Source: a virus (taxonomy: Duplodnaviria; Caudoviricetes). From it: a stretch of DNA of 24,905 nucleotides. The stretch is from positions 1-24,905 of the IMG/VR virus record IMGVR_UViG_3300045241_000035; one strand, written 5' to 3'. The notes under the pieces are model-generated. The model worked only from the letters and a program-made list of their open reading frames with translations, had not been told where the DNA came from and ran no database searches. The position numbers were made by a program, and so were the translations under genes. Below, piece after piece: positions 1 to 24,905 of the stretch (position 1 is its first letter; the number at the start of each line of letters is the position of its first letter).

Positions 1-139
1 TGCACCCCGCCCTGATGTCGGCTCTGTACGGCCTCGCTAGGCACGAGGAGTGCACTCTGGAGCAATTAGTGGTCAAGCTGATCAATGACGGATTGACCGT
101 CCGGCTGAAGATTAGTGAAATTAGGGTTCTGGAACAGGT

Positions 140-433
140 TCAGCGCCGCGACACCAACCAAGTCATGGGCAGCACCACCAGCACCCCATAGACCCCCAAC
201 GTCGCCAGCCGGTACGGGTCGGGCTGCGCCAGGGCCATCCAGGCCAGGAAGCTCGCCCCGCAAACCGAAACCAGCAGAATGAGGCGGCAGGCCAGCACCA
301 CGGTCAGCACGTTCAGTGCCCCCATCACCCCCGCCTTCCAGGCCGCTCGGTGCAGGAACTCGGGTGGCGGACTAGGCGGAGTCGCGGTCGTCGCCGTCGT
401 CGAGTTCGAGGAGATCATCTCCGTCATCGTCAT
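140..433 (-). CDS. Small membrane protein, holin-like (start probably ATG 433; ORF track extends to 538)
   Basis: Two to three hydrophobic segments (VMGALNVLTVVLACRLILLVSVCGASFLAWMAL; LATLGVYGVLVVLPMTWLV) and a basic SRR C-terminus; at distal end of the late gene run; GAGG upstream of ATG 433. Confidence 0.5.
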   Translation of the reverse strand: MTMTEMISSNSTTATTATPPSPPPEFLHRAAWKAGVMGALNVLTVVLACRLILLVSVCGASFLAWMALAQPDPYRLATLGVYGVLVVLPMTWLVSRR

Positions 434-710
434 CGGCCTCTGCGGCGGCTCGGGCGATTGCCTTTCGCCGACGAGCGTCATGGGCCTGGAACGCGGACTC
501 GTATTTGCGGACGGAACTTCCTGCGACGGTTGGGTCATCCTTGTTGCCTTTCTGGCGCAGGGTCATGAAAATGGTCTGGATGCGGGCGATCGCCACCAGC
601 GCCTGAATGCGTTCCCGTAAGCTAACGGTGGAGCTGGTCTCCAGCTGTTCAAGCAGTTTGGATACCTGCTTGTACAGCCGAGCGTCGATGCTCTCGGGAT
701 CCAGGTTCAT
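372..710 (-). CDS. Hypothetical helical protein with acidic C-terminal tail (112 aa)
   Basis: ATG 3 nt after the upstream stop; amphipathic helical sequence; tail ADDDDGDDLLELDDGDDRDSA. Confidence 0.7.
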   Translation of the reverse strand: MNLDPESIDARLYKQVSKLLEQLETSSTVSLRERIQALVAIARIQTIFMTLRQKGNKDDPTVAGSSVRKYESAFQAHDARRRKAIARAAAEADDDDGDDLLELDDGDDRDSA

Positions 711-713
711 GGC

Positions 714-1730
714 TTAAAAATCCCTTCGCAACTCCGTCGAGACATCCTTGGCGACGTCCGATCCAATCTCGGCGCCGGTCTGGGTCACTTCTCCTGCGCC
801 CTGGCCACCGAAATAGCCCAGCAGCGACGGAGGTATGGCCGCAATCACCCTGCCGGTGGCGTCGATGATGGTAGCGCCGGCCCTGCGAAATGGAGCGGCT
901 GATGGGAAGTGATACCACGTCAGGGCAGGGAACACGCCGAAGGCGAGATGCGCCGGCACCCCCATCGAGGTTAGCATGTGGTAGGCGGGAGCGGCCAGCA
1001 GCGCATGAGGAAGCGCATGGGCACCGATCTTCTGGGCGCCTCGGGTCTGCATCGCTACGCCAAGACCTTTGGCCGCTGGTCCTAGAACGGCGCCTCCCAG
1101 AGCGGCGGTTCCGGGATTTTCCGGATCGCTGATGGCGCCGCCGATCGCGCCCTTGGCGGCGGTGTCGACCGTGCTGCCGACGCCCCGGGTGAAGGCCGCT
1201 GCGCGCGGGAACGGTTGTGCAAACCCGGCTCTGGTGTAGATCGCCGGGAAGGCTCTGGCTGCGACCTTGGATGCCCCGATGCCGGGCGTCAGCGCCGCCG
1301 ATCCCAGCAGCCCGGCGCCGTAGCCGATGCTTTCCGCCCGCGACCTGGACGGCGCGTCGACGTGCTCCTCCAGCGCGCTGATGGCGCGATCCATATCCGG
1401 GTAGCTTCCTCGGGTTTGCTTGGCCAGCTCGCCCAGCCTGGGCGAGATGGTCGCGGCCAGCCGACTCAAGCCGATCGGAATTGAGGCCAGCGCCTTGGAT
1501 GCGCCCACCGTGGCTCGGATCGTCCAGTCGTTGTCATACATCCGCTGGCGCCGTTGGTCCGGGCTGAGACGCGGTTCTGAAGGAGCGGCAGGGGTAGACG
1601 TGGCGGCGGGGGCGGCAGCTGTCTTGGCGGCCGGAGGCGGAGCGGCCGGAGGTGTAGTAGCGGGCTTGGTTTCCGGCAGCTTCACGCCGCGAGACTGGAG
1701 GAATTTATCTGGGTCGAAATCGTCAGCCAT
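714..1730 (-). CDS. Putative internal virion/ejection protein (338 aa, Ala/Gly-rich)
   Basis: MADDFDPDKFL N-terminus and GAIGGAIS/ALGGAVLG hydrophobic helices resemble podophage DNA-transfer proteins; TGATG coupling to upstream gene. Confidence 0.6.
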   Translation of the reverse strand: MADDFDPDKFLQSRGVKLPETKPATTPPAAPPPAAKTAAAPAATSTPAAPSEPRLSPDQRRQRMYDNDWTIRATVGASKALASIPIGLSRLAATISPRLGELAKQTRGSYPDMDRAISALEEHVDAPSRSRAESIGYGAGLLGSAALTPGIGASKVAARAFPAIYTRAGFAQPFPRAAAFTRGVGSTVDTAAKGAIGGAISDPENPGTAALGGAVLGPAAKGLGVAMQTRGAQKIGAHALPHALLAAPAYHMLTSMGVPAHLAFGVFPALTWYHFPSAAPFRRAGATIIDATGRVIAAIPPSLLGYFGGQGAGEVTQTGAEIGSDVAKDVSTELRRDF

Positions 1731-3943
1731 CAGGGAATCATCCTTAGCTGCTCGCGAATCGCCTGCGCCCTGGGATCGTTCTGGTTGTCCTTCAGCCAGT
1801 TTCTGGCGCTATCAACCTGCGCGCGCGTCAGTGGGGTCCAGTCCTGACCCTCCTTCAGCCAGGATGGCCGATCCTTGGGTCCTGGCTTTGGTTTACCGAC
1901 CGCTTTGAGCGAGTCCGGGGCATCCTTCGGCACCTGTCCGGTGTAGGGGTTCATGCGCATGATGGCGTCGAGCCTGTCCATGCTCTCCTTGGTGACGCCA
2001 GGGGCAAGGGCGTTAGGGTCGGAATTATTGGTATCCGTCCGCCAGCGATCGTTGAGATTGCGGATATAGGCGAGGGCGGTTTTGGCATCGGTCTGCATCT
2101 GGCTGCGGATTTGCGCCGGCGATGAGGTCGAGTACATGTGCTTGAGTAGGTCGTTGACCGATGTCACCGGAGGCTTGCCGCCCGACGCGATGCCGATGGC
2201 GTCGGTCGCGAACATCCGTAATCCGGCGTAGACCTTGGAATATTTTGGGTCGCCCGTGTAATACTCGTTCTTGAATTGCTCGATCACTTTTGAGGGTATC
2301 TTTTGAGCCTCATCGTGCTCCTTCAGTCCATCCATGACGGTCTCGATCGCCACCGGCAGCGTCGCGGTGCGGTCCACGACTTGGCCTTCCCGCGTGTTCG
2401 GATCGCGGTACTTCTGCGCGGTGTGGTAGTAGCCCTCGTTGTAGCCGCCGTTGGAGATCTGCTGGGCTAGCCTCGTCATGGGGCTGCGCATCTTGCCCAG
2501 GCTGACAGGGTTGGTGCGATATTCCATCAGGCCCTTGACGGCTTCGGCGGTGGGCGCATCGAACTCGTTCAGCATGTCCAGCTTTTGCTGCGGCGTCATG
2601 TTGCGGTCGGAGGCGATCCTGTCGCGGACGCTGTTGAGATCTCCGATCGCCGAGACCCACTGCGAATATTTGTTACCGTCCGGCGTGCGGAGCTGATCCT
2701 TGAGCTGCTTGTCGGTCATGCCGTTCGGGTTCTTGCCGTCGCGCAAGTAGTCGTGCGCTGCCTCCATGGCCTTCGGCGACAGATCGTAGTGCTTGGCGAT
2801 TTTTTCGTCGGCCGGGCTGCTGAATTCCCGCTTGGGTGCCGCAGCTGCTTCTTCGTCGTCGTCTCCGGCGCTTTTCGCGCCAGTCAATGGCCGCTCGCCT
2901 TCGCTAGTCCCGCCTCCGCTCCATTCCCTGCCGAGCTCGGACCCTTCATCTAGGCCGGCTGCCTCGCGCCGCTTGCGGTCGCTGTTGCGCAGTGTGGCGC
3001 CGAAGTTGCCCATGTCGCGGTACTTGGCGTCCTCCCACAGCAGGTGTTTACGGACCGCGTTCATGCCGCCGTTCTCTAGCATGCCGTCCATGTAATTGTG
3101 CTGGTACAGCTGGTTCAGTCCTCGGATCTCCGCTTCAGCCTGCTCCCGGGTGAAGGATTTGTCGCGCTTGAAGCGGTCGAATATCCGGTCGTAATCCATC
3201 AGCATCCGCTTGTGGGCCAGCTGACTGTCATCGACAGCGTCGAGCATCCGCTGCCGCTCCATCTCGTAATATTCCCGGTGCATCTTCATTCGCGCCATCT
3301 GGTTCTGCAGCGCGGCTCCCTGCGCCTTGCCGAACGCCGGCGAGAAGCTGCCGCCGCCGACCAGATCCATGAACGGGGTGATGATGCCGGCGATCCGGGA
3401 GGCGATAGCGGCGGGTCCGGAGACCGAGGGTGCGCTGTAGTCGCTGATGGCTTTGCCGGACCCTTGAATTCCGGGGTAGGCCTCGCGCGGCGTCGGCATG
3501 TGGCTGGTTTTGACGATGTCGGGATTGTTCTTGAGCGCTTTACGCTCCCATAGATCGTCATCGCCCCAGCCGCTGTCGCGGGTCCGGCTCGGGGTGTAGG
3601 CCTGAACCTCCTCCGACTGCACCGGCAGCGTCCAGCTCACCGGGGGTACTGGGGCAGTTGGGAATGCAGGTTGAGCGGGAGCGGGTGGCTGCGGCTGCGG
3701 CTGCGGCTGTTGCCGCAGTCTTTCCTGCGCCAACGTGTCGAGGGCGCCTGGGGGTCCAAATGTGTGTTTCGCAGTGGCGTTGCCGAGCAATGCGGGCAAT
3801 CGGGTCAAAAAGTCGCCGAAGGTGGATGGCGGTTGCGCCGGTTGTGGCTGTTGTCCTTGCGGTGGCGCCGAAGGCCCGGGCAGCCAGTTACCGAAGGTGG
3901 ACGGCGGCTGCGGTGCCTGGGGATCAGTGTCGGTGTCGCTCAT
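1730..3943 (-). CDS. Putative large internal virion/ejection protein (737 aa)
   Basis: Long ORF, Pro/Gln-rich N-terminus then helical body; ATGA overlap with upstream gene; position in ejection cluster. Confidence 0.65.
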   Translation of the reverse strand: MSDTDTDPQAPQPPSTFGNWLPGPSAPPQGQQPQPAQPPSTFGDFLTRLPALLGNATAKHTFGPPGALDTLAQERLRQQPQPQPQPPAPAQPAFPTAPVPPVSWTLPVQSEEVQAYTPSRTRDSGWGDDDLWERKALKNNPDIVKTSHMPTPREAYPGIQGSGKAISDYSAPSVSGPAAIASRIAGIITPFMDLVGGGSFSPAFGKAQGAALQNQMARMKMHREYYEMERQRMLDAVDDSQLAHKRMLMDYDRIFDRFKRDKSFTREQAEAEIRGLNQLYQHNYMDGMLENGGMNAVRKHLLWEDAKYRDMGNFGATLRNSDRKRREAAGLDEGSELGREWSGGGTSEGERPLTGAKSAGDDDEEAAAAPKREFSSPADEKIAKHYDLSPKAMEAAHDYLRDGKNPNGMTDKQLKDQLRTPDGNKYSQWVSAIGDLNSVRDRIASDRNMTPQQKLDMLNEFDAPTAEAVKGLMEYRTNPVSLGKMRSPMTRLAQQISNGGYNEGYYHTAQKYRDPNTREGQVVDRTATLPVAIETVMDGLKEHDEAQKIPSKVIEQFKNEYYTGDPKYSKVYAGLRMFATDAIGIASGGKPPVTSVNDLLKHMYSTSSPAQIRSQMQTDAKTALAYIRNLNDRWRTDTNNSDPNALAPGVTKESMDRLDAIMRMNPYTGQVPKDAPDSLKAVGKPKPGPKDRPSWLKEGQDWTPLTRAQVDSARNWLKDNQNDPRAQAIREQLRMIP

Positions 3944-5541
3944 GCCGCACCTTGTTGGTCAAGCCAGTCGAGCAGCGCATTACGACCGGGCCGTGTCTGG
4001 AACCTTCGCCCTTGTGCAACCTGAGCCGAATTTTCGCCGGTTTTGTCAACCGGGGCCATGCTCTGGTCCTTGTTGTATTCCCGGTTGAAGCGGTCGCGCC
4101 ACATCTGCCTGAACTGCTCAACCGTGCGTTCCTCGACCGGTACGCGTTTCAGCGGATGGTCGGCGAGGGTGTTGTCCTCGATCGCCCGCTTGGCTTTGGC
4201 GCTGCTGTAGAACTGGGTCAACACCCGCCACGCTGGGGCGCCGGGATGCGCTCGCAACAGCGCCGGACCACCGCCGATGCCCTGCTGATGCATGAAGTAG
4301 GATTCCCACGGCTGCGGTTCGCGGCCCAGCGCTTGGCGCAGAATCGGAAGGTGGTGCTGGTATTCGCGATGCAGGGCTCTGGCCTGAGCCTCGGGCAAGT
4401 GGCGGTTGCTGTCGTTGATGCCGTACATGCGCTCTTCTGCGGGGCCGAACTGGCCGAGACCACGGTTGTTGCCGGTCTGAGCCCCAGGGTTGTTGTTGCT
4501 TTCGATCTGCCAAGTGGCGCTGGTGTAGTTTTGCGGGTTGAAGGCGGCCGTGGCGGCGGGGGTGCCGGTGGGACCGGCCACCGGCAGCCAGGATGGCGGC
4601 GGTCCACGGCCTGTCCACTGCAGCGCCGGCGTGGCCCCGGCGGCTGGGGGATTAGGCGGGGCCGCGCCGGACGCCGCTCCAGGTACCGCCGCTGTTGCCT
4701 GCGGCAGTACGGAGGGCTGGGGTTGTCTGGCCTGATTCGAGATCCTTTGCAGGTTGGGGGAGATCGAGCTGCCTGACAGAAATTGGCCCCCGCTGCTCGA
4801 CAGCAACCGGCTCAGCCATTGCAGTAACGAGATGGTCGGCGATGGGAAACTGCCAGCGGCTTGCGGAGCGGCGGCCGGGGTGGCCTGTGCGGCGACGGTT
4901 CGGGCGGCTGCGTCCACCGGATCGGGGCCACCGCCCCCTGCCGCCACAGCCGCCGCTGGGACCGAGCCATCCTGAGGGGCGTCATCGGGGCGTCGGCGCG
5001 GCAGCGGAACGGGCTGAGCGGCAGGGGTTTCGGGAAGTTGCGGCAATTGCGGTTGTGGCGGCCCGCCGGACTGGTCCCGGGCCATCGCATTGGCGACCTG
5101 GGGCGGAATCTGCGGCGCCTGTTGCTGCTGCGGCTGGATCCATCCCGGTCCTTGCGGCTGTTGGTTGCCGCGCAGCAATTTGGCGACCTGCTGCAGTCCG
5201 GTGGACGCCTCCACCAGCGGCTGTCTTTGCTGCTGCTGCTGGGATGTGGCTGCAGTATCGGTTGCTGTGGTTTGCGGCTCCCGGGTGTATTGCGCGGGCT
5301 CTCCGATGCCGGTGGCGGGGGTGAAACCTTGCTGGCCCGACTGTCCCGACAGCAGCTGTGAACCGAACACCGGGTCGAAGAACGGGTCGCCAACCACGCC
5401 GGAGGGCGATTGATCGAAAACCGAGCTTCCCTGACTGCCAAAACTGCCGAAATCGTTGGCGCCCACGGTAGCAACGGGGCCGCTATTGAATTGACCGCCG
5501 CCGGAGTTGTTGCTGTTGCTGCCGCCGAATAACCCTCCCAT
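3940..5541 (-). CDS. Internal virion protein with C-terminal lytic transglycosylase (lysozyme-like) domain (533 aa)
   Basis: SLT-type motifs WQIESNNNPGA (catalytic ES), RGLGQF and YFMHQQGIGG; low-complexity Gln/Pro/Ala N-terminal region; MGGLFGG start. Confidence 0.75.
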   Translation of the reverse strand: MGGLFGGSNSNNSGGGQFNSGPVATVGANDFGSFGSQGSSVFDQSPSGVVGDPFFDPVFGSQLLSGQSGQQGFTPATGIGEPAQYTREPQTTATDTAATSQQQQQRQPLVEASTGLQQVAKLLRGNQQPQGPGWIQPQQQQAPQIPPQVANAMARDQSGGPPQPQLPQLPETPAAQPVPLPRRRPDDAPQDGSVPAAAVAAGGGGPDPVDAAARTVAAQATPAAAPQAAGSFPSPTISLLQWLSRLLSSSGGQFLSGSSISPNLQRISNQARQPQPSVLPQATAAVPGAASGAAPPNPPAAGATPALQWTGRGPPPSWLPVAGPTGTPAATAAFNPQNYTSATWQIESNNNPGAQTGNNRGLGQFGPAEERMYGINDSNRHLPEAQARALHREYQHHLPILRQALGREPQPWESYFMHQQGIGGGPALLRAHPGAPAWRVLTQFYSSAKAKRAIEDNTLADHPLKRVPVEERTVEQFRQMWRDRFNREYNKDQSMAPVDKTGENSAQVAQGRRFQTRPGRNALLDWLDQQGAA

Positions 5542-5553
5542 CGCGACACCTGC

Positions 5554-5862
5554 TTATTTGGAGAACGCGTGCAGGATCGTGCCGGCTTGGCTGGCCAGAT
5601 TCTGCTGGCCCATCGGCTGCAGCGCGCTGTTCTGCAATTCGCCGACGGTCGAGGCAATCTGAGCCGGCAGACCGCCCGAGATGCTGGGCAATTGGCCGAG
5701 ATCCATCGCTTCAGGCGTTGAGTTGCCCATGCCGAGCTGGTTGTAGCGGTTTTGCATGGCCTGGATGGCTTGTCCGCCGCCCAGGCCGACCGCGTTGAAC
5801 GCGAACGGGTCGACGAAGCCCGGCGCGCCGGATTCACCAAAATTACCGAAGGTGCCTGACAT
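5554..5862 (-). CDS. Small putative ejection/pilot protein (102 aa)
   Basis: Gly/Gln/Ala-rich, coupled in cluster upstream of the SLT protein. Confidence 0.55.
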   Translation of the reverse strand: MSGTFGNFGESGAPGFVDPFAFNAVGLGGGQAIQAMQNRYNQLGMGNSTPEAMDLGQLPSISGGLPAQIASTVGELQNSALQPMGQQNLASQAGTILHAFSK

Positions 5863-5865
5863 CGG

Positions 5866-6177
5866 TCACCCGCCTTTCCCGGCGATCGAGCCCAGCGCGC
5901 CCCCGACTCCGCTGGTGAGATTGGCGGTTTGCTGGTTGAGGAATTTGGCCTGGGCCGCCGCATCGGCGATCGACATCTGCCCGGCCTCTTTGGCGGCGCC
6001 CAAGGCGGAGCCGCCGACCGCCTGGGTCAGGTTGGTGGAATGCGGCATCTGGGCGAACTGGTAATCGTCTTTGATGACGCCCTGGCCGAAGTGATATTGC
6101 GCCAAGGCCTGTTGCTCCGGGGTGATGCCGCCTCCTGAGGTCAGTTTTTGTCCGATGCCGCCGCTGCCGACACCCAT
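5866..6177 (-). CDS. Small putative ejection/pilot protein (103 aa)
   Basis: MGVGSGG start, Gly/Ala-rich, ends GGALGSIAGKGG; follows GNAT-like gene as is common in podophages. Confidence 0.55.
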   Translation of the reverse strand: MGVGSGGIGQKLTSGGGITPEQQALAQYHFGQGVIKDDYQFAQMPHSTNLTQAVGGSALGAAKEAGQMSIADAAAQAKFLNQQTANLTSGVGGALGSIAGKGG

Positions 6178-6178
6178 G

Positions 6179-6637
6179 TCACAGCTCCAGGGTGAAGCGC
6201 GGACTGATCTCGGTGGCCCCTAACCGCCGCGCCATCGCGTGGACGTCGAACTGGGTGTTGGATGATAGCCGCCAGCGCGCGCATTTGCGGCCCTTGGCCC
6301 AGGCCACCGAGTCGCGCATCAGCTTCATCGCTTCCCACAGCGCACCCTCTTCGGCGCAGACGAAGATGACGTTGCATTCGAATTCGGACGGCGTCCACGG
6401 CAGCGTCGAAAGCATCGAGATCGCGAACGCGTTCTCGGTGCGGGCGGAGCGAAACATCATTGGCGACTTCAACACGATGTTGCGGTACCAGCCTTCCACC
6501 GTGGAATAGTCGAAGCCTGCGGTCCCGTAGCGTTTTTTTCCCAAATAAATTAACCACTGTAAATCATTTTCGGTTGTCAGACGTACCGGGTCGTCTACCA
6601 GAACGGCGGCAGCGTCCAGCGCGCGGGGTCGATCCAC
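6179..6637 (-). CDS. GNAT-like (acetyltransferase-fold) phage protein; start uncertain (GTG 6637 chosen, ORF track extends to 6769)
   Basis: VRLTTENDLQWL N-terminal pattern, KLMRDSVAWAKGRKCARWRL and MARRLGA C-terminal pattern match the GNAT layout; position just before ejection genes. Confidence 0.55.
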   Translation of the reverse strand: MDRPRALDAAAVLVDDPVRLTTENDLQWLIYLGKKRYGTAGFDYSTVEGWYRNIVLKSPMMFRSARTENAFAISMLSTLPWTPSEFECNVIFVCAEEGALWEAMKLMRDSVAWAKGRKCARWRLSSNTQFDVHAMARRLGATEISPRFTLEL

Positions 6638-7095
6638 GGCGGCGGCTGCACGATCGGGATTATCTGGCCGCCACCCAGATCGATCAGGACCGTCTGCGCC
6701 TCCGAGATCGCCGGCAGCACCGTTGCGTTGGCTAGATAATGTTCCTGGTGATTGGCGAAGGTCCACCATGCCAAGCTCCCTCGGTCGGTCAGATCGCTAT
6801 CTACCAAAATTTGATCTGAGGGGATACCGGGGGCTTGCATGCCCCAATCCACCGGCAAGCTATGGGTGAAATCGTTGTGCGCATGCTGGTGGTTGAGGTG
6901 CCAGGGGCCGGCGCGGATCGCGGTCTCGGCGCGCGACGGCGCCGGGTCGATGAAGTACGGCATCACCGACCACTGATGCAGCGGGTTCATGAACTGATAG
7001 TAGTTGCGGTGAGTCATGGCGTGATCGAACGCAAACGCCGCCTGCGCGCGATCATCGTCGGCGGCGGGAAAAACCAGTAGCGTGGCGGTGGTCAT
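6595..7095 (-). CDS. Hypothetical protein with three His clusters (166 aa)
   Basis: GGGAG RBS before ATG; motifs DHAMTH, NHQHAH, NHQEH. Confidence 0.7.
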   Translation of the reverse strand: MTTATLLVFPAADDDRAQAAFAFDHAMTHRNYYQFMNPLHQWSVMPYFIDPAPSRAETAIRAGPWHLNHQHAHNDFTHSLPVDWGMQAPGIPSDQILVDSDLTDRGSLAWWTFANHQEHYLANATVLPAISEAQTVLIDLGGGQIIPIVQPPPWIDPARWTLPPFW

Positions 7096-7228
7096 GGCGC
7101 TCCCAACGGTACGCTGCCCACAATTGATGGCACGCCATATTGCGGCTATCGACCGTGATCCAACTGACTAACGTTCGCCAGTTATATGGCTTCACATTGA
7201 AAAGCCACTTATAGACCAACCGTTTCAT
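7052..7228 (-). CDS. Small hypothetical protein (58 aa, MKRLVYKWLFNVKPYNWRTLVSW...GFSRRRR), not in ORF track
   Basis: Manually translated; ATGA overlap with stop of 7225-7530; fills an AT-richer gap. Confidence 0.35.
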   Translation of the reverse strand: MKRLVYKWLFNVKPYNWRTLVSWITVDSRNMACHQLWAAYRWERHDHRHATGFSRRRR

Positions 7229-7530
7229 TCGCTTTTTGTAAATAGTCTGCGGCTTCTCGCCTCGCGCGACAGCAGCGTCGATGAAGGGAAATCCGGCGCG
7301 CGGGTGTTGTGACTGCCGATCGGATCGAATTTGCGCGGCGTGATGCGGTCCATTTCGAAATCCGAACTACCGTTTCGAATGGCGCCGCTTGGCCCGACGC
7401 GCGGTTCGGTGCCGAGCCGTAAGGGCCCGGCGAGTGAGCGATCGGATCTCAAGATCCCGTCCGCTGTCTGAAAATATCCGACCGGATTGCGTTTGACCGG
7501 TGCCCATTCACGCTGATTCTCTCGCGACAT
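7225..7530 (-). CDS. Hypothetical basic protein (101 aa)
   Basis: GGAG RBS upstream of ATG; in operon orientation. Confidence 0.65.
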   Translation of the reverse strand: MSRENQREWAPVKRNPVGYFQTADGILRSDRSLAGPLRLGTEPRVGPSGAIRNGSSDFEMDRITPRKFDPIGSHNTRAPDFPSSTLLSREARSRRLFTKSE

Positions 7531-7921
7531 CTGATGCTCCTCTGGTCCGCCGCAGCGGCACGCCGATGGTTTTGAGCGCGTACAGCACTTCGTCCAGCGA
7601 CGCGCAGACGAATACCTCGGTGCCAGCGGCGCGCAGTTTGTCGTGCATCTCCAACTGCGCCCGCGACAGCGTGCCCTTGTAGGATTTCAGCTCGATGCCG
7701 AAGCAGCGGCCTTGGTGAAACAGCAGGATGTCCGGCATGCCCTGCTTGAGGCCACAGCCCTTGAGCCGGCCGGCGGTGGACCGCGTCAGCACGCCCCAGC
7801 CGGCCGGGAAGGTGGTGTACAGCGCCGGCGGCAGCAGCGCCCAATCGAGAAACTGCGCCACCGTGGCGTGCAGCTGGTTCTCGGTCGGCTCCGGCGGTGT
7901 CAATCCGAAATTGCGGCTCAT
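7508..7921 (-). CDS. VRR-NUC domain nuclease (PD-(D/E)XK)
   Basis: TENQLH...GLKQGMPDILL...GIELKSYKGTLSRAQ...LRAAG matches the VRR-NUC motif series. Confidence 0.88.
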   Translation of the reverse strand: MSRNFGLTPPEPTENQLHATVAQFLDWALLPPALYTTFPAGWGVLTRSTAGRLKGCGLKQGMPDILLFHQGRCFGIELKSYKGTLSRAQLEMHDKLRAAGTEVFVCASLDEVLYALKTIGVPLRRTRGASDVARESA

Positions 7922-8016
7922 CGGCGGCTGCTCCTGACTGGTCCGGTGCGGCCGCCGGGCCTGGGCGACTTGCGCCCAGGTATTCCTTTAACGGCGGATT
8001 TTCGTATACGTGCCAT
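7918..8016 (-). CDS. Arg/Lys-rich microprotein 6 (32 aa, MARIRKSAVKGIPGRKSPRPGGRTGPVRSSRR)
   Basis: Manually translated; TGATG coupling upstream and ATGA coupling to VRR-NUC. Confidence 0.7.
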   Translation of the reverse strand: MARIRKSAVKGIPGRKSPRPGGRTGPVRSSRR

Positions 8017-8114
8017 CAGTATCGCCCGTGCTTGCGTCGTCCGCGCCCTTTCCTGCGCCCACGGTGGGGCGAGGTGAAGAACGCGCCGAGTTTGCGTCGG
8101 CCTCTACGTGCCAT
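8016..8114 (-). CDS. Arg-rich microprotein 5 (32 aa, MARRGRRKLGAFFTSPHRGRRKGRGRRKHGRY)
   Basis: Manually translated; GGAGG RBS; TGATG overlaps on both sides. Confidence 0.75.
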   Translation of the reverse strand: MARRGRRKLGAFFTSPHRGRRKGRGRRKHGRY

Positions 8115-8293
8115 CAGTACCTCCCGCGTCGTCGCGAGCTTCTAGGCCGTTGCCTGCCGCCAACTGGACTGCAGGCTCGGGTCTCCTTGGCCCGGGTTCT
8201 TGGGACAGGTACTTCGGTCCGAGGTTTTCTGGTGCGGATTTTACCAGCAGGATCGACGCGGGAGCGCGGGCCAAGGTCGACACCTTTTGCCAT
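8114..8293 (-). CDS. Arg-rich microprotein 4 (59 aa, MAKGVDLGPRSRVDP...RPRSSRRRGRY)
   Basis: GGAGG RBS; TGATG overlaps on both sides. Confidence 0.72.
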   Translation of the reverse strand: MAKGVDLGPRSRVDPAGKIRTRKPRTEVPVPRTRAKETRACSPVGGRQRPRSSRRRGRY

Positions 8294-8454
8294 CACAACC
8301 TCCGCATTTTGCGGGCTCCGAATCGCGGGCCCTTACGATAAGAATTAGGCCGGGGGTGCCAGTTCGGCAGCCTCCAGCCGTTGGGTCTCAGCTCCTTGGG
8401 CTGCAACGACCTGCGAAGATTTCGTGTGACGTTGAGCCCATGGCGGAGCGGCAT
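8293..8454 (-). CDS. Arg-rich microprotein 3 (53 aa, MPLRHGLNVTRNLRRSLQPKELRPNGWRLPNWHPRPNSYRKGPRFGARKMRRL)
   Basis: Manually translated; ATG 9 nt after upstream stop; TGA overlaps next ATG. Confidence 0.65.
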   Translation of the reverse strand: MPLRHGLNVTRNLRRSLQPKELRPNGWRLPNWHPRPNSYRKGPRFGARKMRRL

Positions 8455-8463
8455 GTGAAACGC

Positions 8464-8538
8464 CTATTTGCGTTTACGTGCCCTGATCCGTCTGGCGCGC
8501 CGGGTCTGCTTGAGCCGGTGAGTTCTGCGTCGCGCCAT
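8464..8538 (-). CDS. Arg-rich microprotein 2 (24 aa, MARRRTHRLKQTRRARRIRARKRK)
   Basis: Manually translated; GGAGG RBS 8 nt upstream; ATG 2 nt after previous stop. Confidence 0.75.
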   Translation of the reverse strand: MARRRTHRLKQTRRARRIRARKRK

Positions 8539-8540
8539 GG

Positions 8541-8597
8541 CTACCGCCTCCGGCGCCCGCGAAATCGCAACCTGCGTCCTCGTCTGCGTCTGGCCAT
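8541..8597 (-). CDS. Protamine-like microprotein 1 (18 aa, MARRRRGRRLRFRGRRRR)
   Basis: Manually translated; GAGGAG RBS 6 nt upstream of ATG; 12 of 18 residues Arg. Confidence 0.75.
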   Translation of the reverse strand: MARRRRGRRLRFRGRRRR

Positions 8598-8655
8598 GCT
8601 CTTCTCCTCTGTTGAGTCGGCTGGGTACTTTGACGCCCGGAAATCTAGAATCTGC

Positions 8656-10269
8656 TTATGCTCCCCACAATGTCCTCTCCTCGGTCATGATGTGGAGGCG
8701 CTCGATGGTAAAATCCGGCGAAACGCTCTCCAAGTCAACAGCGCCCGCGATGCCGGCGCCGGAGATGGGCTGCGGTTCCATGCCGTAGCGTTTGCCCGGT
8801 GGGATCTCGAACCCGATGTCTTCGACCCCGCCCGGAATGCCGCCGGCGCCGGAGCTGAAGGTGCCGGTGAACGAGGCCCCACCGCCGTGGTTGTCGTAGA
8901 ATTCCATGAATAGCCGCTTGCCGCTCTTGATCGCCAGCTGCGACATCCCGGTGCCGCGTATGTACTTGGTCGAGAGCCGCTTTTTCAAAGCGTTATCCGG
9001 TTGCGCGAACAGCTGGTACAGGCGGTCACCGTCAGTGCCGTAAGGCGTGATGACGCTGTCCTGCTCGTAGGCGCCGATATTGGTCAGCTCCAGGTTTTGC
9101 GACGCCACCGACCAGAATTCGGTCTGCACCCTGGGGTGCCACATCAGCAGCATACTGCGAGTGACGCCGAACGGATCCTTGAAGCGGCCGTTGCACAGCA
9201 GCACGCGCTGGCCGAACATGGTGGCGGGGCACATCGTCGGCAGGAACGTCGAGGCGTCCAGAGTGTCGTAGATGTTGGTGATCTTGTCGCCGATCTCACG
9301 CGCCTCGCCGCCGCGCATTTCGAAGATTCCAGCGCCCGTGAACAGCTGCATGTAGCGGCCGATGCGCCCCACCGGACGCGGAAAGCGCTGACCGATCTGC
9401 GGATCGATGTTTTCGTAATTCATGTTGGTGGTGAAGGGCGCATCCGGCGTACCCTGGCCGGCCAGCTGCACGTTGGCGATCAGATCGGTCGATGAATCGC
9501 CGTAGACGTACAGATAGCCGCTGGCTGCGGCCAGATCCTGGTAGCTGTAGGTCAGCTTGTCGCCGAAATAGCCGAACGAGCCGCCGCCGTCTACGGTGGC
9601 GAAGTTGGCGCCGTTCGATGGTGCGGAAAAACTCACCACGTCCTTGCCGGCGACAAACAACCGGCTCTGGTACACCTCCATGCAGTAGATGCCGGGCAGT
9701 CCGCTCGGCATGGTGAAGGTGGTGCCGGTGGTTTCCGCCGAATCAGTCAGCCAGTCCGGCGCCGGATCGCCGGGAGCGGAAAGCAGCGTGCCATCCCAGG
9801 CGTACAGCCCCTTCGGCGACCCGAACAGCACCCCGCCGGTCTGTCCGGCGACGCTGCCGAAGAATTGCGGTCGCCACACCTTGGCGCTGGCCCAGTAGTA
9901 CGGCGGCGCGGTCGGGGTCCACGCAGCTCCGACATGGGTCACCACCTGAGTGTCGAGGTCGACCTGATCGATGGTGCCGTCGTCGAGGAACATCCAGCCC
10001 AGTCGCCCCGGCGGCGGCTTCTGGAATTGCGGCGTGGTGTTGCCGATGAAGCCGAAGAACATCCGCACGATTTTGGTGCCGGCCGGCGCGGTGTAGATCG
10101 CCGGTCCGTGGCCCCAGCACGAGCGCAGATTGCCGGGGGCGATGGCAAATAAATTCTCATTCCAGAACTCCTCACGATGATCTATACTGCCCCTTCGGCC
10201 CTGCTGATTGAGACCGCGCCACTCTTCTAAGGTCAGTAACGCGGGAGGGTTGTCGCTTTGAATCGCCAT
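8656..10269 (-). CDS. Tail tubular/nozzle protein (functionally P22 gp10 / T7 gp12-like beta-propeller) (537 aa)
   Basis: Beta-rich sequence with VYQSRLFVAG...VSFSAP and GYLYVYG motifs typical of podophage nozzle proteins; position after adaptor. Confidence 0.72.
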   Translation of the reverse strand: MAIQSDNPPALLTLEEWRGLNQQGRRGSIDHREEFWNENLFAIAPGNLRSCWGHGPAIYTAPAGTKIVRMFFGFIGNTTPQFQKPPPGRLGWMFLDDGTIDQVDLDTQVVTHVGAAWTPTAPPYYWASAKVWRPQFFGSVAGQTGGVLFGSPKGLYAWDGTLLSAPGDPAPDWLTDSAETTGTTFTMPSGLPGIYCMEVYQSRLFVAGKDVVSFSAPSNGANFATVDGGGSFGYFGDKLTYSYQDLAAASGYLYVYGDSSTDLIANVQLAGQGTPDAPFTTNMNYENIDPQIGQRFPRPVGRIGRYMQLFTGAGIFEMRGGEAREIGDKITNIYDTLDASTFLPTMCPATMFGQRVLLCNGRFKDPFGVTRSMLLMWHPRVQTEFWSVASQNLELTNIGAYEQDSVITPYGTDGDRLYQLFAQPDNALKKRLSTKYIRGTGMSQLAIKSGKRLFMEFYDNHGGGASFTGTFSSGAGGIPGGVEDIGFEIPPGKRYGMEPQPISGAGIAGAVDLESVSPDFTIERLHIMTEERTLWGA

Positions 10270-10632
10270 CGAATTACCCCTGAATATGTGCGCGAGTTGC
10301 TCGACTATGACCCGGAGACGGGTGAGTTAACTTGGCGCGAGACCAAGAGTGGACGAACCAGCAAAATAGCCGGGACAGTCCAGCCTTGCCACAACGGGTA
10401 TCGTAGGAAGGTTGTGATCGACTACGGGATGTACATGGCGCATCGCGTCATCTGGCTTTGGATGACCGGGAAGTGGCCTCGTGGGGATATTGATCACAAA
10501 GACCGCAACGGTCTTAACAATAGGTGGACCAATTTGCACGTGGTTACCAAGGCGGAAAACAACAAGAATCGCGTAAAGAAGTTTAACTGGACAAAAAAGC
10601 CTCCCGGTCGCAAGCCGTGGGTCAATGTTTAG
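10258..10632 (+). CDS. HNH homing endonuclease (HNH_3 type)
   Basis: RELLDYDPETGELTW N-terminus, YMAHRVIWLWMTG, IDHKDRNGLNNRWTNL...ENNKN; GGAGG 9 nt before TTG start; lower GC than flanks. Confidence 0.93.
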   Translation: MNRHRITPEYVRELLDYDPETGELTWRETKSGRTSKIAGTVQPCHNGYRRKVVIDYGMYMAHRVIWLWMTGKWPRGDIDHKDRNGLNNRWTNLHVVTKAENNKNRVKKFNWTKKPPGRKPWVNV

Positions 10633-11363
10633 GCCGATCGGAGCGTAGCACCATACGCTGTTTGAATCATCGTTGGGCACACCACCGATGCACACAGCGG
10701 AAGTTCGGCATTGAAAATCGTCGCCATCGCGGTGGCGTCCTCACGCCGCTGCTGCTGCAGCAGCGCCAGTGTCGCTGCCCAGTACGATACGGCGTCAGAC
10801 CATGGATACGGGATCGGGCAGGCGTCGTTGTCGGTCAAGAGCGGTTGCGGAATGATGGTGAGGTCGACTTCCATCGGCATTGATTGCGTTGGTATCGGCG
10901 CGAGGTAGATCGAGCCCGTGGTGCCGTGTCCGAACTGCGACCACCAGCCGGGTTCGCTGATGGTGCCCATGAACGTTCCGCCGTAGATCCGGAATCTGCT
11001 CTGGAAGTCGGTCCAGACAATTCGCCGCCATAGCGGCTTCCAGGAGCCGCCGACGATTCTGCCATGGCCGAGATCGTCGATCTGCCAGCGACCACCGATC
11101 CCGATCGCGAGCGAGCGGCAGGCTAGGATCGACTGGGCTTGCGGCATGATGCCCTGGATCAGCGCAGTCCAGTCCGAGAACGGATAGGCCTCCTGGTTCG
11201 GAATGGTCTGCGCGCCCGGCGGCATGATGCGCAGGCAGCCGCTGACGGCGGCGATGCGGCGGCGCGAGCGGTTGATGTAGTTGGTCAGCGTCGGTGGTGT
11301 GAAGAACTGGCCCTGCGAATCATTCAGCAGGTTTTGCGTCTCGGTGATGTATTGGGCCAGCAT
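10629..11363 (-). CDS. Head-tail adaptor / tail tubular protein A-like (244 aa)
   Basis: LTNYINRSRRRIA N-terminal helix, IYLAPIP, PIPYPWSDAVSYWAA pattern of podophage adaptor proteins; position. Confidence 0.75.
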   Translation of the reverse strand: MLAQYITETQNLLNDSQGQFFTPPTLTNYINRSRRRIAAVSGCLRIMPPGAQTIPNQEAYPFSDWTALIQGIMPQAQSILACRSLAIGIGGRWQIDDLGHGRIVGGSWKPLWRRIVWTDFQSRFRIYGGTFMGTISEPGWWSQFGHGTTGSIYLAPIPTQSMPMEVDLTIIPQPLLTDNDACPIPYPWSDAVSYWAATLALLQQQRREDATAMATIFNAELPLCASVVCPTMIQTAYGATLRSA

Positions 11364-11369
11364 GGCCCA

Positions 11370-12191
11370 TCATGCCGCTTTTCGGCGGGATTTGGCAGCT
11401 TCTTCCTTGTGAGCTGGTTTCGGCTCTGGTTCCGGCGGGGTTTCCCGAACCAGCGTGAGCGAGCGCGGGAAGCGGCCATCGCCGCCAGGCGTGGTTGGAG
11501 CTCCGGCCGGCACGTTGGGCCCCCAGCCGTCGAGCACGATATTCAGAGTCGAGGCCGTGTTGGGCGGCGTCGAGGGCGGTTTTCCTCCTGTATAGACGTT
11601 GGAGAACACGATGGTCGGCGATGGGAAGGTGGAAGTGAATTTGGGGAAGTAGCCGCCGGGCTGTGCCGGCACGGTGGCGCTGCCGGTCTGGTACTTGATC
11701 AGCGGGTAGCCGGCGAACGAGGGCGGCACGGCGGCAGCGGCGACCACCGGACCTACCAGCGGCCCTACCGGGACTGTGCCAATCGGTGGTGGTGTCGGTG
11801 GAGGGAAATTAGGCGGCGCGCCTCCTCCCTGGCCGACCAGCGGGGGCGGAAAAATCGGGGTGAAGCCCGGGAAAACGTCGAACACCGCCGCCCATGTCAG
11901 ATTGAACTTGGCGCCGGTGCCAGCGCCGCTGGTGGAGACTTGCGCGACTGGATTAGCCGGGGGCGAAGTCGAGCTACCGGGATTGATGATGGTCACCGAA
12001 GCGACCGCGTCGGCGGTCATGGTGGTGGCCTTGACGACGACGCCAGCCGCCAGGGTGATGGTGTCGTTGAGGGCGTAGCCGGTGCCGCCCTGACCCGCCG
12101 CGACCAGCGCCTTGATGCATCCCTGTGTGATTATTTTGGGATCCGCTAGTTCAGCGGCGGGCGCGGTGTGTTCTTCGGGTTTCTTGGCCAT
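11370..12191 (-). CDS. Putative structural/decoration protein, Pro-rich (273 aa from ATG 12191)
   Basis: GGTGYALNDTITL...VASVTIINPG...GAGTGAKFNL module resembles small beta-domains of phage structural proteins; TGATG coupling. Confidence 0.6.
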   Translation of the reverse strand: MAKKPEEHTAPAAELADPKIITQGCIKALVAAGQGGTGYALNDTITLAAGVVVKATTMTADAVASVTIINPGSSTSPPANPVAQVSTSGAGTGAKFNLTWAAVFDVFPGFTPIFPPPLVGQGGGAPPNFPPPTPPPIGTVPVGPLVGPVVAAAAVPPSFAGYPLIKYQTGSATVPAQPGGYFPKFTSTFPSPTIVFSNVYTGGKPPSTPPNTASTLNIVLDGWGPNVPAGAPTTPGGDGRFPRSLTLVRETPPEPEPKPAHKEEAAKSRRKAA

Positions 12192-12475
12192 CAATAGCCC
12201 CATCGGCGCATGGTCATCGCCATTGGCGACGGTGGTGGCGGCGGCTGGTTACAGCAACAGGTTTTACGCGTCCCGATCAGACCGGTGCCGGGGACGATCT
12301 GGCCGGGTGAAGGCACCGGAGCATAGGGCGGATCGAGCAGATGCGAGCACGGGATAACGTAATGCGGCCAACACGCCGGCAGCGCCACCAGCGGCCCCAC
12401 CGGCCTGGAGAACGGCGGCACAGCGCAGGGGAACGAAGCCGTTTTACAGGGGGTCGTGGCCGGCGGACAGTACAT
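12191..12475 (-). CDS. Cys/Pro-rich small protein (94 aa)
   Basis: AGGTG RBS; fills gap between capsid and next gene with TGATG coupling. Confidence 0.55.
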   Translation of the reverse strand: MYCPPATTPCKTASFPCAVPPFSRPVGPLVALPACWPHYVIPCSHLLDPPYAPVPSPGQIVPGTGLIGTRKTCCCNQPPPPPSPMAMTMRRWGY

Positions 12476-12492
12476 AGGTCACCTGCGGCGTT

Positions 12493-13521
12493 TTACGGAG
12501 GCGGAGCCGCCGGGAATCCAGCCTGACCTCCAGTGATGCCTCGGATGATGACGCCGGTCGATGGCTTGGAGCAGACCAGATTAAGCGCGGTGAGCGACAG
12601 TCCGACGCTGGCGATCTGGCCCTGCGGAATGGTCGAATACCAGCCGGTCCAGGCGAAGTTGGCGTCTTCGTGAATAACCAGCGTGATGTACTTGCTATTG
12701 AAGCCGAAAGCCGTTCCGACCGGGCAATTGAGGTCAAAAAAGATCGGAGTGTCGCCAAGTAGTAGGCCTCTAAAGCCTGAATTAACCGGATCATCCTTGC
12801 CCCAGCGGCTCGACGGGTCGTTGTTGTAGCGTTCCACCGTCATGAAGTCGGTCAACAGTGTCGTCCAGTCCTCGACCGACATCACTACAAAATCCAGTGC
12901 TTCGCCGCCGGAGTTTTTCACCGCCTTGAGCAGCGTCGGGATCAGAGCGGCGCGGGTCAGCACCGCACCTGCGGTGGCGATATTGAGACCGGCCCAGGTC
13001 GGGAAGGTGGCGCGATCGAGACCGCCGTAGATGCCGGTGGCGCCGTAGGCGTCCTGCAGCGAGAACATCTGCAGCACGTTGGCGGTGGGCGGGCCGAACA
13101 GCGCGGCCGACAGCGACGCTAGCGCGGAATTCTTCAGGTCATTGAGCTTGAGCATCAGGCGGGAGGCCACGGCGATGGCATCCTGGGTCACCAGTTGCTC
13201 AAGACCCAACGATGACACTGGGGTTGCCAGTGCGCATAGGTTGAATTCGGCGTTGACGGTGGCGGCGACATCGGTCGGCAGGTTGAACTGGCCGGCCGGC
13301 CCAATCCAGCTCGATGTGACGTATTGGCCGGTCTGCACCGGCTGGGTGTAGGGCGAGACGCCGCCCGAGGCGCGGATGGCATTGCGCAGCAATAGCGCCA
13401 GCAAAGGATTCTGTCGGTACAAAAGAACCACGACCATTTGCGCAAAGACACGTCTGACGGTCGCTTCTAATTCCAGCCCAATCGGGCCTGAGGGGATCAG
13501 GCCAGAGCCTAAAATGGGCAT
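12493..13521 (-). CDS. Major capsid protein (HK97 fold expected) (342 aa)
   Basis: Size, GGAGG RBS, position after scaffold; NPLLALL, YGGLDRATFPTW, NSGFRGLLLGDTPIFFDLNCP, FNSKYI segments resemble podophage capsid proteins. Confidence 0.85.
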   Translation of the reverse strand: MPILGSGLIPSGPIGLELEATVRRVFAQMVVVLLYRQNPLLALLLRNAIRASGGVSPYTQPVQTGQYVTSSWIGPAGQFNLPTDVAATVNAEFNLCALATPVSSLGLEQLVTQDAIAVASRLMLKLNDLKNSALASLSAALFGPPTANVLQMFSLQDAYGATGIYGGLDRATFPTWAGLNIATAGAVLTRAALIPTLLKAVKNSGGEALDFVVMSVEDWTTLLTDFMTVERYNNDPSSRWGKDDPVNSGFRGLLLGDTPIFFDLNCPVGTAFGFNSKYITLVIHEDANFAWTGWYSTIPQGQIASVGLSLTALNLVCSKPSTGVIIRGITGGQAGFPAAPPP

Positions 13522-13533
13522 ACGTGCCTCCCG

Positions 13534-14088
13534 CTAAAACTTGCGTTGTTTGTTGCGATCTTCGTCGCGGCGGATTGCGCCCAGAATTTGCTTGCGAGCC
13601 CAGCTCTCGGGATCGGCGGAGATGTCCGCGAAGCCTTCCTGCTTGGAATGATCCCAAAAGTGATCGCGGCCGGCGTCGGCGTCGGCGTCGCTCTGCCGTG
13701 GCTGCTTAGCGACCCGGTATTGTGCAGCGACCTCGTAGTCACCGATGTTCTTTTCCAGCATGAACTTTTCCAGGTCCTTCATGCCATCGTCGGTGAAGCC
13801 GTATTCGTCCTGAGTCTTTTTGCGAATCTCCTGGAAGCGCGCCTCCTGCGCATCGGCGGCTTTCTTGCGCTCCAGATCCTCGAACCTTTTGGTCTCGTGA
13901 TCGATGCGCTGATTGATGCGGCTCTCGATGTCGTAGTCGGGAATCTGGACCTGGGGGTAGGCCTGCTTGATCAGCCGCTTGGCTTCCTTGCCCAACTGTG
14001 GGTGGTTGTAAATCGGCTCAACGAAGTCGGCGATTTGCGCGCGGGTCATGAGGCGATTGTATTCCTCGTCCGATATTTCGCGCGGCAT
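13534..14088 (-). CDS. Capsid scaffolding protein (184 aa)
   Basis: Charged coiled-coil protein directly upstream of capsid gene. Confidence 0.65.
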   Translation of the reverse strand: MPREISDEEYNRLMTRAQIADFVEPIYNHPQLGKEAKRLIKQAYPQVQIPDYDIESRINQRIDHETKRFEDLERKKAADAQEARFQEIRKKTQDEYGFTDDGMKDLEKFMLEKNIGDYEVAAQYRVAKQPRQSDADADAGRDHFWDHSKQEGFADISADPESWARKQILGAIRRDEDRNKQRKF

Positions 14089-14099
14089 GGTGGTGCGCC

Positions 14100-14285
14100 C
14101 TAGTTGTTGTTGGTCTTGCCGATGATGTTGGGCTGCAGCGGCACGCCGCCTTCAGGCTTGGGAACGATCTTCGGAATCGCGCCCCACTCCGAGACCTCGG
14201 ACTGGGTATCGACCTGCAGCACGGTGCGCGGAGGGGTGTCGGGCGGGGTGGCGATCGGGGGGTCGTAGCTACGGTTCTGGGCCAT
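14100..14285 (-). CDS. Small hypothetical head-module protein (61 aa)
   Basis: GGAG RBS; between portal and scaffold. Confidence 0.7.
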   Translation of the reverse strand: MAQNRSYDPPIATPPDTPPRTVLQVDTQSEVSEWGAIPKIVPKPEGGVPLQPNIIGKTNNN

Positions 14286-14309
14286 GATGGGTCTCCGGTT
14301 TTTTCCTTA

Positions 14310-14813
14310 CTACGCGCCGGGTAGCGGCGTCGAGGGCATCGGCGCGGCTCCGCCCGGAGGCGTCGGGCCAGCCGGGCCGCCCTCTTGACCTGCTTTGGCG
14401 GCGGCTTGCTGCTGCATGATCTTCTGCAGCAGGGCATTGCGGATGGTGTTGCGTAGCATGTCCTGCAGCTGGGTCTGCTGCACGCCGGAAGTGGTGGCGC
14501 CCTGTTGGCCAACGTGGCGGCTGAGCGACTGCAGCGCCTTGAGCGTGTCGCGATGAATCGGGCTGCCGGGCGCCAGTCCTGGCAGCGCTTGTTGCAGCAT
14601 TCCCATGGCGTTCATCACCATGGTCATCGAGGAGGCTTGATCGCCGGGGCCAGGGCTTGAGACCTGCGGCCCGGTTTGACGTCGGGACAGCGCCGCGAGC
14701 AGCGGGCCGCCTCCAGGCTGTGGGGGTCCACCAGGAGCACCGCCACCGGCGGCGTCGGGGTCGGGTCCGCCAGGACCGGGTACGGGGTCGGTTACGGAAT
14801 CGCCGTTTGCCAT
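14310..14813 (-). CDS. Hypothetical Pro/Gly/Gln-rich protein (167 aa)
   Basis: Low-complexity ends with a helical core; immediately after portal. Confidence 0.7.
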   Translation of the reverse strand: MANGDSVTDPVPGPGGPDPDAAGGGAPGGPPQPGGGPLLAALSRRQTGPQVSSPGPGDQASSMTMVMNAMGMLQQALPGLAPGSPIHRDTLKALQSLSRHVGQQGATTSGVQQTQLQDMLRNTIRNALLQKIMQQQAAAKAGQEGGPAGPTPPGGAAPMPSTPLPGA

Positions 14814-14852
14814 GGGGCCGGCAAGCTAAACCCGTCCGGCCGGTTCCGCAAC

Positions 14853-16574
14853 CTACCTCCCCCGTGGGGAGCTTCTGCCGCTCTTTTTGCCGGCCCGGCT
14901 GCCGATCCCAATCACGTCGCGGATGATCTCTTCCTGCTTTTCCTGGGCTGCGGCTTCGCCCTGCTTCTTCTGGCGCTGCCGCAACCGCGACAGCAGCAGT
15001 TCGGCGCCCGGCGGATGCAGCATGTGGATCAGGTCCTCGCCATCGATGGCGCCGGCCCGGGCCAGTGCGATCGCGACCTGACGGTTGTCCTCGGCAAACG
15101 CCGGCGAGGCCGAATGGCTATCGACCTGGACCTGGAAATCGTCCGGGAACTCCTTCAGCGTGAATTCGATGCCGTTATCGGTGCGGTAGATGCGCGGATC
15201 CTGGGCCTGCATGATCCGCATGCTGAGATAGCCGCTTTCGGCGAGTTGGCGCTCGACCCGTGCGGCCTGATCGATCAGGCGCGGCGACGAGGTCCGCACC
15301 AGGGTCTGGGCGTGAACGCCAGCGCGCACTCCTGGCTCGCCCTGGCCGCTCATGATCGGGGAGAACCCTGATGCCTCCTCGAACAGACTGAGAATGAACT
15401 GCAGCTCCTCCATGTAGCCCTGCGGCGGCGGCTCCAGCAGCTTGTTGGCTTTGGCGTTCGGGTTGGGGTCGTTGAGGAAGCCGCCCTCGTTGATGATCTT
15501 GAAATACTGCTCTTCGGTGATCGAGGTGAAGCCGGAGAACACCTGTGGTGCGTTGACGTTGCGGTCCCACATCACCTTGATGTCGCGCAGTCGCTTGTTG
15601 AGCACATCCTGCAGCATCTGCACGTCCGAGATCAACGAGCGGCCCCAGAAGTAGCCCGGGGTGATCTGCGGCTGGATCTTGACGAACGAGGTGCGGCCAG
15701 GAACCCGCGACAGATTGCGCCGCGTCACGTCGCCCTCGATGATCACGTCCGGATACACCAGCTGGATGGTGGTGTAGTCACCGCCACGTTCGCGATCTTT
15801 GACCCATAGCTCGCAGAATTTCACAGTAGGGGTGATACGCCGATTTGGCCGCCACGGCGTCGGCACCGGGAACACGTTGACGATGCCGGCGGCTTCGGAA
15901 TTCGGCATCCCGCCAGGATCGCCCAGCGGGTTCAGTCCGCCCACCACCATCTGGTGAAAATAGCTCGGCTGCTCCTCGTCCTTGGTCGTTGGCCGTCCGG
16001 CCTCGATGCGGGCGATGATTTCGCGTCTGCGCGGGTGGTCCTCCAGCAGCGAACGCAGCCGCGACATGGTCGGGTAGGTGACGTGGACGAACGCTTCCTG
16101 CTCGTCGAGGTCGAGGATGGTCTCGCCCAGCACGCCAAAATTCTGTGGATGCACCAGCGCTAGCTTGAAGCCTTCGTCGTGTGGGAAGTGCTTCAGCAGC
16201 TGACAGCCATTGACCATCGACCACGTCACGGCGTCCGCGAAGGTGATGTCAGAGTCGGTCGAGCGGTAGTCGGCGGTCAGCTTCTCCGACACCAGCCGGG
16301 CCCGCTCCAGCACATTGTCGTCCTCGCCGGTATCGAACACCACCTGGAAGCGCACGTCGGTCGGCTGCATCAAAAAGCCGCTCAGCTTGTCGATGAACGG
16401 CTTGGTCTTGTTGTAGATCGCGGCGCGGCTGTCGTAGGTGCCGCAATAATAATATTGCGCAGCGCGGGTGTAGACCATCGCCCGCTCTTCGACGCTGGCC
16501 ATGCATTCGTCTACAACTTCTTTAACCCAAAGCTCCAAATCTCCGTCTTTGTTATCTTTGGGAATTTTGAGCAC
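14853..16574 (-). CDS. Portal protein (P22-like) (573 aa, GTG start)
   Basis: AIYNKTKPFID, GYFWGRSLISDVQMLQDVLNKR, EEASGFSPIMSGQG portal motifs; size and position. Confidence 0.88.
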   Translation of the reverse strand: MLKIPKDNKDGDLELWVKEVVDECMASVEERAMVYTRAAQYYYCGTYDSRAAIYNKTKPFIDKLSGFLMQPTDVRFQVVFDTGEDDNVLERARLVSEKLTADYRSTDSDITFADAVTWSMVNGCQLLKHFPHDEGFKLALVHPQNFGVLGETILDLDEQEAFVHVTYPTMSRLRSLLEDHPRRREIIARIEAGRPTTKDEEQPSYFHQMVVGGLNPLGDPGGMPNSEAAGIVNVFPVPTPWRPNRRITPTVKFCELWVKDRERGGDYTTIQLVYPDVIIEGDVTRRNLSRVPGRTSFVKIQPQITPGYFWGRSLISDVQMLQDVLNKRLRDIKVMWDRNVNAPQVFSGFTSITEEQYFKIINEGGFLNDPNPNAKANKLLEPPPQGYMEELQFILSLFEEASGFSPIMSGQGEPGVRAGVHAQTLVRTSSPRLIDQAARVERQLAESGYLSMRIMQAQDPRIYRTDNGIEFTLKEFPDDFQVQVDSHSASPAFAEDNRQVAIALARAGAIDGEDLIHMLHPPGAELLLSRLRQRQKKQGEAAAQEKQEEIIRDVIGIGSRAGKKSGRSSPRGR

Positions 16575-16776
16575 GGTCCCACTCCTTGTCCATCGATCGC
16601 CACTCGATCTCGCGATGGATCGCGTTGAGCAGAGCCACGATATTTGGCGGGCTTTTCTTCATCCAGCGCCAGAGATATTTCTCATACGCGATCAGATCGC
16701 TGGTCCGCATTTTTGTCAGCGCGGTTTGGCTCACCTCAAGCGGCACGACCTTGCCTTTGTAGACGGCCGGACTCAT
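16552..16776 (-). CDS. Hypothetical protein (74 aa)
   Basis: ATGA coupling upstream; overlaps the portal start. Confidence 0.6.
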   Translation of the reverse strand: MSPAVYKGKVVPLEVSQTALTKMRTSDLIAYEKYLWRWMKKSPPNIVALLNAIHREIEWRSMDKEWDRAQNSQR

Positions 16777-17000
16777 TTGTGACGCCCATCGACATGGGAG
16801 CGGCGAACATCCCCGGCGCGAAAGCGATCGTCGCTTACTTCGTGGCCGCTGCGATGGACGACATGACGCAAATGATGCGAGAGCGAATGCCAGAGATCGC
16901 GATCGTCACCGCGATCATGCCGCACGCGGTGTAACTGCCGAAAGTCTTCTAGCGCGTGACAGGCGTGGCGGTGGATGGCGTCATGGTTAGTCCAACTCAT
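16773..17000 (-). CDS. His/Arg/Asp-rich small protein (75 aa from ATG 17000)
   Basis: TGATG and ATGA overlaps on both sides; exactly fills the gap. Confidence 0.5.
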   Translation of the reverse strand: MSWTNHDAIHRHACHALEDFRQLHRVRHDRGDDRDLWHSLSHHLRHVVHRSGHEVSDDRFRAGDVRRSHVDGRHK

Positions 17001-17455
17001 CACCACACCCTCATGGCTCGCTTCTTCGAATTGGCGATCAGGTCCGGCTCAGCGCCGCTCTTGAGATTGGCCTGCAGGATGTCCAGCCCACTGCCGTGCT
17101 TGAGCCGGGTCTCGCGCCCGGAGGCGATCGCCTGCTGCAGGGTTTCGCCAGCGGCCTGCCAGCTCGATTGCGGAATCTCGCGCGAGGCATCCTGGTAGCG
17201 CACCGTCGGTGTCAAGGCGTGCTTGTCGCGCTGCATGTCGGCGACGTGATAATCCCTGGCCGCGATGTCCTCGGCGATGGCTTGAGCCTTCGCAGCCGGC
17301 GTTCCGCCAATCGCGAACGGCCTGAATTCCTGCGACATGGGACGCGCCGCGCATTCCGGGCAGGTGGGCGACGGCGCGTCCCAGTCATCGGCAGGGATCG
17401 TCAAATCCAGCCGGTGATTGCAGTCCTCGCATTGATAGGTGCGGATGATCGGCAT
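17000..17455 (-). CDS. FmdB-like zinc-ribbon protein (151 aa)
   Basis: MPIIRTYQCEDC...CPEC matches the FmdB/CxxC ribbon N-terminus. Confidence 0.75.
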   Translation of the reverse strand: MPIIRTYQCEDCNHRLDLTIPADDWDAPSPTCPECAARPMSQEFRPFAIGGTPAAKAQAIAEDIAARDYHVADMQRDKHALTPTVRYQDASREIPQSSWQAAGETLQQAIASGRETRLKHGSGLDILQANLKSGAEPDLIANSKKRAMRVW

Positions 17456-17464
17456 CGCGTCGCT

Positions 17465-18034
17465 TCACTTTGACGGTGCTGGGTGTGCCCCGCTTGGAAC
17501 ACCGACCACAATCCAGCCAGTTGTTGGTGTCCACGCCACCTTCCAGTCGATCGGGATCGGTGAGCCGCCATTCGGAGGCGGAATTTCCGGCGGCAGATTC
17601 GGCGGCAACACAATCGGATGCTCCGGCTTTGGCTGCGGCTTGACGCCGGGCCCCATCCCGCCACCCCAGAATCCCGGCGGCATGTCAGGTGGACCCCAGA
17701 TGCCGAGTGGCGGCGGCGAACCGGGCGGCGGGAAGTAGATCGGATGCTCCGGATGCGGCTGCGGCTTCACGCCCGGACCCATGCCACCACCCCAGAATCC
17801 GGGAGGCATATCCGGCGGACCCCAGATGCCAAGTGGCGGTTGCGGCTGCCCAGGCGGCTGCGGCGGCTGCGGACCGTAAATCGGATGCGACGGCCACGGC
17901 CCACCGGCAATCGGATGCGCCGGATAAACCGGCGGCTGCGGAGCGCCACCAGGACCACCCGGCATCGGTCCACCACCAACACCAACGTCGGTGTAGAACA
18001 TGACGCCTTGAATCGTAATTGGAATAGATGCCAT
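17465..18034 (-). CDS. Proline/glycine-rich repeat protein (189 aa)
   Basis: AAGGAG RBS; four PxHPI motifs; duplicated 34-aa block; W-rich C-terminal segment. Confidence 0.8.
   Translation of the reverse strand: MASIPITIQGVMFYTDVGVGGGPMPGGPGGAPQPPVYPAHPIAGGPWPSHPIYGPQPPQPPGQPQPPLGIWGPPDMPPGFWGGGMGPGVKPQPHPEHPIYFPPPGSPPPLGIWGPPDMPPGFWGGGMGPGVKPQPKPEHPIVLPPNLPPEIPPPNGGSPIPIDWKVAWTPTTGWIVVGVPSGAHPAPSK
17612..17839 (-). repeat. Intragenic duplication (17738-17839 and 17612-17713) encoding PPLGIWGPPDMPPGFWGGGMGPGVKPQP(H/K)PEHPI
   Basis: 33 of 34 aa identical, with many synonymous differences. Confidence 0.9.
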
Positions 18035-18077
18035 TTAAGTTCTCCTTTGTTTCGAGGCTTCTTCGTCTAGAACCTTC

Positions 18078-18338
18078 TTATGGAGCTTTCTGTCCGCCGT
18101 ACTCCTGCTCGATGTTGCCGGCGATCTCTGTAGTCGCAGCCTTGACGGCCCACATTGCCGCTTCCTCGTAAGCGGTCTGAGCCAAAGCGGCTAATCTGGC
18201 ATCCTTGTGTTTCAAATCCTCGCACAGGTCGATTAGGTCAGCGCTGTAACGCTTGATCTTGTCGACCATCACATTGCCGCTCGGATTGAAGCTCTCACGA
18301 ACCCTGTTTGCGCCCAGGCTCATTCCATCCTTGCTCAT
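18078..18338 (-). CDS. Acb2/Tad1-like helical hairpin protein (candidate nucleotide-signal sponge) (86 aa)
   Basis: VDKIK..SADLIDL...RLAALAQTAYEEAAMWAVKAA resembles the R-x-x-(S/A)-L-A-x-T-x-x-E-E-A-x-M-W hairpin of this family; AAGGAG RBS. Confidence 0.65.
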   Translation of the reverse strand: MSKDGMSLGANRVRESFNPSGNVMVDKIKRYSADLIDLCEDLKHKDARLAALAQTAYEEAAMWAVKAATTEIAGNIEQEYGGQKAP

Positions 18339-18580
18339 TAGAACTTCTCCTTAGAGAAACTTGCGTGCCCGTTCCAGCGCTGCGCCGTAAGTATGCGGCG
18401 CAGGCATTGAGATCTCGCCATAGTGTGGCGGGTTAGTAAACTCCACGCCCTTCTCCTCGATATAAGCGCCGTACACACACCCTCCCGAAAGCCACTCATA
18501 GGCAGTTGACGGATCTTTGGTTTCGAGCCAGCTGACGAGCTCCTGCACTGAGACATCGTGAAACATCAGAACTTCTCCTT
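18336..18580. repeat. 17-bp imperfect direct repeat cat(t/c)agaacttctcctt at 18336-18352 and 18564-18580
   Basis: 16 of 17 identical; reads AAGGAGAAGTTCT(A/G)ATG on the minus strand. Confidence 0.85.
18351..18566 (-). CDS. Hypothetical protein (71 aa)
   Basis: AAGGAG RBS; TGATG overlap with terminase stop. Confidence 0.7.
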   Translation of the reverse strand: MFHDVSVQELVSWLETKDPSTAYEWLSGGCVYGAYIEEKGVEFTNPPHYGEISMPAPHTYGAALERARKFL

Positions 18581-20362
18581 CCGTTCGCGTGCCTTTCTGT
18601 TGATCATACTCATGTGCTGCGTAAACGCGAATGACAGCATGGTCTCTGGGTTGGCCGGCGGCCGCTTGCCCTTGACCGAGTCAAAGGTCAGCTTGCGCGC
18701 CACCAGCATCGAGCGCCGCCACTCGATCCAGGCATGATGCGCCAGCACCAGCGCTGAGACCAGATCGTCGTTCTCGCCAGTGTCGGGGCCGGCGCCGATC
18801 CAGCCCTCGTCTTCGACGATCGACTGCATCTGCGCCATCAGCGCTGGCGATCGTATTTCCAAGCGGCGTAGCATCAGGCTGTCGCGCAATTCCGAGTAGA
18901 CCTGCCGCTTGTTGTCGACGTTGGCTTTCCAGGCGATGACGTTGCCGGCGCCACCCAGCGTGTCGGGTCGCTTGTATAGGAACCAGCGCACGGCGCCGAT
19001 CATGTCGAGGATCTTGCCGCTGCCGGGATCGCCCTGCAGGATGCCGCGTTCAGCCAGCTGGCGTAAGTTTCGCACCTCGGGCAGCACCGCCGCGCCGACC
19101 CCGGTCACCTCAAGATTGGCGATGTGGTCGCGATAGGCGCCAGCGAGGTGGCACAGCACCCAGGCCAGCTGGTAGGTCAGCGGTTTATTGGTGCGGAATT
19201 CCGCCACCTGAACCACGCAGTCGGCGTAACATCTGAGCACCTGGATGGCGTGATCGTCGCTGTCGCCGCCACCACCGCCGCTCGGATCGACTCCGATGCA
19301 GTAGACGCCGTCTGGCTCGGGCGGCTCCCACACCTTGAGCATGGCCTCGTCACGGTCAGTCGTCTGTTCGATGCGTGAGGCTAGAAAGCTCTCGTCGAAA
19401 ATGTAGCGGTAGCCTTTGTAGGGCGGCCCAGTAGGCGAGAGCTGCTCGGATATTTCCAAGGTCCGCTGCGCCGGAAAGAAGCCGCTCCCGCTGGCGATAA
19501 AGCATTCCCGCTCGTGCCAGGGGTAGTGGCGCAGCATGTACTCCTCGGCGCGGTATTCGTTCTCCCGTCTCCACCATGCGACCTGCTCCGGTTTGACGAC
19601 GATGTCGTAGGTTTGTTTGACGTAGCGGGCGCGCTGCAGCTCGTCGTCGCTTAAGCGGCCGTCCCAGTAGATCTTGTAGTCGGGATCGGACTTGTGGATG
19701 GCGTAGGTCGGATTGGCCCAGAACCCAATGAAGATGAACCTCATATGCCGGTCTTGCTTGGCCTGCTGGCAGAAGTTGTAGTACCAGTTGAAACCGTTGG
19801 CGATGCTTTCCCAGATGTACAGCCGATTCGGATTCTCGCGCGCGAGCGATGCTTTGAGCGATTCTACTCCCGCCAGAGATTTCCACTGAGCGCATTCAGT
19901 TGCGTGAACCATGTTGAGGGCACGTGAAGCCCCCAGGTCAGGGTTGGAGCCAGCTGCAAGAAGGTCGATAACGCTCCGGTTTGCAAAAGCCATTCCAGTT
20001 CGGTTGTTCTGAACAAGTTTGTGTGCGGGGGATCGCCACTCTGGAGGGAGCGTTTCCAAGAGCGAAGCAAAGATTCGACGTAGACGTTCAAGATTATCTG
20101 TGCGATCGGCGATGATGGCGCCCTGAACTCCGGGATTTGCCAGCGCCCAAAATAATTCGACGACGGAGCAAACCGTGGTGATGGCGACCTGTCGGCACTT
20201 GAGCACGACGAATTCATGGACGCCCTCGTTCAGTCCCTTGGCCACCGCGTCGATCACGAGCCGCTGCGATGGCCACGGGTCGACCCGGCAGCGGCCCTGC
20301 TCCTTGGTGTCCAGCTCAACGCTGGTGAGAAGGTCGTAGATACCCTGTCGGACGGTTGGCAT
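18566..20362 (-). CDS. terL: Terminase large subunit (598 aa)
   Basis: PWPSQ adenine-binding motif, VLKCRQVAITT (Walker A region), HATECAQW (Walker B region), ESIANG, RNase H-like IGVDPSGG...DD and NDDLVSA. Confidence 0.93.
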   Translation of the reverse strand: MPTVRQGIYDLLTSVELDTKEQGRCRVDPWPSQRLVIDAVAKGLNEGVHEFVVLKCRQVAITTVCSVVELFWALANPGVQGAIIADRTDNLERLRRIFASLLETLPPEWRSPAHKLVQNNRTGMAFANRSVIDLLAAGSNPDLGASRALNMVHATECAQWKSLAGVESLKASLARENPNRLYIWESIANGFNWYYNFCQQAKQDRHMRFIFIGFWANPTYAIHKSDPDYKIYWDGRLSDDELQRARYVKQTYDIVVKPEQVAWWRRENEYRAEEYMLRHYPWHERECFIASGSGFFPAQRTLEISEQLSPTGPPYKGYRYIFDESFLASRIEQTTDRDEAMLKVWEPPEPDGVYCIGVDPSGGGGGDSDDHAIQVLRCYADCVVQVAEFRTNKPLTYQLAWVLCHLAGAYRDHIANLEVTGVGAAVLPEVRNLRQLAERGILQGDPGSGKILDMIGAVRWFLYKRPDTLGGAGNVIAWKANVDNKRQVYSELRDSLMLRRLEIRSPALMAQMQSIVEDEGWIGAGPDTGENDDLVSALVLAHHAWIEWRRSMLVARKLTFDSVKGKRPPANPETMLSFAFTQHMSMINRKARERKEKF

Positions 20363-20612
20363 CGGCGCTCCGGTTTAGCGGCTGCACCGAAGTACCATAG
20401 ACATTGCCGTCGCGTCGATGCCAGCGCCCGCTCATGTATTGCGGCTGGGGGGTGTAGGTCCGGGGGCGCAAAGCGGTGGCCCACTGCCGGTTGGCGATGC
20501 GCAACTGCTCGTTCTCCCGCGTCAGGAACTCGATCTTACTCAGCAACCATGGTTCGTACATCACCAGCTCCTTGTCATCGATGGTAGCCTCCGCTATATC
20601 AGCCTCCTCCAC
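20316..20612 (-). CDS. Hypothetical protein with short coiled coil (98 aa); start uncertain
   Basis: KIEFLTRENEQLR heptad; overlaps terL start. Confidence 0.5.
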   Translation of the reverse strand: MEEADIAEATIDDKELVMYEPWLLSKIEFLTRENEQLRIANRQWATALRPRTYTPQPQYMSGRWHRRDGNVYGTSVQPLNRSADANRPTGYLRPSHQR

Positions 20613-20646
20613 TATGAATTGGGTTGCTTACGGCCGCCGGTCTGCC

Positions 20647-20910
20647 TCACAGCTGGCGGCCGCTTTTTGTTTCAACGTTTTCTGCAGCCGCAGTGTCGTA
20701 GCCTTCAGACATCAGCTTCATAAATTCGCTCTTCGACATTGCCGCTTGCAGCGACCTGACCGTCACCTTGAGTAGAACTAGAATGATGGTTTCGCCGGAT
20801 TCGATCTCGGCCGCTTGGCAGATCTGATCGCAATCCCGGCACCAGCGGTGCAGCTTGTTGGTGAAGTGATATTCGAGGTCACGGTACATCTGGATTTTTT
20901 CGGGTGTCAT
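20647..20910 (-). CDS. Hypothetical protein (87 aa from ATG 20910)
   Basis: GGAG RBS before MTPEKIQ. Confidence 0.65.
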   Translation of the reverse strand: MTPEKIQMYRDLEYHFTNKLHRWCRDCDQICQAAEIESGETIILVLLKVTVRSLQAAMSKSEFMKLMSEGYDTAAAENVETKSGRQL

Positions 20911-21055
20911 TTGAGTTCTCCATTCGTTCGGGTTTGCCACAATTTTGTCTAGATTTTTTTTGGAATTTTTTGAGAAATTTGGGGGTGTAGACCGGCTCAT
21001 CCTGCTTGTGGCCGCGATAGCGGGTGTACCACCCCCATGGTTTACGTGGCTTCAT
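20879..21055 (-). CDS. Possible small basic protein (58 aa, MKPRKPWGWY...)
   Basis: ATGA coupling and AGGAG RBS, but it runs through an A-tract region. Confidence 0.35.
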   Translation of the reverse strand: MKPRKPWGWYTRYRGHKQDEPVYTPKFLKKFQKKSRQNCGKPERMENSNDTRKNPDVP

Positions 21056-21234
21056 TTGGCGTTCTCCTGATCCACTCCTGCTCGCAGCAGGATGAAGCCG
21101 GCATCGCGCGCTAAGCCCCAAGCTCGCTTGCGGCTTGTTTCACTTAGGCCGCCGTCCCAGCCCTCGTCAGCGAGCAGGATGATCTTCAATGCGGCAACCA
21201 GCTCCATGATTTCGCGAATATCTTCATTGGTCAT
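21052..21234 (-). CDS. Hypothetical protein (60 aa, MTNEDIREIMEL...)
   Basis: GGAGG RBS; ATGA overlaps on both sides. Confidence 0.65.
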   Translation of the reverse strand: MTNEDIREIMELVAALKIILLADEGWDGGLSETSRKRAWGLARDAGFILLRAGVDQENAK

Positions 21235-21467
21235 TTGACACCTCCGAGTGCGGTGCGGGCGGCTGCTGCCGCTGGTGACTTGGGGTCGTGCCACTCGATC
21301 TCTCGCAGCGTCGTCTCCAGCATCTCGATGCGGTTTAGAAATTTGGCTCTCACCGATGCATCAATACGAGAGAGGCTTTCCAACGCCTCGATGCGAGCAG
21401 CCTGTTGACGACATCGCTCTTCGAGCATCGTAATTTCTGACATGGCGTTAGTCAGTGGATGGTTCAT
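21231..21467 (-). CDS. Small coiled-coil protein (78 aa from ATG 21467)
   Basis: GGAG RBS; heptads RIEALE/RIEMLE; ARTALGG ending. Confidence 0.7.
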   Translation of the reverse strand: MNHPLTNAMSEITMLEERCRQQAARIEALESLSRIDASVRAKFLNRIEMLETTLREIEWHDPKSPAAAAARTALGGVK

Positions 21468-21488
21468 TTTTCTCTCCACTTGTTGGGG

Positions 21489-21611
21489 TTAACGAAATAT
21501 TAGCCACAGGATCACCGCCCACATCGGTACCGAGACGATGGTGCCGATGATGATGCCGCGAAAGGCACGATGGCCGTCGTAGTCATCGGGCTCTCGTGGT
21601 GGCTCGGTCAT
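21489..21611 (-). CDS. Small single-pass membrane protein (40 aa, MTEPPREPDD...)
   Basis: GIIIGTIVSVPMWAVILWLIF hydrophobic segment; ATG 10 nt after upstream stop. Confidence 0.6.
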   Translation of the reverse strand: MTEPPREPDDYDGHRAFRGIIIGTIVSVPMWAVILWLIFR

Positions 21612-21621
21612 GCGGCTCTTT

Positions 21622-21897
21622 TTAGTCGTGCCCCGACACCATCGCCGGGCAGTCGCAGCGATACTCCGCACACGGTCCACGGTTGTATTCCCAAGCATCG
21701 TTGTGGTGCATCGAGCCGCTATGTTGGCAGCGCGTGCACCGGGGATACAGCATCCTCGCGCGAAATCGTTCTTCAGCTACAACGGTCGCCACCCGGCTCA
21801 CGGAGATGTTGTACTTCTCGGCGAGAGCCTTGCGAGCTTCACCCCATTCGTGAGCTGTGCGGATCTCAAGATCACGTTGCCGATTAAGACGCGTCAC
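21622..21897 (-). CDS. Helix-turn-helix protein (Mor-like HTH) with C-terminal Cys/His cluster (91 aa, GTG start)
   Basis: RDLEIR...GEARKALAEKYNISVSRVATVV HTH pattern; CTRCQH...H...C....CDC; GTGA overlap with upstream stop. Confidence 0.6.
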   Translation of the reverse strand: MTRLNRQRDLEIRTAHEWGEARKALAEKYNISVSRVATVVAEERFRARMLYPRCTRCQHSGSMHHNDAWEYNRGPCAEYRCDCPAMVSGHD

Positions 21898-22100
21898 GCC
21901 GCTATCCTCCACTTGATCTCGCAGCCACACCCGCAGGCCGCACACACGGTGTTGCCGTCGAGCATCTCCACGATACGCCAGTCTTGGGTAACGCCGTTCC
22001 AAGCGGCGAACGCTTCGGTGCGCACGTCGCTGGAGCCGCAATTGCTGCAGGCTGGAATGGCTTTGCGGTTGGGTAGTTCAGTGAGGTTTGGCGGTTTCAT
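21894..22100 (-). CDS. Small zinc-ribbon protein (68 aa from ATG 22100)
   Basis: CSNCGSSDV...AAWN...W...CAACG; GGAG RBS. Confidence 0.7.
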   Translation of the reverse strand: MKPPNLTELPNRKAIPACSNCGSSDVRTEAFAAWNGVTQDWRIVEMLDGNTVCAACGCGCEIKWRIAA

Positions 22101-22120
22101 TTTTCTGTCTCCACTTGTGT

Positions 22121-22204
22121 AATGTATTTCTTGTTGCCGTGTAGTTGTCAAGGTGAAAAACTTGGCAAGGTTGAATTGCCTAATGAAAAAACCGGGACTA
22201 ACTT
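22121..22204. promoter_or_regulatory. Divergent sigma70-like promoter region
   Basis: AT-rich gap between divergent units; minus strand TTGACA at 22151-22146 with weak or oddly spaced -10 (TACATT at 19 nt); plus strand TTGCCT(22176)-N17-TAACTT(22199). Confidence 0.5.
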
Positions 22205-22232
22205 GCCGCTGACGAGAGATGGAGGAATGGCC

Positions 22233-22985
22233 ATGGGATCAGTAACTGACGGTCCGACCGTCCAAGATGCGCAGGCCATCACCAATGCCCAGAGCGCTGG
22301 CGGGTTTGGCCCCCAGCAACCCGGCGGTTTTGTCGGAGGTGGCGGCTTCGCTCCACAGCAGCCGATCGGCGACATGCAGGCTTCGCTCGGCAACCTCGCG
22401 AGTGCATTCTTCGCGCCAGCGCAGCCGCAGTTCGCGCCGCAGCAGTTCGCGCCGCAGCCCACCCCGTCCTTTGGTGGTGGCGGCGGCAAGGGCGCTAACG
22501 ATTGGGGCGGCGGCGGTATGGGCTTTGGCGGTGACGCCGGATTCGGTGGCGTCGGCTTTGGTGCTCCAGGTGGTGCTCCTTCCGGTGCTCCTTCCGGTGC
22601 TCCTTCCGGAGCTCCTTCCGGAGCTCCTTCCGGAGCTCCTCCAGGTGCTCCTCCAGGTGCTCCTCCAGGCGATCCCAGCTCTCCAGACGGCGTCTTCGGC
22701 GGTGGCACTACGGGAATTAGCGGCGTTGCCCCCGGCAGCACCAGCCCTGCGGCGGGCGGTCTTGGCCTCTCCAGCGGTATGGCGCCAGGATGGGGCGGAT
22801 TCGGTAATAGCCCGGGGTTCGGTGACACCGCTGGGTTCAGCGGAACCGGCACCCCATCCGGAATGGGCATTAGCACCGGTATGGGCCCAGGATTTGGTGG
22901 ATTCGGCAATAGCCCCGGTGATACTGGCGCACTCGGCGGTCAAGGCGGCGACGGTGGCGGCGGCGGCGGAGGCGGCGGCAAGTAA
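22233..22985 (+). CDS. Glycine-rich low-complexity protein 1 (~250 aa)
   Basis: GGAGG RBS at 22221-22225; GAPS/GAPP repeats; ends GGDGGGGGGGGGK. Confidence 0.75.
   Translation: MGSVTDGPTVQDAQAITNAQSAGGFGPQQPGGFVGGGGFAPQQPIGDMQASLGNLASAFFAPAQPQFAPQQFAPQPTPSFGGGGGKGANDWGGGGMGFGGDAGFGGVGFGAPGGAPSGAPSGAPSGAPSGAPSGAPPGAPPGAPPGDPSSPDGVFGGGTTGISGVAPGSTSPAAGGLGLSSGMAPGWGGFGNSPGFGDTAGFSGTGTPSGMGISTGMGPGFGGFGNSPGDTGALGGQGGDGGGGGGGGGK
22572..22667 (+). repeat. 12-bp tandem repeat x8, gg(t/a)gctcct(tcc/cca), encoding (GAPS)5(GAPP)3
   Basis: Read directly from sequence. Confidence 0.95.
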
Positions 22986-23577
22986 GGCTTAGTCATGGGC
23001 GGTTCAGGTTCCGCGACTGATGGCGGGTTTGGCTCGGGCTCTGCCGGGTTTGGTTTAGGCCCTGCACTTGGGTTCGCTCCCAGCGATTCCGTTAGTCCGA
23101 ACTATGGCGGTTTCGGCTTAGCTGGGCAGACCGGTGGATTTGCTCCAAGTTTGGGTAATCTGAGCGGTGGCATCGCCGGGATTTTTGGCGGTCCAGGCTC
23201 CAGCGCTCCCGCAACTGTTGGCGGTAACGTTGGTCAGATCGGCGGCGGTTTGGGCATTGGTGGTCCTGGCGTGGTTGGCGGCGCTCTGGGACCTGGATTC
23301 GGCTATGGCGTCGCGGGCGGCTACGGCCAACAGGCCGGGACACCTAGCCCGTCGATAGGTGCGCCCGGTCAGGGCGTCGATGGTTTCGGTGTTGGTGCGA
23401 CCGGCGTCTTGGGCGCGCCCGGAGGTGATTTCGGCGGCTACGGCTACGGTGGCTTAGGCGATTTTGGCGGCGGCTCCACCGGCTTCGGCCCCGGCTTCGG
23501 CCCTGGTCCTGGTAGCGATGGTGGTGATGGTGGTGGCGGCGGTGGCGGCGGTGGCAAGTAAGGCTTAGTCATGGGCG
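22977..23577 (+). repeat. 25-bp exact direct repeat ggcaagtaaggcttagtcatgggcg at 22977-23001 and 23553-23577
   Basis: Read directly; spans stop codon, spacer and next ATG. Confidence 0.92.
22995..23561 (+). CDS. Glycine-rich low-complexity protein 2 (188 aa), paralogue of protein 1
   Basis: MGGSGSATDG start similar to MGSVTDG; identical GGDGGGGGGGGGK end. Confidence 0.75.
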   Translation: MGGSGSATDGGFGSGSAGFGLGPALGFAPSDSVSPNYGGFGLAGQTGGFAPSLGNLSGGIAGIFGGPGSSAPATVGGNVGQIGGGLGIGGPGVVGGALGPGFGYGVAGGYGQQAGTPSPSIGAPGQGVDGFGVGATGVLGAPGGDFGGYGYGGLGDFGGGSTGFGPGFGPGPGSDGGDGGGGGGGGGK

Positions 23578-23614
23578 TCAGGATCGCCTGAAAATCCGAT
23601 GGAGGAGAACGAGC

Positions 23615-24544
23615 ATGGCGACGGATACCAGCAAGATCACTGGCGCTGCCGATGAACTGTCCGCAGGTCTCGCCAAGGGCGGCACGGCCGCCAAGACACT
23701 TGGCGCAGAAATCGCCAACGCCATCAAAGCGCTCGACAGCCGGGTCACAGCGCTGGAAAGCGCTGAGCCGGTGCCGGTGCCGCCTAACCCAAATCCAGAA
23801 CCGCCGCCGTCCGGCGAGTTCGATATTCCGCTGAGCTATAACGATCCGATGTTCACCAACATGACCACGGTGCCCAACCTGAACCCTAAACCGTCGGTGG
23901 ACTTGCGGAAGGGCGATGTGAAGTCGCATCTCACGATCACTGGCAACGATGGCTGCATTGTTTTCTGTGACAGCGGTGGCACCTCTCAGCTGTCTTACTG
24001 CCGGATCACCTCGGACGTCGGCTGTGATGCCGATATTCTGGTGCGGAAATCCAACGGCGCCAACCACCTCATTGTCGATCACTGCTTTCTCGACAACAAC
24101 CGGCCGACCAATCCGAGCGGCACCCATGTCGATGGCGTTCAACTACAAGATCTACCAAACAGCGGTACGCCACCTTCGACTTTTGAGTTTAACCACAGCA
24201 TGCTGGTATTCGGCGGCACCAATGTCACGGCGGGAATATTCTGTGCCGACTACTGGTACGGCACCATCAATATTACAAACAGTGTTTTCCAAGCGTGGGT
24301 TGGCCCCGGCGTCAGAATTCACTCCGATAAGTCAGGCGACGTTCATCTGAATTTCAAGAATGTGTTCTTTGATCCCCGTGGTAGTGGCGGCGGTGGCTAC
24401 ATGAGGAATGAGGGCGGCAAACTCATCATTATCGACAGTTGGGATAATGTCCGCTACTGCACCGTCAACAATGGCGTGCTGACGCTCGGCGCCGCGATTG
24501 CGAAACCAACGCCTGCGCAACTCGCTGCTGGATTCGGTTTCTAA
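23615..24544 (+). CDS. Right-handed beta-helix (pectin-lyase-like) protein, putative depolymerase/receptor-binding protein (309 aa)
   Basis: GGAGG RBS; N-terminal coiled coil (LDSRVTALE), Pro linker, Asn/Cys-ladder strands (IVDHCF, INITNSVF, FKNVFF) and HVDGVQ motif. Confidence 0.65.
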   Translation: MATDTSKITGAADELSAGLAKGGTAAKTLGAEIANAIKALDSRVTALESAEPVPVPPNPNPEPPPSGEFDIPLSYNDPMFTNMTTVPNLNPKPSVDLRKGDVKSHLTITGNDGCIVFCDSGGTSQLSYCRITSDVGCDADILVRKSNGANHLIVDHCFLDNNRPTNPSGTHVDGVQLQDLPNSGTPPSTFEFNHSMLVFGGTNVTAGIFCADYWYGTINITNSVFQAWVGPGVRIHSDKSGDVHLNFKNVFFDPRGSGGGGYMRNEGGKLIIIDSWDNVRYCTVNNGVLTLGAAIAKPTPAQLAAGFGF

Positions 24545-24550
24545 CAGGAA

Positions 24551-24748
24551 ATGAACTACATGTTGGACAGACTGGTTGATTGGTGGTTGCGGCGCTGCTC
24601 GCATCATGGCGAGCACGTTGCCGCAGATATTCTAGAAGGTTCTGGATCATGCGCAGTCAAATACTGCCGCAGGTGCGGAGCCGTGCGACCTGAATATTCG
24701 TCGGAGTGGCGACGCCCTCGACCATTATGGTACTCGCGGGCCCGGTGA
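24551..24748 (+). CDS. Small Cys/His protein (65 aa)
   Basis: CSHHGEH...YCRRCG; AGGA before ATG. Confidence 0.55.
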   Translation: MNYMLDRLVDWWLRRCSHHGEHVAADILEGSGSCAVKYCRRCGAVRPEYSSEWRRPRPLWYSRAR

Positions 24749-24793
24749 TGCAACGCGGCCCGCATCGAAGCGGCGCCGCGTCATGTCCTGGGG

Positions 24794-24895
24794 CTACGTC
24801 AGACTTCCTAACCACGTTAGCAAAACAACCGCGATGATGGCGAACATCGTCCAGTCGAGACTGTCATTACTGTTTTCGTCGTTCTGATCACTCAT
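24794..24895 (-). CDS. Small membrane peptide (33 aa, MSDQNDENSNDSLDWTMFAIIAVVLLTWLGSLT); may extend beyond window
   Basis: Manually translated; acidic N-terminus plus one hydrophobic helix. Confidence 0.35.
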   Translation of the reverse strand: MSDQNDENSNDSLDWTMFAIIAVVLLTWLGSLT

Positions 24896-24905
24896 TGTCT
24901 GTTCT

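Follow-up and report, generated by a model that had tools for sequence, protein, structure and literature searches.

An array of chained genes for very basic microproteins in the virion operon of an uncultured soil phage and its relatives

Introduction

Why would a tailed phage carry a run of tiny, arginine-rich genes among the genes for its virion? The question is raised by a 24,905-nt stretch of viral DNA (IMG/VR record IMGVR_UViG_3300045241_000035; hereafter the window), in which an earlier note, made from the letters alone, had pointed out six such ORFs behind the tail nozzle gene and proposed that they encode a system for DNA condensation or charge neutralisation. Passages in PMC3281028 and PMC7096446 state that tailed phages neutralise their DNA by cations and polyamines and not by proteins. 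Lineage-wide, selected genes for basic microproteins in a virion operon are a direct candidate exception to this rule, and one that is cheaply testable because the peptides can be synthesised. They also lie in a blind spot, as genes of 9-60 codons drop below gene-calling floors, and virion proteomics would miss Arg-rich peptides because trypsin destroys them. Here we report that the array of this uncultured soil phage and its relatives is real and, in the literature covered, undescribed, and we infer a function for it.

Six ORFs between the nozzle and VRR-NUC genes

The 735 nt from the stop of the nozzle gene to the start of a VRR-NUC nuclease gene are filled by six minus-strand ORFs of 18-59 aa, all with an ATG start and together carrying a net charge of +80. 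The first, ORF A (8541..8597), encodes a pure Arg/Gly peptide of 18 aa, 12 of them Arg, and is preceded by a strong ribosome-binding site, GAGGAG (8604..8609, minus strand), whose context GAGGAGAAGAGC recurs in many relatives. ORF B (8464..8538; 24 aa, 11 Arg and 3 Lys) carries the motif LKQTRRARRIRARK, and ORF C (8293..8454; 53 aa) belongs by alignment to a WRLPxWxPR...RKG...RRL family. ORF D (8114..8293; 59 aa), with the motif LGPRSRVDPAG, is the most constant member. ORF E (8016..8114; 32 aa, 11 Arg and 3 Lys), which is Arg/Gly-rich with a Phe patch, is variable, and only some relatives have one. ORF F (7918..8016; 32 aa, 8 Arg and 3 Lys; motif SPRPGGRTGPVR) is, by alignment, a short form without the Trp-rich middle found in most relatives. 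In array order the junctions are a 2-nt gap, a 9-nt gap, three TGATG overlaps and an ATGA overlap into VRR-NUC; GGAG/GAGG sites stand ahead of ORFs A, B, D and E, and there is none upstream of C and F.

On re-reading, the positions, lengths, counts and junctions agree with the earlier note, which had described ORFs of 18, 24, 53, 59, 32 and 32 aa tiling the minus strand, several of them with GGAG(G) sites. It had singled out four that start with MAR and lack acidic residues, and no Asp or Glu occurs in any of these. Its argument against chance is borne out by 2,000 dinucleotide shuffles, which gave 0-4 qualifying ORFs each and in no case reached 5, against the six observed. An assembly artefact was ruled out by a contig that comes from a run not marked as a source of the window and repeats positions 7770-8646 with 0 differences. 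At a 60-aa floor, an ORF listing of the window shows only the fourth ORF of the array, D. We found no sigma-70 promoter and no minus-strand terminator in positions 7000-9000.

The neighbouring genes place the array in a virion operon. Upstream lies a 537-aa gene (8656..10269, minus strand) that has no Pfam or PHROG match and whose predicted fold resembles podovirus tail chains. The ten best Foldseek rows for its model (mean pLDDT 55.6) are all phage tail complexes, such as those of P22 and Sf6, and the best matches are tail nozzle/hub chains of podoviruses, including the P22 gp10 complex (E 1e-7 to 1e-4); a P22-type tail nozzle or hub is thus the best match for this gene on a partly confident model. 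Further upstream, the terminase, capsid and adaptor genes have PHROG/Pfam support, and the portal has a weak family match only (E 0.09), plus synteny. The interval from the portal to the major capsid gene (12493..16574, minus strand), where distant relatives keep their tiny basic genes, contains none here. Downstream, the VRR-NUC gene (7508..7921, minus strand; PF08774, E 2.5e-5) is coupled to ORF F and is absent or replaced in many relatives. It is followed by a conserved Arg/Gly/Pro-rich gene of 101 aa and net charge +6 (7225..7530, minus strand; matched in 68 of 83 loci), which varies at third positions of its frame in five sequences and is possibly a further member of the basic set. A recurring Arg-rich ORF that overlaps this gene was set aside as a shadow, given that variation in the five sequences follows the 101-aa frame.

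The array among relatives

Searches anchored on the nozzle gene yielded 83 loci, 79 of them with a whole nozzle match and 72 of these with at least 700 nt behind it. In all 72, the 1,300 nt behind the nozzle gene contain 2-9 basic ORFs of this short kind (mean 6.0, a count that includes a few near-duplicate genomes, some ORFs behind VRR-NUC and shadow ORFs among them), compared with control means of 0.92 on the opposite strand and 0.72 per kb upstream. The short Arg-rich ORFs, for which the earlier note had proposed a synteny comparison of the nozzle-to-VRR-NUC interval, are conserved in 72/72 loci. Their peptides fall into the families known from the window, namely A/E (almost only Arg and Gly), B, C, D and F, and into two that it lacks, G and H. 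Among 70 loci with at least 1,100 nt, B occurs in 58, C in 61, D in 66, F in 59, G in 18 and H in 23. G changes place, and the order B-C-D-F is unbroken in 67/67 distinct arrays. The D motif retrieves 47 viral loci, all 47 with a nozzle gene upstream.

Coupling is likewise retained. At D there is a stop/start overlap in 47/68 cases and a short gap in 16/68, and such overlaps or gaps are kept even where other genes have been inserted. One locus (L015:5942-6768) has a 142-aa ORF and a KTSC-domain gene (PF13619, E 1.5e-6) inside an array whose coupling is intact. The recurring C-terminal GRY and RRL are, read directly, encoded by the GGAGG site of the next gene. Over 345 ORFs the composition is 32% Arg, 5% Lys and 3% Asp+Glu, 161 of the ORFs start with MAR, and the median net charge per array is +66. 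The peptides are as Arg-rich as the earlier note described, and four of them are more than basic: B, C, D and F carry short conserved Pro/Gly/Trp motifs besides their basic residues.

Several observations accompany these families. Family H is a basic peptide of 24-40 aa with an ARRNLRKAR-like core, found behind VRR-NUC in 23/70 loci (for example L013:6788-6865 and L017:6592-6672, and from L080:6628 and L215:9717 onward); it has a weak likeness (PHROG, E 0.02-0.06) to the N-termini of three function-unknown PHROGs. In L098, L099, L101-L103, L105, L110 and L121, the first tiny ORF, within 70 nt of the nozzle stop, has no start and is replaced by a conserved inverted repeat; the ORF is intact in L096 and L130. 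The array also occurs on two MAG contigs labelled Xanthobacteraceae and Caulobacteraceae, which may be mis-binned phage contigs.

Selection on the peptides

In each of the six families that can be aligned (B, C, D, F, G and H), relatives differ mostly at the third position of codons. Pairwise differences at positions 1/2/3 are 0.27/0.18/0.60 for B, 0.39/0.36/0.58 for C, 0.33/0.26/0.63 for D and 0.31/0.25/0.61 for F. The dN/dS comparison suggested in the earlier note gives omega values of 0.046 for B, 0.108 for C, 0.098 for D and 0.179 for F, against 0.119 for the last 50 codons of the nozzle gene, with 0.036 for G and 0.129 for H; selecting members by motif pushes omega downward, and saturation affects some of the distances. 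Of the window peptides these values cover B, C, D and F; A is of low complexity. Invariant Arg, Ser and Leu columns draw on both codon blocks, and synonymous variation is as free in the array as in the nozzle gene. B, C, D and F are under purifying selection and are protein genes.

The region might instead be non-coding, either as a structured RNA or as the shadow of a plus-strand gene, or might reflect chance in GC-rich DNA. Such DNA does yield Arg-rich ORFs by chance, as the rate upstream illustrates, and support from omega extends to B, C, D and F but not to A and E. Third-position variation, the omega values and the shuffles speak against this explanation, as does the finding that in some relatives stops interrupt each of the five other frames of B, C, D and F. 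A structured RNA or a conserved plus-strand ORF, which the earlier note had named as grounds for abandoning its proposal, was not found: an Rfam search of the window gave no match, and ORF D aligned across eight close relatives has no supported covarying structure (covariation term +1.28). We regard the non-coding or chance reading as largely refuted and scarcely credible. Because of purifying selection (omega 0.05-0.18), the four alignable window peptides are better understood as products of protein genes than as traces of a hidden RNA, and there is good support for reading the six ORFs as genuine genes of a virion operon that are coupled in translation and encode very basic peptides.

Tiny basic genes in the wider lineage

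The post-nozzle array is missing from two GenBank phages whose capsids are 36% identical. Directly behind the portal gene they carry a pair of 13-aa Lys/Arg ORFs, unannotated and each with a good ribosome-binding site, and they also have a 54-aa basic gene; their GenBank annotation places opposite-strand ORFs over the tiny basic genes. We scanned for this sister clade with the capsid of a GenBank relative and used the best 80 loci of an estimated ~1,800 stretches, plus the two records. Among the loci that reach far enough upstream, 52/58 have 1-2 tiny basic ORFs in the head module, and here too variation falls on third positions. A further 20 loci with capsid identity below 60%, three of them near-copies, were found via distant nozzles. 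Between their portal and capsid genes, a basic ORF of 9-22 aa is visible by eye in 17/20, with none seen in 3/20, and a strict filter recovers a post-portal basic ORF in 9/15; 1/20 has basic ORFs behind the nozzle gene. Across 74 loci with capsid identity of at least 70%, such basic ORFs stand behind the nozzle gene in 64/64 tested and behind the portal gene in 2/63.

In a quick capsid tree of 42 chosen rows, its root not fixed, all 17 post-nozzle rows group on a single branch (SH-aLRT 95) and the post-portal rows fall outside it. The tree and the positions in relatives suggest that the cassette moved from behind the portal to behind the nozzle gene and then expanded, from the one or two basic genes of distant relatives to the motif-bearing families of the window's clade. 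Both genomic homes sit among virion genes. ORF A may be the counterpart of the post-portal peptide of distant relatives, judging by likeness in composition and start, and kinship of pure Arg/Gly peptides cannot be proved by sequence. In the fetched stretches of Myxococcus phage Mx8 and Stenotrophomonas phage BUCT555, with capsids ~26% identical, we saw no such ORF with a ribosome-binding site. One distant relative has a 51-aa basic ORF with a ribosome-binding site and no family match far downstream of its nozzle gene (L222:15222-15374).

The sister clade also bears on the idea that the ORFs serve regulation of the late transcript, with Arg-rich-motif peptides binding phage RNA in the manner of lambda N, or with ribosome-stalling leaders tuning downstream genes. 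Between its two 12-14 aa basic ORFs behind the portal, a conserved hairpin, often with a GNRA loop, and a pseudoknot end just ahead of the second ribosome-binding site (L131:3448-3531, L132:2731-2813, L145:6503-6576 and 33 more loci; alignment A6). Covariation is present in all three helices, 89.4% of cells are paired and 8/15 pairs have changed on both sides, a level reached in 0/500 shuffles; Rfam has no match for the structure. An RNA beside the peptides is what regulation of this kind would lead one to expect, but the RNA model of the pseudoknot finds no match in the window or in 40 other loci, and ORF D of close relatives lacks a supported structure, as noted above. The freedom of synonymous sites in the array, the unrelated genes that sit inside it in L015 and the absence of a Pfam antiterminator match count against RNA regulation as well, and a leader needs fewer than six selected peptides. 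We consider this explanation very unlikely.

Likeness to known basic proteins

The peptides of at least 20 aa and 20 variants match no named Pfam, PHROG or PDB family, including J/VP8 and the T4 internal proteins, and Pfam returned no family at E <=0.1 for peptides of at least 20 aa, with protamine, P6.9 and mu among the families searched. PDB profile matches for D and F were rejected as chance-level or implausible (MHC chains, E 0.006), and the ESM Atlas gave no usable match for either. Homologue searches returned 49 proteins related to D and 17 related to F, none of them with a name other than 'hypothetical' or with a Pfam family; no homologue of D is longer than D, which is weak evidence. 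No deposited phage record matches the array DNA. The literature covered, which lay mostly outside subscription journals and supplements with small-ORF catalogues, holds no report of such arrays in tailed phages, and a term search of a review on phage small proteins (PMC11323111) for arginine, basic and capsid found none of the three words. Because there is no family match and the homologues are hypothetical, the array does not belong to the J/VP8, protamine, mu or T4 internal protein families, but by analogy it probably works like them.

The closest parallel within phages is J of phiX174 and VP8 of gokushoviruses and SpV4, which according to PMC11281519 are stand-alone genes for short Arg/Lys-rich peptides with a hydrophobic anchor and a basic DNA-binding part. 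The array peptides are likewise short and very basic, and the motif-bearing members suggest a similar division. The differences are that J/VP8 is a single gene carried by a small T=1 phage with an ssDNA genome, whereas the array comprises 4-8 genes in a podovirus with motor-packaged dsDNA; the window genome has the terminase, portal, adaptor, capsid and nozzle genes of a tailed phage and is not that of a microvirus. T4 IPI, IPII and IPIII are, in a passage of PMC9958956, small proteins of a tailed phage head, where packaging of the array peptides is likewise a candidate. However, IPI inhibits a nuclease, and the sequence that targets IPII and IPIII to the capsid is cleaved off, whereas the array peptides are far shorter and mostly without acidic residues; in place of an N-terminal targeting sequence of about 10 aa, the alignments show by eye nothing in common but MAR.

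Among eukaryotic viruses, the adenovirus proteins pVII, pV and mu (pX) offer a case in which several basic proteins serve one dsDNA genome; mature mu has 19 aa and is present in 100-300 copies according to a section of PMC7998265. These core proteins are cut by a protease from precursors, whereas the array peptides are made directly from tiny coupled ORFs. Sperm protamines and baculovirus P6.9 are small, with Arg runs and a lack of acidic residues. The array peptides, Arg-rich, nearly free of acidic residues and under about 60 aa, share these traits and those of mu, and the likeness to protamines and P6.9 is one of composition only: there is no Pfam match, and full condensation appears too bulky for a phage head. 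Viral basic proteins of this type are named in a part of PMC3281028.

A possible role in the phage head

Head DNA binding is the simplest reading because selection keeps charge and motifs and because both homes lie among virion genes. Whether the peptides are made late, enter the head and there partly neutralise and organise the packaged DNA, in the way of J/VP8 or mu and with no kinship implied, is in our judgement an even call. The stop/start overlaps and GGAGG sites would have the peptides made in linked amounts, late in infection. Since the motor fills a shell that is already complete, they would have to get in while the procapsid is being assembled or by way of openings in the shell, and not together with the DNA as it passes the motor. 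Those made of Arg and Gly alone may act purely through their charge; B, C, D and F may attach to a fixed protein surface, for instance the inside of the shell or the portal, and leave their basic tails to contact the DNA in the manner of J/VP8. The head would thereby gain a lining that binds DNA and either lowers the pressure or protects the genome, perhaps following it into the cell, which is short of full condensation.

There are precedents for parts of this scheme. A passage of PMC9958956 describes small internal proteins of T4 that are built into the prohead at ~360 copies each, with IPI injected, and according to a portion of PMC11281519 the 38-aa VP8 of SpV4 lines the capsid interior with its hydrophobic end buried as an anchor and its basic part on the DNA. 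The window's capsid protein, which is net -3 with 12% charged residues, has no basic arm of its own, in keeping with a role for the peptides in the head; its model (mean pLDDT 43.9) is too low in confidence for the charge of the inner surface to be read. Other evidence points the opposite way. Statements in PMC3281028 hold that there is no evidence for much neutralisation of dsDNA by basic proteins in phages and that tightly packed DNA offers them little space; a part of PMC7096446 describes motor-packaging phages as lacking basic capsid arms and filling a finished shell; and polyamines, in a passage of PMC2771126, reduce the pressure inside the capsid and in vitro can hold back part of the ejection. 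The size of the array is not related to genome length (1-2 peptides on 34-60 kb contigs, against at most ~44 kb in the window's clade), no capsid-targeting sequence shared across the six peptides beyond MAR is visible by eye in the alignments, late-operon positions are common to non-virion genes such as VRR-NUC, the post-portal peptide is missing in 3/20 distant loci, and we found no cultured member of the clade.

Volume constrains the form that such a role could take. With an assumed copy number and an assumed head of 82,000-92,000 nm3, 415 sets of the six peptides at +80 each would cancel ~40% of the charge of a 42-kb genome and occupy ~13,000 nm3. Condensation needs 90% charge neutralisation (a figure given in a section of PMC3281028), which would take ~945 sets and 29,000 nm3 beyond the ~45,000 nm3 of DNA. 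On this estimate partial neutralisation is likelier than condensation, and full protamine-style condensation looks unlikely. Of the proposal in the earlier note, the multi-peptide basic gene system in a virion operon survives, charge neutralisation in the virion is still the candidate that fits best, and true condensation is improbable. A bolder version, that a large uncultured lineage of tailed phages packages its genome with a protamine-like peptide core in a motor-filled head, and that in the window's clade this core has become a kit of 4-8 specialised genes that would set pressure and shield the DNA on entry, seems to us somewhat improbable.

The peptides may alternatively remain unpackaged, coating or compacting phage DNA or the host nucleoid, or binding ribosomes or RNA, and so shutting host expression down late. 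A composition of 32% Arg and 3% acidic residues fits this equally well, and the packing-space objection is avoided. In many members the array is coupled to the VRR-NUC nuclease gene, one array contains a KTSC-domain gene, and a portion of PMC11323111 cites a phage protein that compacts the nucleoid. However, the genes stay in the head or tail block across the lineage, moving only inside that block. Genes with which phages take over the host usually act early and show little conservation, unlike B, C, D and F with their order kept in 67/67 distinct arrays, and we judge a cytoplasmic role unlikely. Action on membranes, another option in the earlier note, finds no support, as the six window peptides have no hydrophobic stretch and a highest 17-residue hydropathy of -0.44.

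The acidity of the portal, nozzle and scaffold proteins (net -10, -13 and -5) raises another alternative, in which the peptides are assembly cofactors or cement whose basic patches bind one of these proteins and for which DNA binding is secondary. The position of the genes directly behind the portal or nozzle gene agrees with this, and conserved Trp/Pro/Gly motifs imply a specific partner. Yet the members that are simplest and occur most widely have 9-14 aa, almost all of them Lys, Arg or Gly, and no specific motif, and the tails differ freely in length and number, so that a cofactor role strikes us as distinctly unlikely.

Other features of the window

The major capsid protein (12493-13521, minus strand) has unusually few charged residues and is 75-97% conserved within the clade. 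Between the adaptor and nozzle genes, an HNH endonuclease gene lies on the opposite strand (10258-10632, plus strand). A Pro/Gly-rich ORF of 189 aa with an internal repeat and no family match is found between the terminase and portal genes (17465-18034, minus strand). At 22122-23561 (plus strand), two adjacent Gly/Pro-rich ORFs of 287 and 188 aa both end in a poly-Gly run followed by Lys, and the first of the pair contains tandem GAPS/GAPP repeats.
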